DNA of 64,000 bases, taken from contig OY762911.1 of assembly GCA_963666565.1 (NCBI GenBank), forward strand, positions 4,320,001-4,384,000. The letters run 5' to 3'. This stretch comes from Thermoanaerobaculia bacterium. GTDB taxonomy: Bacteria; Acidobacteriota; Thermoanaerobaculia; Multivoradales; Multivoraceae. Positions 1 to 64,000 of this stretch are shown here, one piece after another (position 1 is the stretch's first letter; every line of letters begins with the position of its first letter). The notes beneath the pieces are model-generated. The model saw nothing but the letters and a program-made list of their open reading frames with translations, made no database searches and was not told the origin of the DNA. Position numbers and translations under genes: made by a program.

Positions 1-298
1 CTGCCGCGATCCGTACGAGGCCGCGGAAGGCGCCGACCTGCTGGCCATCCTCACCGAGTGGAACCAGTTCCGCGCGCTCGAGTTCGACCGCCTGCGGCGC
101 CTGCTGCGGCAGCCGAAGGTCGTCGATCTGCGGAACCTCTACGATCCCGAACGGGTCGCCGCGGCCGGCCTCGGCTACTCCTCGCTCGGACGCGCCGACG
201 CCGCGGCGGGCGGCGCCGGGGCCAACGACGCGGCCATGCCCGACGGCGCGCCGGCGGTCGCCGCGGCCCACGTCCCGGCGGGAGCGAAGGCGTCGTGA
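1..298 (+). CDS. ugd: UDP-glucose 6-dehydrogenase, C-terminal part (5' end outside window)
   Basis: Frame from nt 2 reads [31 protein letters not shown]...[10 protein letters not shown]...GYSSLGR, the typical UDP-binding C-terminal domain. TGA at 296-298 overlaps the next GTG. Not in the ORF track because it has no start in the window. Confidence 0.88.
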
Positions 299-1251
299 GC
301 CAGCCGCTCTCCGTCGTCACCGGCGGCGCCGGGTTCATCGGCTCCCACCTCTGCGAACGGCTGCTCGCCGAGGGCCACCGGGTCTACTGCGTCGACAACT
401 TCATCACCGGCAGCCCGGCGAACATCGAACACCTCCGCGACGACGAGCGCTTCACCCTGATCGAGCACGACGTCAGCAAGCCGGTCTACGTGGGCCCCGA
501 CGTCGACAACGTCCTTCACTTCGCCTCGCCGGCGAGCCCGGTCGACTACCTGGAACTGCCCATCCAGACGCTCAAGGTCGGATCGCTCGGCACCCACAAC
601 TCGCTCGGCCTGGCCAAGCACCACGGCGCCCGCTACCTGCTGGCCTCGACGTCGGAGGTCTACGGCGACCCGCTGGTCCACCCGCAGCCGGAGTCCTACT
701 GGGGCAACGTGAACCCGGTCGGCCCGCGCGGCGTCTACGACGAGGCGAAGCGCTTCGCCGAAGCGATGGTCATGGCCTACCACCGGATCCACGCGCTGGA
801 CACCCGGATCGTCCGCATCTTCAACACCTACGGGCCGCGCATGAGGCTGCGGGACGGGCGCGTGGTGCCGAACTTCATCCGCCAGGCGCTGTCCGGGAAG
901 CCGCTGACCGTCTACGGCGACGGCGCCCAGACGCGCTCCTTCTGCTACATCGACGACCTGGTCGAGGGCGTGTGGCGGCTGCTGAACTCGTCGGAGACCG
1001 ACCCGGTCAACCTGGGCAACCCGCGCGAGATGACGGTGCTCGAGTTCGCCCAGGTGATCCGGGGCCTGACCGGCAGCCGCAGCGAGATCGAGTTTCAGCC
1101 CCTGCCCGTCGACGACCCGAAGACGCGCCAGCCGGACATCGGCCGCGCCTCCGGCCTGCTCGACTGGACGCCCCGAGTCGACCTGGAGAAGGGTCTGGAG
1201 AAGACGATCCGCTACTTCGCGGGCCTGCTGGACGACCAGGCCGGGCTGTAG
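295..1251 (+). CDS. UDP-glucuronate decarboxylase (UDP-xylose synthase-like extended SDR)
   Basis: GGAGFIGSH Rossmann motif, [23 protein letters not shown] (YxxxK), [13 protein letters not shown] at 295 is coupled by GTGA to the ugd stop. Confidence 0.9.
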
Positions 1252-1260
1252 GATCGGAGC

Positions 1261-1811
1261 ATGAACCTCATCGGCTCCAGACCTTCGCCCTCCTCCGCCT
1301 TCGCCTTCATCGCCGCCGCCGCTCTCGCCGCGACGGCGCTCGCCGCCGACCCGGCGGCGGCCCAGGACGAACGGATGGCCGGCATCTGGCAGAAGGACAT
1401 CGCGCGCAGCGACGCGCCCTGGCCGGGACGCCCGGACCGGCCGCAGCCGAACGCGGCCGACATCGAAGTCGAGATCAGCCTGGTCGGCGACGACGTCGAG
1501 TTGATTCAGACCGCCCGCAGGCGCGACTGGCCCACTCCCCAGCACACCGACGTGACCTACGTCACGGACAACAAGCCCCACGCGGCGGCCGACTTGGCCA
1601 GCGGCAGAATGCAGGAAGTGCGGGCCAGGTGGCGGAAGAAGAAACTGACGTTTCGTTCACGGTCAGCCTGCCGGGCTTCGAGGCGGACGTGCAGCAGATC
1701 TGGGAGATAACCAAGCAGGGCGACCTGTTGCAGACGAACTTCGGGCGCGGCGCCGAGGGCCGCCCGGACATCCGCAGGAACTACTTCGTGCGCGCCACCG
1801 CCGTCCAGTAG
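1261..1811 (+). pseudogene. Exported hypothetical protein split by a 1-nt frameshift near 1650
   Basis: Signal peptide (AFAFIAAAALAATALAA...AAA). The frame reads ...VRARWRKKKLT and then degenerates, while the -1 frame continues VSFTVSLPGFEADVQQIWEI...YFVRATAVQ* to 1811. Confidence 0.6.
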
Positions 1812-1899
1812 CCGGACCTCGCCCACGCCAAACCAACGAACGAACCGGTCCGGCGTCGAGCCACGCCGACGCGGGCCGCGAGGCAAGGAGTAACCAGGA

Positions 1900-2943
1900 A
1901 TGCGCACAGCCATCGGCATCGGGAGTGCCTACGCCTCCGGAACGAACTGGGACGCCCTGACGGAGTACGTCGTCGAGGCGGACCGCATGGGCATCGACGA
2001 CGTCTGGTCGGCCGAGGCCTGGGGCACCGACGCGGTGACCCCGCTCGCCTTCCTCGCCGGGCGGACCGAGCGGGTGCGCCTCGGCACCGGCATCATGCAG
2101 ATCTCGGCGCGCGCGCCCTCGATGACCGCGATGACCGCGATGTCGCTGGCGTCCATCTCGAAGGAGCGCTTCGTGCTCGGTCTCGGCGTCAGCGGCCCGC
2201 AGGTCGTCGAAGGGCTCCACGGCGTGCCGTTCGCCATGCCGCTGGGCCGCCTGCGCGAGTACGTCGACATTCTGAAGATCGCCCTGTCGGGCGAGAAGAT
2301 CGCCTACGACGGCAGGCACTACACGCTGCCCCGTCCGGGCGGCGAGGGAAAGGCGATCCGCATGTCGCAGCCGCCCCGGCCCGACCTGCCGATCTACCTC
2401 GCGACCCTCGGTCCGAAGTCCCTGGAGTACACCGGCGAGGTCGCCGACGGCTGGCTCGGCACGTCCTTCATCCCGGAACACACGGACGCCTTCTTCCCGG
2501 CGATGCGCGCCGGCGCCGAGCGTGCCGGCCGGTCGCTCGACGACGTCGACGTCCAGGTCGGCGGCGACGTCGAGTTCGGCGACGACCTGGAGCGGATGGC
2601 CGCCCGCCGCAAGCCGGCGATGGCCTTCACCCTGGGGGCGATGGGCTCGGCGCAGACGAACTTCTACAACGATGCCTACCGTCGCGCCGGCTTCATCGAT
2701 GCCGCCCGCGAGGTGCAGGCCCTGTGGATCTCCCGCAAGCGCGAGGAGGCCGCGGCACGGGTTCCCGACGAGATGGTGCTCGGCAACAACCTGATCGGCA
2801 ACGAGGCGCGGATCCGCGAACGCATCCGCGCCTACCGGGACGCCGGCGTCACGACGCTGCGCCTCAACCCCGCCGGGGGCACCGTTCGCGAGCGGCTCGA
2901 CACGCTGGGCCGGTTTCTGGAACTGGTCCGCGAGGAGGGATGA
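1900..2943 (+). CDS. LLM-class (luciferase-like, probably F420-dependent) oxidoreductase
   Basis: VWSAEAWGTDA, LGTGIMQISARAP, RFVLGLGVSGPQVVEGLHG, GEVADGW motifs; AGGA-type RBS upstream. Confidence 0.85.
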   Translation: MRTAIGIGSAYASGTNWDALTEYVVEADRMGIDDVWSAEAWGTDAVTPLAFLAGRTERVRLGTGIMQISARAPSMTAMTAMSLASISKERFVLGLGVSGPQVVEGLHGVPFAMPLGRLREYVDILKIALSGEKIAYDGRHYTLPRPGGEGKAIRMSQPPRPDLPIYLATLGPKSLEYTGEVADGWLGTSFIPEHTDAFFPAMRAGAERAGRSLDDVDVQVGGDVEFGDDLERMAARRKPAMAFTLGAMGSAQTNFYNDAYRRAGFIDAAREVQALWISRKREEAAARVPDEMVLGNNLIGNEARIRERIRAYRDAGVTTLRLNPAGGTVRERLDTLGRFLELVREEG

Positions 2944-3620
2944 ACTTCCCGGCGCGGCACGGCCCGGAACTCCTCGCGCACGCCGAGCGGAACCTGGGGC
3001 GTTTCGAGCAGCGCGCCCTCGACCCGGAAGCCGCGGCGGCGCGGGCCGCGGAGGCTTCCGGCCACACCGGCGCCGCGCCGGCCAACGCGCACGCCGCGGT
3101 CGCGGTGACGCTGCTGCCCGACAAGGGCGGCCGCGGCTGCTTCCTGCTCACCCGGCGGTCGCTCCGGCTGCGGCGGCACCGCGGGCAGTGGGCGCTGCCC
3201 GGCGGCCGGATCGACGAGGAGGAGACGCCCGAGCAGGCCGCGCTTCGCGAACTCCACGAGGAGGTCGGGCTGGACCTCGACCCCGGCGCCGTCCTCGGTC
3301 GCCTGGACGACTTCGGCACCCGTTCCGGCTTCGTCATCACCCCGGTCGTCTTCTGGTGCGACGGCTACCGCGAACTGGCGCCGAATCCGGCCGAGGTCTA
3401 CCGGGCCTATCGCATCCCCCTGATCGACCTGGACCGCCCGGACGTGCCGGTGCTGCGGGAGATACCGGAGAGCGAGAACCCCGTGCTCTCCATGCCGATC
3501 CGCGGCGGCCTCGTCCATTCGCCGACCGCGGCGATCGTCTACCAGATGCTCGAGGTGGTGTTGCGCGGCAACGACGTCCGCGTGGCCCACTACGAGCAGC
3601 CGGTGTTCGCGTGGCGCTGA
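2940..3620 (+). CDS. Nudix hydrolase, CoA pyrophosphatase family
   Basis: HRGQWALPGGRIDEEETPEQAALRELHEEVG (Nudix box preceded by the NuCoA-type motif), SGFVITPVV. ATG at 2940 overlaps the upstream TGA. Confidence 0.88.
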   Translation: MNFPARHGPELLAHAERNLGRFEQRALDPEAAAARAAEASGHTGAAPANAHAAVAVTLLPDKGGRGCFLLTRRSLRLRRHRGQWALPGGRIDEEETPEQAALRELHEEVGLDLDPGAVLGRLDDFGTRSGFVITPVVFWCDGYRELAPNPAEVYRAYRIPLIDLDRPDVPVLREIPESENPVLSMPIRGGLVHSPTAAIVYQMLEVVLRGNDVRVAHYEQPVFAWR

Positions 3621-3624
3621 CTCG

Positions 3625-4764
3625 ATGACCGGGCGCCACCCGCTCGACGGCGTCCTCGTCGTGGCCATCGAGCAGGCGGTGGCGGCGCCGCTGGCCACCT
3701 GCCGGTTGGCCGACGCCGGGGCGCGGGTCATCAAGGTCGAACGCGAGGGCGGCGACTTCGCCCGCGGCTACGACGGCAGCGGCGGTGTCTCGGCCTACTT
3801 CGCCTGGCTGAACCGCGGCAAGGAGTCCATCGTTCTCGACATCAAGGACGCGGGCGACAGAACCCTGCTCGAACGGATGATCGAGCGCGCGGATGTGTTC
3901 ATCCAGAACCTCGCTCCGGGCGCCGCCGCGCGCGCCGGCATCGGGTCGAAGGACCTCGGCAAGCGTCATCCCCGGCTGATCACCTGCGACATCTCCGGGT
4001 ACGGCGAGGAGGGTCCGTACCGGTCGATGCGCGCCTACGACCTCCTGGTCCAGGCCGAGAGCGGCGTCGCATCGATCACCGGTTCGCCGGAGGAGCCAGG
4101 ACGTGTCGGCGTATCGATCTGCGACTTCGCCACCGGCATCTACGCCTACTCCGCCATCCTCGAAGCCCTGATCGAGCGCGAGAGTACCGGCGCCGGCCGC
4201 AACGTCGAGGCCACCCTCTTCCACACGATGGCGGACTGGATGGCCGTGCCCCTGCTCAGCTTCGAGCAGCAGGGTCTCGACTGGCCGCGAGTCGGCCTCG
4301 GCCACCCGACGATCGTGCCCTACGGCCTGTTCCGGCTCGGTGACGGCGACTCCGTCCTGATCGGCGTCCAGAACGACCGCGAGTTCGTGCGGCTGTGCAA
4401 CGAGGTTCTCGACCGGCCGGAACTGGCCGACGCCTATCCGCGGAACGTGGACCGCGCCAATGCCCGCGACACCGTCGAAGGCGCGATCGGCGCCGTCTTC
4501 CGGCGACACGACCGCGCTTCGATCCAGGCCGCCCTGAACCAGGCCCGCATCGCCTACGGCTTCCTGAACGACGTGGCCGCGCTGTCGCGCCATCCACAAC
4601 TCCGCCGGGCCAGGCAACCTCTCCCCGACGGCACCGAGATCGACATGGTCGCACCCGCCGCCGCCCCCTACGAACCGGGAAGACGCCTGCCGCCGGTTCC
4701 CGAACTGGACGAGCACGGCGCCGCGGTCCGCGCCGAGTTCGGGACCGGCCCCGGGGCCGCGTAG
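3625..4764 (+). CDS. CoA-transferase family III (CaiB/BaiF)
   Basis: PLDGVLVVAIEQAVAAP, GARVIKVER, NRGKESIVLD, ADVFIQNLAPG, AYDLLVQAESG. Confidence 0.9.
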   Translation: MTGRHPLDGVLVVAIEQAVAAPLATCRLADAGARVIKVEREGGDFARGYDGSGGVSAYFAWLNRGKESIVLDIKDAGDRTLLERMIERADVFIQNLAPGAAARAGIGSKDLGKRHPRLITCDISGYGEEGPYRSMRAYDLLVQAESGVASITGSPEEPGRVGVSICDFATGIYAYSAILEALIERESTGAGRNVEATLFHTMADWMAVPLLSFEQQGLDWPRVGLGHPTIVPYGLFRLGDGDSVLIGVQNDREFVRLCNEVLDRPELADAYPRNVDRANARDTVEGAIGAVFRRHDRASIQAALNQARIAYGFLNDVAALSRHPQLRRARQPLPDGTEIDMVAPAAAPYEPGRRLPPVPELDEHGAAVRAEFGTGPGAA

Positions 4765-4780
4765 GGCTGCGGTAAGTGCC

Positions 4781-4953
4781 GCCTGCGGCGGTCCGGGGGA
4801 AGGGTGCCAGCGGACGCTCACGCTTTCTTGGTGGTTGGGAGGTGAGCGCTCGCTTCGGTCGGCTGCGCTCCGTCAGGTCGGAGGTAGGCGTACGGGCATC
4901 GGGCGTCGCTTGCCTCCAGCCCGCTGGCACCCTTCCCCCGGACCGCCGCAGGC
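4781..4953. repeat. 173-bp element with perfect 33-bp terminal inverted repeats (copy A)
   Basis: GCCTGCGGCGGTCCGGGGGAAGGGTGCCAGCGG (4781-4813) is the exact reverse complement of 4921-4953. The element is colinear with 36915-37087. Confidence 0.85.
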
Positions 4954-4985
4954 TGGACGACCTGCCGTGAACGCGGCCTCGCTCC

Positions 4986-5873
4986 TTACAGGGTGGCGTG
5001 GCCCGCGACCAAGGTGATCCAGATCAGAGGCAGAACGACCAGCGAACCGAGAAAGAGGGTCCGGGCGCGTGCGCGGCTGCGGTCGGACGCAAACCGCATG
5101 GCGAACAGAGCGAAGACACCGCTGAAAGCGGCGGCCGCGATGGCGAAGGCCGCAGGTGTGAGGCCAACGGCGGACGCGAGAAGACAGAGGGCGGCCAGCA
5201 GGAGGGCCCAGAGGAGAGAGTGCGTTGCCGTCCGGCCACCGTCCGGATCCGTTGCGGCCAGTACCCTGAAACCCGCCCTCGCGTAGTCATCGCGGTGCAG
5301 CCAGGCCAAGGAGTGGAAGTGCGGGAGCTGCCAGGCGAAGACGATGCCGAAGAGGAGCCAGGCCTCGACGGTCAGGGCGCCGGTCGCGGCGGCCCAGCCG
5401 ATCACCGGCGGCAGGGCGCCGGGCACCGCGCCGGCGAGAACGGCCAACGACGTTCGGCGCTTGAGCGGCGTGTAGATCCAGGCGTAGCTGACGAGGGTCG
5501 CCAGCGCCACGACCGCGGAGAGCGGGTTGGCGCCGAGGGCGAGGACGGCGAGGCCCGCGACGCTCAGAACGGTGGCGAAGAGCTGGCCCGCCGCCGGCGA
5601 GATGCCGCCCAGGGGCAGCGGCCGGAAGCGGGTGCGGATCATCAGGGCGTCGAGGTCGCGCTCCGCAACCTGGTTGAACGCGGCGCCGCCGGCGGCGACT
5701 AGACCGGAGCCAGCCAGGACGGAGAGAAGGACTCCCAGGTCGAGCGCGCCGGCCCCGAGGTAGTAGCCGATACCGACGGTGGCAACGGCCAGGGCATTAA
5801 GCCGCGGCTTGGTCAGCGCCAGCCACAGGGCGGCGCGATTCGGCCGTGCCGCTTCCGCGGCGAGGAGCGTCAC
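4986..5873 (-). CDS. ctaB: Protoheme IX farnesyltransferase (heme O synthase)
   Basis: LTKPR, AFNQVAERDLDALMIRTRFRPLP, YTPLKR, GAVPGALPPVIGW, WQLPHF. GTG at 5873 overlaps the ctaA stop. Confidence 0.92.
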   Translation of the reverse strand: MTLLAAEAARPNRAALWLALTKPRLNALAVATVGIGYYLGAGALDLGVLLSVLAGSGLVAAGGAAFNQVAERDLDALMIRTRFRPLPLGGISPAAGQLFATVLSVAGLAVLALGANPLSAVVALATLVSYAWIYTPLKRRTSLAVLAGAVPGALPPVIGWAAATGALTVEAWLLFGIVFAWQLPHFHSLAWLHRDDYARAGFRVLAATDPDGGRTATHSLLWALLLAALCLLASAVGLTPAAFAIAAAAFSGVFALFAMRFASDRSRARARTLFLGSLVVLPLIWITLVAGHATL

Positions 5874-6847
5874 GCGGGAACCCGCCCGGGGGCGTCGCCG
5901 TTGCTCGTCGCGAAGCGGGTCGCCCGGATCGCCGAAGCGTCGCCGAACCAGGCCCGATGCACCCGCAGCGCCAGCGCCACCGAGACGACCCACAGCAGGC
6001 CGCCGGTCGCCACGTGCGCGGTGTTGACGTGCGGCTGCAGGCCGCTCCACACCGTCCATGCGCCGAGGCCGACCTGAGCCAGCAGCACCGTTCCCAGGAG
6101 CAAGGCCGGGCGGACGAGTTCCGGCCGGTGGCGATGAGCCCCGAGCACCCGCGCGATCAGGGCCACCGCCGCGACGGTCACGGCGACGGCGCCCAGCCGA
6201 TGCGCGAAGTGCAGGGCGATGCCCAGGCTCCACTCCGGCGGCAGCAGCCGGCCGAACGCCAGCGGGAAGTCCGGAATGGCGAGCCCGGCGTCGTTGTGGC
6301 GCATCGTCGCGCCGAGGAGGATCTGGACGTACACGAGAGCCGGAACGGCGAGCGCCAGCCGCGCCAGCAGCCGGTCGTTCAGCGGCGCCTGCCGCCCGAA
6401 GCCCGCCCGCCAGCCCGGCGACGTGAAGACGCCCAGGCTCACGACGAGGGCGAAGAAGAGCTGGGCCAGACCGGCATGGCTGATCGAGATCGGTTTCGGC
6501 AGCAGGTAGATCACCGTGATGCCGCCGAGCAGGCCCTGCGCGATGACCGCGGCGAGCGCCGTCCAGGCCAGCCGGCGCACCCAGGCGCGGGTCTCAACGC
6601 GGGAAGCCCACACCGCCAGACCGATCGTCATCAGCCCGACCACGCTGGCGATCAGGCGGTGGCCGTGCTCGTAGAGGATGCCGCCCACCATCTTCGAGAA
6701 CGGGAAGGCGAACATGAAGTAGCCGTAGGTGTTCGGCCAGTCGGGAACGGCGAGCCCCGAGTCCGTGCTGGTGACCAGGCCGCCGGCCGCGATCAGCAGC
6801 AGGGACGCCGCGGCCAGCAGCCGGAGGTAGTGGTGCAGCCAGCGCAC
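5870..6847 (-). CDS. ctaA: Heme A synthase (COX15/CtaA family)
   Basis: GGLVTSTDSGLAVPDWP, YEHGHRL, HFAHRLGA and further conserved His residues; about 8 hydrophobic segments; adjacent to ctaB. Confidence 0.88.
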   Translation of the reverse strand: MRWLHHYLRLLAAASLLLIAAGGLVTSTDSGLAVPDWPNTYGYFMFAFPFSKMVGGILYEHGHRLIASVVGLMTIGLAVWASRVETRAWVRRLAWTALAAVIAQGLLGGITVIYLLPKPISISHAGLAQLFFALVVSLGVFTSPGWRAGFGRQAPLNDRLLARLALAVPALVYVQILLGATMRHNDAGLAIPDFPLAFGRLLPPEWSLGIALHFAHRLGAVAVTVAAVALIARVLGAHRHRPELVRPALLLGTVLLAQVGLGAWTVWSGLQPHVNTAHVATGGLLWVVSVALALRVHRAWFGDASAIRATRFATSNGDAPGRVPA

Positions 6848-6879
6848 GACCGGCGGACTCTATCCGCGCAGCCGCACGC

Positions 6880-6948
6880 CTGGGTGCGCGGGTCTTCTGA
6901 CCCGCTGCCGCCGCAGGCGGCGGAAGAACGCCGCCGCGAAGCGGCGAC
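6880..6948 (+). repeat. REP-like palindromic element, copy 1
   Basis: CTGGGTGC-GCGGGTC-TTCT-GACCCGC hairpin followed by GCCGCCGCAGGCGGC and CGCCGCGAAGCGGCG hairpins. Confidence 0.8.
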
Positions 6949-6966
6949 TTCAAAACCCGCAGTTCT

Positions 6967-8151
6967 TCAACCGACGATCTTCAGGCGGCGCAGTTCGTCG
7001 ATCTCGGCGGCCGTCATGCCCAACCCCCCCAGCAGGTCGTCGGCGCCCTCGCCCAGGGCCGGCGACGGCGCGACCGGCGCCGGCGGCGTACCCGAGAACT
7101 TCGCCGCCGGACGAGGCACCCTCATCCGGCCGACCTGCGGATGATCGACTTCCCGCAGCAGCTCGTTCTCGACCACCTGCGGGTCGGTCAGCACCTCGTT
7201 GCGGGTCAGGATCGGCGCACAGGGCACATCCTCGGCTTCGAGCGCGGCGATCCACTCCACGGAGGTGCGCTGCCGCATGACGTCGCCGACCATGTCGAGC
7301 CGCTGGTCAGCGTTCGAGATCCGCCCCGCCGCCGTGTTGTACCGCTCGTCCTCCAGCCACTCGAGATGGCCGGTGGCCTGGGCCATGCCCTCCCACTCGG
7401 CGTCGGAGATCGTGGACGCCGTGATGTAACCGTCGGCGGTCCGGTAGATCAGGTCGCTGGTCGACCCGGGCCGGCCGTGCGCGACCTCGCCGCCGACCAG
7501 GATCTGGCGCACGAAGCCCTCGGGCCAGGTGAAGGAGATCGTCGCGTCGAGCATGGCGAGGTCCAGGTGCTGGCCCTCCCCCGTCCGTTCGCGGGCCAGC
7601 AGCGCCGCGGTGATCGCCTGGGCCGCGGTCAGGCCGGTCACCTTGTCCGGGATGATCGTCCGCACCATCTTCGGCTCGCCGGTGACGCGGTCGGCCTGGA
7701 TGTCGGCGAAGCCCGACAGAGCCTGGATGATCGGGTCGTACACGCGCTTCTGGGCGTACGGCCCTTCCTGCCCGAAGCCGCTGATCGACGCATAGACGAG
7801 CCGGGGATTCAGCTCGCGCAGGCGCTCCGCGCCCAGCCCCAGCCGGTCGATCACGCCGGGCCGGAAGTTCTGGACGAAGACGTCGGCGGTGCCGACCAGC
7901 TTCAGCAGGAGGTCGATGCCGCGCTCCTGCTTCAGATCGAGGACCAGGGAGCGCTTGCCGCGGTTGATCGTCGCGAACCCGGCGGTGACGCCGCCTCGCT
8001 GCGGTCCGAGGCGGCGCATGATGTCGCCGCCCGGGGGCGCCTCGACCTTGACGACCTCCGCGCCCTGGTCGGCGAGGAGCATCGTGGCGATCGGGGCCGA
8101 GACCATCGTCGCCAGTTCGATGACCCGGTAGCCGTCGAGTGGACCGCCCAT
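6967..8151 (-). CDS. CoA-transferase family III (CaiB/BaiF)
   Basis: MGGPLDGYRVIEL, LADQGAEVVKVE, NRGKRSLVLDLK, ADVFVQNFRPG, YDPIIQALSG. True start is the ATG at 8151; the longer ORF is a read-through extension. Confidence 0.9.
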   Translation of the reverse strand: MGGPLDGYRVIELATMVSAPIATMLLADQGAEVVKVEAPPGGDIMRRLGPQRGGVTAGFATINRGKRSLVLDLKQERGIDLLLKLVGTADVFVQNFRPGVIDRLGLGAERLRELNPRLVYASISGFGQEGPYAQKRVYDPIIQALSGFADIQADRVTGEPKMVRTIIPDKVTGLTAAQAITAALLARERTGEGQHLDLAMLDATISFTWPEGFVRQILVGGEVAHGRPGSTSDLIYRTADGYITASTISDAEWEGMAQATGHLEWLEDERYNTAAGRISNADQRLDMVGDVMRQRTSVEWIAALEAEDVPCAPILTRNEVLTDPQVVENELLREVDHPQVGRMRVPRPAAKFSGTPPAPVAPSPALGEGADDLLGGLGMTAAEIDELRRLKIVG

Positions 8152-8169
8152 GGCGGCGCAGGCTAGCAG

Positions 8170-8233
8170 GCGCGCCGCGGGTTTCTGGCCGCCTTCGGCG
8201 GCATGCGGGTCGGAAGACCCGCGCACCCAGCGG
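8170..8233 (-). repeat. REP-like palindromic element, copy 2
   Basis: GCGGGTCGGAAGACCCGCGCACCCAGCGG at 8205-8233 is the reverse complement of the family core; GCCGCCTTCGGCGGC hairpin adjacent. Confidence 0.8.
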
Positions 8234-8240
8234 GCAGCGG

Positions 8241-10094
8241 CTACCGGGCCAGTTCTCTCAACGTGAAGTTCACGGTCAGGGAATGCCGCGGATTCAGGAC
8301 CGTCTCGAACGGCTCGCTGACCTCCCACTTGGCCAGGCTGAAGCGCCGGGCCGAGATGCGCACCCAACCGGGCGGCACGCCGCGCGCCGAGTAGGCGCCG
8401 TCTTCGCCGACGCTCGCCTGATGCACGAGGCTTCCGTCCGCCGACTCGAAGCGGACGATCGCGCCGTCCGCCGGCTGGCCCGTGGACGCGCTCACCACGC
8501 GGCCGCGGATCACGGTGTCGGCGAGTTCCAGCAAGAGCGGCTCGTCGGCCGGCACGTCGATGCCGTGGAAGAACTGCATCGCCTCGTGGTCCGGCGCGAT
8601 GACATCCACCCGCCAGCCCTCCCGTCCCGGCAGCGCTCCCCGGAACCAGCCGTCGTCGTCGCTGCGGAACGTCAGGTCCGGCGAGGTCTGGCGGCCGCCG
8701 AAGAACACGAGCCCCCGCACCGGCACGTCGTCCAGCATCAGTCGCCCCACAACCGGGATCAGGTCCAGTTCGACGACCGCGACCAGGTCGCCCACGATCT
8801 CCAGGTAGTCCAGGCCGCCGAACCGGCCGCCCGCCTCGTCGGCGATCTCCACACTGAACGCGCCGTTGCCCGGCACGTGAAACCGCACCCGGCCGTTCTC
8901 CACCACCGCCCGCTGCTGGGGGTAGTCCCCGGGCCGGTACTGCCGCCAGAACTCGACCGGGTTCGCCGGCTCGATCTGCTTCAGCCGGGCCACCCACTCG
9001 CTCTCGTAAGGCGGATCGGCGGGGAGCACGGAGACTTCCAGGAGGTGGCTTCGCATGAGCGGGATCCGTTTCCGCGGAAACGTCTCGGCGTCCCTCCGGA
9101 GCGTGTAGGGGCCGGCGCGCGCAGCCACGCGGTCGTCGCAGTCGACCTGGATCCAGTGGTGGCCGGGGCCCAGGCCCGCCGCCTGGAAGAACCCGTCCCG
9201 GTCCACATCCACCGTCGCGGCGACGTCCTCCAGGCCGGTCGTCCAGAACGCCGGATCGGCCTTTGCGATGTGGACCACGCAACGCTCGATCAGCTCCCGG
9301 AAGCCCGGTCCCGGCGCGACGAAGCCGGCGAGACTGGCGCCGGGGACGAGCGTCTGGTCGCCCAGGCGAAGCTGCCGCCGGCCGTGGAGCGGCGTCTGCC
9401 AGCGGTACTCGGGCGAGTGTCCGGGCAGCCAGAACACGAGGTGAACCAGGGCGCCCGGCAGTTCGCAGGACCAGCGGCCGTCGGCCGCCACCGGGCATCG
9501 GACCCTGGCGCCCTTCAGGCGGAAGCGCGGGTCCATCCGTTCCGGATCGACGTCGCCGAGGAGGATCGAGACTTCGGCGGGCGGCCGGCGGGGACCGACC
9601 ACGCGCCCCGACACGGCGACCGCCGGGAAGACCGGCACCTCGTACAGGCGCACGACGTCGCCCGCGGGTTCTTCGGCGCCGGACTCCTCTGCGGCCGCGG
9701 CCCCGGCGCCCGGCGGCGAGTCCGTCTCCGCGTCCGGCGCCAGGCCGGGATCGACGTACACCTCGCGGCCCCAGAAGCCGCTGCCGGCCGCCGGCCGCAC
9801 GTTCCACGGTCCGGGCTCGCGCAGGAACACCTGGAACGGCTGATCGCTGACCACTGGCAGGTCCTGCTCGACGCCCTCGGCGTTCCTTGCCACCAGCGTC
9901 ACGTCGGCAGCGACCGTGCGATACGCCACCGCCTGCAGCACGACGCCGGTCACCTCCTCCGCCGGCGTCCGTCCCGCGGATCCCGCCGGTTCCTGCGCCG
10001 CGGAAGCGGCGGCGCCAAGGACAAGCGCGGCCGCCAGCGGCCCTGCCCTGCCAAGAGGCCCTGCTCTGCCAAGAGATCGCGTCCAGACCCTCAT
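8241..10094 (-). CDS. Exported protein with carboxypeptidase-regulatory-like (prealbumin/SpaA-type) beta-sandwich repeats
   Basis: Signal peptide (LAAALVLGAAASA); repeated motifs VSGRVVG, DRDGFFQAAGLGPG, IRGRVVSASTGQPADGAIV, GEDGAYSARGVPPG. Confidence 0.65.
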   Translation of the reverse strand: MRVWTRSLGRAGPLGRAGPLAAALVLGAAASAAQEPAGSAGRTPAEEVTGVVLQAVAYRTVAADVTLVARNAEGVEQDLPVVSDQPFQVFLREPGPWNVRPAAGSGFWGREVYVDPGLAPDAETDSPPGAGAAAAEESGAEEPAGDVVRLYEVPVFPAVAVSGRVVGPRRPPAEVSILLGDVDPERMDPRFRLKGARVRCPVAADGRWSCELPGALVHLVFWLPGHSPEYRWQTPLHGRRQLRLGDQTLVPGASLAGFVAPGPGFRELIERCVVHIAKADPAFWTTGLEDVAATVDVDRDGFFQAAGLGPGHHWIQVDCDDRVAARAGPYTLRRDAETFPRKRIPLMRSHLLEVSVLPADPPYESEWVARLKQIEPANPVEFWRQYRPGDYPQQRAVVENGRVRFHVPGNGAFSVEIADEAGGRFGGLDYLEIVGDLVAVVELDLIPVVGRLMLDDVPVRGLVFFGGRQTSPDLTFRSDDDGWFRGALPGREGWRVDVIAPDHEAMQFFHGIDVPADEPLLLELADTVIRGRVVSASTGQPADGAIVRFESADGSLVHQASVGEDGAYSARGVPPGWVRISARRFSLAKWEVSEPFETVLNPRHSLTVNFTLRELAR

Positions 10095-10196
10095 TCCGCT
10101 CCGTCGCCGCGCCGCGACAGCTTCCCCCATGCCATTGCCAACCCGCGTGGCCGGCCCGCCGATTCCGCCGACCTCGACCGCTTCCGGCTCTCAACT

Positions 10197-13100
10197 CTAC
10201 CGAGGCGGGCCGTCAACGGCCCGGCCTCGCGTGTCGGATGTCGGCCTCCTCGGCCGTTCCTCGCAAGCGGCGATCCGCTTCAGCTCGAGGCGGTCGAACC
10301 AGGCATCGCCCAGGTTCGCGCCGTCGCGGGCCGCGCGGATTCTGATCGCGCCGACCGAGGCGGGGATGCACTTCGTCATGGCCCGGCACTCCCAGGCCCC
10401 GGTCGAGGAGGCCACGAGGTGGGCGTCGTCGAAGTCCGCGTCCCGGCCGGCGCCGTCGTCGAAGTCCACGAAGACGTTGTCGCGGGCGTTTTCCCGGACC
10501 ATGCAGGCCGAGAGTTGGTAGGTGCCGCCTTCGATGGGGATCCAGTCCTCGGTGACCGCCGCGTCGGGCGCTGCGCCAGGCGTTGCGTCGCCGCCGTCGC
10601 CGCCGTCGCCGCCGCCGCGGAGCACCAGGCTCCAGGCGCCGGCGTCGAGGCCCGAGGGCGGCCGGGCGACCGCCGCGTCGCCCCAGGCGGCCGTCCAGCC
10701 GGGCGCCGCGGGAGCCCTGTCCTGCCCGCCGTCGAGTCGGGGCGCGCCGGAGGTCCCGGCCCGCTCGCCCTCGAGTCCGGCTCCGGGCGCGACGTCGTCC
10801 AGGTTCCCGTTCAGCACCGCCGTCTTCGGCCAGCCCGGCGAGAACGGATCGAACCACGGAACCGCCGGCGCCGCAGGCGCGACCGGCGTCAACGCCTTCT
10901 CGACGGCCCACCATTCGACGACCGACGCGACGCCGGATCGCCGCGCGTACACTGCGCCGTAGCCCCGCGCCAGGAAGAACGTGTCGTGGACCTCCGCCCG
11001 CGCCGCGTCCGGCCAGTAGCGGACTTCCAGCACGTCCTCGAAGACGAGGCCGGGGACCGGCGGCACCTCGAACGCCGCCCGGTGCGACAGCGCCTCCATG
11101 CGCATCGTCGCCCACAGGACGCCGTCCTGGTTCCGCCGGCGGTCCGAGAGCAGCCGCCCGGTTGCGGGGCCTTCCACGACATCGCCCACCGCCATGAAGC
11201 GGTTCATCCAGCGGAAGGGACGGTCCAGCGCGACGCTCGGCCGGGCTTCCCCGCCCGCCGAGGCGCCGCCGAACGTACCCCAGTAGTCGAGGCCGCCCTC
11301 GACCTCCTCGAAGATGTCGTAGCGCTCGCCGCCCGGATCGCCCAGCAAGGCCACCTTCCTGCCCCACAGGTCGCCGCGCCAGAAGGAGCGGAGATACGCC
11401 GTGCCCTCGGCCGGCGCCGCGCGCCCGTCCCCGAGGCGGGTCCGCACCTTCAAGGCGCTGCCGTGCGGCAGCAGCCAGTACTCGAACATGTCGACCGCGC
11501 CGGACGGCGACGGCGGCGCAAGGGCCGTCGACGACCAGGCGGACGCTCCCTCCGTCACCGTTGCCGAGAAGGTCAGCGTCGTCTTGCCCCCGTTCCTGCC
11601 CGTCGCGGTGTAGGTGTACGTGGTGGCCTCAAGCGTCGCCGTCGGCGTCCCCGACACCGTCCGCGTCGCCGCCGCGAACGTCACGCCGGCGGGCAGCTCT
11701 GGCGTCAGCGAGTAGGTCACCCTGCCGCCGCCGCCGCTTGCCGCGGGCAGCGTCAGCGAGGCGATCGCCGCGTCCTTCGTCCACGACTGATTCGCGACGG
11801 TCGCGGCGCCGAACGACGGGTCCTCCACCGCGATCGTCGCGCTCGTCGTCGAGTCGCCGAACCAGGAACCGGGATCGCGCACCATCCGCCACGCGAAGAC
11901 GTGGCCGCCCGTAGTCGACGGCGCCGTGATCGAGATCGTGAAGACCGCCTCGCCGTTCGGCGCCACGTCCGACGCCAGGGAGACCCGGTTCGTGCCCCAC
12001 GTCGTGTTGTCGGCGGGACTCTGCGAGCCCAGTTTGTAGCCCAGGGCCGTCGTCCAGGTCGTCGTCCCCGTGTTCCGCATCGTCACCGTCACCGTCGCCG
12101 TGCCGCCGGCCGCCATCTTCGTCGGCACGCCGGTCGCCGACACGAACGCCGCGCTGTCGCCGGCGGCCGCCGCCACCCGGATCCGGAACGTCAGCGTCGC
12201 CTTGTTGCCGGCCCCGTCGGTTGCCGTGTACGTGTACGTCGCCCCCGTCTGCGACGCCGTCGGCGTCCCCGACAACGTCCGCGTCGCCGCGGCGAAAGTC
12301 ACGCCCGCGGGCAGCGCGGGAGACAACGCGTAGGTCAGCGTCGCGTTGCTGCCGCTCGCCGCCGGCAGCGTCAGCGTCGCGATCGCCGTGTCCTTCACCC
12401 ACGCCTGGTCGGCCACCGTCGCGTCGCCGAACGACGGATCTTCCACCGTTATCGTCTTGCTCGTCGTCGAATCGCCGAACCACGTCGCCGCGTCCCGCAC
12501 CATCTGCCACGCGAACGCGTGCGAGCCTGTCGTCGAAGGCGCCGCGATCGCGAACGTGAAGTCCGCCGTCGCGTTCGGCGCCGTGTCCGAAGGCACGGAC
12601 ACCCGGCTCGAAACCCACGTCGTGTTGTCGGCCGGACTCTGCGCCCCCAGCTTGTAGCCGGCGGCCGACGTCCACGTCGTCGTGCCCGTGTTCCGCATCG
12701 TCACCGTCACCGTCGCCGTGCCGCCCGCCGCGATCTTCGACGGCACGCCCGAGTACGACACGAACGCCGCGTTGTCCACCGGCGCCTCCGTCGCCTCGAT
12801 CCGGAACGAGATCGTCGCCTTGTCGCCGTCCGTGTCCGTCGCCGTGTACGTGTACCAGGCCTCCGCCTTCGCCGCCGTCGGCGTACCCGCCAGCGTCCGC
12901 GTCGCCGCCGTGAAGGTCACGCCCGCCGGCGGCGAGGGCGTCAGCGCGTAGGTCAAAGCGCCCGTGCCGCCGCTCGCCGCCGGCAGCGTCAGCGACGCGA
13001 TCGGCGTGCCCTTGATCCAGGCCTGGTCGGCCACCGTCGCGTCGCCGAACGACGGGTCCTCCACCGTGATCGTGTTCAGCGTCGTCTTGGCGCCGAACCA

Positions 13101-16100
13101 GCCCGACGAGCCCTGGATCATCTGCCACCGGAACTTGTAGCTCCCCGTCGTCGTCGGCGCCACGATCGTGAACGTGAAGTCGCCCGTCGCGTTCGGCGCC
13201 ACGTCCGATGCGAGCGATACCCGCTTGAGGCCCCACGTCGTGTTGTTCTCCGGCCGCTGGGAACCCAGCTTGTAGTTCGCGGACGTCCACGTCGTCGTCC
13301 CGGTGTTCTGCATCCGCACCGTCACCGTCGCCTTGCCGCCGGCGACGATCTTCGTCGGCACGCCCGTGTACGACACGAAGGTCGCCCCGTCCGACGCCTT
13401 GCCCGCCACCCGGATGGTGAACGTGAGGGTCGCCGCGTCGCCGTCCGCGTCCGTCGCCTTGTACGTGTACGTCGTCGCGTCCTGCTTGCTCGTCGGCGTC
13501 CCCGACAGCCGCCGCGTCGAGTCGTCGAACGTCACGCCAGCCGGCAGGGTCCCGGTCAGCGAGTAGCTCAGCTTGCCGTTGCCGCCGGTCGCCGCCGGCA
13601 GCGTCACCGTGCCGATGGACACGTTCTTCACCCAGGTCTTGTCCAGGATCGACGACGAGCCGAACGACGGCGTCGTGTCCGCCTCCACCGCGATCGTCTC
13701 GAGCGTCGACTTGGCGCCGAACCAGCCGGCCGCGCCCTTCAGCATCCGCCACCGGAACTTGTAACTCCCCGTCTTCGCCGGCGCGGTGATCGTGAACGTG
13801 AAGTCCGCCGTCGCGTTCGGCGGCGTGGAGGCCGGCAGAGCGACCCGCTTCAGGCCCCAGGTCGTGTTGTCCTCCGGCCGTTGCGAGCCCAACTGGTAGC
13901 CCGCGGCCGACGTCCAGGTGGTCGTGCCGGCGTTCCGCATCCGGACGGTCACCGTCGCCGTCGAACCCGCCGCCATCGTCGAAGGCAAGCCCGTGTAGGA
14001 GACGAACGACGCGCCGTCCGACGCCTTCCCGTCCACCCGGATGGTGAACGTGACCGTCGCCGCGTCGCCGTCCGTGTCCGTCGCCTTGTAGGTGTACGTC
14101 GTCGCGGCCTGCTTCTTCGTCGGCGTCCCCGACAGCGTCCGCGCCGTGGCGTCGAACGTCACGCCCGCGGGCAGGGTCCCGGTCAGCGAGTAGGCGAGCT
14201 TGCCGTTGCCGCCCGTCGCCGCCGGCAGCGTCACCGTGCCGATCGACACGTTCTTCACCCAGGTCCGGTCGAGCGGCGGCGTCCCGAACGACGGCGACGT
14301 GTCCGGCGCCGCCGACACCGCGATCGTCTCGAGCGTCGACTTGGCGCCGAACCAGCCGGCCGCGCCCTTCAGCATCCGCCACCGGAACTTGTAGCTCCCC
14401 GTCTTCGCCGGCGCCGTAATGCTGAACGAGAAGTCCGCCGTCGCGTTCGGCGGCGTGGAAGCCGGCAGAGCGACCCGCTTCAGGCCCCAGGTCGTGTTGT
14501 CGGCGGGCCGCTGCGAGCCCAACTGGTAGGCCGCGGCCGAGGTCCAGGTCGTCGTCCCCGCGTTCCGCATCCGGACGGTTACCGTCGCGGTCGAACCGGC
14601 CGTCATCGTCGAGGGCACGCCCGTGTAGGACACGAACGCCGCGCCGTCCGACGCCTTGCCGTCCACCCGGATGGTGAACGTGAGCGTCGCCGACTTGGCG
14701 GCGGTGTCCGTCGCCTTGTAGGTGTACGTGACCGCGGACTGCTTCTTCGTCGGCGTGCCCGACAGCGTCCGCGCCGAGGCGTCGAACGTCACGCCCGCGG
14801 GCAGGGTCCCGGTCAGGGAGTAGCTCAACGAGCCGGTTCCGCCGATCGCCTTCGGCAGCGTCACCGTCCCGATCGACACGTTCTTCACCCACGTCCGGTC
14901 GCGGATCGTCTCGCTGAAGGTCGGAATGGCCGGCGCCGCCGACACCGCGATCGCGAACGTGAGCGTCGCCGTGTCGCCGTCCGTGTCGGTCGCCGTGTAC
15001 GTGTACGTCGTCGCGGCCAGCGTCGCGGTCGGCGTGCCCGACAGCGTCCGCGACGAAGGAGAAGAGTCGAACGACAGGCCCGCGGGCAGCGCCGGCGACA
15101 GCGAGTAGGCCAGGGTCCCGTCGCCGCCGGTCGCCGCCGGCAGCACCGTAGAGGTCATCGCCCGGTTCTGCGTCAGCGTCATGTCGGGAATCGTCTTGCC
15201 GCCGAACGAGGGCTGCTTGTCCGCGCTGTCGTCGTCGGTCACCGTCACGGCTACCGACGCCCTCACGCTGGCGTAGTCGCCGCCGGCAGCGGTCAGGTCG
15301 ACCGTCGTGCTCTCGTTCGCAGCGTCCGCGTCCTGCTCGCCCGTCACCGTCACGGTCTGGGTCGTGTTGTAGTTCGTCGTCGTGAACGTCAGGCTCGACG
15401 GACTCGCCGTCGCGGCTGTCGTGTCCCCGCTCGACACTGTCACGGTCACGTTCGCCGTCGGCTGCGTCGCCAGCTTCGCCGTGAACGTGCCGCTGCCGCC
15501 CTCGGCCACCGTCAGGCTCGTCGGGCTCGCGACCACGGCCTTCGTGTCGTCGTCCGTCACCGTCGCGCCCACCGAAGCGGACACGTTGGCGTAATCGCCG
15601 CCGGCAGCGGTCAGGCCGACGGTCACGCTCTCGTCGGCCGCGTCGGCGTCCTGCTTGCCCGTCACCGTCACCGTCTGCGCCGTCGCGTAGTTCGTCGTCG
15701 TGAAGGTCAGGCTCGCCGGACTCGCCGTCGCGGCGCCCGGGTCCCCGCTCGACACCGACACCGTCACGTTCGCCGTCGGCTGCGTCGCCAGCTTCGCCGT
15801 GAACGTGCCGCTGCCGCCCTCGGCGACCGTCAGACTCGTCGGGCTCACCGTCAGAGCCGCGGTCTCGTCGTCGTCCACCGTCACGGCCACCGACGCGGAT
15901 ACGTTGGCGTAATCGCCGCCGGCAGCGGTCAGGCCGACGGTCACGCTCTCGTCGGACGCGTCGGCGTCCTGCTTGCCCGTCACCGTCACCGTCTGCGCTG
16001 TGGTGTAGTTCGTCGTCGTGAAGGTCAGGGTCGCCGGACTCGCCGTCGCGGCGCCCGGGTCCCCGCTCGACACCGACACCGTCACGTCGGCCGTCGGCTG

Positions 16101-18812
16101 CGTCGCCAGCTTCGCCGTGAAGGTGCCGCTGCCACCCTCGGTCACCGTACTGCTCGCCGGGCTGACGACGACAGTCCGCGTATCGTCGTCCGTCACCGTC
16201 ACGCTCACCGAGGCCGACACGTTGTCGTAGCCCCCGCCGCTGGCGCTCAGGTTGACGGTCGTGCTTTCGTTGGACGCGTCCGCGTCCTCCACGCCCGTCA
16301 CCGTCACTGTCTGGAACGTGTTGTAGTTCGTCGTCGTGAACGTCAGGCTCGCCGAGCTCACCGTCGCGACCGTCGTGTCACCGCTCGACACCGACACCGT
16401 CACGTCGGCCGTCGGAAGCGCCGCCAGCTTCACCGTGAAGTCCCTCTTGTCCTCCGCGGCCGTACCCTCCGTGACCGTCAGACTCGTAGTGCTCACGGTC
16501 AGATCGACTATCGCGATCGTGAACGTCAGTGACGCGGTGTTCGGAGATGGCGTGGCCGAGTCCGTCGCCGTGTAGGTGTACTCCGTCGCGTCCTGCGCCG
16601 CGGTCGGCGTGCCCGAGAGCGTCCGCGAAGAAGAAGACGCGTCGAACGACAGACCCGCCGGCGGCGTCGGCGACAGCGCGTAGGTGAAGGTCCCGGTGCC
16701 GCCAGTCGCCGCCGGCAGGGCCTTCGATGTCATCGCCCGGTTGCGGATCAGGGTCATGTTCGAGATCGTCTTCCCGAACGACGGTGGGGGCGTCGCCGCC
16801 ACTACGGAGACCGTGAACGTCAGTATGGCCGCGTCGCTGTCGCTCCGGTTGTTGTCCGAATCCGTCGCCTTCCATGTACACGTCGTCGCGTCCAGCAACG
16901 CCGTCGGCGTGCCGCTGATGGTCCTGTTCGACCGGGTCACGCCGGTAGGCAGATTGCAGTTGAACGCGTGCGACAACGGGCCATTGCCGCCGGTCGCATC
17001 GGGAAGGGTGATCGGCGTGATCGCTACGTCCTTCGTCCAGACCTTGTCTCCGACGTCCTCGTTCCCGAATGAGGGGGCCGTGTCCTTTTCCACCGTCACG
17101 CTCACCGACGCCGATTCGTTTCCGTAGTCGCCGCCGCTGGCCTTCAGGTTGATCGTGACGCTGCCGGCCTTCTTTCCCGTCACTGTCACTTCCTTCGTGG
17201 AGCTGTAGTTGAAAGCGTTGAACGCCAAGCTGCTCGGGCCCACCGTCGCTACCGTCGTACTCGTGCTCGTCACCGACACCGTCACCGGTTCGCTCGGCAA
17301 CGTCGCCAGATTCGCCTTGAAGACGCCAGTTTCGCCCTCCACGATCGACAGGCTCGTCGGATCGACATCGATGCCCCGCGAATCGACGTCGTTCACCGTC
17401 GCGGCAACCGACGCCGTGCCTTTGCCGCAGCTTTCCTCGCTCGATTCCAGGTCGATCGTCACGTTTTCGTCCCACGCATCGGGGTCACGGACGCCACTCA
17501 CCTTCACCGACTTCGTGGTGTTCCAGTTGGAAGTGCTGAACTGCAGGCTCGAACTCACCGTCGCCGCCCCGGTGTCGTCGCTCTCCAGTGTCACCGACAC
17601 CGTGCCGGCTGGCCTGGCCGCCAACTTCACACCAAAGGAGCCGTTGCCCCCCTCGTTGACCGTCAGCTTCGGCAAGCTGGCGACCGGAGCCGGCGTGTCG
17701 CCAGCCGTGACCGTCACGCTGACCGACGCCGAGACGTTGTTGTAGCCGCCGCCGCTCGCCCTCAGGTTGATCGTCGTGGTCTTGTTCGTGGCGTTGCAGT
17801 GCAGAACGCCGGTGACCGTCACCGTCTTCGCCGCGGTTTCGCCCTTGTTGAAGATCAGCGTCGCCGGACTCACCGTCGCCGTTCCGGCAGCCCCGCTCGA
17901 AACCGACACCGTCACCTTGCCCGTCGGCGGGGTCGTCGGCGCCACCGTGAACGTCCCCGTCGCTCCGCTTTTGATCGTCAGGTTCTTCGGGCTCGCCGTG
18001 AGAGCGGGCCGTTTCGCCCAGATCTGGAAGGTCAACGTATCGGCATCGCTGTCCGCCTTGTTGTCGTCCGAGTCCTCCACCTTCCACGTGCAGTTCGTCG
18101 GCCCCCACGCCGTTGCGGGCGTGCCGACGATCTGCATCTTCTTCCGGCTCACGCCATTGGGCAAGTAACACGACACCAGCGAGTACTTCAAAGCTCCGTT
18201 GCCGCCAGTGGCCGACGGTAGATCCACCGCTGTGATCGCCTTGCCCCTCTCCCAAACCTGGTCGGAGATCGTCTGGTCGCCGAACGTTGGCGCCGTGTCC
18301 GGCTCCTTGTTCGTCACCTTGATCGTCACGCTCGTCGTCTTGTCGCCGAAAGGAGTGCTCGTGAGAGCCTCGACGATCGGTCCGATCGGTATGTTGACCT
18401 TGTCCGTGCGGCGCGTCATCTGCCACTGGAAGACGTAGTCGCCCTCCTGTTTCGGCGCCGTGATCTCCATCGTGAACTCGCGCTGCTGGTTCGGCGCCAC
18501 GCCCGAAACCCCCACGCTGTCGACGCCCCAGCCGTTACCGAGCGCGATCAGCGCGTAGCTGGTCACCGTCCCTCCCGAAACCGTGGCGCGCCACGTCGTC
18601 GTGCCGATGTTCCGCATCGTCACCGTCACCGATTTCTTGCCGCCCGGTTTCATCGTCAGCGATACGCCGGAGTACGAAACGAACGACGCGTTGTCTCCGC
18701 CGCGCGCCGCGCTGGCGGTGAACGCGAGGGCGGCGAACAGCACTGCCGCCGCCCCGCGGCGAAGCGCCGCACTGCCGGTTCCGACCGTTCTCGAAGTCGT
18801 CGCGTCCCTCAT
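10197..18812 (-). CDS. Giant (2871 aa) exported repeat protein / putative adhesin with NBR1-Ig-like, He_PIG-like and Calx-beta-like repeats
   Basis: Signal peptide. About 6 units DxAxFVSxxG...TVTVxMxNxGTTTW...FxWxM, about 10 units PSFG...LPAAxGGxG..Y.L...LPAG..F....RTLSGTPT, and about 7 units with ~106-aa period SPxSLTVxEG...F...LAT.PT...LTFTTTNY. Thr/Ala-rich, with a distinct ~440-aa C-terminus. Confidence 0.85.
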   Translation of the reverse strand: MRDATTSRTVGTGSAALRRGAAAVLFAALAFTASAARGGDNASFVSYSGVSLTMKPGGKKSVTVTMRNIGTTTWRATVSGGTVTSYALIALGNGWGVDSVGVSGVAPNQQREFTMEITAPKQEGDYVFQWQMTRRTDKVNIPIGPIVEALTSTPFGDKTTSVTIKVTNKEPDTAPTFGDQTISDQVWERGKAITAVDLPSATGGNGALKYSLVSCYLPNGVSRKKMQIVGTPATAWGPTNCTWKVEDSDDNKADSDADTLTFQIWAKRPALTASPKNLTIKSGATGTFTVAPTTPPTGKVTVSVSSGAAGTATVSPATLIFNKGETAAKTVTVTGVLHCNATNKTTTINLRASGGGYNNVSASVSVTVTAGDTPAPVASLPKLTVNEGGNGSFGVKLAARPAGTVSVTLESDDTGAATVSSSLQFSTSNWNTTKSVKVSGVRDPDAWDENVTIDLESSEESCGKGTASVAATVNDVDSRGIDVDPTSLSIVEGETGVFKANLATLPSEPVTVSVTSTSTTVATVGPSSLAFNAFNYSSTKEVTVTGKKAGSVTINLKASGGDYGNESASVSVTVEKDTAPSFGNEDVGDKVWTKDVAITPITLPDATGGNGPLSHAFNCNLPTGVTRSNRTISGTPTALLDATTCTWKATDSDNNRSDSDAAILTFTVSVVAATPPPSFGKTISNMTLIRNRAMTSKALPAATGGTGTFTYALSPTPPAGLSFDASSSSRTLSGTPTAAQDATEYTYTATDSATPSPNTASLTFTIAIVDLTVSTTSLTVTEGTAAEDKRDFTVKLAALPTADVTVSVSSGDTTVATVSSASLTFTTTNYNTFQTVTVTGVEDADASNESTTVNLSASGGGYDNVSASVSVTVTDDDTRTVVVSPASSTVTEGGSGTFTAKLATQPTADVTVSVSSGDPGAATASPATLTFTTTNYTTAQTVTVTGKQDADASDESVTVGLTAAGGDYANVSASVAVTVDDDETAALTVSPTSLTVAEGGSGTFTAKLATQPTANVTVSVSSGDPGAATASPASLTFTTTNYATAQTVTVTGKQDADAADESVTVGLTAAGGDYANVSASVGATVTDDDTKAVVASPTSLTVAEGGSGTFTAKLATQPTANVTVTVSSGDTTAATASPSSLTFTTTNYNTTQTVTVTGEQDADAANESTTVDLTAAGGDYASVRASVAVTVTDDDSADKQPSFGGKTIPDMTLTQNRAMTSTVLPAATGGDGTLAYSLSPALPAGLSFDSSPSSRTLSGTPTATLAATTYTYTATDTDGDTATLTFAIAVSAAPAIPTFSETIRDRTWVKNVSIGTVTLPKAIGGTGSLSYSLTGTLPAGVTFDASARTLSGTPTKKQSAVTYTYKATDTAAKSATLTFTIRVDGKASDGAAFVSYTGVPSTMTAGSTATVTVRMRNAGTTTWTSAAAYQLGSQRPADNTTWGLKRVALPASTPPNATADFSFSITAPAKTGSYKFRWRMLKGAAGWFGAKSTLETIAVSAAPDTSPSFGTPPLDRTWVKNVSIGTVTLPAATGGNGKLAYSLTGTLPAGVTFDATARTLSGTPTKKQAATTYTYKATDTDGDAATVTFTIRVDGKASDGASFVSYTGLPSTMAAGSTATVTVRMRNAGTTTWTSAAGYQLGSQRPEDNTTWGLKRVALPASTPPNATADFTFTITAPAKTGSYKFRWRMLKGAAGWFGAKSTLETIAVEADTTPSFGSSSILDKTWVKNVSIGTVTLPAATGGNGKLSYSLTGTLPAGVTFDDSTRRLSGTPTSKQDATTYTYKATDADGDAATLTFTIRVAGKASDGATFVSYTGVPTKIVAGGKATVTVRMQNTGTTTWTSANYKLGSQRPENNTTWGLKRVSLASDVAPNATGDFTFTIVAPTTTGSYKFRWQMIQGSSGWFGAKTTLNTITVEDPSFGDATVADQAWIKGTPIASLTLPAASGGTGALTYALTPSPPAGVTFTAATRTLAGTPTAAKAEAWYTYTATDTDGDKATISFRIEATEAPVDNAAFVSYSGVPSKIAAGGTATVTVTMRNTGTTTWTSAAGYKLGAQSPADNTTWVSSRVSVPSDTAPNATADFTFAIAAPSTTGSHAFAWQMVRDAATWFGDSTTSKTITVEDPSFGDATVADQAWVKDTAIATLTLPAASGSNATLTYALSPALPAGVTFAAATRTLSGTPTASQTGATYTYTATDGAGNKATLTFRIRVAAAAGDSAAFVSATGVPTKMAAGGTATVTVTMRNTGTTTWTTALGYKLGSQSPADNTTWGTNRVSLASDVAPNGEAVFTISITAPSTTGGHVFAWRMVRDPGSWFGDSTTSATIAVEDPSFGAATVANQSWTKDAAIASLTLPAASGGGGRVTYSLTPELPAGVTFAAATRTVSGTPTATLEATTYTYTATGRNGGKTTLTFSATVTEGASAWSSTALAPPSPSGAVDMFEYWLLPHGSALKVRTRLGDGRAAPAEGTAYLRSFWRGDLWGRKVALLGDPGGERYDIFEEVEGGLDYWGTFGGASAGGEARPSVALDRPFRWMNRFMAVGDVVEGPATGRLLSDRRRNQDGVLWATMRMEALSHRAAFEVPPVPGLVFEDVLEVRYWPDAARAEVHDTFFLARGYGAVYARRSGVASVVEWWAVEKALTPVAPAAPAVPWFDPFSPGWPKTAVLNGNLDDVAPGAGLEGERAGTSGAPRLDGGQDRAPAAPGWTAAWGDAAVARPPSGLDAGAWSLVLRGGGDGGDGGDATPGAAPDAAVTEDWIPIEGGTYQLSACMVRENARDNVFVDFDDGAGRDADFDDAHLVASSTGAWECRAMTKCIPASVGAIRIRAARDGANLGDAWFDRLELKRIAACEERPRRPTSDTRGRAVDGPPR

Positions 18813-18851
18813 TTCAGTCGCCCTCCCTTCGCCGTCGGGTCGAACCTCCGC

Positions 18852-21800
18852 TCAACGCGCCGCCGCGCCGGCGACGCAGGCCAACGCTTCGGTGTCGACG
18901 ATCGCCGGGGCCGGCTGCCCGGCGGTCGTGCCGTACCTCTTCGTCGCCCCGGTCACCGAGTCCTCCACCAGCAGGTCGAGGCCCATGTCGGTCGCCGAGG
19001 CGGCGAACACCCAGTGGTGTCCGTTGATCGAGCAGCCGTCCAGGACCTTCACCAGCACCTCCCAGTTCTCCGGGTCGAGGAACCAGAAGAGGCCCGCCCT
19101 TTCCGTGCCCGCCCGCGCGACGAGGCCCTCGTGCCGCTCGCCGCCCAACGTGGACGCCTCGATTCCCACCGAGAACCGGCCGCTCCCCAGACACAGCGTC
19201 GTCGGGCCGGCCTCGCACCGGCCCGCCGCCCTATCCGCCGCCGCGAGCCCGGGCGCGTAAGCTCTCGCTCCGGTCGCGAACCCGCCGAACGCCCCGTCGC
19301 CGGCGCGCTCCGAGGAAGCCGCGCCGGCCGTGGCCGCGTCGCCGCAGGCCAGGGGGAACGCCTCCGTGTCCACGATCGCCGACGCCGGCCGGTCCCGATC
19401 GTTCCAGTACGACCGCGAATCGCCGGTGACCGTGTCCTTCACCCGTATCCAGTAACCCAGATCGGTCGTCGAAGCGCCAAGTACCCACATCCGCCCGTTG
19501 ATCGCGCAGCCGTCCAGCACCTTGATCAGCACCTCCCAGTTCTCCGGATCGAAGAAGTGGAAGAGCCCCGAGTCGTTCGTGCCCGCGGGAACGACCCGGC
19601 CGCGGCCTCCTCCCCCCTGGCTGAACCAAGTGTCCCATTTCATCTCGACCTTGAAGCGCGAGTCCCGCAGGCACAGCGTCTCCGCGTCCGGCGTACAGGT
19701 ACCACGCGGCGCGGCCCCGATCACGGCGGGGAGGGAGAAGCCCCGCTCGTTGTACGCGTACACCCTCGTCGCGAACAGCGGGTCGTACCCCCACCCGAAC
19801 GGGACGAAGGCCGTCTCCGTGTTCGGAGGAACGCGCGCCACCCGGGAAACACCCGACTGAACCTCGAAGCCCAGTTCGTCGTCCGAGTTGTCCTTCCAGC
19901 TCAGGCGGGCCGTTTCTCCCTCGACGACCACGGAAAGGTCCGAGGGCGCCCGAGGCCCCGCGCCGCGAGCCCCCAGAGTCAGATGCGTCCGGGAGGGCAG
20001 GCTACCCCCATGGCTGTTGGTGGCCGCGACTTCAAACGTGTAGCGGCCGCCTCGGGCAAGCCCCTCGATGTCCACCGGGCTCCGGTCGGTCGGGGGCGAG
20101 TGGCGCCAGCCCTCGAGGAGGGCACTGACCCAGTAACTGTCGCTCCCGGGCTTTCCCGTCCAGCTCACCCGCACCGTCGTCGGCCCGATGGCCGTGGCCG
20201 TGAGATCGGCGACGGGACCTGGAGCGAGCGGATGGCGTCGCCAGCGGAAGGCCGCCGACTCGCCGGCCTCCGAAGCCGCAGTCTCATGGACCGCGAACAC
20301 CCGCACTCGGTACTCGCGGTCCCGGGGCTGTACCCTCGGCTCCCGGAAAGACTCGCTCGTCTCGTTTGGCAATGGCCATCTTCGCCCGACGGGCTCGCCG
20401 TCCTCCAGAAGTTGCACCTCGAACCCGATCTCGTTGTCCGAGTTGTCCGTCCAACGCACATGCACATGTGACGAGGATGCCTCCGCGACTACGTCAGACG
20501 GCGCCCTGAGCGGCTCGCCGGGGATAGCCAAGTAGGCGTAACCGCTCCGCAGGGACCGCTCCTCCCCTTTCGTCGCCAGCACGTGGCACTTGTAGGTCGT
20601 GCCCGGTTCATGGCGTTCCAGAGGAATCGTCGCCCGAGTACTGCCTTCGACCCGCCGAACGGTGTCTCTGCCATGGAAGTCGTAGCACCCCACCTCGTAC
20701 CCGTCCGCGTCCGGCGCGTTGCCCTGCCAGGAAAGGCGCAGGAACTCGCCGTCCCGCCGTATCCGAAGGTCGCTCGGCGGCGCCGGCACTCCCTCCATGG
20801 AACGCAGGTGGTCGCTGTAGCGCGCGCCGATGTGGACCGTTTCCCGCAACAGCCGCTCGTTGTCCCGCACGCCCGCGATGCCGACCGCGGCGCCCCAGGG
20901 CCGGAACCGCGGCGTGGAGAAGAACGGCTCGATCTGGCCCGGGTAGCTCATCGCCGTGCCGATGCTCGGCATCGCGTCGTCGTTCCAGTGGCCGAAGGCG
21001 TAGGGCCTGAACGCTGTCTCCGGCGCCTTGGTCGCGGCCGGGTCGTGGTTGGCGCCCAGATTGTGGCCAATCTCGTGAACGAAGGTGACGACGTAGTCGC
21101 AGTAGCCGGCGTTCGACGTCCAGGCGTAGGCGGCGTTGGCAAAGGTCCGTGCCGTGTCGCCCCTCTGCAGCGGGAAGGCTTGGCCGCAAGGGCCGGTAAG
21201 GGCCGGGCCTTCGCCCGTGAAGAGATGCACCAGGTCGGCCCGGTGTTCATGGCGCAGGCGCCACTGGTCTCCGTCCTCCCAGAGGAGCATCAGCAGGGGG
21301 CGCTTCGGAAAGCGCAGACGTTCGTCTCTCATGGCCCGGTCCAGAACGGCGGACGCCTGGAAGGCGTGGACGATGTGCGGCTCCACCGGGAGATCGTTGT
21401 TGCGAAACACCATCTTCAGGTAGTCGCCCGCGTGGCGGATCGCAGCCTCTGGTCCGCCGATGCCCGCCCAGTTCTCCGCCGCCGTCGCCGTGTACGCCAC
21501 CAGGATGTCCAGCCGGTCGTGGCTCTGCGGACTGCTCACCGGCTGGGGTAAATCGGCAGAGTGGGCCCCTGTTCGGGTATGGGCCGCAGCGTCGTGGGGG
21601 TGCTCCTCGATTGTCTCCACCTCGCAGAAGGGCACCCCCTCCGGCCGCGGACCGCCGACCGGCGCCATCCCGCCCCGGCCGTCCGACGCCGCATGGATCC
21701 GGTAGGCGCCTCCGCCCGCGGCCCCGAACCGGCCCACCAGGCGGCCGCCCTCCACCGTCAGCACCACCGTGTCGTACCCCGCGTCGGGGTGGCCGCCCGA

Positions 21801-22148
21801 CCACATCAGGTCGCCGCCGCCGCGGTCCTCGAAGACGCTCCGCTCCGCCGAGAGGACGCTGCCGTCCGGCGTCGGCACCTCCAGCCAGGGCGGCGCGCTC
21901 CGCAGCAGGCCCAAGTCCACCTGCACCGCCGTCGGAACCGGCCCGATCAACGGGCCTAGATCGTCCGTTGAGGACGCGTCCGCAACGCCCGGGACGAGCG
22001 TCAGCAACCGTTGCGCCTGAGCCGCGGAAGCCGGCGCAAGGAGAAGCGCCGCCGGCAAGCCGCACGCCAGCGCTGCGCGGCGGCATCCAGCGAGCAGTGA
22101 AGCCAACGGAATCATCGGGAGACTGCGATCAGCAGACCGTTCAGGCAA
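18852..22148 (-). CDS. Secreted M12-type (reprolysin-like) zinc metallopeptidase with FN3 domains and two C-terminal Cys modules
   Basis: HEIGHNLGANHD (HExxHxxGxxHD) with a TAMSY Met-turn, LDILVAYT, and FN3 motifs APSDL/WKDNSDDELGFEV. Start uncertain (22148 or ~22115). Confidence 0.85.
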   Translation of the reverse strand: MPERSADRSLPMIPLASLLAGCRRAALACGLPAALLLAPASAAQAQRLLTLVPGVADASSTDDLGPLIGPVPTAVQVDLGLLRSAPPWLEVPTPDGSVLSAERSVFEDRGGGDLMWSGGHPDAGYDTVVLTVEGGRLVGRFGAAGGGAYRIHAASDGRGGMAPVGGPRPEGVPFCEVETIEEHPHDAAAHTRTGAHSADLPQPVSSPQSHDRLDILVAYTATAAENWAGIGGPEAAIRHAGDYLKMVFRNNDLPVEPHIVHAFQASAVLDRAMRDERLRFPKRPLLMLLWEDGDQWRLRHEHRADLVHLFTGEGPALTGPCGQAFPLQRGDTARTFANAAYAWTSNAGYCDYVVTFVHEIGHNLGANHDPAATKAPETAFRPYAFGHWNDDAMPSIGTAMSYPGQIEPFFSTPRFRPWGAAVGIAGVRDNERLLRETVHIGARYSDHLRSMEGVPAPPSDLRIRRDGEFLRLSWQGNAPDADGYEVGCYDFHGRDTVRRVEGSTRATIPLERHEPGTTYKCHVLATKGEERSLRSGYAYLAIPGEPLRAPSDVVAEASSSHVHVRWTDNSDNEIGFEVQLLEDGEPVGRRWPLPNETSESFREPRVQPRDREYRVRVFAVHETAASEAGESAAFRWRRHPLAPGPVADLTATAIGPTTVRVSWTGKPGSDSYWVSALLEGWRHSPPTDRSPVDIEGLARGGRYTFEVAATNSHGGSLPSRTHLTLGARGAGPRAPSDLSVVVEGETARLSWKDNSDDELGFEVQSGVSRVARVPPNTETAFVPFGWGYDPLFATRVYAYNERGFSLPAVIGAAPRGTCTPDAETLCLRDSRFKVEMKWDTWFSQGGGGRGRVVPAGTNDSGLFHFFDPENWEVLIKVLDGCAINGRMWVLGASTTDLGYWIRVKDTVTGDSRSYWNDRDRPASAIVDTEAFPLACGDAATAGAASSERAGDGAFGGFATGARAYAPGLAAADRAAGRCEAGPTTLCLGSGRFSVGIEASTLGGERHEGLVARAGTERAGLFWFLDPENWEVLVKVLDGCSINGHHWVFAASATDMGLDLLVEDSVTGATKRYGTTAGQPAPAIVDTEALACVAGAAAR

Positions 22149-22232
22149 TGGGAACCAGAATCATACCCATTGATGCGACCAGACCTCGAAATGTCGGGAC
22201 CGCAGGCCGCCGCCGTCGTGACGAACCTCCGC

Positions 22233-23039
22233 TCAACGCGCCCCCGCGCCGCCAACACAGGCCAGCGCCTCCGTGTCGACGATCGCCGGCGACGGCTGGC
22301 CTGGCTCGTTCCCGTAGGACCGCGACTCGCCCGTCACCGTGTCGGTCACCGCGATCCGGTAACCGAGGTCCGTCGTCGAAGCGCCCAGCACCCAGACCCG
22401 CCCGTTGATCGAGCAGCCGTCCAGCACCTTGACCAGCACTTCCCAGTTCTCCGGGTCGAAGAACCGGAACAGGCCCGAGTCGTTCGTGCCCGCGTGAACG
22501 ACCCGCCCGGCGCCCGACTCTCCGGCCGAGGTCCGCCACTCCATCTTCACCTCGTAGCGGGAGTCCCGCAGGCAAACCGTCTCCGCATCCGCCCGACAGG
22601 AACCGGCAGGCGCGGCCGCCTCCACCAGCACCGTCCGCGTCGCCGAGTCCGAACTCGAGCCGTCGCTTACCGTCAGCGTGACGGTGTAGAACCCCGGCGT
22701 GGACCACGTGTGCATTGGCGACGCCGCGTCCGACGAGGCGCCGTCGCCGAAACTCCAGCGCCGCTCGGTCACGCCGCCGCCGCTCGTGTCCACGAGCCTC
22801 ACGGGCGTCCCCGTCAGCGCCCGGCAGAGGTCCTCGCTGCAACGGATGTGGAGTCCGAAGGATGCCTTCACCGGCCCGCGCGGAGTTTCCGCAGCGCGGC
22901 GAGTGCTGTATCCGCGCTCGTTGTAGGCGAAGACCCGGATGGTCTTTGCGGAGGGGGTCAGGTCGACGAATGGCCTGAAGACGACTGTTTCCGTATCCGC
23001 GGGGACCGTGAGCTCCCTGTCCCAGTTTCGGGTTCCGTG
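22233..23039 (-). pseudogene. 3' remnant of a paralogous exported protein (end of FN3 + PKD + C-terminal Cys module); 5' part lost at the IS21 junction
   Basis: Reads ...RVFAYNERGYS...WSFGDG...PMHTWSTPGFYTVTLTV (PKD)...CRADAETVCLRDSRY...VLDGCSING...ALAC*. Upstream of 23039 the frame runs into IS sequence. Confidence 0.8.
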
Positions 23040-23162
23040 TGTTGGGGGCAACTGTAAATCTCCCATTCGTGGCAACCGAAAACCGCACAGTAGGCGGTTT
23101 GCGGTAGCCGCTCCGTCGATCGATGCTGTCGGCTTCGCCAACGGCAATGGAGCGACGGATGG

Positions 23163-24188
23163 ATGTACGGATGGGAGATCAGGATGCAGTTGAGGCACTA
23201 CCTGGAGCGAGGCGTCTCGAAGGCGGAGTTGGCCAGGCGGTTCGGCGTCGGTCGGCGGACGATCCACGCGTGGATCGAGTCGGGCCAGTTGGACCGCGAT
23301 CTGTCGGCGGGCGAGGCGCGATACTCGCCGCGGCCGCGGGTCGCTCACAAGCTGGACCCGTACAAGGAGTTGATCGAGGTTCGGCTCGGCGAGTTCCCCA
23401 AGCTGTCGGCGAAGCGCCTGTTCGATGAGGTGCGCGCGGCTGGCTACGACGGCGGCTACAGCCGCGTGAGGGACTACGTGCGGGAGGTGCGGCCGCGGCC
23501 TGCTCAGGAGCCTCCGGTGCGGTTCGAGACGCCGGCGGGCCATCAGGGCCAGGTGGACTTCGGCACGTTCAAGCTGCCTTGGGGACGTCGGCATGCGCTG
23601 CTGGTGGTGCTCGGCTACTCCCGGCTGTTGTGGCTGCGTTTCTACACGCGCCAGACGATGCCGGTCCTCATCGAGGGGCTTGAGAGCGCCTTCGGTCGGT
23701 TCGGCGGCGTGCCGCAGGAGCTCCTCTTCGATCAGATGCGGGCCGTGGTCGTGTCGGACGACCGCTCCTCGGGCGGCGAGTTGGCGTTGAACGCCGAGTT
23801 TCTGCGGTTCGCTGCCCACTGGGGGTTCGTGCCGCGGTCGTGCCGTCCCTACCGGGCGCAGACCAAGGGCAAGGTGGAGCGGCCGATCCGATACGTGCGG
23901 GAGAGTTTCTTCTACGGTCGGCCCTTCACGAATGACGCCGACCTGAATGAGCAGGCCCAGCGCTGGCTGGAGGGCACCGCCAATGTGCGCCGGCACGGCA
24001 CGACGGGCGAGCGCCCGGTGGACCGTTTCGAGCGTGACGAGCGCCAGGCGCTTGGTCCCCTGGCCAGCCAGCCGTACCGGCGCCTGGGCGCTCGGCAGCC
24101 CGAAACGGCGGCCCGGCGCCGCTTCAAGGCGCCGAAGGTACAGGTGCAGCGGCGTCCCTTGCGGGAGTACTCGGAGGCGGTCCGATGA
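23163..24188 (+). CDS. istA: IS21 transposase
   Basis: N-terminal HTH, KLDPYK, RFETPAGHQGQVDF, LGYSR, FGGVPQELLFDQM, PYRAQTKGKVER (DDE/rve). Confidence 0.95.
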   Translation: MYGWEIRMQLRHYLERGVSKAELARRFGVGRRTIHAWIESGQLDRDLSAGEARYSPRPRVAHKLDPYKELIEVRLGEFPKLSAKRLFDEVRAAGYDGGYSRVRDYVREVRPRPAQEPPVRFETPAGHQGQVDFGTFKLPWGRRHALLVVLGYSRLLWLRFYTRQTMPVLIEGLESAFGRFGGVPQELLFDQMRAVVVSDDRSSGGELALNAEFLRFAAHWGFVPRSCRPYRAQTKGKVERPIRYVRESFFYGRPFTNDADLNEQAQRWLEGTANVRRHGTTGERPVDRFERDERQALGPLASQPYRRLGARQPETAARRRFKAPKVQVQRRPLREYSEAVR

Positions 24189-24982
24189 AGGCTCCGGCTG
24201 GCGACCGGCGGGCTCGGCTGCGGGCGATGCTGGCGGACCTGAAAACGCCCGGGGCGCTGGAAGCCGTGGACGGCATCCTTCACCAGGCCGACAGCGGCGC
24301 GGTGACCGCTTCCGAAGCGATCGAGGATCTGCTTTCGGCTCAGATCGTGCTGCGCAACAACCGCCGGCTGCAGGCGGCGATGCGCTCGTCGCGCCTGCCG
24401 GCGGTCAAGACGCTCGACCAGTTCGACTTCAGCTTCCAGCCCAGCATCAAGCGGGAGCAGATCGAGAGCCTCCACGAGCTGGGCTTCCTCAAGCGCGCCG
24501 AGAATGTGATTCTCCTGGGCCCGCCCGGGGTGGGCAAGACGCATCTCGCGATCAGTCTGGCGATCACGGCCGCCGAGTCGGGCCGCAAGGTCTACTACGG
24601 CACGCTGGCGGCCCTGATCGAGTCGCTGACCGAGGCGAAGGCCGCGGGAAACCTGTCGCGTCGGCTCCGGGTCCTCACCCATCCCGCCTTGCTGGTCGTG
24701 GACGAGATCGGCTACCTGCCGATCAGCCAGGACGGCGCAGTGCTCTTCTTCCAGTTGATCAACGCCCGGCACGAGCGGGCCTCCACGGTGCTCACCTCCA
24801 ACAAGGGCTTCGAGGAGTGGGGCGGCGTGCTCGGCGACGAGATCATGGCCGCGGCGCTCATCGACCGCCTCCTGCACCACTGCCACATCGTCAATATCCG
24901 CGGCAACAGTTACCGGATGAGGGCCCACCAGGACCTCCTGCGCCCTGCCCGCGAAGAGCGTAGCCAGAAAGCCGGCTCATGA
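24185..24982 (+). CDS. istB: IS21 helper AAA+ ATPase
   Basis: KTLDQFDFSFQP, Walker A GPPGVGKT, Walker B LLVVDEIGY, TSNK, DRLLHH; ATGA overlap with istA. Confidence 0.95.
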   Translation: MKAPAGDRRARLRAMLADLKTPGALEAVDGILHQADSGAVTASEAIEDLLSAQIVLRNNRRLQAAMRSSRLPAVKTLDQFDFSFQPSIKREQIESLHELGFLKRAENVILLGPPGVGKTHLAISLAITAAESGRKVYYGTLAALIESLTEAKAAGNLSRRLRVLTHPALLVVDEIGYLPISQDGAVLFFQLINARHERASTVLTSNKGFEEWGGVLGDEIMAAALIDRLLHHCHIVNIRGNSYRMRAHQDLLRPAREERSQKAGS

Positions 24983-25164
24983 TCAGCCGCCAACCCCCCA
25001 GCCTCGCCGCGCGTCCGGTGTCGGCCTCCGGTCGCTCCGCTCCCTCCGGCCGACACCGGAGTCCTGCGGCGCTTCTCCGGACGCCTGCCCCGACCTCTAC
25101 CGCCTCTCCTCGAGTGTGCAGTTTTCAGTTGCCACAAGTGTGCAGTTTTCGGTTGCCATTGACA

Positions 25165-27682
25165 CGCCGGCGCCGTACTCCCGGGCGGCGTTTCGCCACC
25201 TCATCTTCACCTCGAAGCGCGAGTCCCGAAGACAGAGCGTCTCCGCGTCCGGCAGGCAGGAACCTGTGGGCGGCCTGACCTCGGTCACGGCGGGCAGGGA
25301 AAAGCCCTGCTCGTTGTACGCGAATACCCTCGTCGCGTGTAGCGGGTTGTTCACGTAGGCGGATGGGACGAGGGCCGTCGTCGTGTCCGGCGGGACCAGT
25401 GCCAACCTGTGGCTCGCCCACTGAACTTCGAAACCCCACTCGTCGTGGGAGTTGTCCTTCCAGCCCAGGCGCGCCGTTTCTCCCTCGACGACCACGGAAA
25501 GGTCCGAGGGCGCCTCCGGTCCCGCCCCGCGAGCCCCCAGAGTCAAATGCGCCCAGGATGGCGGGCTGTAGCCATACTCGTTGCCGGGCCTGACTTCGAA
25601 CGTGTAGCGCCCGCCCCGGGCGAGGCCCTCGATGTCCACCGACTCGGTACGTACGCTCCCGATCAGGTGATGCCAGCCCTCAAGACGAGCCGTGACCAGG
25701 TACTTGTCGCTCCCGCGACTTCCCCTCCAACTGACCCTAGCCGTCGTCGGCCCGATGGCCGTAGCGGTGAGATCCGTGAGAGATTCCGGGGCCAGCGGAT
25801 GTCTGCGCCAACGAAAGGTCTCCGACTCGGCGCTCTCGGAACGGGCGGCGGGGTTTCTTGCGAACACCTTCACCCGGTAGTCGCGGTCCCGAGGCTGTAC
25901 CTTCGAAGTCAGGAAGTCCCCCTCCGCCCCCTCCGACACCCACTTGCGCGCGATCGGCTCGTTGCCCTCCAGCAGCAACATCTCGAACCCGAACTCGTTG
26001 TCCGAATTGTCCGCCCAACGGACCGTCAGGACCGAGTCGGACGGAACCACGACCACGTCCGACGGCGCCGCGACAGGCTCGCCGGGGATGCTCAGGAAGG
26101 CGTAGCCGCTGCGCAGGGACCGCTCTTCGCCCTTCGTCGCCACCACCCAGCACTGGTACCATGTGCCCGGTTCAGGGCGTTCCAGCGGAATCGTTGCCTC
26201 GCTGCGACCCTCGACCCGAAGGGTGGGGTCGTGACCGCCCCAACACCTGACCTCGTATCCGTCAGCTTCCGGCGCGTTGCCCTTCCAGGAGAGGCGCAGG
26301 AACTCGCCTTCGCGCCGTATCCGAAGGTCGCTCGGCGGCGCCGGCACTCCCTCCAGCGAACGCAAGTAGTCGCTGTAGCGCGCGCCGACGTGGACCGTTT
26401 TCTGCAACAGCCGCTCGTTGTCCCGCGCTCCCGCGATGCCGACGACGGCGCCCCAGGGCCTGATCCGCGGCGTGGAGAAGAACGGCTCGATCTGGCCCAT
26501 GTTGCTCACGGCCGTCCCGATGCTCGGCATCACGTCCACGTCCCCGTGACCGAAGCCGTACGGCCTGAACGCGTTCTCCGGGAAACCTGTGCTGCCCGGA
26601 TCGTGGTTGGCCCCCAGATTGTGGCCAATCTCGTGAACGAAGGTGACCACGTAGTCGCAGTAGCCGGCGTTGCTCGTCCAGGCGAAGGCGTCCGAGTGGA
26701 AATTCTTGGGCGTGGGCCCGTCATAGAAGCCCCTGATCAAGAGAAAGGCCCGGCCGCACGGACCGACGAGGGCCGGGCCTTCGCCCGTGAATAGATGCAC
26801 CAGGTCGGCCCGGTGTTCATGGCGCAGGCGCAACACGTCTCCATCGTCACGGAGCCCGTCCAACAGTCCTCGCCACCGGGAGCGTTGATCTCGCGCCGCC
26901 CGGTCGAGAACGGCGGACGTCTGAAAGGCGTGGACGATGTGCGGCTCCACCGGTAGCTCGTTGTTCCGAAACACCATCTTCAGGTAGTCGCCCGCGTGGC
27001 GGATCGCAGCCTCGGGGCCGCCGATCGCCGCCCAGTTCTTCGCCGCCGTCGCCGTGTACGCCACCAGGATGTCCAGCCGGTCGTGGCTCTGCGGACTGCT
27101 CACCGGCTGGAGAAGATCGGCGCCGTGGGACCCCGCCCGGGCATGGGCCGCAGCGTCGCGGGCGGCCTCCGGGACCGTCTCCACCTCGCAGAAAGGCACG
27201 CCCTCCGGCCGCGAACCGCCGACCGGCGCCATGCCGCCCCGGCCATCGGCCGCCGCGTGGATCTGGTACGCCCCGCCGCCCGCGGCGCCGAACCGGCCCA
27301 CCAGACGGCCGCCCTCCACCGTCAGCACCACCGTGTCGTACCCCGCGTCCGGGTGGCCGCCGGACCACATCAGGTCGCCGCCGCCGCGGTCCTCGAACAC
27401 GCTCCGCTCCGCCGAGAGGACGCTGCCGTCCGGCGTCGGCACCTCCAGCCAGAGCGGCGCGCTGCGCAGCAAGTCCAGGTCCACTTCCACCGCCGTCGGA
27501 ACCGGCCCGATCGACGGGCCGGGACCGTCCGCCGAGGAAGCCTCCGCAACGCCCGGAACGAGCGTCAGCAACCGTTGCGCCTGAGCCGCCGGAGCCCACC
27601 CAAGGAGAAACGCCGCCAGCAAGGCGCACCGCAACACTGCCTCCAGAAATCCGAAAAACAGCGAAATGGCTTGAAATCTCAA
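25165..27682 (-). pseudogene. Second M12-type metallopeptidase/FN3 paralog, C-terminal module truncated by IS21
   Basis: Near-identical prodomain to 18852..22148 and HEIGHNLGANHD. The module starts CLPDAETLCLRDSRFEVKMRW and is cut at 25165; the frame runs into the IS and stops at 25097. The catalytic part may still be expressed. Confidence 0.82.
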
Positions 27683-27790
27683 GAAGTCGTTAGAGTAGTA
27701 CGGTGCCTTGGCCGCGTAATCTCCAAACCCCCGGAACCTCGGGCCGCTGAGCCGGTCCCGCGAATAGCGGTTCCGTCAACGAGCCGCCGC

Positions 27791-28537
27791 CTACGGCAGC
27801 GTCATCACCAGGGGCTTCTTCCTCGTGACGACGATCGTGTGCTCGAACTGGACCGTCGTCGTGCCGCGCCTGTTGAGCAGCGTCCAGCCGTCCTTGGCCG
27901 TCTTCGCCTGCTCGCGGCCGTTGGTCAGGAACGGCTCGATCGTCAGCACCATGCCGTCGTGCAGGAAGCGGTCGTCGTTCGGGTCGTCGAAGCCGGGCAC
28001 GAACTTCGGCTCTTCGTGGAGCGAGCGGCCGATGCCGTGCGAGCCGAGGTTGCGGATCAGGCCGAAGCCTGCCCGGGTCGCCGTCTCCTCGATCGCGCGG
28101 CCGATGTTGCGCATGCGGCGGCCGTGGCGGGCCTGCCGCAGCGCCGAGCGCAGCGCCCGCCGGGTGGCCGAGATCATGCGGCGCTTCTCCCCGTTCACCG
28201 GCGGCACGGGGTAGGCCGCGCCGGTGTCGCTGAAGTAGCCGTCGAGTTCGAGCGACACGTCGACGTGAACGAGGTCGCCGGCCTCGATCCGCCGCTCGCC
28301 GGCGATGCCGTGCGCCACTTCCTCGTTGACGCTGATGCAGGTAGCGGCCGGAAAGTCGTAGCAGAACTCCGGCGCCGAGCGGGCGCCGCGGGCTTCCATG
28401 TACTCCCGGCCGATCAGGTCCAGTTCGGCGGTCGTCATGCCCGGCTCGAGAGACTCGCCCATCCGGGCGAGGCAGCGTGCCGCGACCCGGCCCGCCCGGC
28501 GCAGGGCCTCCAGATCCTCGCGGCCGCCGATCGTCAT
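27791..28537 (-). CDS. map: Type I methionine aminopeptidase
   Basis: FPAATCISVNEEVAHGI, GDLVHVDVS, GYFSDT, HGIGRSLHEEP, TIEPF, QFEHTIVVT. Confidence 0.95.
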   Translation of the reverse strand: MTIGGREDLEALRRAGRVAARCLARMGESLEPGMTTAELDLIGREYMEARGARSAPEFCYDFPAATCISVNEEVAHGIAGERRIEAGDLVHVDVSLELDGYFSDTGAAYPVPPVNGEKRRMISATRRALRSALRQARHGRRMRNIGRAIEETATRAGFGLIRNLGSHGIGRSLHEEPKFVPGFDDPNDDRFLHDGMVLTIEPFLTNGREQAKTAKDGWTLLNRRGTTTVQFEHTIVVTRKKPLVMTLP

Positions 28538-28679
28538 CGCGGCCCGCCGGCAGAGCGGCCGCCGAGCCGCCGGGCAAGGAACCGGGCGATTGCGGCGGCG
28601 TGCGACGCCGTCCGCGAGCGCCGGCTATTGCCCGGCTGCGAGGTTGTCGGCGGCGGTGCGCCGGTGCGCGAGCCGGCCA

Positions 28680-29459
28680 TCAATCGGGCAAGACGAGGAT
28701 GCGCAGGTTGCGGAACCAGATCTCGTTGCCGTGGTCCTGAAGCGCGATGTGGCCCGTCTCCATCATGCCGTAGCCGGGCATGGAGGCGAACTTGCTGGCG
28801 GCGACGAGTTCCTTCCACTCTTCGTTCCAGAGCGCGTACTCGACGACCTTCTCGCCGTTCAGCCAGTGGGTGACGGCGGCGCCCTCGACCCGCAGGGCGG
28901 ACGTGTTGAACTCGCCGACCGGCGCCAGTTCGCCACCCTGCCGGGCGTGGAGCGCGTAGTTCGAGGCCGCCGAGGTCTCCATCCGCTGGCCGTCCCGATG
29001 TCCGTCGTCGTCCAGGATCTGGAACTCGGGGCCCGTCGAGTAGGACGCGCCGGCATCCTCGGAAACGTGGAACATGACGCCGCTGTTGCCGCCCGCCGTC
29101 ACCGCCCAGTCGAAGCGAAATTCGAAGTTCCTGTACTGCTCCCGGGTCAGCAGATCGGCCCGCGGCCCGGCGTCGTCGCCGGGAGGCACGAAGTGAATCG
29201 TGCCGTCGGCCACCGCCCAGCCCGCCGGTACCCGGTCCAGCTTGAAGCCGCGCCACCGGTCGAGCGACTCGCCGTCGAACAGCGACTGGAAGCCCGCTTC
29301 GGCTTCCTCGGCCGTGAGTTCGTTGAGGGCCGGGTCGGCAGGCGCCGCCGCGGTCTCTTCGGTTTCGGCGTCGTCCCCGGCGCCCACGCGGATCTCCACG
29401 CAGGCGCCCGCTCCGACCGCCAGCAACACGGCAACGCCAATCGTCAACGTCTTCTTCAT
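28680..29459 (-). CDS. DUF1080 (3-keto-disaccharide hydrolase-like) lipoprotein
   Basis: MKK + hydrophobic stretch + GAGAC lipobox; SLFDGESLDRW, GGNSGVMF, GPEFQILDD, GHIALQDHG...FRNLRI; AAGGAGG RBS. Confidence 0.85.
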   Translation of the reverse strand: MKKTLTIGVAVLLAVGAGACVEIRVGAGDDAETEETAAAPADPALNELTAEEAEAGFQSLFDGESLDRWRGFKLDRVPAGWAVADGTIHFVPPGDDAGPRADLLTREQYRNFEFRFDWAVTAGGNSGVMFHVSEDAGASYSTGPEFQILDDDGHRDGQRMETSAASNYALHARQGGELAPVGEFNTSALRVEGAAVTHWLNGEKVVEYALWNEEWKELVAASKFASMPGYGMMETGHIALQDHGNEIWFRNLRILVLPD

Positions 29460-29505
29460 CCGTTCATCCTCCTTGATGGAAATGGCCGCCGGCCGCGACG
29501 GCCTT

Positions 29506-29560
29506 CCGCTGGGTGCGCGGGTCTTCCGACCCGCCCTTGGGCGGCGCCGCGGAGCGGCGC
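29506..29560 (+). repeat. REP-like palindromic element, copy 3
   Basis: CCGCTGGGTGCGCGGGTCTTCCGACCCGC, then GCGCCGCGGAGCGGCGC. Confidence 0.8.
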
Positions 29561-29680
29561 AAGCCCGGACAGTCAAAGCCGCCGGCCAAAGGCCGGCAAC
29601 AATCCTGGACGCCGCCTGCGGCGGCAGCCGGCGAGGACGCCGGCGCACCCAGTGTGCGGCCCCTTCCCCTGCGCGGGTTC

Positions 29681-31798
29681 CTATTGCCCATAACGAACGC
29701 CGATCCGGACCGAACGTTCCGGGCCCGGAAAACCGACCTGCGTCTCGTACGACTCGTCGAAGGCATTGTCGGCGCGCAGGCTCACGCGCCACCGCTCCGC
29801 GGCCTGCCACGCGAGCGACAGGCCGACGAGGTCACGGCCGGCGACAGAGGTCCGGAACGGCGCCGGAATCTGCTCGTCCAGGTACGAGCCGGTGTGCCGC
29901 GCCTCGAAGCCGAGCCGGACCGACTCGCTCACGTCGACCCGCACGCCGATGCCGCCGTAGAGATCCGGCCGGCGCCGCAGCGGCCGCCCGGTGGCCAGGT
30001 CCTCCGTGTCCTGCGACGTGGCGCGGACATCGACCTCGACGCGCGCCGACGGGTTCCAGACCAGGAACGCCTCCAGCCCTTCGGCGTCCACCTTGCTCCG
30101 GTTGACGATCTGAAACGTGTCGAAGTCGAAGTCGATCAGGTTCTCGAACCGGTTCGAGAACAGGGTGACGCCGCCCCGCAGCGAGCCGCCCCGTTCCGCA
30201 CCGACGCGCGCCCGGAACTCGACTCCCAGGTCCGCCCCGGCGCTCGTCTCGGCCTGGAGGTCCGGGTTGCCGCCGATGGCCCGCGGCGTCGCCAGGGCGT
30301 AGAGGCTCGGCAGCTTGAACGCCTCGCCGGCCGATGCCCGCACCGACCACGAAGCGCCGCCCGGCGCGTAGCGCAGACCGACGCGCGGGCTGAACTCCTC
30401 GCCCTCGCCCTCGAAGAAATCGGCCCGCGCGCCGATCTCGGCCACGAAGCCGCCGCGGCCCCACCGCCACTCCGCGAACGCGCCGGCGCGTTCCCGCTCG
30501 ATCAGGTAGTCGCCGGCGAGCGGGCCTCCGAAGTAGGGCGGCAGCAGCAGCAGACTCCGGTTGCGCCCTTCCTCCGCCAGACCCTCCACGCCCAGGCCGA
30601 TCTCGTACGGCGCTCCGCCGGCCGGAGCGAAGGCGCCGGTCCAGGCCACCCGCAGGTCGTTGAAGTCCGTGGACTCGGAGATCGGCGGCACCACAGGGAC
30701 GATCGGAGGGCTGTCGCGGTCGAGCGCGTGCTCGTACAACGTGGACCGCAACGTGTGGCGCCAGGCCTTCCCGGCGCCGAGGTCGACCGTCGCCGCCAGC
30801 CCGAGGTCCCCGTGGTCGGACTCCCGCAGGTCGCCGCTGCCGAAGATCGGACCGCCCGAACCGTCAGGGTAGTCGTCCGCCCGCCAGTCCGAGAAGCGCC
30901 CCGAAAGGCGAAGCGCGGACGCCTCGCCCAGGTTCCGGCCCCAGCGCGCGCTGAGCGTCTGCTGCTCCAGCGCGTCCTCGCCGACCCGGCCCCGCTCCTC
31001 GCGGACCGCAGCGTTGATCGAACCGTGCGACGACTCGCCCGCGCGCCCCCAGGAGAGCCGGCCGCTCAGGTGGTCGTGATCTCCCGCGTGCGCGCTCCAG
31101 CCCAGGAAGGGCGCCTCGTCGCGCGGCGCCGCCGTGATCAGTTGCACCGCCCCTGCCAGGGAACTCGACCCATAAAACGAGGAGAGCGGTCCGCGGACCA
31201 CCTCCAGGCGCTCGATCTCGGCCGCGCCCACGCTGCCGAGCGGGAAGGCGCCGCCGTACTGGTCCGTGCTGTCGGCCATCGGCACGCCGTCGATCAGGAC
31301 GAGCGAGAAATTCGCGTCGCCGCCGCGCAGCGACACGCCGGCGAGAGCGGCGCTGGAGTCGTTGCCGAGCACCCAGGCGCCGGGCACGAGCCGCAGCGCC
31401 TCGGCCGCGTCGCGCACCGCCAGCCCCTCCAGGTCGCGGGCTTCGACGACCTGCACCGAGGCCGTTGCCCCGTCGAGAGCGCGGGCCCGCACCGTCGCCG
31501 TCTCGTAGAACACGGTCTCCGGCGCCGAGCCGTCCCGGCCTTCGGCCTCAGCCGCAGCCTCGTCCTGCCCGGGTAGTGCCGCCGGCGCCGCCAGCGCCAG
31601 CGTCGCGAGAGCGATCAACGCAAGCAGGGACAGCGAGCCTCCGCTGCACCGTCGCGCAGGGACCAGGGCCGTCCGCTGGGTGCGCGGGTCTTCCGACCCG
31701 CCCACGGGCGGAGCCGCGGAGCGGCGCAGCCCGAAGAAAAGGGCCGTCGGCGGCCAGTTCCATGCACAGGCTTTCGGCAAGTCCATCCGGTCGTTCAT
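29681..31798 (-). CDS. TonB-dependent receptor (BtuB-like plug + barrel); start uncertain
   Basis: ALRLVPG, SLRGG...LVLIDGVP, IERLEVVRGPLSSFYGSSSLAGAVQLIT, GNPDLQAET, ADNAFDESY, and a terminal beta-strand IGVRY. Confidence 0.88.
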   Translation of the reverse strand: MNDRMDLPKACAWNWPPTALFFGLRRSAAPPVGGSEDPRTQRTALVPARRCSGGSLSLLALIALATLALAAPAALPGQDEAAAEAEGRDGSAPETVFYETATVRARALDGATASVQVVEARDLEGLAVRDAAEALRLVPGAWVLGNDSSAALAGVSLRGGDANFSLVLIDGVPMADSTDQYGGAFPLGSVGAAEIERLEVVRGPLSSFYGSSSLAGAVQLITAAPRDEAPFLGWSAHAGDHDHLSGRLSWGRAGESSHGSINAAVREERGRVGEDALEQQTLSARWGRNLGEASALRLSGRFSDWRADDYPDGSGGPIFGSGDLRESDHGDLGLAATVDLGAGKAWRHTLRSTLYEHALDRDSPPIVPVVPPISESTDFNDLRVAWTGAFAPAGGAPYEIGLGVEGLAEEGRNRSLLLLPPYFGGPLAGDYLIERERAGAFAEWRWGRGGFVAEIGARADFFEGEGEEFSPRVGLRYAPGGASWSVRASAGEAFKLPSLYALATPRAIGGNPDLQAETSAGADLGVEFRARVGAERGGSLRGGVTLFSNRFENLIDFDFDTFQIVNRSKVDAEGLEAFLVWNPSARVEVDVRATSQDTEDLATGRPLRRRPDLYGGIGVRVDVSESVRLGFEARHTGSYLDEQIPAPFRTSVAGRDLVGLSLAWQAAERWRVSLRADNAFDESYETQVGFPGPERSVRIGVRYGQ
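31673..31727 (+). repeat. REP-like palindromic element, copy 4
   Basis: CCGCTGGGTGCGCGGGTCTTCCGACCCGC, then GCCGCGGAGCGGC; same subtype as copy 3. Confidence 0.8.
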
Positions 31799-31847
31799 GG
31801 CCGGTCAGCTTAGCCGAGAGGCCCGCTGCTATCGTGCCGACCCGCTC

Positions 31848-34217
31848 ATGAACCCGCTACGACGCACCGCGCCGGCGATCGCCCTGTTCCTCGCCTCGAC
31901 GACGGCGGCCCAGGAGATCGAGACGACCCGCTTCGAGGTCCCCGGCCTCGACGCGCCGGTCGAGATCCTGGTCGACCGCTGGGGCGTCGCCCACGTCTTC
32001 GCCGGCGGCCAGGACGACCTGTTCTTTGCCCAGGGCTGGAACGCGGCCCGCGACCGGCTGTGGCAGATCGACCTCTGGCGCCGGCGCGGCGAGGGGACGC
32101 TCTCGGAGGTCTTCGGGCCCCGCTTCGTCGAGCAGGACCGGGCCGCCCGGCTGCTGCTCTACCGCGGCGACATGCACGCGGAGTGGCTCGCCTACGCCTC
32201 GGACACGAAGCGGATCGTCACCGCCTGGACCCGCGGCGTCAATGCCTACGTTGACCTTGTGCTGAAGCGCCCCGACCTGATGCCGCCGGAGTTCGAGGCG
32301 CTGGGCTACGAGCCGTCGCATTGGACGCCGGAGGCGGTGACCCGGATCCGCAGTCACGGTCTGCTGCGGAACGCAACGAGCGAGTTCTCCCGGGCGAGGT
32401 TCCTGGCGGAGCACGGCGCCGCGGCGCTGGCGCTCCGCGACCGGTACCAACCGGACCATCGGCTCGAGGTACCGGAAGGTCTCGATCTCGCTGCTCTCAG
32501 CACGGCGCCCAGGGCGCTGGACCTCTACCGGCTGGGCACCCGGGGCGTCCGCTTCAGCGACCTCGAGCCGGGCTTTCAGAACGAGGTCGACCCGGCATCC
32601 CAGGGCAGCAACAACTGGGCGATCTCGCCGCGCCGCACCGCCACCGGCCGGCCACTGCTCGCGAACGACCCGCACCGCACACAGGCCGTGCCCTCGCTCC
32701 GCTACATCGTCCACCTCAGTTCGCCGGACCTCGACCTGATCGGCGCCGGCGAGCCCGCGCTGCCCGGCATCTCGATCGGACACAACGGCACGATCGCCTT
32801 CGGGCTGACCATCTTCAGCATCGACCAGGAAGACCTCTACGTCTACAGGACGAAGCCCGGCGAGCCCGACTTCTACGAGCACCGGGGCAACTGGCTGCCG
32901 ATGGAGACGATCGAGGAGACGATCCCGGTTCGCGGCGGCCACGCCCGCACCATGGAGCTCCGCTTCACCCACCACGGCCCCGTGCTCTACCGGGACGCCG
33001 ACCGCGACCTGGCGATCGGTCTGCGCGCGGCCTGGCTGGAGCCCGGCATGGCGCCCTATCTCGGATCGATCGAGTACATCCGGGCGCGCAACTGGGACCA
33101 GTTCCTGGCCGCGATGAACCGCTGGGGAACGCCGTCCGAGAACCAGGTCTACGCCGACACGAACGGCAACATCGGCTGGAAGCCGGGCGGCCTGGCGCCG
33201 GTCCGGCCCAACTGGGACGGTCTGCTGCCGGTGCCGGGCGATGGCCGCTACGAGTGGAGCGGCTACCGGGACATGGACGAACTGCCGGTCGAGTTCAATC
33301 CGGAGCGCGGCTGGGTGGCGACCGCCAACGAGATGAACCTGCCCGCCGGCTACGACGTGCCGCTGGGCTGGGAGTGGGCCGGACCCTACCGGCAACAGCG
33401 AATCGCCGAGGTCCTGGACGCCAAGGACGCGATGACGGTCGAGGGCGCCGTCCGGCTCCAGACCGACTACGTCTCGATACCCGCGCGCCGTCTTCACGCG
33501 CTGCTGGGACGAGCGAGTCCGACACCGGAGGCCGGGCCGGCGCTCGAGCTGCTGGGCGGCTGGAACGCGGAGCTCGCCGCGGACAGCGCCGCGGCCGCCC
33601 TCTTCGAAGTCTGGTGGCGACGGCACCTCGAAGCCGAGGTCGGCCGGCGGATGGCGGCGGCCCTCGGGGCGGGCGAGGACCCGCTCCCGGTCCAGGACGA
33701 GCACCTGCTCCGGGTGCTCGAAGAGATGGATCCGAGGCTCGGCGACCGGCCGCGGCGGGCGCGCGACGAGGCGCTCCTCGACAGCCTGCGGGCCGCGTAC
33801 GTCGACGTCAGCGAGCGCCTGGGCCCTGACCCCGCCGCCTGGCGCTGGGGCGACCTGCACCGGATCGAACTGCGGCATCCGCTGTCGGCGCACCTGCCGG
33901 ACGACATCCGCCGGCTCGCCGACGTCGGCCCCGCGGAGCGCGGCGGCTCCGGCGACACGGTCGGCAACACGAGCTACGGCGACGACGTCAACCAGCGCTC
34001 CGGCGCCTCCTTCCGCATGGTCATCGACGTCGGCGACTGGGACGCCTCCGTGGCGATGAACAACCCCGGCCAGTCGGGCGATCCGCGCAGTCCGCACTAC
34101 AAGGACCTGTTCGAGCCGTGGGCGAACGACGAGGCGTTTCCCCTGCTCTACACCCGCCCCGCGATTCTGGAAGCGGCGGAGGCACGGATCGAACTGCTTC
34201 CCGCTCCCGGGGAGTAG
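31848..34217 (+). CDS. Penicillin acylase family (Ntn hydrolase, S45)
   Basis: Signal peptide; [21 protein letters not shown], catalytic [26 protein letters not shown]. Confidence 0.93.
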
Positions 34218-34274
34218 CCAAACAGGCCCGGCAAACCGGGTTCGATCACCCGGGAGGCAAAGGAGCCGGCCTCC

Positions 34275-34337
34275 GGCCGGCGCGTCTTCCTGGCCGACTC
34301 CGGCGGGAGCGGGTCGGAAGACCCGCGCACCCGGCGG
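34275..34337 (-). repeat. REP-like palindromic element, copy 5
   Basis: GCGGGTCGGAAGACCCGCGCACCCGGCGG at 34309-34337. Confidence 0.78.
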
Positions 34338-34397
34338 AAGGCTGGCGCCGCTCCGCGACGACACCGGTAGAGGCGGTAGACTGCACGGCAATCCCGA

Positions 34398-34883
34398 ATG
34401 ACCGTCGTCACCAGAGCGCTCCGGGCCGCGGCCTTCACGTCGCTCGGCCTGACCGCGGCCGCGGCCGGCCAGTCCGAGGCCGCCCCAGGCACCGGCCCGG
34501 CAGACGATCAGGCGGTGGCCGCCGTCAATCCGACGCCCTACACGCAGGCCGCCGCGAAGAGGGGCCGCACCCACTACCTGCGCCACTGCCAGATCTGCCA
34601 CGGCTTCGACGGCCGCGCGCTCGAGAACATCGACTTCGAGGCCACCGACCTGACCGACCCCGATCGCTGGCGGTTCGGAACCACCGACGGCGACCTCTTC
34701 CGCAGCACGAAGTTCGGCGCCGGCCTCGACATGCCGCCCTTCGAGGCGGAACTCGACGACGAGGAGATCTGGGACCTCGTTCACTACCTCCGCAGCCTCG
34801 GCCCCGAGGAGTACCGCGCGGCGGCCGAACCGGAACCGGCCCCGCCCTCCGCCTCCGAAGACAGCGAGGAGAATCGACCATGA
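34398..34883 (+). CDS. Monoheme c-type cytochrome
   Basis: Signal peptide, CQICH heme motif, MPPF distal Met, [12 protein letters not shown]. Confidence 0.88.
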
Positions 34884-36910
34884 GCAGACCCCAACGACCG
34901 TCGCGCACGCCCAATCCCGCACCATCCGCCGCGGACGCTGCCGGCGCCGAGACGGCGCAACCGGTCGACGAAACCACCCGCGCCGACTCCGGCCTCTCGC
35001 GCCGCCGCTTCGTCGCCTCCGGCGCCGCCAGTGCCGCCGGCGTCGGCGCCGCGGCCCTGTTCGCGCAGCAGGCCCGGGCCGCCGCCGCGGACCGCGAGGA
35101 TCGGCCGATCGGCATTCCCGACGAGATCCCGCGCACCCGGAACGAAGCGCCGGACCCGGCCGAGTTCCCGATGAACGGCGCCCAGGTCTTCGCCCGGGCC
35201 TGCGCCGACGAGGGCCTCGAGGCGCTGTTCTGCGCGCCCGGCAACTACCAGGTCATCAACGCGATCGCCGCCGAGGGCATCCCCACCTACGGCGGCCGCA
35301 CCGAGGGCAGCATGTGCGCCGCCGCCGACGGCTTCATCCGGGTCACCGGCGAGGTCGCCGCCTGCTCGGGCACCGAGGGGCCGGGCTTCACGAACATGAT
35401 CATGAACATCGGCGCCGCCAACGCGGCCCGCACGCCGCTGCTGGTGCTGGCGAGCAACATGACGGTCGGCGGCGACGACACGGAACGCGGCATCCAGCGC
35501 GGCTACCAGCAGCCGACGACGGTCGGCATGAAGAAGTACGGCAAGCGGCTGATCACCCCGAACCGGATCCACGAGTACGCTGCCTACGCCTTCCGCCACC
35601 TTCGCACCGGCGTGCCGCGGCCGGTCCACCTCGACTTCACGGGCGAGGTGGCGCGCGCCCGGTTCGACTCCCCCGACGACCTGCTGTACTACCACGACAG
35701 GGGCACGTACCGCACCGATTCCCTGCCCCATCCCTCGAAGGTCGACACGGAGAAGGCGGTCGAGATGATCCGCAAGGCCGAGCGGCCGATCGTCGTCGCC
35801 TCGACCGGCGTCTTCTACGACCGGGCCTGGGACGTGCTGCGCACCGTCGCCGAACGGGCCGACATCGCGGTCGTCGAGTCCGGGCCGATGCGTGGGCACT
35901 TCCCGGACAGCCACCCCTTGTCGGTCAGCACCGGTCCCGACGCGCTCCTCTCGGCCGACCTCGTCATCTTCGTGGGCCAGTACTCGATGCCCAACGTCGG
36001 CGAGGTCGCCTTCGACCCGGACGCGAAGGTGATCCGCATCGACCCGGACGCGGCGGACATCGGCCGCAACCTGCCGGTGGATCTCGGCCTCGTCGCCAGC
36101 GCGCGCGGCGGCCTGGAGGCGCTCGCGGAAGCGCTGCCGCCTGCCTCGCGCCCGGCCTGGCGCGCCGAACTCGCCGCCGCCCGCGACGCGTTCGAGAAGC
36201 AGAACGCCGAGTGGTACGAGCTCGGGCTGAAGCACAGCGCCGCCACGGACACGATCCATCCGGCGGTCATCGCGCAGGAACTCTCATCATTCCTCTACTC
36301 CGGCGACCTGCCGAAGGAGCAGACGACGGTCGTCTCGGGCGGCTACGGCATCGCCCGCTACACCCGGCGCTGGCTGCGCGCCCACCGCCCGGGTCAGATC
36401 CTGAACGGCGCCTACCAGTACGGCGCGATCGGACCCGACGTCGGCTACACGGTCGGCGCCGGCGCCGCGGTGATGAACGGCGTCGGCCCGCAGGAACCGT
36501 ACCGCGGCGCGCCCGTGTTCGGGATCACCGGCGACGCCGGCATGGGCTACTCCGGAATGGAGTTCGAGACCCTGGCGAAGTACAGGATCCCGGCGGTGAT
36601 GATCGTCTACAACAACAACGCCTGGGGCGTCTACGGATCGGCCCGCCGCGCCACGCGGTCGATGCACATGTACCTCTTCCAGGAGAACTTGCGCTACGAC
36701 AAGATCGCCGAGGGCCTGGGCGCCCGCGGCGAGTACGTCACCTCCCCCGAACAACTCCGCGAAGCCCTGCCCCGCAGCTACGAGATGGCCGCCAACGACG
36801 GCGTCTCCACCCTCATCAACTGCCAGGCCATCAAGGAGTTCTGGACCAACGAGTACCCGCCCGGCCTGCCCCGCAAGGTCGAACCCGGCTGCATGGCGTA
36901 CTACCACTGA
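34880..36910 (+). CDS. Thiamine-diphosphate-dependent enzyme (Oxc/HACL/ALS superfamily) with a twin-arginine signal
   Basis: SRRRFV + Ala-rich h-region + ARA; [12 protein letters not shown] (conserved Glu), [27 protein letters not shown]...YNNNAWG (ThDP/Mg motif). ATG at 34880 overlaps the cytochrome stop. Confidence 0.85.
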
Positions 36911-36914
36911 ACCC

Positions 36915-37087
36915 GCACGGGCGGGCTCTGGGGGAGGGTCCCAGGGGACGCTCGCCCTCACGGAGAAGGGGGGACGCATGGGCTCGCTGTTGTCGACTGC
37001 GCTCCAAGGCGGCGTCGGTTCCTGTGAGGACGTTGGAAGTCGCTTGTCTCCGACCCCCTGGGACCCTCCCCCAGAGCCCGCCCGTGC
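36915..37087. repeat. 173-bp element with perfect 33-bp terminal inverted repeats (copy B)
   Basis: GCACGGGCGGGCTCTGGGGGAGGGTCCCAGGGG (36915-36947) is the exact reverse complement of 37055-37087. The 107-nt core is colinear with copy A. Confidence 0.85.
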
Positions 37088-37130
37088 TGGTCGGCGGCGG
37101 ACTACGGATGGTTAGCCGGTGGGGAAGAGG

Positions 37131-37198
37131 CTGGGTGCGCGGGTCTTCTGACCCGCTGCCGCCGGAGGCGGCCAGAAAATCGCGCCGCGAAGCGGCGA
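37131..37198 (+). repeat. REP-like palindromic element, copy 6
   Basis: CTGGGTGCGCGGGTCTTCTGACCCGCTGCCGCCGGAGGCGGC...CGCCGCGAAGCGGCG; nearly identical to copy 1. Confidence 0.8.
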
Positions 37199-37243
37199 CC
37201 GCATTGCGCACGACCGAATCGTCACGAGAACTGGTGGATTGAC

Positions 37244-37717
37244 ATGACCCCGCCGCGAGAAACCGTGCTGAGCTCTTTGCGGGAGTACGCGGATCGGGGT
37301 GTGTTCCGCGGATTCGGAGCCAGTGAGGGTCGACGAGGCAATCTGGAGTGCCGGTTCCTGTGGCATGCGCCCGATCCGCATCGGTTGCGGTTCGAGCCGC
37401 GACGTAGTGCGCTCGTCTTCGTCGATCTGTTGCCGGGAGTACCCTATCCGTCGGACATGGATCGCGAACTCCGCAGGTTCGTTGCCGGACGATCGAATGC
37501 CGACCTGCCTGCCCACCGCCGGATCGACCCGGCGAAGGCGAGCTGCCGTTGCCGGAACCGGGCCGGGAAGGTGTCGATCGAGGTCCGTTGCTTGGACGGG
37601 GACTACGAGTACGTAGCCGGCAAAGCCGTCAAGCTGGTCAACGAGATCTTCCTGAACTTCCTTGCCGGCCCGTACGACGGCTACATGATCGAGCGCTTCG
37701 GCGCTCCGGAGGAGTGA
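37244..37717 (+). CDS. Hypothetical protein (157 aa)
   Basis: ATG-initiated, globular-looking composition (YADRGVFRGF, KLVNEIFLNFL); fills the gap in a + strand run. No family recognised. Confidence 0.65.
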   Translation: MTPPRETVLSSLREYADRGVFRGFGASEGRRGNLECRFLWHAPDPHRLRFEPRRSALVFVDLLPGVPYPSDMDRELRRFVAGRSNADLPAHRRIDPAKASCRCRNRAGKVSIEVRCLDGDYEYVAGKAVKLVNEIFLNFLAGPYDGYMIERFGAPEE

Positions 37718-37792
37718 CCTCCTCCCGGCATTTCCGCCCGAGCCAGGCGCTACACTGGCAGGCACCGCCAACAGCAGGAGAGGAGTCCCGAA

Positions 37793-38200
37793 ATGCACCT
37801 GGCCGATCTGAACTGGCTCGCCGTCGTCGTGTCCGCCGTCGCTTTCTACGCTCTGGGCGCGCTCTGGTACACCGCCATCTTCGGCAAGGCGTGGGCCGCC
37901 GAGATGGGCATCGACATGGAGAACCCGCCCGAGACCAACATGGTCAAGACGATGGGCGGCACGTTCGTCCTGGAATTGATCGCCGCGATCGTGATGGGCA
38001 TGCTCCTGGCCGAACTCGGCGCCGACAACTACATGGCCGGGCTTCACACCGGCCTCCTCGTCGGGCTCGGGATCACGTCCGTGCTGCTCGGGGTCAACTA
38101 CCTGCACGAACAGCGCTCGATGAAGTTCTGGCTGATCAACGCCGGCCACATCACGGTCGGCCTCGGGATCGTCGGCGCGATCCAGGGGGCCTGGCAGTAG
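37793..38200 (+). CDS. DUF1761-like small membrane protein
   Basis: NWLAVVVSAVAFYALGALWYTAIFGKAW...INAGH; four hydrophobic segments; GGAG RBS. Confidence 0.8.
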   Translation: MHLADLNWLAVVVSAVAFYALGALWYTAIFGKAWAAEMGIDMENPPETNMVKTMGGTFVLELIAAIVMGMLLAELGADNYMAGLHTGLLVGLGITSVLLGVNYLHEQRSMKFWLINAGHITVGLGIVGAIQGAWQ

Positions 38201-38340
38201 GCGCGGGCGCCCACACGCAGCCCGGCGGCCGAGCGGCCGGTGGGCACCGATCAGGACGTGGATCGCGCAGCGGCAAGCCGGGCCCGGATCGCCGGACCCC
38301 GGCCGCGGAACCGGCGCAGGCACTGAGACAGAATCGGGCG

Positions 38341-40206
38341 ATGTCGCCATCGGGTCAGGGTCCTCGCGCTCGACGGAGCTGGCTGCGGCTCGGGCTTCTC
38401 GGCGTCCTGGCGACCGGTTGCTCGGTGCCGCCCGACGCCGGGCCGGGAACGGCGGAACCGCGCGACGGCAGCCTGGCGGCCCCGCCCGCCGTCCGGTTCG
38501 TCGACGTGACGGCCGAGAGCGGCATCGACTACACCCTGCCGAGCGGCACGGACTCCACCTACCCGATGCCCGCGGTGATGGGCGGCGGTCTCGCCGTGTT
38601 CGACGCGGACGGCGACGGCGACCTCGATCTGTACTTCATCGCCCCGGCCGCTCCCGAGATCCCGGCTGGCGTGTCCGCGCGAGACGCGCGAACCGGTTCG
38701 GCGGACCCCGTCGCGGCAGCCGGCGGCAACCGCTTCTACCTGCAGCAGGAAGACGGCCGGTTCAGCGACGCCACGGCGGCCGCCGGACTGGAAGGCAACG
38801 GCATGGGTTGCGCCGTCGGCGACCTGGACAACGACGGCGACCTCGATCTCTACGTGACCCGCGTCGGGCCGGATCGGCTGCTGATCAACGACGGCGACGG
38901 CGCCTTCGCCGACCGCACCGAGGCCTGGAACGCGGCCGTTCCCGGCTGGTCCTCCTCCGCCGCGCTGCTCGACTACGACCGGGACGGCTACCTCGACATC
39001 TACGTCGCCCGCTACGTCGCGTTCGACCCGGCCCGCGTCTGCTCACAGCACGGCGGACGGCGGGACTTCTGCGGCCCCACCGAGTTCGCGGGCCTGAGCG
39101 ACGTGCTGCTCCGCAACCTGGGCGGCAGCGGGTTCGAGGATGTGAGCGCCGCCGCCGGCTTCGCGGCCGTCGAGGATGCCGGCCTGGGCGTCCTCGCCGC
39201 CGACTTCGACCACGACGGCGAGGTGGACATCTACGTCGCCAACGACGCCGATCCGAACAACCTCTGGATCCACCAGGGCGGCGGGCGCTTCCTGGACGAC
39301 GGCGTCCTTCAGGGCGCAGCGTTCAACCGCTGGGGCAACAGCGAGGCAGGAATGGGCATCGCGGCCGGCGACGCGGACCTCGACCTGGACGTCGACCTGT
39401 TCGTGACCCACCTGATCACGGAGACGAACACCTACTACCGCAACCTCATGCTGCCCGGCTTCGAGGACGCGACGATCGACACGGAACTCGGCGCCGCGAG
39501 CCTCGATCTGACCGGCTTCGGCGCCGCCTTCTTCGACGCCGAAAACGACGGCGACCTCGATCTGGCGGTGGCGAACGGGGCCGTGAAGCGGCGGCCGTCC
39601 GCGCTGGCCACGCCCGGCGGCGCGACCGCCCCATTCCCCTTCTGGTCCGACTACGTGGAGCCGAACCTGCTCCTGCTCAACGACAGCGGCCGCTTCGTCG
39701 ACGCCTCCTCCGAGCCGCCGTGGCCAGAACTCGGCCTCAGCCGGGCACTCGTACCCGCCGATCTCGACGGTGACGGCGACCTCGATCTCGTCGTCGCGAA
39801 CCTGGACGGACCGCCCCAGGTGCTGCGCAACCTGACGATCGACGATGGCGCCGCGGCCGAGTCGGCAGGCGCCGTTCCTTCCTCGATCGGCGCCTCCACG
39901 GACGCCGACGCGAAAGCGGACAACTCGAACTGGCTGCGGGTCCGCGCGTTCGATCCCAGGCTGCGCCGCGAGGCGATCGGCGCCCGGATCACGGTCCAGA
40001 CGCCGGATGGCGCGCGGCTCGTTCACGCACTGTCGCCCGGCAGCTACCTCTCCGCCGGGCCCGCCACGGCGCACCTCGGCCTCGGCGCTGCCGACGCCGT
40101 CCAGGGCTTCGAGGTCGTCTGGCCCGACGGCCTCGTCGAGCGCTTCCCCGGCGTAGCCGCCAACCAGGTCGTCGAGCTCATCCGCGGCGATGGGCGGGGC
40201 AGATGA
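38341..40206 (+). CDS. CRTAC1-family FG-GAP repeat / ASPIC-UnbV lipoprotein
   Basis: LATGC lipobox; repeated DxDxDGDLD motifs; FVDVTAESGI; NWLRV...AIGARITV...SYLS...HLGLG...VVWPDG. Confidence 0.88.
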   Translation: MSPSGQGPRARRSWLRLGLLGVLATGCSVPPDAGPGTAEPRDGSLAAPPAVRFVDVTAESGIDYTLPSGTDSTYPMPAVMGGGLAVFDADGDGDLDLYFIAPAAPEIPAGVSARDARTGSADPVAAAGGNRFYLQQEDGRFSDATAAAGLEGNGMGCAVGDLDNDGDLDLYVTRVGPDRLLINDGDGAFADRTEAWNAAVPGWSSSAALLDYDRDGYLDIYVARYVAFDPARVCSQHGGRRDFCGPTEFAGLSDVLLRNLGGSGFEDVSAAAGFAAVEDAGLGVLAADFDHDGEVDIYVANDADPNNLWIHQGGGRFLDDGVLQGAAFNRWGNSEAGMGIAAGDADLDLDVDLFVTHLITETNTYYRNLMLPGFEDATIDTELGAASLDLTGFGAAFFDAENDGDLDLAVANGAVKRRPSALATPGGATAPFPFWSDYVEPNLLLLNDSGRFVDASSEPPWPELGLSRALVPADLDGDGDLDLVVANLDGPPQVLRNLTIDDGAAAESAGAVPSSIGASTDADAKADNSNWLRVRAFDPRLRREAIGARITVQTPDGARLVHALSPGSYLSAGPATAHLGLGAADAVQGFEVVWPDGLVERFPGVAANQVVELIRGDGRGR

Positions 40207-41486
40207 CCCCAGCGCTCACCTTCATCCTCGCCGGTGCCGTTCTCGTCGCCCAGGAGATCCCCACGCCCCGGCTCGACGGCGCCGAACCCGCCGTCCGCCA
40301 GCGACTCGCCTCTCTCCAGGCAGACCTCCGCGCGAACTCCGGGAACGGGGACGCCTGGGGCCGGTACGGCATGACCCTCGAAGCCCACACCTTCACCGAC
40401 GAAGCGATCGCCGCCTACCGGCAGGCCCACGAACTCTCGCCGCGGACGTTCCACTGGCCCTACCTGCTCGCCGCCCTGGTCGACGAGCGCTCGGCCGCGG
40501 ACAGCCTTCCGCTCTACGAGGCGGCCCTCGACCTCGACTCCGACTACGCACCCGCCCACGTCCGCTACGCCGAGGCCCTGGAACGCACGGGCCAGTTCGA
40601 CACCGCCAACCAGGAGTACGCGCAAGCGGTCCGACTCGACCCGGCCAACGCCCACGCCCACGCCGGCCTCGGCCGCCTCGCGCTCGCCGCCGGCGATCCC
40701 GCCGCGGCCGCCCGGCACCTGACCCGGGCCCACGAACTCGCGCCCGAGAACCGCTCGTTCGCCGTCACCCTGGCCCAAGCGCATGCACGCGCCGGAGACC
40801 GCGAGCGTGGGCAGCAGATCGCCGCCGCCGCGCGCTCGCTGGGACGAATCAACTACCGCAACGATCCAGTCCGTTCGAGCGTCCACGACCTGGCGCTCGA
40901 CGCCCGAAGCTACCTGCGGCGCGCCAACGCCCACCGCGTCCACGGCGAACTCGACCTCGCACGGCGCGAACTCCGGACGGGCATCGATGTCGACGCGTCA
41001 AGGCCCGAACTCCACTTCGCTCTGGCCGAGGTGCTCGCAGCCTCGGGCGATCCGGCGGGCTCGCTCGCGGCCGCGCGCCGCGCGTACGAACTGCACCCGG
41101 AACTCGAAGGCGTCGCGCCGTTCCTGGCGCGAGCGCTCTTTCAGACCGGCGACCTGAGCGGAGCGCTGGCCATGGCCGAAGAGGCCCTGCGACTCGACGC
41201 CGGCGACGTCAGCATGATGCTGCTCATAGCCCTCATCAGCGCCGAGCGTGGCGACGTCGTCCGCACCGTCGAGGTTCTCGACCGCGCCTACCAGGCGCGG
41301 CCTCAGGATTCGCCCACCCGCGAAGGCCTGATCCAGTTGCTCTCGAACGTCGGCGAAGCGATGGTCGGCAGCGGCCTGCCGGACGCCGCCGCCGAGCAGT
41401 TCGAGAAAGCGCTCGACCTGGCCGAGGAAGCGGCCAGCCCCGAGGCGGCCGGACTTCGCCGGCAACTCGCTCAGGTCCGCCGCTAG
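40203..41486 (+). CDS. Tetratricopeptide repeat protein
   Basis: Repeated A...Y..A..L.P helical units; ATGA coupling to CRTAC1. Confidence 0.85.
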   Translation: MTPALTFILAGAVLVAQEIPTPRLDGAEPAVRQRLASLQADLRANSGNGDAWGRYGMTLEAHTFTDEAIAAYRQAHELSPRTFHWPYLLAALVDERSAADSLPLYEAALDLDSDYAPAHVRYAEALERTGQFDTANQEYAQAVRLDPANAHAHAGLGRLALAAGDPAAAARHLTRAHELAPENRSFAVTLAQAHARAGDRERGQQIAAAARSLGRINYRNDPVRSSVHDLALDARSYLRRANAHRVHGELDLARRELRTGIDVDASRPELHFALAEVLAASGDPAGSLAAARRAYELHPELEGVAPFLARALFQTGDLSGALAMAEEALRLDAGDVSMMLLIALISAERGDVVRTVEVLDRAYQARPQDSPTREGLIQLLSNVGEAMVGSGLPDAAAEQFEKALDLAEEAASPEAAGLRRQLAQVRR

Positions 41487-41558
41487 GCGCGAGAATCCTG
41501 GCATGCGTGTTGCTCTCCAGTACCCTGTGCTGACCAGCAAGAGAACAGGGATGTCTCG

Positions 41559-43229
41559 ATGAGGCTCGGTTCCGCAGCCGCTGTCACCTTCTGCATCGCA
41601 GCCGTCCCCGTTTGGGGACAGGAGACCCCGCTGCCGGAGCTCTTCTCCGACACGATCGACGTCCGCGTGGTCAACGTCGAGGTGGTCGTCACGGACGGGA
41701 GCGGCAACCGGGTACAAGGCCTGGACGCGACAGATTTCGAGCTTCGGGTGGACGGCGAGAGCGTACCGGTCGAGTACTTCACGGAGGTCGACGGGGGAAT
41801 CGCCCGGGCGAGCGGACAGGGGGACGCGGCGGGGACGGTGTCTTCCCTCGTAGCCGGCGAGCCGGTGCGCACGAACTACCTCGTCTTCATCGACGAGTAC
41901 TTCGCGGTCAGACGGGACCGTGACCGGGTACTGGCGCGGCTGGAGCAGGACCTGATGAAACTCGGTGCGAACGATCGCGTGGCCCTGGTCGCGTTCGACG
42001 GCCAGAACGTCACTGAGCTGACGGACTGGACCGACTCGCGGGACGTACTCCGCGACGCTCTCGGCGTGGCGCGCAAGCGCGACGCCCTGGGCATCATGCG
42101 AATCGTGGACATCGAACCGGCCGTTGTCGAACCGACACTGGCGGACCGGACATCGCAGGCTCTCGTCCGCTCCCGCGAAGGTATCCGGCGGGCAATGTCG
42201 ACGCTGCATCTGAACAAGCGGGAGCGTGAGATTCAACAGTCCGTCCTCGCCGCCACGGCCACCCTCCGGAGCTACGCCGATCCGCCGGGGCGCAAGGTGA
42301 TGCTCGTACTGACGGACGGCTGGGGCGTACCCGAGTGGAACAGGGACAACTTCGATCAGGTCGACTGGCGGCCTCCGAGCATCGAGAGCATCTACGGCCC
42401 CCTCGTCCACGCCGCCAACCTGGTCGGCTACACGCTCTACCCCGTCGACCTTCCAGGGCTCGATCCGGCCTTCACGAACGCCCCCGCCGGAACCAGCGAC
42501 CCTTCCGCGACGTACACACCAAGTCCGAGCCTGGGGCTGGAACCGAACCTCTCCGCCCTGCCGACCGATCTGTACAGCGAATGGTCCCAGGAAGCCTCTC
42601 TGGGCTATCTCGCCCGCGAGACCGGCGGCCTGCCGATGATCAACGCCTTTCGCGACGTCGCCCTGGCCGAGGCCGCGGCCGACACCCGGTCCTACTACTG
42701 GCTCGGATTCGAACCGCCTCGCAACGAGGACGACACGCTCCACGACATCGAAGTGCAACTGGTTGGCCGTTCCGATCTTCGTGTCAGATCGAGGCGGAGC
42801 TATCTCGATCTGTCGAAGAGCACTGAAGTGACGATGATGGTCGAGGGATCGCTGCTGTTCGGCGGCGTAGCGGGAAAGGAAACGCTGACGGTCGAGTTCG
42901 GCGCCCCGCAACCCGCCCGGGGCCGGAAGATCCTGGTGCCGATGAAGGTGTTCATTCCGCTCGACGACATCACCCTCCTCCCGATGGGCGACCTGTGGAT
43001 GAACGAGGTCGAGTTGCGCGTCAGCGTGATCAACGAGTCCGGCGACCGCTCCGAGACGCCGGTCGAGACGGTCCGCATCTCAGGCCCGACGGAACCGGAG
43101 CCCGGCCAGCACTGGTGGTACACGACGGAACTGGTGCTCCGAAAGCGGGAACACCGCATTGTCGTGGCCGTCCACGACCCGGTGAGCGGCACGATCCTGT
43201 CTGCCAGCGAAACGATCGGGCCGAGGTAG
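41559..43229 (+). CDS. Acidobacterial VWA-domain exported protein, paralog 1
   Basis: Signal peptide; DVRVVNVEVVVTDGSGNRVQGL...DFEL, LVFID, GRKVMLVLTDG, LARETGG, YYWLGF. Confidence 0.85.
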   Translation: MRLGSAAAVTFCIAAVPVWGQETPLPELFSDTIDVRVVNVEVVVTDGSGNRVQGLDATDFELRVDGESVPVEYFTEVDGGIARASGQGDAAGTVSSLVAGEPVRTNYLVFIDEYFAVRRDRDRVLARLEQDLMKLGANDRVALVAFDGQNVTELTDWTDSRDVLRDALGVARKRDALGIMRIVDIEPAVVEPTLADRTSQALVRSREGIRRAMSTLHLNKREREIQQSVLAATATLRSYADPPGRKVMLVLTDGWGVPEWNRDNFDQVDWRPPSIESIYGPLVHAANLVGYTLYPVDLPGLDPAFTNAPAGTSDPSATYTPSPSLGLEPNLSALPTDLYSEWSQEASLGYLARETGGLPMINAFRDVALAEAAADTRSYYWLGFEPPRNEDDTLHDIEVQLVGRSDLRVRSRRSYLDLSKSTEVTMMVEGSLLFGGVAGKETLTVEFGAPQPARGRKILVPMKVFIPLDDITLLPMGDLWMNEVELRVSVINESGDRSETPVETVRISGPTEPEPGQHWWYTTELVLRKREHRIVVAVHDPVSGTILSASETIGPR

Positions 43230-43291
43230 ACATGAGAAAGCCCGGTCTGTTCGCGAAGAGCGCGAGCACCGAGAAAACGAGAGGTAACCTG

Positions 43292-44890
43292 ATGAGCATG
43301 AACCCGAACCTGCCAGGACTCCGCGCCGCGGCTACCGTCACATGCCTGCTGGCCGCGCTACCGGCGGCCGCGCAGGACAGTCCGCTGCCGGACCTCTTCT
43401 CCGACGTGATCGACGTCCGCGTGGTCAACGTCGAAGTCGTCGTCACGGACAGGAGCGGGAACCGCGTCCGGGGCCTCCGGCCGGGAGACTTCGAACTCCA
43501 CGTGGACGGTGAACCGGTACCGATCGACTACTTCACGGAAGTCGACGAGGGCCGCGCGCTGGAAGCGCCCGACGAAGGCGTCGGCAACGTTCCCGCCCTG
43601 ACCCCGGACGAGCCGGTCGGCACGAGCTACCTCGTCTTCATCGACGACCTCTTCGCGATCAAGCAGCGCAGGGACCGGGTGCTGAAGCGCCTGGAAGAGG
43701 ATCTGGTCCGGCTCGGGCCGGCCGATCGCGTAGCGGTCGTGGCCCACGACGGCCGAGAGCTCACCCTGCTCACGGACTGGACCGGCGACCGCGCCGGCAT
43801 CGAGACCGCTCTGCTGGAGGCGCGGGAACGCAAGCCGTACGGTCTGCTGTACCGGTACGGCATGGGCTCGGAACAGGGCGACAAGACCCGGCGATCTGTG
43901 ATGGCCGCCGCCGGCGCCGTGCGCAGTTTCGCCGACGCGCCGGGCCGCAAGGTCATGCTCCTGCTGATCGAAGGCTGGGCCACCGTGTCCGACACCTGGA
44001 ACTTCAGGTCGGCCTACTACGCAGCGTCCGCCGGCGCAACGCTCGACCGGCTCTACGGGCCTCTGGTCAACGCCGCGAACCTGGTCGGCTACAGCCTCTA
44101 CCCGATCGACCTTCCCGGGTTGCAGGGCGCGCCAGGCTCTCCGATCGCCGGCTTCGGCACGGCAGGCGTGGTGCCAGTTTTCACCGGCGCCATCGGAGGG
44201 TACGAGATGCGGAGGCACGAGACGTGGGAAGGCATACCCGAGCGGCGATTCCACAATGTCCTCCAGTTTCTGGCCGAGGAAACCGGCGGCCTGCCGATGA
44301 TCAACTCCTTCAGCAAGAGAGCCCTCGCGGAGACGGCGGCGGACACCCGTTCCTACTACTGGCTCGGCTTCGACCCTCCCCGCAACGAGGACGATCGCCT
44401 TCACGACATCGCGGTGCGGCTGCCCGGACATCGCGGCTTCCGAGTCCGAACACGGGAGCATTACCTGGACATGTCCAAGGGGACGGAGGTCGGGATGCTG
44501 GTCGAGGGCGCCCTTCTGCTCGGCGGTTCACCCGGTGCCGAATCGCTCGAGGTGAGTTTCGGTGAGCCGAAGAAGGCGGGTTTCCGGCGCCTTGACGTGC
44601 CGATGACGATTGCGTTTCCCCTGGAAGACGTGGAGCTGCTGCCCGTGAACGGCCAGTGGATGAACGAACTGGAGTTCACGATCCGCCTGATGAACAAGTG
44701 GGGCGACCAGGCGACGCCGCCGGCCGTGAAGATCCCGGTGGTCATCCCGAACGAACCGACCCGCGGCGACTTCTTCGTCTTCGAGACGGACCTCAAGATC
44801 CGCAAGCGCGAGCACCGCTTCGTCGCGGCGGTCTACGACCCGCTCACCGACGAGCTGCTGTCGACGAGAGGCACCGTCGGACCGAGGTAG
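43292..44890 (+). CDS. Acidobacterial VWA-domain exported protein, paralog 2
   Basis: Same motif series as paralog 1; GAGG RBS before the ATG at 43292 (alternatives 43232 or 43298). Confidence 0.85.
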   Translation: MSMNPNLPGLRAAATVTCLLAALPAAAQDSPLPDLFSDVIDVRVVNVEVVVTDRSGNRVRGLRPGDFELHVDGEPVPIDYFTEVDEGRALEAPDEGVGNVPALTPDEPVGTSYLVFIDDLFAIKQRRDRVLKRLEEDLVRLGPADRVAVVAHDGRELTLLTDWTGDRAGIETALLEARERKPYGLLYRYGMGSEQGDKTRRSVMAAAGAVRSFADAPGRKVMLLLIEGWATVSDTWNFRSAYYAASAGATLDRLYGPLVNAANLVGYSLYPIDLPGLQGAPGSPIAGFGTAGVVPVFTGAIGGYEMRRHETWEGIPERRFHNVLQFLAEETGGLPMINSFSKRALAETAADTRSYYWLGFDPPRNEDDRLHDIAVRLPGHRGFRVRTREHYLDMSKGTEVGMLVEGALLLGGSPGAESLEVSFGEPKKAGFRRLDVPMTIAFPLEDVELLPVNGQWMNELEFTIRLMNKWGDQATPPAVKIPVVIPNEPTRGDFFVFETDLKIRKREHRFVAAVYDPLTDELLSTRGTVGPR

Positions 44891-45072
44891 CGCCTAATGT
44901 CAGCCTTTCGCTGCGGCCAGCGCCTTCCCTCAACCGTCAACGCTCGCCGAACCGCCTAGACCTCGCCTACGGACATTGGTTGGCACAGTTTGCGCGCCTC
45001 GCCTGAGCCTCTTGCAAAGCTCTCACCCGCCCGCGAGCTCGGTCCGGTGGCAAGACGCGCTCCCGGTCCGCG

Positions 45073-48000
45073 TCAGAAACTGAACGTCGCTGACATCGAG
45101 ACCCGTCGCGGCCGCTGATAGCAGATGTACCGCGACGTGCAGAATTCGCCCTCGTCGGTTACTCGCTGACCCTCCTGGTTGTTCGTCACGTTACTCACGT
45201 TGAGCACGAGACTGCCTTGCAGGTCCCCGCGAATGCGGAAGCCCCACGAGGCTCGCAGGTCCACGTTCCAGATCGGATTATGAGGCTCCCGACTCCCACG
45301 CGGCTCGAGGTAGATCGCGGTACCACGCCCCATGATCGCCTGCGTCGGATCGCAACCTTCGAACGTGCTGTTGCAGCCGCCCAGGAAACCGCCCGTCTGC
45401 GGCTGCCAGGGCTTCCCGGAACGCCATGAGAACGAACCGCCGAGCGTCAGATGGTGGCCCGTACTGGCGAGGTGCCAAGTCTTCCAGCCGAAGCTGTTCC
45501 ACACGAACTCGTTGTTCTCTCCCACCGTGCCGTACCGGTTGATCGTCGACACCGGCTGACCGAGAAACGGCGAAAGCAGCGCCTCGCAGTCCACCGGATA
45601 GGGCCTCACAAGCTGGGTACCGTCGGCATTGAACACGGGTTGGTCGTCGCCGTCCCTCACCAACTGGTCGGCAGCGCACGAGTCGATGTGGAACTGCTGC
45701 AGGACGACATCGAGATTCCGGCCGTAGTCCGAGTTCGTGTTGTCGAACAGTCCGCCCCAGAAGTGGCCTTTCGCATCCGCGTAGGTCAGGTTGTTGTAAA
45801 GGGCCCAGTTGTCGCGGAAGTTCCGGTTCAACTGGAGTTGCAGGGACTTGTACGTGCGCTTGCCCTCGTCGAAGTTGGCCATCACCTCCGGATCGACTAC
45901 GCCCACGGCGCCCAGAACCTCCTCGTAGTCCTTGTAGTTCTCCGTGAAGCGGAAGTAGTCGCCGTCGGGAACGCGCTGCAGAGTCGTGCCGATAGAGTTC
46001 TTGAAAGTCCAATAGATGGCGCTTCCCTGGAAGTACCACCGGGGATTGAACGCCCAGCGCAGGCTGAGATCGAGCTCGTCCTTGTAGTACGGATCGATAT
46101 CGACCTGGGGAATCACGCCAGCGTCGATCTGCTGCCACATCACGCCAGGACGCAGCTTTCCGATCAGCCCCGTGTAGCCCACGCCCCGGCAGACGTGCCG
46201 CAGGAAGTACGCGGCATAGTCGTCGCAGTAGATGAAGCGATCCCAGGCGTTCGTGCCGTTCCATCCCTCGAGGAGATAGTTGTTCGAGAGATCCTGCGGC
46301 AAGTGCTGAAAGGCGCGGCCCAGGCTCAAGCTCAGCAGCACCCGGCCGTCGCCACGGAAGTCGTAGGCGCCGAAGAGCCTTGGGGAAAGGTCCGTCGAGT
46401 CGATCACGGTGCGGCCCACGTCATTCTCGTGAACCTGGTCCTCGTAGCGGAGACCGACGTTGAAGGTCCAGTGATTCCCCACTGAGAAGCGATCCTGAGC
46501 GAAGAAAGCCGTGTTGGACGAGGTCGTTCCGTGCCGAATCGGTTCGCCTTCGAGGTCCGTCGGCGTGTAGTCCTCCAGATAGCAGAGCCGGTAGCCCAGG
46601 CGAATGATGCTGCAACTGTCGAAACCGGACGGACTCGACACGTCGAACACGTTGCCTACGTACAGGTCGTTCTTCTGAAGATCCTGTTCCCAGGCAACAC
46701 TCTGCCAGTCGAAGCCGAAGAGAGCTTCGTGGTTCTCGTTGGCGAACCAGGTCACGCGTGCGTTCGACTGATCCCGTGGATAGTCGTTGCGCCCGAAGCC
46801 GTTGTCCAGAAGCCAGCCGTTCCACCAGTGCTGTTGCCCGCCCCTGTAACCGATGTAGGCGTTGAAGTTGTTGCCCGGACTATGGGGGCCGTTGTTGTTC
46901 GGCGGATAGCGCGGATCTTGCTGCTTCTCTGCCAGGGCGGACGCGAGATCGTAGCCGTCGCCGGCGGCCAGCGGTTTGTGCTCGCTCGAATCGTGAGCGG
47001 CAAGCTTGAACTCCAGAAAGACGTCCTGGCTGGCTGCCCAGTTCCAACTACCCGTCACGAGTTCGCCGCCGAAGATGTGCGGGGTAGCCGTGTACCGGTC
47101 CGCGGGCAGGTCGCCCAGTATGAAGGTGACGTCGAGAGGCGACGAATTGTAGTTGGCGATGAGCGAGTGGGAAGGACTTGGCTGGAAGTTCAGCTTGGCG
47201 TTCCGGCTCCCCACGTAGGCCGAGTTGTCGATGATGTCGCCACTGAAGGTCTCCTGGCTGCTGAAGGTGTTCGTGTCAGCCGCGGCCACGAAGAACCAAG
47301 CCTTGTTGCGGACGATGGGACCGCCGAGAGACCCCTGCAGCGTGAGGTCGGAGTAGTCCTTCTCGCGCTCGTTCCGCTTGAAGAAGTCCGGCTCGCACGA
47401 AGGCCGGAGGTAGTTGTTCTGGGGCTGGACGATCTTCTGCCGCTGACACCACCACCGCTCCGCGAGCTCGGGATGAGACTTGTACTCGGAAACCCAGTCG
47501 CCCTGCTGGCGGTGGACGAAGTAGTCGCCGTGGAATCGATTCGTCCCCGACTTGGTGACGACGTTCGTGACGCCGCCGACCGCCCGGCCGTACTCCGCGC
47601 CGCCGGTAGTCGACTGCAGCGTCGTGGAGGCAACGGTGATGTGCGGCAAGTACATGCGCGAACCGCCGCGACGGGTGTAGGTGGTATCCACGCCGTCCAC
47701 GAACACCGCGCCCTCCATCCATCTCGAGCCGTTCGAGCCCGGGTACTCGTCGGCCAGATCGCCATCCGAGGTCACGCCCGGGAGCAGCGCCAGGCCGCTG
47801 TAGTAGTTGGTGTTCACCGACAACACGTTGCTCGCGACGTCCGATGTGATCGTGCCGGCGGACGTCGATTCGAAGCGGTTGATGACGGGCGCTTCCGCGG
47901 TGACGGTGATCTCGCCCTCCGCCTCGAGCGCCATCGTCAACTCGATCTCCGACCGGCCGCCCGGAGTGACGTTGACCGTCGCCTCGGCCGTCCGGTAGCT

Positions 48001-48249
48001 GTCGAGCGTGCCCCGGACCGCGTACGCGCCCGGAATCAGCAGAGCGAACCGGTAGCCGCCTTCCGTCCCGGTGATCGCGACCCTCTCACCGCGGTCGCCG
48101 GCGATCGTGACCGTGACTCCCGGCATGGGGTCTCCGTTCGAGTCGACAGCCCGTCCGAGGACGACCCCCGTCTCGGGACTGTCCGCAACGGCGGGCGGCG
48201 CCAGACCGAAGAGAACGAGGGTTCCGAGCAGTGCCAAGGTACGTCTCAT
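45073..48249 (-). CDS. Oar-like TonB-dependent receptor with N-terminal carboxypeptidase-regulatory domain
   Basis: Signal peptide, GRAVDSNGDPMPGVTVT, AEYGRAVGGVTNVVTKSGTNRFHG, LGGPIVRNKAWFF, FFAQDRF, terminal FSF; AAGGAGG RBS. Confidence 0.9.
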   Translation of the reverse strand: MRRTLALLGTLVLFGLAPPAVADSPETGVVLGRAVDSNGDPMPGVTVTIAGDRGERVAITGTEGGYRFALLIPGAYAVRGTLDSYRTAEATVNVTPGGRSEIELTMALEAEGEITVTAEAPVINRFESTSAGTITSDVASNVLSVNTNYYSGLALLPGVTSDGDLADEYPGSNGSRWMEGAVFVDGVDTTYTRRGGSRMYLPHITVASTTLQSTTGGAEYGRAVGGVTNVVTKSGTNRFHGDYFVHRQQGDWVSEYKSHPELAERWWCQRQKIVQPQNNYLRPSCEPDFFKRNEREKDYSDLTLQGSLGGPIVRNKAWFFVAAADTNTFSSQETFSGDIIDNSAYVGSRNAKLNFQPSPSHSLIANYNSSPLDVTFILGDLPADRYTATPHIFGGELVTGSWNWAASQDVFLEFKLAAHDSSEHKPLAAGDGYDLASALAEKQQDPRYPPNNNGPHSPGNNFNAYIGYRGGQQHWWNGWLLDNGFGRNDYPRDQSNARVTWFANENHEALFGFDWQSVAWEQDLQKNDLYVGNVFDVSSPSGFDSCSIIRLGYRLCYLEDYTPTDLEGEPIRHGTTSSNTAFFAQDRFSVGNHWTFNVGLRYEDQVHENDVGRTVIDSTDLSPRLFGAYDFRGDGRVLLSLSLGRAFQHLPQDLSNNYLLEGWNGTNAWDRFIYCDDYAAYFLRHVCRGVGYTGLIGKLRPGVMWQQIDAGVIPQVDIDPYYKDELDLSLRWAFNPRWYFQGSAIYWTFKNSIGTTLQRVPDGDYFRFTENYKDYEEVLGAVGVVDPEVMANFDEGKRTYKSLQLQLNRNFRDNWALYNNLTYADAKGHFWGGLFDNTNSDYGRNLDVVLQQFHIDSCAADQLVRDGDDQPVFNADGTQLVRPYPVDCEALLSPFLGQPVSTINRYGTVGENNEFVWNSFGWKTWHLASTGHHLTLGGSFSWRSGKPWQPQTGGFLGGCNSTFEGCDPTQAIMGRGTAIYLEPRGSREPHNPIWNVDLRASWGFRIRGDLQGSLVLNVSNVTNNQEGQRVTDEGEFCTSRYICYQRPRRVSMSATFSF

Positions 48250-48570
48250 GAGCCGATCCTCCTTTCCTTACTGGCTGGCCAGCCAGCAAGAATGAGAGTT
48301 CATCCGAATCTCCGGGGCGGCCCAGCCGGAGAATCGGTATGAACAAAGAGCATCGGATGTCTGGGGACCTCCGACCCCCGGCTGCCCCGACCGGAGATAG
48401 CTGCCTGTCGCTATGTGAGCGGCACTATAGCAGCGTCGCGGAGGGCACGGACACCTGCCGGCCAGCACCCGCGCGGCGCGACCCCGCGCCACCGGCGTTC
48501 CAGTCCGTACGCCCGTCATCGAGCGCGTGGATGGCAGGCCGGCGCACCGACAACGCCGACACGGGCGGCG

Positions 48571-51500
48571 CTACGCGCCGGCGGAACCCACGGGCGCCCT
48601 CTTGCGCGGCGCCAGCGCGCCCGCCAGCGTCCGCCCCACCCAGGCCCGGCCGTCCTCGATCAACGTGTAGAACACCGGCACGGCCAGCAGGGTCAGCAAG
48701 GTTGCCGCCGCCATGCCGCCGATCAGGGTCAACGCGAAGCTCTTGTAGCTCAGGCCCATCTGCGTCGGTTGGCCGAACAGCAGCGGGACCATGCCGCCGA
48801 TCGTGGTGAGCGCCGTCATCATGATCGGCCGGAAGCGCCGGCCCGCGGCCTCGAGCAGCGCCTCGGCCCGTTCCATGCCCGCGGCGCGCAGCCGGTTGAC
48901 CGAGTCCAGCAGCACGATCCCGTTGTTCACGACAACCCCGATCAGGATGATCAGCCCGACCAGCCCGAGGAAGTCGAGGTCGCGCCCGGCGAACAGGTGG
49001 ATCCAGGTCACCCCCATGCTGGCGAGCGGAATCGTGACCAGGATGGCGACCGGCAGCAGGAAGCTCTCGAACAGGAAGCCCATCAGGAGGTAGACGAAGG
49101 CGATCGACATGAGCGCCGCGATCATCAGGTTCCGGGTCTCCTCGGCGGCGACGTTGCGCACCAGCCGCGCCCAGGCCACGCCTTCGGGCAGGTCGGTCCG
49201 CGCGGCGACGGCGCGCACGGCCCGCCGCGCCTCGCTCTCCCGGCCCTCTTCGAGCTCGACCGTGATCCGGCGCGCGGTCTGCTTGTCGCGGCGGGAGATC
49301 CGGGTCGCCGACGGCTGCTGGCGCACGTCGACGAGGGTGCCGATGGCGAGCGCCTCGCCGCTGCCGGCCGGCACCGAGAAGTCGCGGAGCTCGGCGAGGC
49401 TCTGGCGGTCCTCCTCCTCGAAGCGGATGCGCACCGGAATGTCCTGGCCGCCGTAGTAGATGCGCGGCAGAGCCTGGCCGCGCAGCGCGTAGCCGACCAT
49501 CGTCGCCAGGGTTCGCGGGTTGACCTGCTGACGCATCGCGAGGTCCCGGTCCAGCACGAGGGCGAGTTCGTTCGGCGCCTCGTCGGCCGCCTTCTTCACC
49601 GCGAGCACCCCCGGAACGCGCGCCAGCCGGTCCTCGATGCCGCTCGCCACCTCTTCCAGAACCTCGGCGTCCTCGCCGAACAGGGTCAGGGTCTCGAGCG
49701 CCTTGTCCGTCGTTTCCTGCTCCGACGCCATCCCCGTGTGGAAGCGGGTTCCGGGCATCTCGGGCATCAGGTCGATCACCCGCTCGGTGATCTCGCGGGT
49801 CTGGAGACCGAGATCGGAGTCCACCGCCACGATCCCCTGCACCTGGCCCCAGGTGCGCTCGTGAAACAGGACGAGGTACTCCAGCCCGAGCTCTTCCCGG
49901 ACGCCCGCCAGCCTGTCCTCGGCGCGCGCGAAGTACTCGATCGTCTCGTCGAAGGAGATGTTCCGGGGCAGCCGGACCTCGATGTTGAAGAAGGCCTGGT
50001 CGTCCTCCGACATCGGCACGACCTCCAGCCGGCCCCGGGCCGCGAACTGGGTCAGCCCCAGCGCCGCCACGAGCAGCAGCACCACGTCGAGCCGCCGCCT
50101 CAGGCCGAAGGCGAGCATGCCGCCGTAGGCGCGGTTCAGCAGCCCGAAGGTGGCCTCGTAGGCGCGGCGCAGGGCGACGTTCGAGGCGTCCCGGACCCGC
50201 CGCAGCGCTCCCTGCTCCTCGGCCCGCCTCGAAGGCAGCGTCACGTAGACGGCGAGCGGCACCACCACCAGCGCCACGACCAGCGACGCGAGCAGGGAGA
50301 CGGTGATCGGAATGACCAGCCGGAGCAGCATGAACTGCCCCTGTCCGTCGACCAGCGACACCGGCAGGAAGACGATCACCGTCGTCAGGGTGGCGGTGGT
50401 GATCGCCAGCGCGATCTCGCCCGCTCCCTGGAGCGCGGCCTGGCGGCGCCCCACGCCGCTCTGGTGCAGCCGGTGGATGTTCTCGGCCACGACCACCGAG
50501 TTGTCGACCAGCAATCCGACCGAGATCATCAGCCCGAGCAGCGAGATCACGTTGAAGGTCTCGCCGAAGAAGTACATCGCGACCACCGCCGCGACCATCG
50601 AGAGCGGAATCGAGAAGGCGATGACGAGCGACATCCGCAACCGGCGGAGGAAGAAGAAGAGGACGATCATCGCGAAGATCGCTCCGATCCGGCCGCTCGA
50701 CAGGAGCACGCCCATCGAGTCGCGGATGATCTCGCCCGAGCTCATGATCGCGTCGACCTCAAGGGCGGCCAGCCGGGGATTCCCGGCCAGTTCCCCGATC
50801 AGCGCCTCGACCTCGCCGGCCACTTCCAGCGCGTTCGCCTCGCCCTCCTTCTGCACCTGGATCGCATAGGCCGGCAGGCCGTTGACCCGCACCCGGAACT
50901 CGTCGTCGGGCACGTCGTAGCGAATCGAGGCGATGTCGCCGAGGCGCACCGTGTCGGTGACCCACATGTCGCGGACGTTCTGGGGTGCGGGGTACCCCGC
51001 CACGGACCGCAGCAGGAGCTTCCGGTCGCCGGCGCGGACGTTGCCGGACGCCAGCGTGAAGTAGTCGCTCGCCAGGTCCTGGGCAATCTCGAAGATGTTG
51101 AGACCGGCGGCCTCGACCCGCTGCCTGTCGAGCTCGATCAGCACCTCCCGTTCGAGCAGGCCCTGGGCGTCGACCGCGGCCACGCCGGGCAAGCGCTCCA
51201 GCTTCAGGACGACCTCGTTCTGGATCAGGTTGTAGACGTCCGCCGTCTCCTCCTCGACGATCAGGCCGACCATGGCCACGGGCATCAGGGTGTCGTCGTC
51301 CTTGCGGATGAAGACCTGCTCGACGTCGTCGGGCATCCGCGCGCGGGCGCGCTCGATCCGGTCGCGGACTTCCCGGTAGGCGACGTCCATGTCCGTCCCG
51401 TGCGCGAAACTCAGGAAGACCTGGCCGAAGCCGACGCTGCAGTACGAGTACTGGTTCTCCAGTCCGCGGACGGTGGCCAGTTCCTCCTCCAGCGGGATCG

Positions 51501-51725
51501 TGACCTTGTCCAGCACCTCCTGGGGCGGCGCGTCCCGCCACGGCACGGTCACGCGCAGGAAGGGCGAACTGTAGCCGGACGGGATCAGCTCGATCGGCAG
51601 CGACAGGGCCGCGACCAGGCCCATGACCAGCACCGCGCCGACGACGACGAGCACGCCGACGCGGCGCTCCAGCGACAGCCGGGGCAGGGAGTTGCCCAAT
51701 CCACCGGGGTTCGTTCCGCCGGGGA

Positions 51726-51729
<4 letters not shown>
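48571..51729 (-). CDS. RND efflux permease subunit (AcrB/MdtC-like) 2
   Basis: GLLVDNSVVVAENI, VFLP, GVVVNNGIVL, RFRPIMMTALTT. ATG at 51729 overlaps the upstream TGA. Confidence 0.92.
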
Positions 51730-55268
<3,539 letters not shown>

Positions 55269-55297
55269 GCGGCGCTCCTCTCTCTGTCGGTTGGCGG

Positions 55298-56488
55298 TCA
55301 GCTCGCGGGCTGGTACGTCGGGCCGGAGGACGCGCCGACTTCGGCCGCCGAGCCGAGCGCTTCGGCCGGGTCGAGCAGGCGGATCCGGGCGCCGTCCTTC
55401 AGGCCGGCCTGCCCCGCCACGATCAGGCGTTCGCCGTCGGCCAGGTCGCTCTCCAGGTGGACCACGTCCTCGCTCTCGACGAGGACGCGGACGAGCAGCC
55501 GCTCGGCCCGGGGACCGGCGTCGTCCTGGGTCACCCGGAAGACGAAGACCTGCTCCTTGTCGTAGACCAGAGCCCGCTTGGGTGCGAGCAGCGCATCCTC
55601 CAGGGCGGCGGCCACCAGGTCGACCTCGACGTACATGCCGGGCAGCAGGCCCTGGTTGCCCGGAATGCCGAGCGTCACCTTGACCGTGCCGCTCTGCGGA
55701 TCGACGACGGGCGAGATGCGCTCGATCGCGGCCTCGCGGGAACCGGCGAGCGACTGCGCCAGGATGCGGGCCGGCTGGCCGACGAACAGGCCGCTCAACC
55801 GGCGCTCCGGCACGAACACCCGCGCCACGATCGAGTCGAAGTCGACGATCTCGAACAGCTTGGCGTGGGTCTCGACGTGGTCGCCGACGTTGACCAGCCG
55901 CTCGGTGACGACGCCGGTTATCGGCGCCAGCACCGTCGCGTAGCCCAGCTCCCGCTCCGCGTCCTCCAGCGCGAGCTCGAGCTGCTCGGTGTCGTAGCGC
56001 GCCTGGTTGTACGCCTGCTCGCTGATCAGGTCCTGCTCGAAGAGGCGCGCCTGCCGCTCGTACTCCAGGCGGGAGCGCTCGAGCTGGCTCTCGACCCGCT
56101 TGAGCGCCGTGCGCTGCGCCTCGTCCTCGAGCCGCAGCAGCGTCTGGCCGGCGCGCACCGCGTCGCCCTCCTCGACGAGGAGGTCGGTCACGTGGCGCTC
56201 GGCCTCGGAGAGCACGTCGACGCGGCTCTCCGCCTCCAGGTTGGTCGAGAACCTGAGGACGGACTCGATCCGGCCGCGGAACATGGGCAGCGCGGCGACC
56301 GGGATCGCATCGCCGGCGGCCGCCGCGGCGGCTTCGGAAGTCGGCGGTTCGCCGGCCATGCCGCTGTCGAACGCACAGGCGGTCGCAAACAGCGCGACCA
56401 GGAGCATGAGAAAGAGAAGGGAAAGAGCCGGGGGCGTCAGGCGGATGCCCCGCCGTCCGGCCACTCGGTGCTTGTGTGTATGGGGCAT
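55298..56488 (-). CDS. RND periplasmic adaptor (membrane fusion protein)
   Basis: FATAC lipobox-like motif, LLVEEGDAVRAGQTL, APITGVV, ISPVVDPQSGTVKV, LLPGMYVEV. Confidence 0.9.
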   Translation of the reverse strand: MPHTHKHRVAGRRGIRLTPPALSLLFLMLLVALFATACAFDSGMAGEPPTSEAAAAAAGDAIPVAALPMFRGRIESVLRFSTNLEAESRVDVLSEAERHVTDLLVEEGDAVRAGQTLLRLEDEAQRTALKRVESQLERSRLEYERQARLFEQDLISEQAYNQARYDTEQLELALEDAERELGYATVLAPITGVVTERLVNVGDHVETHAKLFEIVDFDSIVARVFVPERRLSGLFVGQPARILAQSLAGSREAAIERISPVVDPQSGTVKVTLGIPGNQGLLPGMYVEVDLVAAALEDALLAPKRALVYDKEQVFVFRVTQDDAGPRAERLLVRVLVESEDVVHLESDLADGERLIVAGQAGLKDGARIRLLDPAEALGSAAEVGASSGPTYQPAS

Positions 56489-56636
56489 CGCTCGCTCGTC
56501 TTGTCGGCGTTGGGAGAGGTGAACGGGCCGCGAGGACCTTCGCCGCAGCCGGTTCTCCCGGCTGCCGGGCCTGGCAACTGCCCGCGTCACAGAGGAATAC
56601 GCCGCGAGCCGCGCGTTTGTTTCCGTCGGATCGGGC

Positions 56637-57797
56637 TCAGGTCGAGAGTTGGCTCTCAGCCAACCGCGCCCAGTACTTGGCGCCGATGGTCAGCAGGTCG
56701 TCGTTGAAGTCGTACCGGGGCGTGTGCAGCATGTCGCTGTCGCCGTTGCCGATCATCATGAACGAGCCGGGCCGCTCCTCGGCCAGGAACGCGAAGTCGT
56801 CGGAGCCCATCAGCGGCTCCATCTCGTCGTCGACGGACCAGCCCATGCTGCGGGCGGCGGTCGTCATCTCCTCCGTCTCGCGCGGCGCGTTGACCGTCGC
56901 CGGGTAGTAGCGCTCGTAGTCGACCTTGGCCGACGCGCCGTGGGCCGCGCAGACGCCGTGGACGACGCGTTCCAGCCCCTGTTCGAGGAGGTCCTGCACT
57001 TCGCGCAGGAAGGAACGGACGCCGCCGGCGAGGTACGCGGTCTCCGGGATCACGTTGAAGGCCTCGCCGGCATGGCTCATCGTCACGGACACGACCGCCC
57101 GGCGCCGCGGATCGACGTTGCGGGACACCAGGGTCTGGAGGCCCAGCACGACCTGGGACGCGGCGACGATCGGGTCGATGCCGCTGTGCGGCCAGGCGCC
57201 GTGCGTTCCGCGGCCGCGGACCTCGATCTCGAAGTGGTCGATCGCGGCCATGAAGGGGCCGCTGTTCGTGGCGAAGGCGCCCGCCGGCACGCCGGGAAAG
57301 TTGTGCAGGCCGAAGACCTTGTCGGCCGGGAAGCGCTCGAACAGCCCCTCCCGCACCATGACTCCGGCGCCGCCGTCCTTCTCCTCGGCGGGCTGGAAGA
57401 TGAGCTGAACCGTGCCGTCGAAGTTGCGGGTCTCGGCAAGGTAGCGGGCCGCGCCCAGCAGCATCGCGGTGTGGCCGTCGTGCCCGCAGGCGTGCATCTT
57501 CCCGGCCGCCGTCGAACAGTGCCCGAACTGGTTCTGCTCGTGGATCGGCAGCGCGTCCATGTCGGCCCGCAGCGCCACCGCGCGATCCGAACTGCCGGCC
57601 CGGATCGTCCCGACGACTCCCGTCTTCGCGATGCCGTGATGCACCTCCTCGATGCCGAACGACCGCAGCCGCTCCGTCACGATCTGCGAAGTCCGCTCCT
57701 CCTCGAAGGCGAGCTCCGGGTGGCGGTGGAAATCGCGCCGCCATTCCGTCAGCTCGTCGCGCCAGCCGTCGATGCGGCCGTAGTCGTCGGAGGCCAT
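56637..57797 (-). CDS. M20 family amidohydrolase (hippurate hydrolase-like)
   Basis: RRDFHRHPELAFEE, LRADMDALP, MHACGHDGH, FQPAEE, LHTPRYDFND. Confidence 0.93.
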   Translation of the reverse strand: MASDDYGRIDGWRDELTEWRRDFHRHPELAFEEERTSQIVTERLRSFGIEEVHHGIAKTGVVGTIRAGSSDRAVALRADMDALPIHEQNQFGHCSTAAGKMHACGHDGHTAMLLGAARYLAETRNFDGTVQLIFQPAEEKDGGAGVMVREGLFERFPADKVFGLHNFPGVPAGAFATNSGPFMAAIDHFEIEVRGRGTHGAWPHSGIDPIVAASQVVLGLQTLVSRNVDPRRRAVVSVTMSHAGEAFNVIPETAYLAGGVRSFLREVQDLLEQGLERVVHGVCAAHGASAKVDYERYYPATVNAPRETEEMTTAARSMGWSVDDEMEPLMGSDDFAFLAEERPGSFMMIGNGDSDMLHTPRYDFNDDLLTIGAKYWARLAESQLST

Positions 57798-57884
57798 GGG
57801 CGATGCAGTCTAGCTCCAACGAGGCCTCGCCTCGGACCGACGAAAGGCGAAACCGAGGAGGCCCCACACCGGGTGCGCCAGGGC

Positions 57885-58060
57885 GCCATCCGCTGGATGG
57901 GCGAGCCTGCCATCCGCTGGGTGCGCGGGTCTGCCATCCGCTGGGTGCGCGGGTCTGCCATCCGCTGGGTGCGCGGGTCTGCCATCCGCTGGGTGCGCGG
58001 GTCTTCTGACCCGCATCCGCCGCAGGCGGCCAGGAACGCGCCGCGAAGCGGCGGCGACTG
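57885..58060 (+). repeat. REP-like element copy 7, preceded by a 24-bp tandem array of its own 5' end
   Basis: GCCATCCGCTGGGTGCGCGGGTCT x4 exact (57909-58004) plus one degenerate unit (57885-57908); the last unit continues TCTGACCCGC into the full element. Confidence 0.88.
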
Positions 58061-58103
58061 CAGAACACCGTCGGCGGATCCCGGTGTAGTTTCGCGCCCA
58101 GCG

Positions 58104-59141
58104 ATGAGGTTCGAAGCCACGCCCCTCGCCGAAGCCCTCGGCGCCGTCCTGGGCCACAACGTCTACAACGACGAAGGCCGCCGCGTGCTACGCAAGGGCC
58201 GGGCGCTCGGCGAGAAGGAACTGGTGCTCCTGGCCGATCTCGGCCGCGACCGGGTCTTCGCGGCACGGCTCGAACCGGGAGACGTCGACGAGGACGAAGC
58301 CGCCCGCCGAGTCAGCGAGGCCGTGGCAGGGCCGGGTCTAGACCTGCGGGGTCCGACGACCGGGCGCGTCAACCTGCACGCGCAGACGCTTGGCGTACTG
58401 CGTGTCGACGCCGAAGCCTTGGACCGCATCAACGAGTGCGACGGCGTCACCCTGGCCACCCTGCCGAACCACAGCGTGGCCGGCACCGGCAAGATGGTCG
58501 GGACGACGAAGATCCTTCCCTACGCCTTGCCCGAAGAGACGGTCGCCGCAGCGGAGAGCGTGGCCGAAGGCCCGCTGATCCGGCTCGACCCGCTGCCGCC
58601 GAGCACTGCGGGTCTGATCGTCTCCGGCACCGTCGCTCCGGGCCAGTCGGCCGGCCGCGAGCGGTTGGTCGAGGGCTTCGAGAGCGCGTTCCAGATGCGG
58701 CTCGGCGCGCTCGGCGCCGACCTCGCCACCATCCGCTTCGTCCCTCTGCACGGCGAGCAGGGGACCTCCGGCCTCACCGCGGCCGCGGCCGAACTCGCCC
58801 CGGACGTCGATCTCCTGGTCCTGGCCGGCGAAACCGCCATTCAGGACCGCCACGACCTCGCGCCCAGCGCCATCGAAGCGGCCGGCGGCACCGTCATCTG
58901 CTACGGCGCGCCGGTGGACCCCGGCAACCTGCTGCTGCTCGCCGAACTCAACGGCACACCGGTCCTCGGCGCCCCCGGCTGCGCCCGAAGCCCGAAGCGG
59001 AACATCGTCGACCTGGTGCTCCCCCGCCTGCTCGTCGGCGACCGGCTGACGCGCCGCGACATCACGTCGCTGGGCCACGGCGGACTGCTCGAGGACGTCC
59101 CGGAGCGGCCATTGCCGCGGCGGCGGATCGAGACGCGCTAG
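58104..59141 (+). CDS. Molybdopterin-binding protein (MoeA/MogA-like fold)
   Basis: ARLEPGDVDEDEAA, TGRVNL, KILPYA, GAPVDPGNLLLLA, PVLGAPGCARSPKRN...VLPRL...LGHGGLL. Confidence 0.82.
   Translation: MRFEATPLAEALGAVLGHNVYNDEGRRVLRKGRALGEKELVLLADLGRDRVFAARLEPGDVDEDEAARRVSEAVAGPGLDLRGPTTGRVNLHAQTLGVLRVDAEALDRINECDGVTLATLPNHSVAGTGKMVGTTKILPYALPEETVAAAESVAEGPLIRLDPLPPSTAGLIVSGTVAPGQSAGRERLVEGFESAFQMRLGALGADLATIRFVPLHGEQGTSGLTAAAAELAPDVDLLVLAGETAIQDRHDLAPSAIEAAGGTVICYGAPVDPGNLLLLAELNGTPVLGAPGCARSPKRNIVDLVLPRLLVGDRLTRRDITSLGHGGLLEDVPERPLPRRRIETR
58970..59141 (+). repeat. 172-bp direct repeat, left copy (current 3' end of the molybdopterin-binding gene)
   Basis: Gap-free match to 60180-60351. Confidence 0.9.
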
Positions 59142-59176
59142 CGCTAGCGAAGTCAGCGCGCTTCGCTTGTCGCACT

Positions 59177-59428
59177 TCAGCGAAGCTGGCTCAGCTGTTG
59201 GCGGGCACAGTCGACAATGCCGAGGTGACGGCACATCGCCTTGACGAAGTGAACGTTGACCTCTCCTCGCCCCGACTGTTGTTTGCGCCCGTGTTGGCCT
59301 GTCGGCAAGTGACGGTACGTTCTCCCGCCGTGCAGCACCCGCCACTTGTGCTTGCCACGAATCAGGTCGTGGCCGGGGGCGCAGACGTCCAGCATTCTGA
59401 ACACCTCTCGAAGCTGGATCTGGGCCAC
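59177..59428 (-). CDS. Small basic protein, HicA-like toxin candidate
   Basis: 83 aa with pattern helix (REVFRML) - RGKH - beta strands - P..H - helix (VKAMCRHLGI), resembling HicA GSH-type toxins; immediately downstream of a HicB-like gene. Confidence 0.55.
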   Translation of the reverse strand: MAQIQLREVFRMLDVCAPGHDLIRGKHKWRVLHGGRTYRHLPTGQHGRKQQSGRGEVNVHFVKAMCRHLGIVDCARQQLSQLR

Positions 59429-59440
59429 GCTTGGAGAGGG

Positions 59441-59935
59441 TCAGGCGGCCAGGAGCATCGTGGGCGGATTGGGGTTGTTGGTCGACAACGGCTGAGCGAA
59501 CTCAGTGACGCTGTGTCGCAGAGCCGGGTTCTTCTTGGTCGGCAGATCGCTTGGGACGTTGCCGGCGGCAACCTCCCTTCGCGCCGCCTCGAACGCGTCC
59601 CTTGCCCAGTCGTCAGCGTCGTGAAAGAACTCGGCCACGTCGCCCCTGAACGCAGAAAGGTCCGAAGCTGTCTCGGCGATGTCGTAGAGGGCGAACTCGA
59701 TCTTCTCCCTGAGGTCGAGGTATGCCTCCAGCAGAGTGTCACCGAGCCCGGCGACGCCCCCCGGCTTGAGGCCGTGGGCGAGAAAGACGGTGCCGTCGTC
59801 GTCCTGTTCGACCGTCACGACAGCGCCACCACGAAACTCGACCCCGGCGCTGTAGCTGCAGCCCTGTACGGGGATCTGGATGGTGAAAACGAGCGGGTAG
59901 ACGGTACCGACGCCCGGTACCCCAGCATCAGCCAC
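59441..59935 (-). CDS. Acidic protein with HicB-like core, antitoxin candidate
   Basis: VEQDDDGTVFLAHGLKPGGVAGLGDTLLEAYLDLREKIEFAL resembles the HicB partial RNase-H motif; GTG at 59935 with AAGGAGGAGG RBS. Confidence 0.6.
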   Translation of the reverse strand: MADAGVPGVGTVYPLVFTIQIPVQGCSYSAGVEFRGGAVVTVEQDDDGTVFLAHGLKPGGVAGLGDTLLEAYLDLREKIEFALYDIAETASDLSAFRGDVAEFFHDADDWARDAFEAARREVAAGNVPSDLPTKKNPALRHSVTEFAQPLSTNNPNPPTMLLAA

Positions 59936-60049
59936 GGCAGCCTCCTCCTTGTTCGCTTGGCGGTGTCCAAGGGGCAGGGGCGACAATCGACGCCCATCCC
60001 TGCGGACTCTAGGCGTCCCCACCCGCCGGGTCAAGCACTAGCAGCGAGT

Positions 60050-60198
60050 GATCCACGCGCCCCCGGCTGCGCCCGCCATATCTCGACCTCGAGGGAGTGT
60101 AGGTGGGAGCGATCCACACGCCCCCGGCTGCGCCCGCCATATCTCGACCTCGAGGGAGTGTAGGTGGGAGCGATCCACACGCCCCCGGCTGCGCCCGC
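60050..60198 (+). repeat. 61-bp tandem repeat (two full units plus a partial) containing the start of the 172-bp duplication
   Basis: GATCCAC(G/A)CGCCCCCGGCTGCGCCCGCCATATCTCGACCTCGAGGGAGTGTAGGTGGGAGC at 60050-60110 and 60111-60171; third partial unit from 60172. Confidence 0.9.
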
Positions 60199-60351
60199 AG
60201 CCCGAAGCGGAACATCGTCGACCTGGTGCTCCCCCGCCTGCTCGTCGGCGACCGGCTGACCCGGCGCGACATCACCTCGCCGGGCCACGGCGGTCTGCTG
60301 GAAGACGTCCCGGAGCGTCCGCTGCCAAGGAGGCGAATCGGGACCGCGTGA
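60180..60351 (+). pseudogene. Displaced duplicate 3' end of the molybdopterin-binding gene (att-like repeat, right copy)
   Basis: Encodes APGCARSPKRNIVDLVLPRLLVGDRLTRRDITSPGHGGLLEDVPERPLPRRRIGTA*, versus ...SLGH...RIETR* in the intact gene. Confidence 0.88.
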
Positions 60352-60446
60352 AGCGATTCCGAACCGCCTCGATACCGCGCCCCGGTGTAGACTCACTCGC
60401 GGTCAGCTTGGCGGCTGCCAGCGCTGTCCGCCGCAGAGAAAGGGCC

Positions 60447-60758
60447 ATGAACGAGACGCTGTCGGGACAACTGCCGGAGATCACCGCGAAGATCCAGGAG
60501 ATGACGCGCGCCACCTTCCCGGACATTCGCTTCACGAACATCTGGGTGCAGCCGGGCACATCATGGTTCGGAGACGCGGTCGTCGATATCTGGGCGATCT
60601 ACGACGGAGAGGTCGACGATCTCCAGAAGGTCCCCGGCAAACTCTCGTTCGGTACCCGAGTCCAGGACATGCTCTGGGATCGCGGCCTGGACGTCCTGCC
60701 GAAGACCCACTTCGTCACGAAGGCCGACGCGGGAGACTGGCGCCCTGAAGGCCTCTGA
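60447..60758 (+). CDS. Hypothetical protein (103 aa)
   Basis: ATG after AGAAAGGG; MNETLSGQ...GDAVVDIWAIYDG...PKTHFVTKAD; compact alpha/beta composition. Confidence 0.65.
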   Translation: MNETLSGQLPEITAKIQEMTRATFPDIRFTNIWVQPGTSWFGDAVVDIWAIYDGEVDDLQKVPGKLSFGTRVQDMLWDRGLDVLPKTHFVTKADAGDWRPEGL

Positions 60759-60842
60759 CTTCCTGACGACGGCTCGGAGACAGGCGAGTTGAGCCACTCG
60801 TTGCCGTCCCGCGATCAACCGAATCGCCACCGCCCGGAGCAA

Positions 60843-63800
60843 GTGACGACGCCGCAAGAGCTCCCGGTGCAGACGGCCATCGATCTGGGCGCACCACCGC
60901 CGGATCAGGATCTCGACTGGGGCGATCTCACAGCCGGCGAGCTGCTCCGACGGATCCGCAGCACCAGCCGGACGGAAGCCGAGAAGGGCCAGTGGTTCGA
61001 GAACCTCTTCGCACAACTGGCGCGGAACGAGCCCGAGTTCGAACTCGAAGGCGTCTGGCGCTGGGCGCAGTGGCCGGAGCGCAAGCGCCTGACGGGCCTG
61101 TCGGGCCAGGACATCGGGGTGGACCTGGTGGCTCTGCACCGCGACGGAACATGGATCGCCATCCAGTGCAAGTGCTACGCGTCCCACCACCGCGTGACGA
61201 AGGCGGACGTGCAGAGTTTCCTGGCCGGATCGCAGCAGAAGATCTTCGGCCTGCGGTGGATCGTCACAACCTCCCGTTGGGGTCGGACGGCCGAGAATCT
61301 CATCCAGGAGACGAACATCCGCCGGATCGACTTTCGCAACTACCGGGACCGGCGGATCACCGCCACGGAGGTCGAGCGTCCGGTCCGGGAACCCTGGCGG
61401 CTGCAACGGGAGGCGATCGAGGACGCGCTGCAGGGCCTCGAACATCACGACCGCGGCCGGCTCATCATGGCGTGCGGCACCGGCAAGACCTTCACGGCGC
61501 TGCGCATCGCGGAGCGGTTCGTGCCGGACGGCGAAGCCATCCTGTTCCTCGCTCCGACCATCGCGCTCGTCTCCCAGGCGCGCCGCGAGTGGCTTACCCA
61601 CACGACCCGGCCCCTGAGCTCGCTGGTCGTCTGTTCCGATCCGTACGCGGGCGGCAGGAACGAGCAGGAGGACATCCGCATCTCGGAACTCGAGTGCCCG
61701 GTGATCTCGAACCCGGAGGAGATCGCGGCCAAGCTGAAGAGCGCCACTCACACGAAGGTCGTGTTCTGTACCTACCAGTCGCTCATGCGAGTCACGGAGG
61801 CACAGCGGGAGCACGGCGCCGCGCCCTTCGCCTTGACCATCGCCGACGAAGCGCACCGGACGACCGGCGTGCTGAACCGTCCGCGCGAGAAGGTCGACTT
61901 CCAGCTCGTCCACGATGAGGAACGGTTGCTAACGCGCAAGCGCTTGTACATGACGGCCACGCCACGCATCTACACCCGGAAGTCGAAGAGGCGGCTGGCG
62001 AAGCGAGAGATCGAAGTCGTCGACATGAGCGACGAAGCGACCTACGGACCCCAGTTCCATCGCTTGCGCTTCAAGACCGCCGTGGACGACGGGAAGCTCT
62101 CGGACTACCGGGTCGTCGTGCTCGGCGTGGACCGGTCCCGCGTCACGCCGGGTCTTCGTTCCCGGCTGGAGGGTCTCGCCGAAGGCGACAGGAAGAGCCA
62201 GCCGACGCTGAACGACATCACCCGCGTGCTCGGCGTCTCTCTGGCGATCAACGGGCTGAGCGAGGGAAAGGGGATCGAGCGCCCGGATCGACTGCCCCGC
62301 ACCATGGCCTACGCGAACAGCATCAAGCGATCGAAGTGGTTCGCCGCGGCCCTGATGGACCCCCAGGTCAAGGCGGCGACAACCAGACGGCTCCACGGCG
62401 AGGAGCGCGCCTGGTCCGTGGAAGCGGAGCACCTCGACGCCTCGGCCAGCGCGCTGGACCGAAGCCAGGCGCTGCGACGACTCAGTTCGGCGGGCGGGGA
62501 CGGCACGCTCCGGATCGTCTGCAACGTGAAGCTCTTCACCGAGGGCGTGGACGTGCCGAGCCTCAACGCCGTGGCCTTCCTCGATCCGCGCGACAGCCAG
62601 GTGGACGTCGTCCAGGCCGTGGGCCGCGTGATGAGACGGGCCGAGGACAAGAAGTTCGGCTACATCGTCGTGCCGGTCGTCGTTCAGCCCGGCATGGACG
62701 TCGCCGACGCCTTGCGGAACAGCCCCGAGGGCTACCACACCCTGGGCAAGGTGCTGCGAGCCCTGCAGGCGCACGACGAGAGGCTGCACGAGGACATCGC
62801 GCGCTTCGTTCAGGTCTACGAACCGAAGCCGGAGCCCAACGCACCGGGTGACCCGAGGGACGACCCGGCCGGCCTGTTCGACGACCTGGAACTCGAGCCG
62901 GCCGACGAGGGGATCTTCGCGCATGTCGCCGCGGCGTCGGGTCTGGGCCAACCCGGCAAACTCATCGCCGACGAGATCGCGTGGGCCGTGCAGCGGGCGG
63001 CGGAAATCTTCCAGAACGAAGAAGTCGAAGGGCCGCTCGCCGACGCCTTGGACCTGCCGGCGGACAACGAACAGGCCCGAAAGGCAGCCCGGACGATCGC
63101 CGCGCTGCTCCTCTGCAATGCCTGCCTGATGCACCGCCGCCTGCGCGACGTGCCCGAGATGAAGATGCTGCCCGGTCTCGGCCGCGTCGGCGCAACAGAC
63201 GATCCGTCCAGCGTGCTCAAGGCGTCGTGGAGCACGATCCTGGATCTGGACTACAAGCCAATCTTCGAGCCGGCGCTCGCGGCGCTGAACGCTCTTCCCG
63301 CGAACGAGGGAATCCGAAGCGCGCTGCGCGGCCTGTCGGAGTGCGCGGACAACCTGGCGGACAGCCTGAACGACCTCGGCTACGACCACGCCGGGCCGCT
63401 CTACCACCGAATCCTCGGCTCGGCCAAGAGCGACGGCGCGTTCTACACGAACAACATCTCGGCCCTGCTGCTGGCGCGGCTCGCGCTCGACGAAACGTTC
63501 GTCGACTGGACCGACCCGGAGGCCGTGGCGAAACTGCGGATCATCGACCCGGCGTGCGGCACCGGCACGCTCCTCATGGCGGCACTTCGCACAATCAAGG
63601 CGCGCATGCGCGAAGGGGCCTCGCTGGGCGAAGGAAGCGACGAACCGCTCCACCGAACCCTGGTCGAGGATGTCCTGTGCGGACTCGACATCAACCGTCA
63701 TGGCATTCAGCTTGCCGCCTGCAACCTGACACTCGGCGCGCCGTCGGTGGACTATGCACGGATGAACCTGCACACGATGCAGCACGGGCCTCAGGACGAC

Positions 63801-64000
63801 GGGACCGTGCGGGCAGGGTCGCTGGAGATCTTGAGGCAGCGCGGAGACGGCCTCCAGCCGACCCTCTTCCAGATGGCGTCGAAGCTCCAGGGAACGGACG
63901 CACTAGGCGCAAGGTGGGAGGCGGACGAGACCGGCAACGACTTCCCTCTCAACGACGTCGACCTGGTGATCATGAACCCGCCGTTCACCGCGAACGACAA
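60843..64000 (+). CDS. Type ISP-like (LlaGI/LlaBIII-type) single-polypeptide restriction-modification enzyme, 3' end outside window
   Basis: Motifs checked in one frame (not in the ORF track since it has no stop): Mrr-like KGQWFE...DIGVDLV...IAIQCK; SF2 helicase MACGTGKT (61467), DEAHRT (61845), MTATP, QAVGRVMR; N6-MTase IIDPACGTGT and VIMNPPF (~63970). Start GTG 60843 or TTG 60789. Confidence 0.88.
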   Translation, partial: MTTPQELPVQTAIDLGAPPPDQDLDWGDLTAGELLRRIRSTSRTEAEKGQWFENLFAQLARNEPEFELEGVWRWAQWPERKRLTGLSGQDIGVDLVALHRDGTWIAIQCKCYASHHRVTKADVQSFLAGSQQKIFGLRWIVTTSRWGRTAENLIQETNIRRIDFRNYRDRRITATEVERPVREPWRLQREAIEDALQGLEHHDRGRLIMACGTGKTFTALRIAERFVPDGEAILFLAPTIALVSQARREWLTHTTRPLSSLVVCSDPYAGGRNEQEDIRISELECPVISNPEEIAAKLKSATHTKVVFCTYQSLMRVTEAQREHGAAPFALTIADEAHRTTGVLNRPREKVDFQLVHDEERLLTRKRLYMTATPRIYTRKSKRRLAKREIEVVDMSDEATYGPQFHRLRFKTAVDDGKLSDYRVVVLGVDRSRVTPGLRSRLEGLAEGDRKSQPTLNDITRVLGVSLAINGLSEGKGIERPDRLPRTMAYANSIKRSKWFAAALMDPQVKAATTRRLHGEERAWSVEAEHLDASASALDRSQALRRLSSAGGDGTLRIVCNVKLFTEGVDVPSLNAVAFLDPRDSQVDVVQAVGRVMRRAEDKKFGYIVVPVVVQPGMDVADALRNSPEGYHTLGKVLRALQAHDERLHEDIARFVQVYEPKPEPNAPGDPRDDPAGLFDDLELEPADEGIFAHVAAASGLGQPGKLIADEIAWAVQRAAEIFQNEEVEGPLADALDLPADNEQARKAARTIAALLLCNACLMHRRLRDVPEMKMLPGLGRVGATDDPSSVLKASWSTILDLDYKPIFEPALAALNALPANEGIRSALRGLSECADNLADSLNDLGYDHAGPLYHRILGSAKSDGAFYTNNISALLLARLALDETFVDWTDPEAVAKLRIIDPACGTGTLLMAALRTIKARMREGASLGEGSDEPLHRTLVEDVLCGLDINRHGIQLAACNLTLGAPSVDYARMNLHTMQHGPQDDGTVRAGSLEILRQRGDGLQPTLFQMASKLQGTDALGARWEADETGNDFPLNDVDLVIMNPPFTAND

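What the first reader, a model, noticed from the sequence alone, without database searches (positions are those of the whole stretch)
4781..4953. 173-bp structured element whose 33-bp inverted repeats covary between copies
Seen: this element and 36915-37087 are both exactly 173 bp (33+107+33). The left arms differ at about a third of positions (GCCTGCGGCGGTCCGGGGGAAGGGTGCCAGCGG vs GCACGGGCGGGCTCTGGGGGAGGGTCCCAGGGG), yet each is a perfect complement of its own right arm, so every change is compensated. Both lie in the same orientation a few bases after the stop of a + strand gene. Ordinary MITE copies conserve TIR sequence and terminators are far shorter. Inference: a structure-selected family (ncRNA, 3'-UTR element, or ssDNA/HUH-mobilised REPIN-like element) that I cannot assign to a known class.
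Basis: partly seen in the sequence, partly recalled or inferred. Interest (0 to 1): 0.8.

Follow-up and report, generated by a model that had tools for sequence, protein, structure and literature searches.

The report
Structured hairpin repeat after stop codons
The two look-alike stretches are copies of a roughly 200-base repeat that folds into a long hairpin with a branched tip, occurs about ninety times in this sponge-associated bacterium, and nearly always sits just behind a gene; it is a new, well-structured example of a known kind of small mobile repeat, and its job is still open.

Summary
Both window elements are 33+107+33 nt with perfect arms that differ at 11 of 33 positions. They are 2 of 90 copies (80 full length) of a roughly 190-205-nt dispersed repeat in this 4.79-Mb, 70% GC genome.

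The family has conserved end boxes, a variable but paired mid-stem, a conserved inner stem and a branched interior. Covariation is strong within the genus and across four genera of the order.

Copies are intergenic. 70 of 90 lie just after the stop codon of a gene in the same sense.

It matches no Rfam family. It is not linked to the genome's single RAYT. I found no parent insertion sequence, and the mobilising enzyme is unknown.

Near-identical copies, presence/absence between species, deletion relics and a tandem array show that it is, or was, mobile.

Best reading: a REPIN/ERIC-like non-autonomous structured repeat. Its stem is kept strictly Watson-Crick, which points to the DNA level or to arm-to-arm correction. 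Its asymmetric interior and sense bias point to a role in 3' untranslated regions.

Compensated hairpin arms are already documented for REPINs, so the covariation alone is not new. This scan noted a related family before on other DNA (e1-714137).

The parts
4774..4960 (+). Copy A, whole element as matched by the covariance model
   Evidence: cmsearch with R1: 180.9 bits on the + strand, 46.2 bits on the - strand
4781..4813 (+). Copy A, left arm of the terminal stem: outer box, variable mid-stem, conserved inner stem
4816..4853 (+). Copy A, interior hairpin P2. Its base pairs covary in the family (GC 39, CG 10, AU 5 at one pair)
   Evidence: coordinates read
4861..4914 (+). Copy A, long-range helix P3 (GGC-TGC-GC with GC-TT-GCC) enclosing a variable, poorly supported hairpin P4
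   Evidence: cross-family comparison read
4921..4953 (+). Copy A, right arm of the terminal stem
36908..37094 (+). Copy B, whole element as matched by the covariance model. Its first bases overlap the TGA stop of the upstream TPP-enzyme gene
   Evidence: cmsearch 151.9 bits on +, 44.1 bits on -; gene
36915..36947 (+). Copy B, left arm
37055..37087 (+). Copy B, right arm
3625..4764 (+). Upstream gene of copy A (CoA-transferase family III). The element lies in its 3' untranslated region
34118..36910 (+). Upstream gene of copy B (TPP-dependent enzyme; the start is uncertain, possibly 35171)

Best explanation
The two elements belong to a lineage-specific family of non-autonomous, structured dispersed repeats of about 190-205 nt. 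The family behaves like REPINs, ERIC or Correia elements. It spreads, or has spread, as DNA through the intergenic regions of a sponge-associated Thermoanaerobaculia genus, and distant relatives occur in other families of the order.

Each copy folds into a terminal stem of about 31-45 bp. The stem has conserved outer boxes with a fixed C.T mismatch, a hypervariable mid-stem and a conserved inner stem. It closes a branched interior: hairpin P2, long-range helix P3 with a TGC/TT internal loop, and a variable P4.

Shown: the family, its fold and covariation, its restriction to intergenic DNA, its sense bias directly behind stop codons, and its gain, loss and decay between species.

Inferred: (a) The hairpin is required for propagation, and its arms are kept complementary at the DNA level. 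This could be by selection for a hairpin that an unidentified enzyme recognises, by arm-to-arm template switching, or both. The stem tolerates no more G.U than A.C. (b) Because copies are co-transcribed in the sense orientation with the upstream gene, and only the + strand interior folds well, retained copies probably act in mRNA 3' ends as a stabilising or processing structure. This last step is not shown.
For: Family: 90 nhmmer hits, 80 of them full length.

Intergenic position: 87 of 90 have no overlap with called genes; the other 3 overlap by 17-39 nt.

Orientation:
- 70 of 90 follow the 3' end of a same-sense gene.
- In tandem gene contexts, 32 are sense and 10 antisense (binomial p = 9e-4).
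- 38 lie between convergent genes against 10 between divergent genes. The genome background is 403 convergent and 522 divergent intergenic regions.
- In 34 of the 38 convergent sites the element lies nearer the stop of the gene it is sense to.

Structure: on 54 sequences, 92.5% of cells pair, against 78.9% in shuffles and about 47% with slid partners. 356 cells have changes on both sides, against 94 in shuffles, and 0 of 500 shuffles reach the observed values. Across four genera, 92.7% pair, against 60.6% and about 43%, and 39 of 48 pairs have compensatory changes.

Strand asymmetry: the interior folds more stably on the + strand in 79 of 80 copies, median 9.6 kcal/mol. The model scores 181 and 152 bits on + against 46 and 44 bits on -.

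DNA-level stem: in terminal-stem cells G.U occurs 26 times and A.C 40 times, among 1654 cells.

Mobility and turnover:
- 26 copies are at least 88% identical to another copy.
- Elements present in relatives are absent at four G000 sites.
- At copy A's own site there are microhomology deletion relics in G008, G016 and G003 and an empty site in G034 and G007.
- A relative carries a tandem array of 4 units.

In-situ compensated change between orthologous copies: C:G in G000 against T:A in the 5 other orthologues.

Precedent for compensated arms in mobile hairpins: PMC3116915.
Against: - No mobilising enzyme was found. The only Y1/RAYT gene is flanked by a different repeat. No match to the Y1_Tnp (RAYT) family was found in three element-rich genomes, G005, G006 and G018. 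There is no TnpB. Neighbours of the few copies in distant genomes are ordinary genes.
- No target-site duplication or clean insertion junction could be defined.
- No transcript evidence exists. The only RNA runs hold contigs of a relative that lacks the element at this site.
- There is no U-tract: 1 of 80 copies has TTTT within 30 nt after the stem. So it is not a canonical terminator.
- The interior G.U excess (94 against 18) was counted on helices chosen on the + strand. It is therefore partly circular and not independent across related copies.
- My gene calls are a crude GC3-based caller, so the orientation counts may be off by a few.
Confidence: 0.6

Rival explanations
1. A purely selfish DNA element. 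The hairpin and interior matter only as a single-stranded DNA transposition or recognition substrate. The position behind stop codons and the sense bias come from target choice, for example hairpin loops or DNA made single-stranded by transcription, and from purging of harmful insertions. There is no RNA function.
For: The stem is strictly Watson-Crick with no wobble preference. The end boxes are conserved. A tandem array has a fixed period of 204-207 nt. At site 2725343 the element in G008 and G013 replaces the loop of a small hairpin that G000 keeps just after the stop codon. DNA folding parameters also favour the + strand, in 68 of 80 copies. The younger copies already show the bias: 9 sense to 4 antisense in tandem contexts, and 9 convergent to 4 divergent.
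Against: There is no bias relative to replication direction (52 to 38), unlike elements that use lagging-strand single-stranded DNA. No HUH or other enzyme is linked. Orthologous copies keep pairing through compensated changes in situ, which needs maintenance after insertion.
Confidence: 0.27
2. The arm complementarity is not selected at all. It is produced mechanically by intramolecular template switching or mismatch correction within the quasi-palindrome, which copies a change, including small indels, from one arm to the other.
For: Paired 1-3-nt indels occur at mirrored positions of the two arms between orthologous copies (groups 898113 and 2166035). In 21 nearest-neighbour pairs, compensated changes (87) outnumber single changes (55). 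There is no G.U preference in the stem. That quasi-palindromes are corrected by template switching is established knowledge recalled from the literature; I read nothing on it here.
Against: The C.T mismatch in the outer box survives in most copies, which unrestrained correction would erase. The short interior helices P2 and P3 covary too, also across families. The rate comparison is confounded: interiors are homogenised between neighbouring copies, as in the L025 pair, where interiors are 99% identical but the arms differ.
Confidence: 0.3
3. The elements are folded-DNA recombination sites, like attC, marking the borders of exchangeable gene cassettes.
For: The layout is box, variable stem, box with a fixed mismatch, and the position behind genes is in a constant sense. 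Copy A's intergenic site holds a toxin-antitoxin-like cassette in other species.
Against: Copies are dispersed singly next to housekeeping genes. The cassette in G013 and its kin carries no element: 0 hits in 6 loci. The ends show no GTTRRRY-type core site (read; the motif itself is recalled). No integrase was looked for.
Confidence: 0.05
4. Independent small-RNA genes with their own promoters.
For: The fold is conserved, and the strand asymmetry is strong.
Against: The element starts 0-40 nt after a stop codon. Median distances are, and copy B overlaps the stop. That leaves no room for a promoter. The same RNA would have to be made from 90 loci.
Confidence: 0.05

Closest known systems
REPINs (REP doublets forming hairpins) mobilised by RAYT transposases
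   Same: High-copy, intergenic, non-autonomous repeats with conserved ends and a less conserved middle that must pair. Compensatory changes are common (PMC3116915). They also form tandem clusters and persist vertically within a lineage.
   Different: The arms are not copies of this genome's REP, which is a separate family of 863 sites. The RAYT gene is flanked by REPs, not by this element. No Y1_Tnp (RAYT) match was found in three element-rich genomes. The element is about twice as long and carries a 107-nt branched interior that is conserved across families.
ERIC/IRU, Correia/NEMIS, RUP, BOX and similar structured intergenic palindromic repeats (recalled; not read here)
   Same: Imperfect palindromes of 100-200 nt that are co-transcribed with flanking genes and act at the RNA level in an orientation-dependent way. 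That is the working model proposed here.
   Different: Different taxa and no sequence relation. No TA-type target duplication was seen. The interior has a covarying multi-helix junction conserved at the level of the order.
Integron attC sites
   Same: The structure is conserved while the sequence varies, with boxes flanking a variable stem and fixed unpaired bases. The site lies behind the gene in a constant sense.
   Different: Copies are dispersed rather than arrayed. There is no R'/R'' core motif, and the adjacent genes are housekeeping genes.
Family noted earlier in this scan (e1-714137): repeats of about 185 nt with a branched fold in Thermoanaerobaculia
   Same: Same phylum and class, similar size, branched fold, position downstream of genes, and shared short words (6 of 100).
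   Different: That note concerned one rearranged relic in another genome and stressed cassette borders. Here there are 90 copies next to mostly ordinary genes.

Membership tests
REPIN / REP-RAYT system | The arms are two inverted copies of the genome's REP sequence | tested here: not met
   The genome's REP (hairpin GCGGGTC-TTCC-GACCCGC type, 863 sites at 2 or fewer mismatches) is a different sequence from the arms
REPIN / REP-RAYT system | The cognate RAYT gene is flanked by the repeat and co-occurs with it | tested here: not met
   The single Y1_Tnp match at 749427 is flanked by REPs, and no element lies within 40 kb. No Y1_Tnp match in the element-rich genomes G005, G006 and G018
REPIN / REP-RAYT system | The hairpin is kept by compensatory changes | tested here: met
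   the paper's passage
Classical MITE (derived from a DDE insertion sequence) | Terminal inverted repeats | tested here: met
Classical MITE (derived from a DDE insertion sequence) | Target-site duplication | tested here: inconclusive
   No variable direct repeat was seen at the ends of 18 young copies. CGTCGG occurs on both flanks but is the same in all copies. The empty-site comparisons are not clean
Classical MITE (derived from a DDE insertion sequence) | A longer autonomous relative with the same ends | tested here: not met
   All BLAST and nhmmer matches in the own genome are element-sized. No transposase lies beside copies in distant genomes
IS200/IS605-derived palindrome-associated elements | A TnpA(Y1) or TnpB partner, and orientation tied to replication | tested here: not met
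   No PF07282 match. The only Y1 gene is the RAYT. 52 to 38 relative to the replichore
Integron attC | Core sites R''/R' and arrays of cassettes next to intI | tested here: not met
   The ends read CCCGCC...GGCTGG. Copies are dispersed. intI itself was not searched for
Any Rfam family | Score at or above the gathering threshold | tested here: not met
   0 matches in the window. The best sub-threshold match is a plant miRNA hairpin model at 23 of 142 bits
Intrinsic terminator | A short GC hairpin followed by a T/U run | tested here: not met
   1 of 80 copies has TTTT within 30 nt after the stem. The stems are 31-45 bp with a 107-nt interior

The most novel reading that the evidence does not exclude
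This is an undescribed class of bacterial structured element, conserved across an order of Acidobacteriota. It would be a mobile 3'-UTR module whose long perfect stem and conserved three-way junction (GGGGACG junction, TGC/TT internal loop) are read by a dedicated, still unknown protein. It would both copy itself by a mechanism that is neither RAYT, TnpB nor classical DDE, and install a defined mRNA 3'-end structure behind the genes it lands after.
Probability: 0.2. Interest if true: 0.8.

Novelty: new variant of a known kind. Interest (0 to 1): 0.55.

Why it matters
Small structured repeats are among the least understood parts of bacterial genomes. Here a single complete genome offers 90 copies with a well-resolved, covarying fold and a clear sense bias behind stop codons. 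Orthologous copies, relics and empty sites are available in dozens of related genomes.

That makes two open questions directly testable. First, are such hairpins kept by selection or by arm-to-arm correction? Second, do mobile repeats get recruited as mRNA 3'-end modules?

It also gives annotators of sponge-symbiont Thermoanaerobaculia a model for about 2% of their intergenic regions, and a missing mobilising enzyme to look for.

Tried and rejected
- Rfam at gathering and at permissive thresholds found nothing usable.
- Insertion of a 143-nt core into a pre-existing family of hairpins is rejected. No core-less hairpin with CCCGYC...GRCTGG ends and a stem of 14 bp or more exists elsewhere in the genome (0 found).
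- The RAYT link is rejected.
- The TnpB/omega-RNA idea: no TnpB.
- IS110 (5 identical copies) and reverse transcriptase (1-2 matches) are present but not near any copy (compared). I did not follow them further.
- Replication-strand bias: none.
- RNA evidence: two metatranscriptome runs held only 5-7% of the words. Laid on the window, they gave contigs about 90-95% alike from a relative that has a 740-nt insert instead of the element at copy A's site. DNA contigs break at the repeat. So the runs say nothing about transcription of the element.
- Single-sequence folds of the interior disagree between copies. Helix P4 is weak: 73.5% and 70.2% paired.
- The stem changes twice as fast as the interior. 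I first read this as hypermutation of the arms. I dropped that reading after seeing that interiors are homogenised between neighbouring copies.
- Some young copies sit inside another repeat of about 115 nt bounded by CTAG. I considered that repeat as the true mobile unit. However, only 4-5 of about 18 young copies are embedded this way.
Its 14 hits outside the lineage lack the element: in 12 the HMM finds nothing, and in 2 it matches only about 28 model positions weakly. They are chance word matches.
- Literature: 'Candidatus Multivorans' gave 0 papers. Acidobacteria+sponge+symbiont+MITE gave 1 irrelevant paper. Multivorans/sponge/Thermoanaerobaculia gave listings only, none on repeats.
- One search was an aborted script with no output.

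Full report
**Observation.**
- Window 4781-4953 and 36915-37087 are each 33+107+33 nt.
- The repeat finder reports them as the two best inverted repeats of the window: 38 nt at 95% and 37 nt at 97%, both with a 107-nt spacer. The next candidate is 42 nt at 71%.
- The two left arms differ at 11 of 33 positions, and each pairs perfectly with its own right arm (read).
- Copy A begins 16 nt after the stop of a CoA-transferase family III gene and faces a convergent UbiA prenyltransferase gene.
- Copy B begins 4 nt after the stop of a TPP-dependent enzyme gene.

**A large family.**
- The window lies in a single-contig genome of 4,786,144 bp with 70.2% GC.
- BLAST, then three rounds of nhmmer, found 90 copies, 80 of them full length.
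- Alignment of the 80 and of 54 copies from the window and eight relatives shows the anatomy:
  - an outer box, CACCCGCC on the left and GGCTGG on the right, which pair with a fixed C.T mismatch;
  - a mid-stem of 11-15 nt that differs from copy to copy but pairs;
  - a conserved inner stem of about 18 bp (GGGGAGGGTCCCAGCGG type);
  - an interior of about 107 nt with conserved blocks.
- The unit is longer than 173 nt. The covariance model matches 4774-4960 and 36908-37094. Flanks of a young subfamily are alike for about a dozen bases on each side. A relative carries four head-to-tail units with a period of 204-207 nt.
- The window copies are among the neatest. Only 10 of 80 have 33 bp or more of uninterrupted perfect pairing, and the median is 23 bp.

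**Structure and covariation.**
- RNAalifold on the 54-sequence alignment predicts 42 pairs, 30 of them with changes on both sides.
- I added a hairpin (P4) by hand and counted pairs:
  - 92.5% of cells pair, against 78.9% in shuffles and about 47% with slid partners;
  - 356 cells have compensated changes, against 94 in shuffles;
  - 0 of 500 shuffles reach the observed values.
- Support is strong for the terminal stem, for hairpin P2 (one pair reads GC 39, CG 10, AU 5) and for the long-range helix P3. It is weak for P4, at 73.5% paired.
- A model built from this alignment found full-length but distant relatives in other families of the order.
- On an alignment of 12 sequences from four genera, fitted to the model and therefore biased towards it, 92.7% of cells pair, against 60.6% in shuffles and about 43% with slid partners. 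39 of 48 pairs show compensation.
- Reading those sequences, the GGGGACG junction and the TGC/TT internal loop of P3 recur while the helices around them change.

**Which molecule folds?**
- The terminal stem is strictly Watson-Crick. Among 1654 cells, G.U occurs 26 times and A.C 40 times. A pairwise arm comparison in the own genome gave 48 against 57. A structure selected only as RNA would normally tolerate wobble pairs, so the stem looks constrained at the DNA level, or is kept by arm-to-arm copying.
- The interior is asymmetric. It is rich in G and T on the + strand and folds more stably there in 79 of 80 copies, by a median of 9.6 kcal/mol with RNA parameters. With DNA parameters the + strand wins in 68 of 80.
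- The interior G.U excess (94 against 18) agrees with this. It was counted on helices chosen on the + strand and on related sequences, so it is only a hint.

**Where the copies sit.**
- I used a crude GC3-based gene caller: 3597 genes covering 87.6% of the genome.
- 87 of 90 copies do not overlap a gene at all.
- 70 of 90 follow the 3' end of a gene of the same sense.
- In tandem gene contexts, 32 are sense and 10 antisense (p = 9e-4).
- 38 lie between convergent genes and 10 between divergent genes. The genome background is 403 convergent and 522 divergent intergenic regions.
- In 34 of the 38 convergent sites the element lies nearer the stop codon of the gene it is sense to.
- The median distance from the stop to the conserved core is about 50 nt, which is about 25 nt to the element's end.
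- Copies with a close twin show the same trend, 9 to 4.
- There is no clear bias relative to replication: 52 to 38.
- By my reading of the ORF list, 5 of 8 copies in distant genomes also lie just after a same-sense stop. Their neighbours are ordinary genes.
- Only 1 of 80 copies is followed by TTTT, so these are not canonical terminators.

**Mobility and turnover.**
- 26 copies are at least 88% identical to another copy.
- All 18 and then all 25 same-genus genomes searched by BLAST hold the family. None of 12 genomes from other genera did.
- The model found it in 13 of 13 genomes of the genus and 0 of 2 from other genera of the family. It gave weak matches in 6 genomes of three other families.
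- At copy A's own site:
  - G008 and G016 keep the left arm joined to the outer right arm, through a deletion between CGGAC repeats;
  - G003 keeps only the outer left arm;
  - G034 and G007 have 29 nt between the two genes and no trace of the element;
  - other species hold an insert of about 710 nt encoding an antitoxin-like and a PIN-like protein, with no element.
- Conversely, elements present in relatives are missing at four G000 sites.
- At one of these sites the element replaces the loop of a small hairpin behind the stop codon. At another it separates two genes that overlap by GTGA in G000.
- No junction was clean enough to define a target duplication.

**How the arms stay complementary.**
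- Orthologous copies show compensated changes in situ. At one position G000 has C:G where five orthologues have T:A. There are also mirrored 1-3-nt indels in both arms.
- In 21 nearest-neighbour pairs, compensated changes (87) outnumber single ones (55).
- The apparent twofold faster change of the stem is confounded. Neighbouring copies can have 99% identical interiors and different arms, which points to conversion of interiors between copies.
- Two explanations remain open: selection for a hairpin, and template-switch correction within the quasi-palindrome. The persistent C.T mismatch and the covariation of the short interior helices argue that correction alone is not enough.

**What it is not.**
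- There is no Rfam match.
- The genome's single RAYT is flanked by a different, far more numerous REP family of 863 sites. Three element-rich genomes gave no match to the Y1_Tnp (RAYT) family.
- There is no TnpB.
- There is no longer relative of the element in the genome.
- There is no family of core-less hairpins that could be the target.

**What is known.**
- Record titles of relatives name sponge-associated Thermoanaerobaculia MAGs, some called Candidatus Multivorans. The 14 hits in other taxa are chance word matches.
- I found nothing in print on repeats of this lineage.
[quoted passage not shown] Covarying arms in a mobile hairpin are therefore a known phenomenon.
- This scan noted a related family of about 185 nt in another Thermoanaerobaculia genome (e1-714137). 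My order-wide search agrees that such relatives exist.

**Verdict.** This is a real, well-defined and apparently undescribed family. It is a new variant of the known kind 'structured intergenic palindromic repeat'. The fold is unusually elaborate and deeply conserved, and the sense bias behind stop codons is clear. The mobilising enzyme and any RNA role remain unknown.

Noticed in passing
window 37130-37175, and genome-wide: A REP hairpin (GCGGGTC-TTCT-GACCCGC type) lies about 45 nt downstream of copy B. This REP family has 863 sites at 2 or fewer mismatches. REPs often sit 30-40 nt after elements of the family studied here.
   Followed up: partly
G000:C1 537749-537833, 1428324-1428408, 2315610-2315694 and others; one left-end motif at window 7991-8012 (- strand): A separate dispersed repeat of about 115 nt is bounded by CTAG. 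Its left-end motif gives 42 fuzzy hits and its right-end motif 151. In 4-5 cases its middle is replaced by a young copy of the structured element. Its left end resembles the left end of the 1869-bp insertion sequence.
   Followed up: partly
G000:C1 4483696-4485564 and five more places: A 1869-bp insertion sequence occurs in six near-identical copies. The copy inspected interrupts a left-end motif of the CTAG-bounded repeat. It was already noted by the scan as e1-6715599.
   Followed up: no
L017 (G013:C1) about 2062-2794, and the same site in G014, G018, G006, G001: At the site orthologous to copy A, these species carry an insert of about 710 nt encoding an antitoxin-like and a PIN-domain-like protein. 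This intergenic spot is a hot spot for accessory DNA.
   Followed up: partly
L053 (G013:C1:1134203-1135015): Four head-to-tail units of the element with a period of 204-207 nt. The second unit has different arms from the other three.
   Followed up: partly
G022, 18 matches, e.g. L185 1501-1605: A palindromic repeat of about 105 nt in another family of the order shares the CCCAGGGG / CCCCTGGG stem end but has only a loop of about 30 nt. The model matches it on both strands. It may be a minimal relative.
   Followed up: no
G000:C1 347495, 725427, 740466, 804435, 2464105: Five identical IS110-family transposase genes. None is near a copy of the element.
   Followed up: no
window 6880-6922 and 8183-8235: Very high summed contig depth and many joints and loose ends in the DNA runs mark further high-copy repeats in the window.
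   Followed up: no
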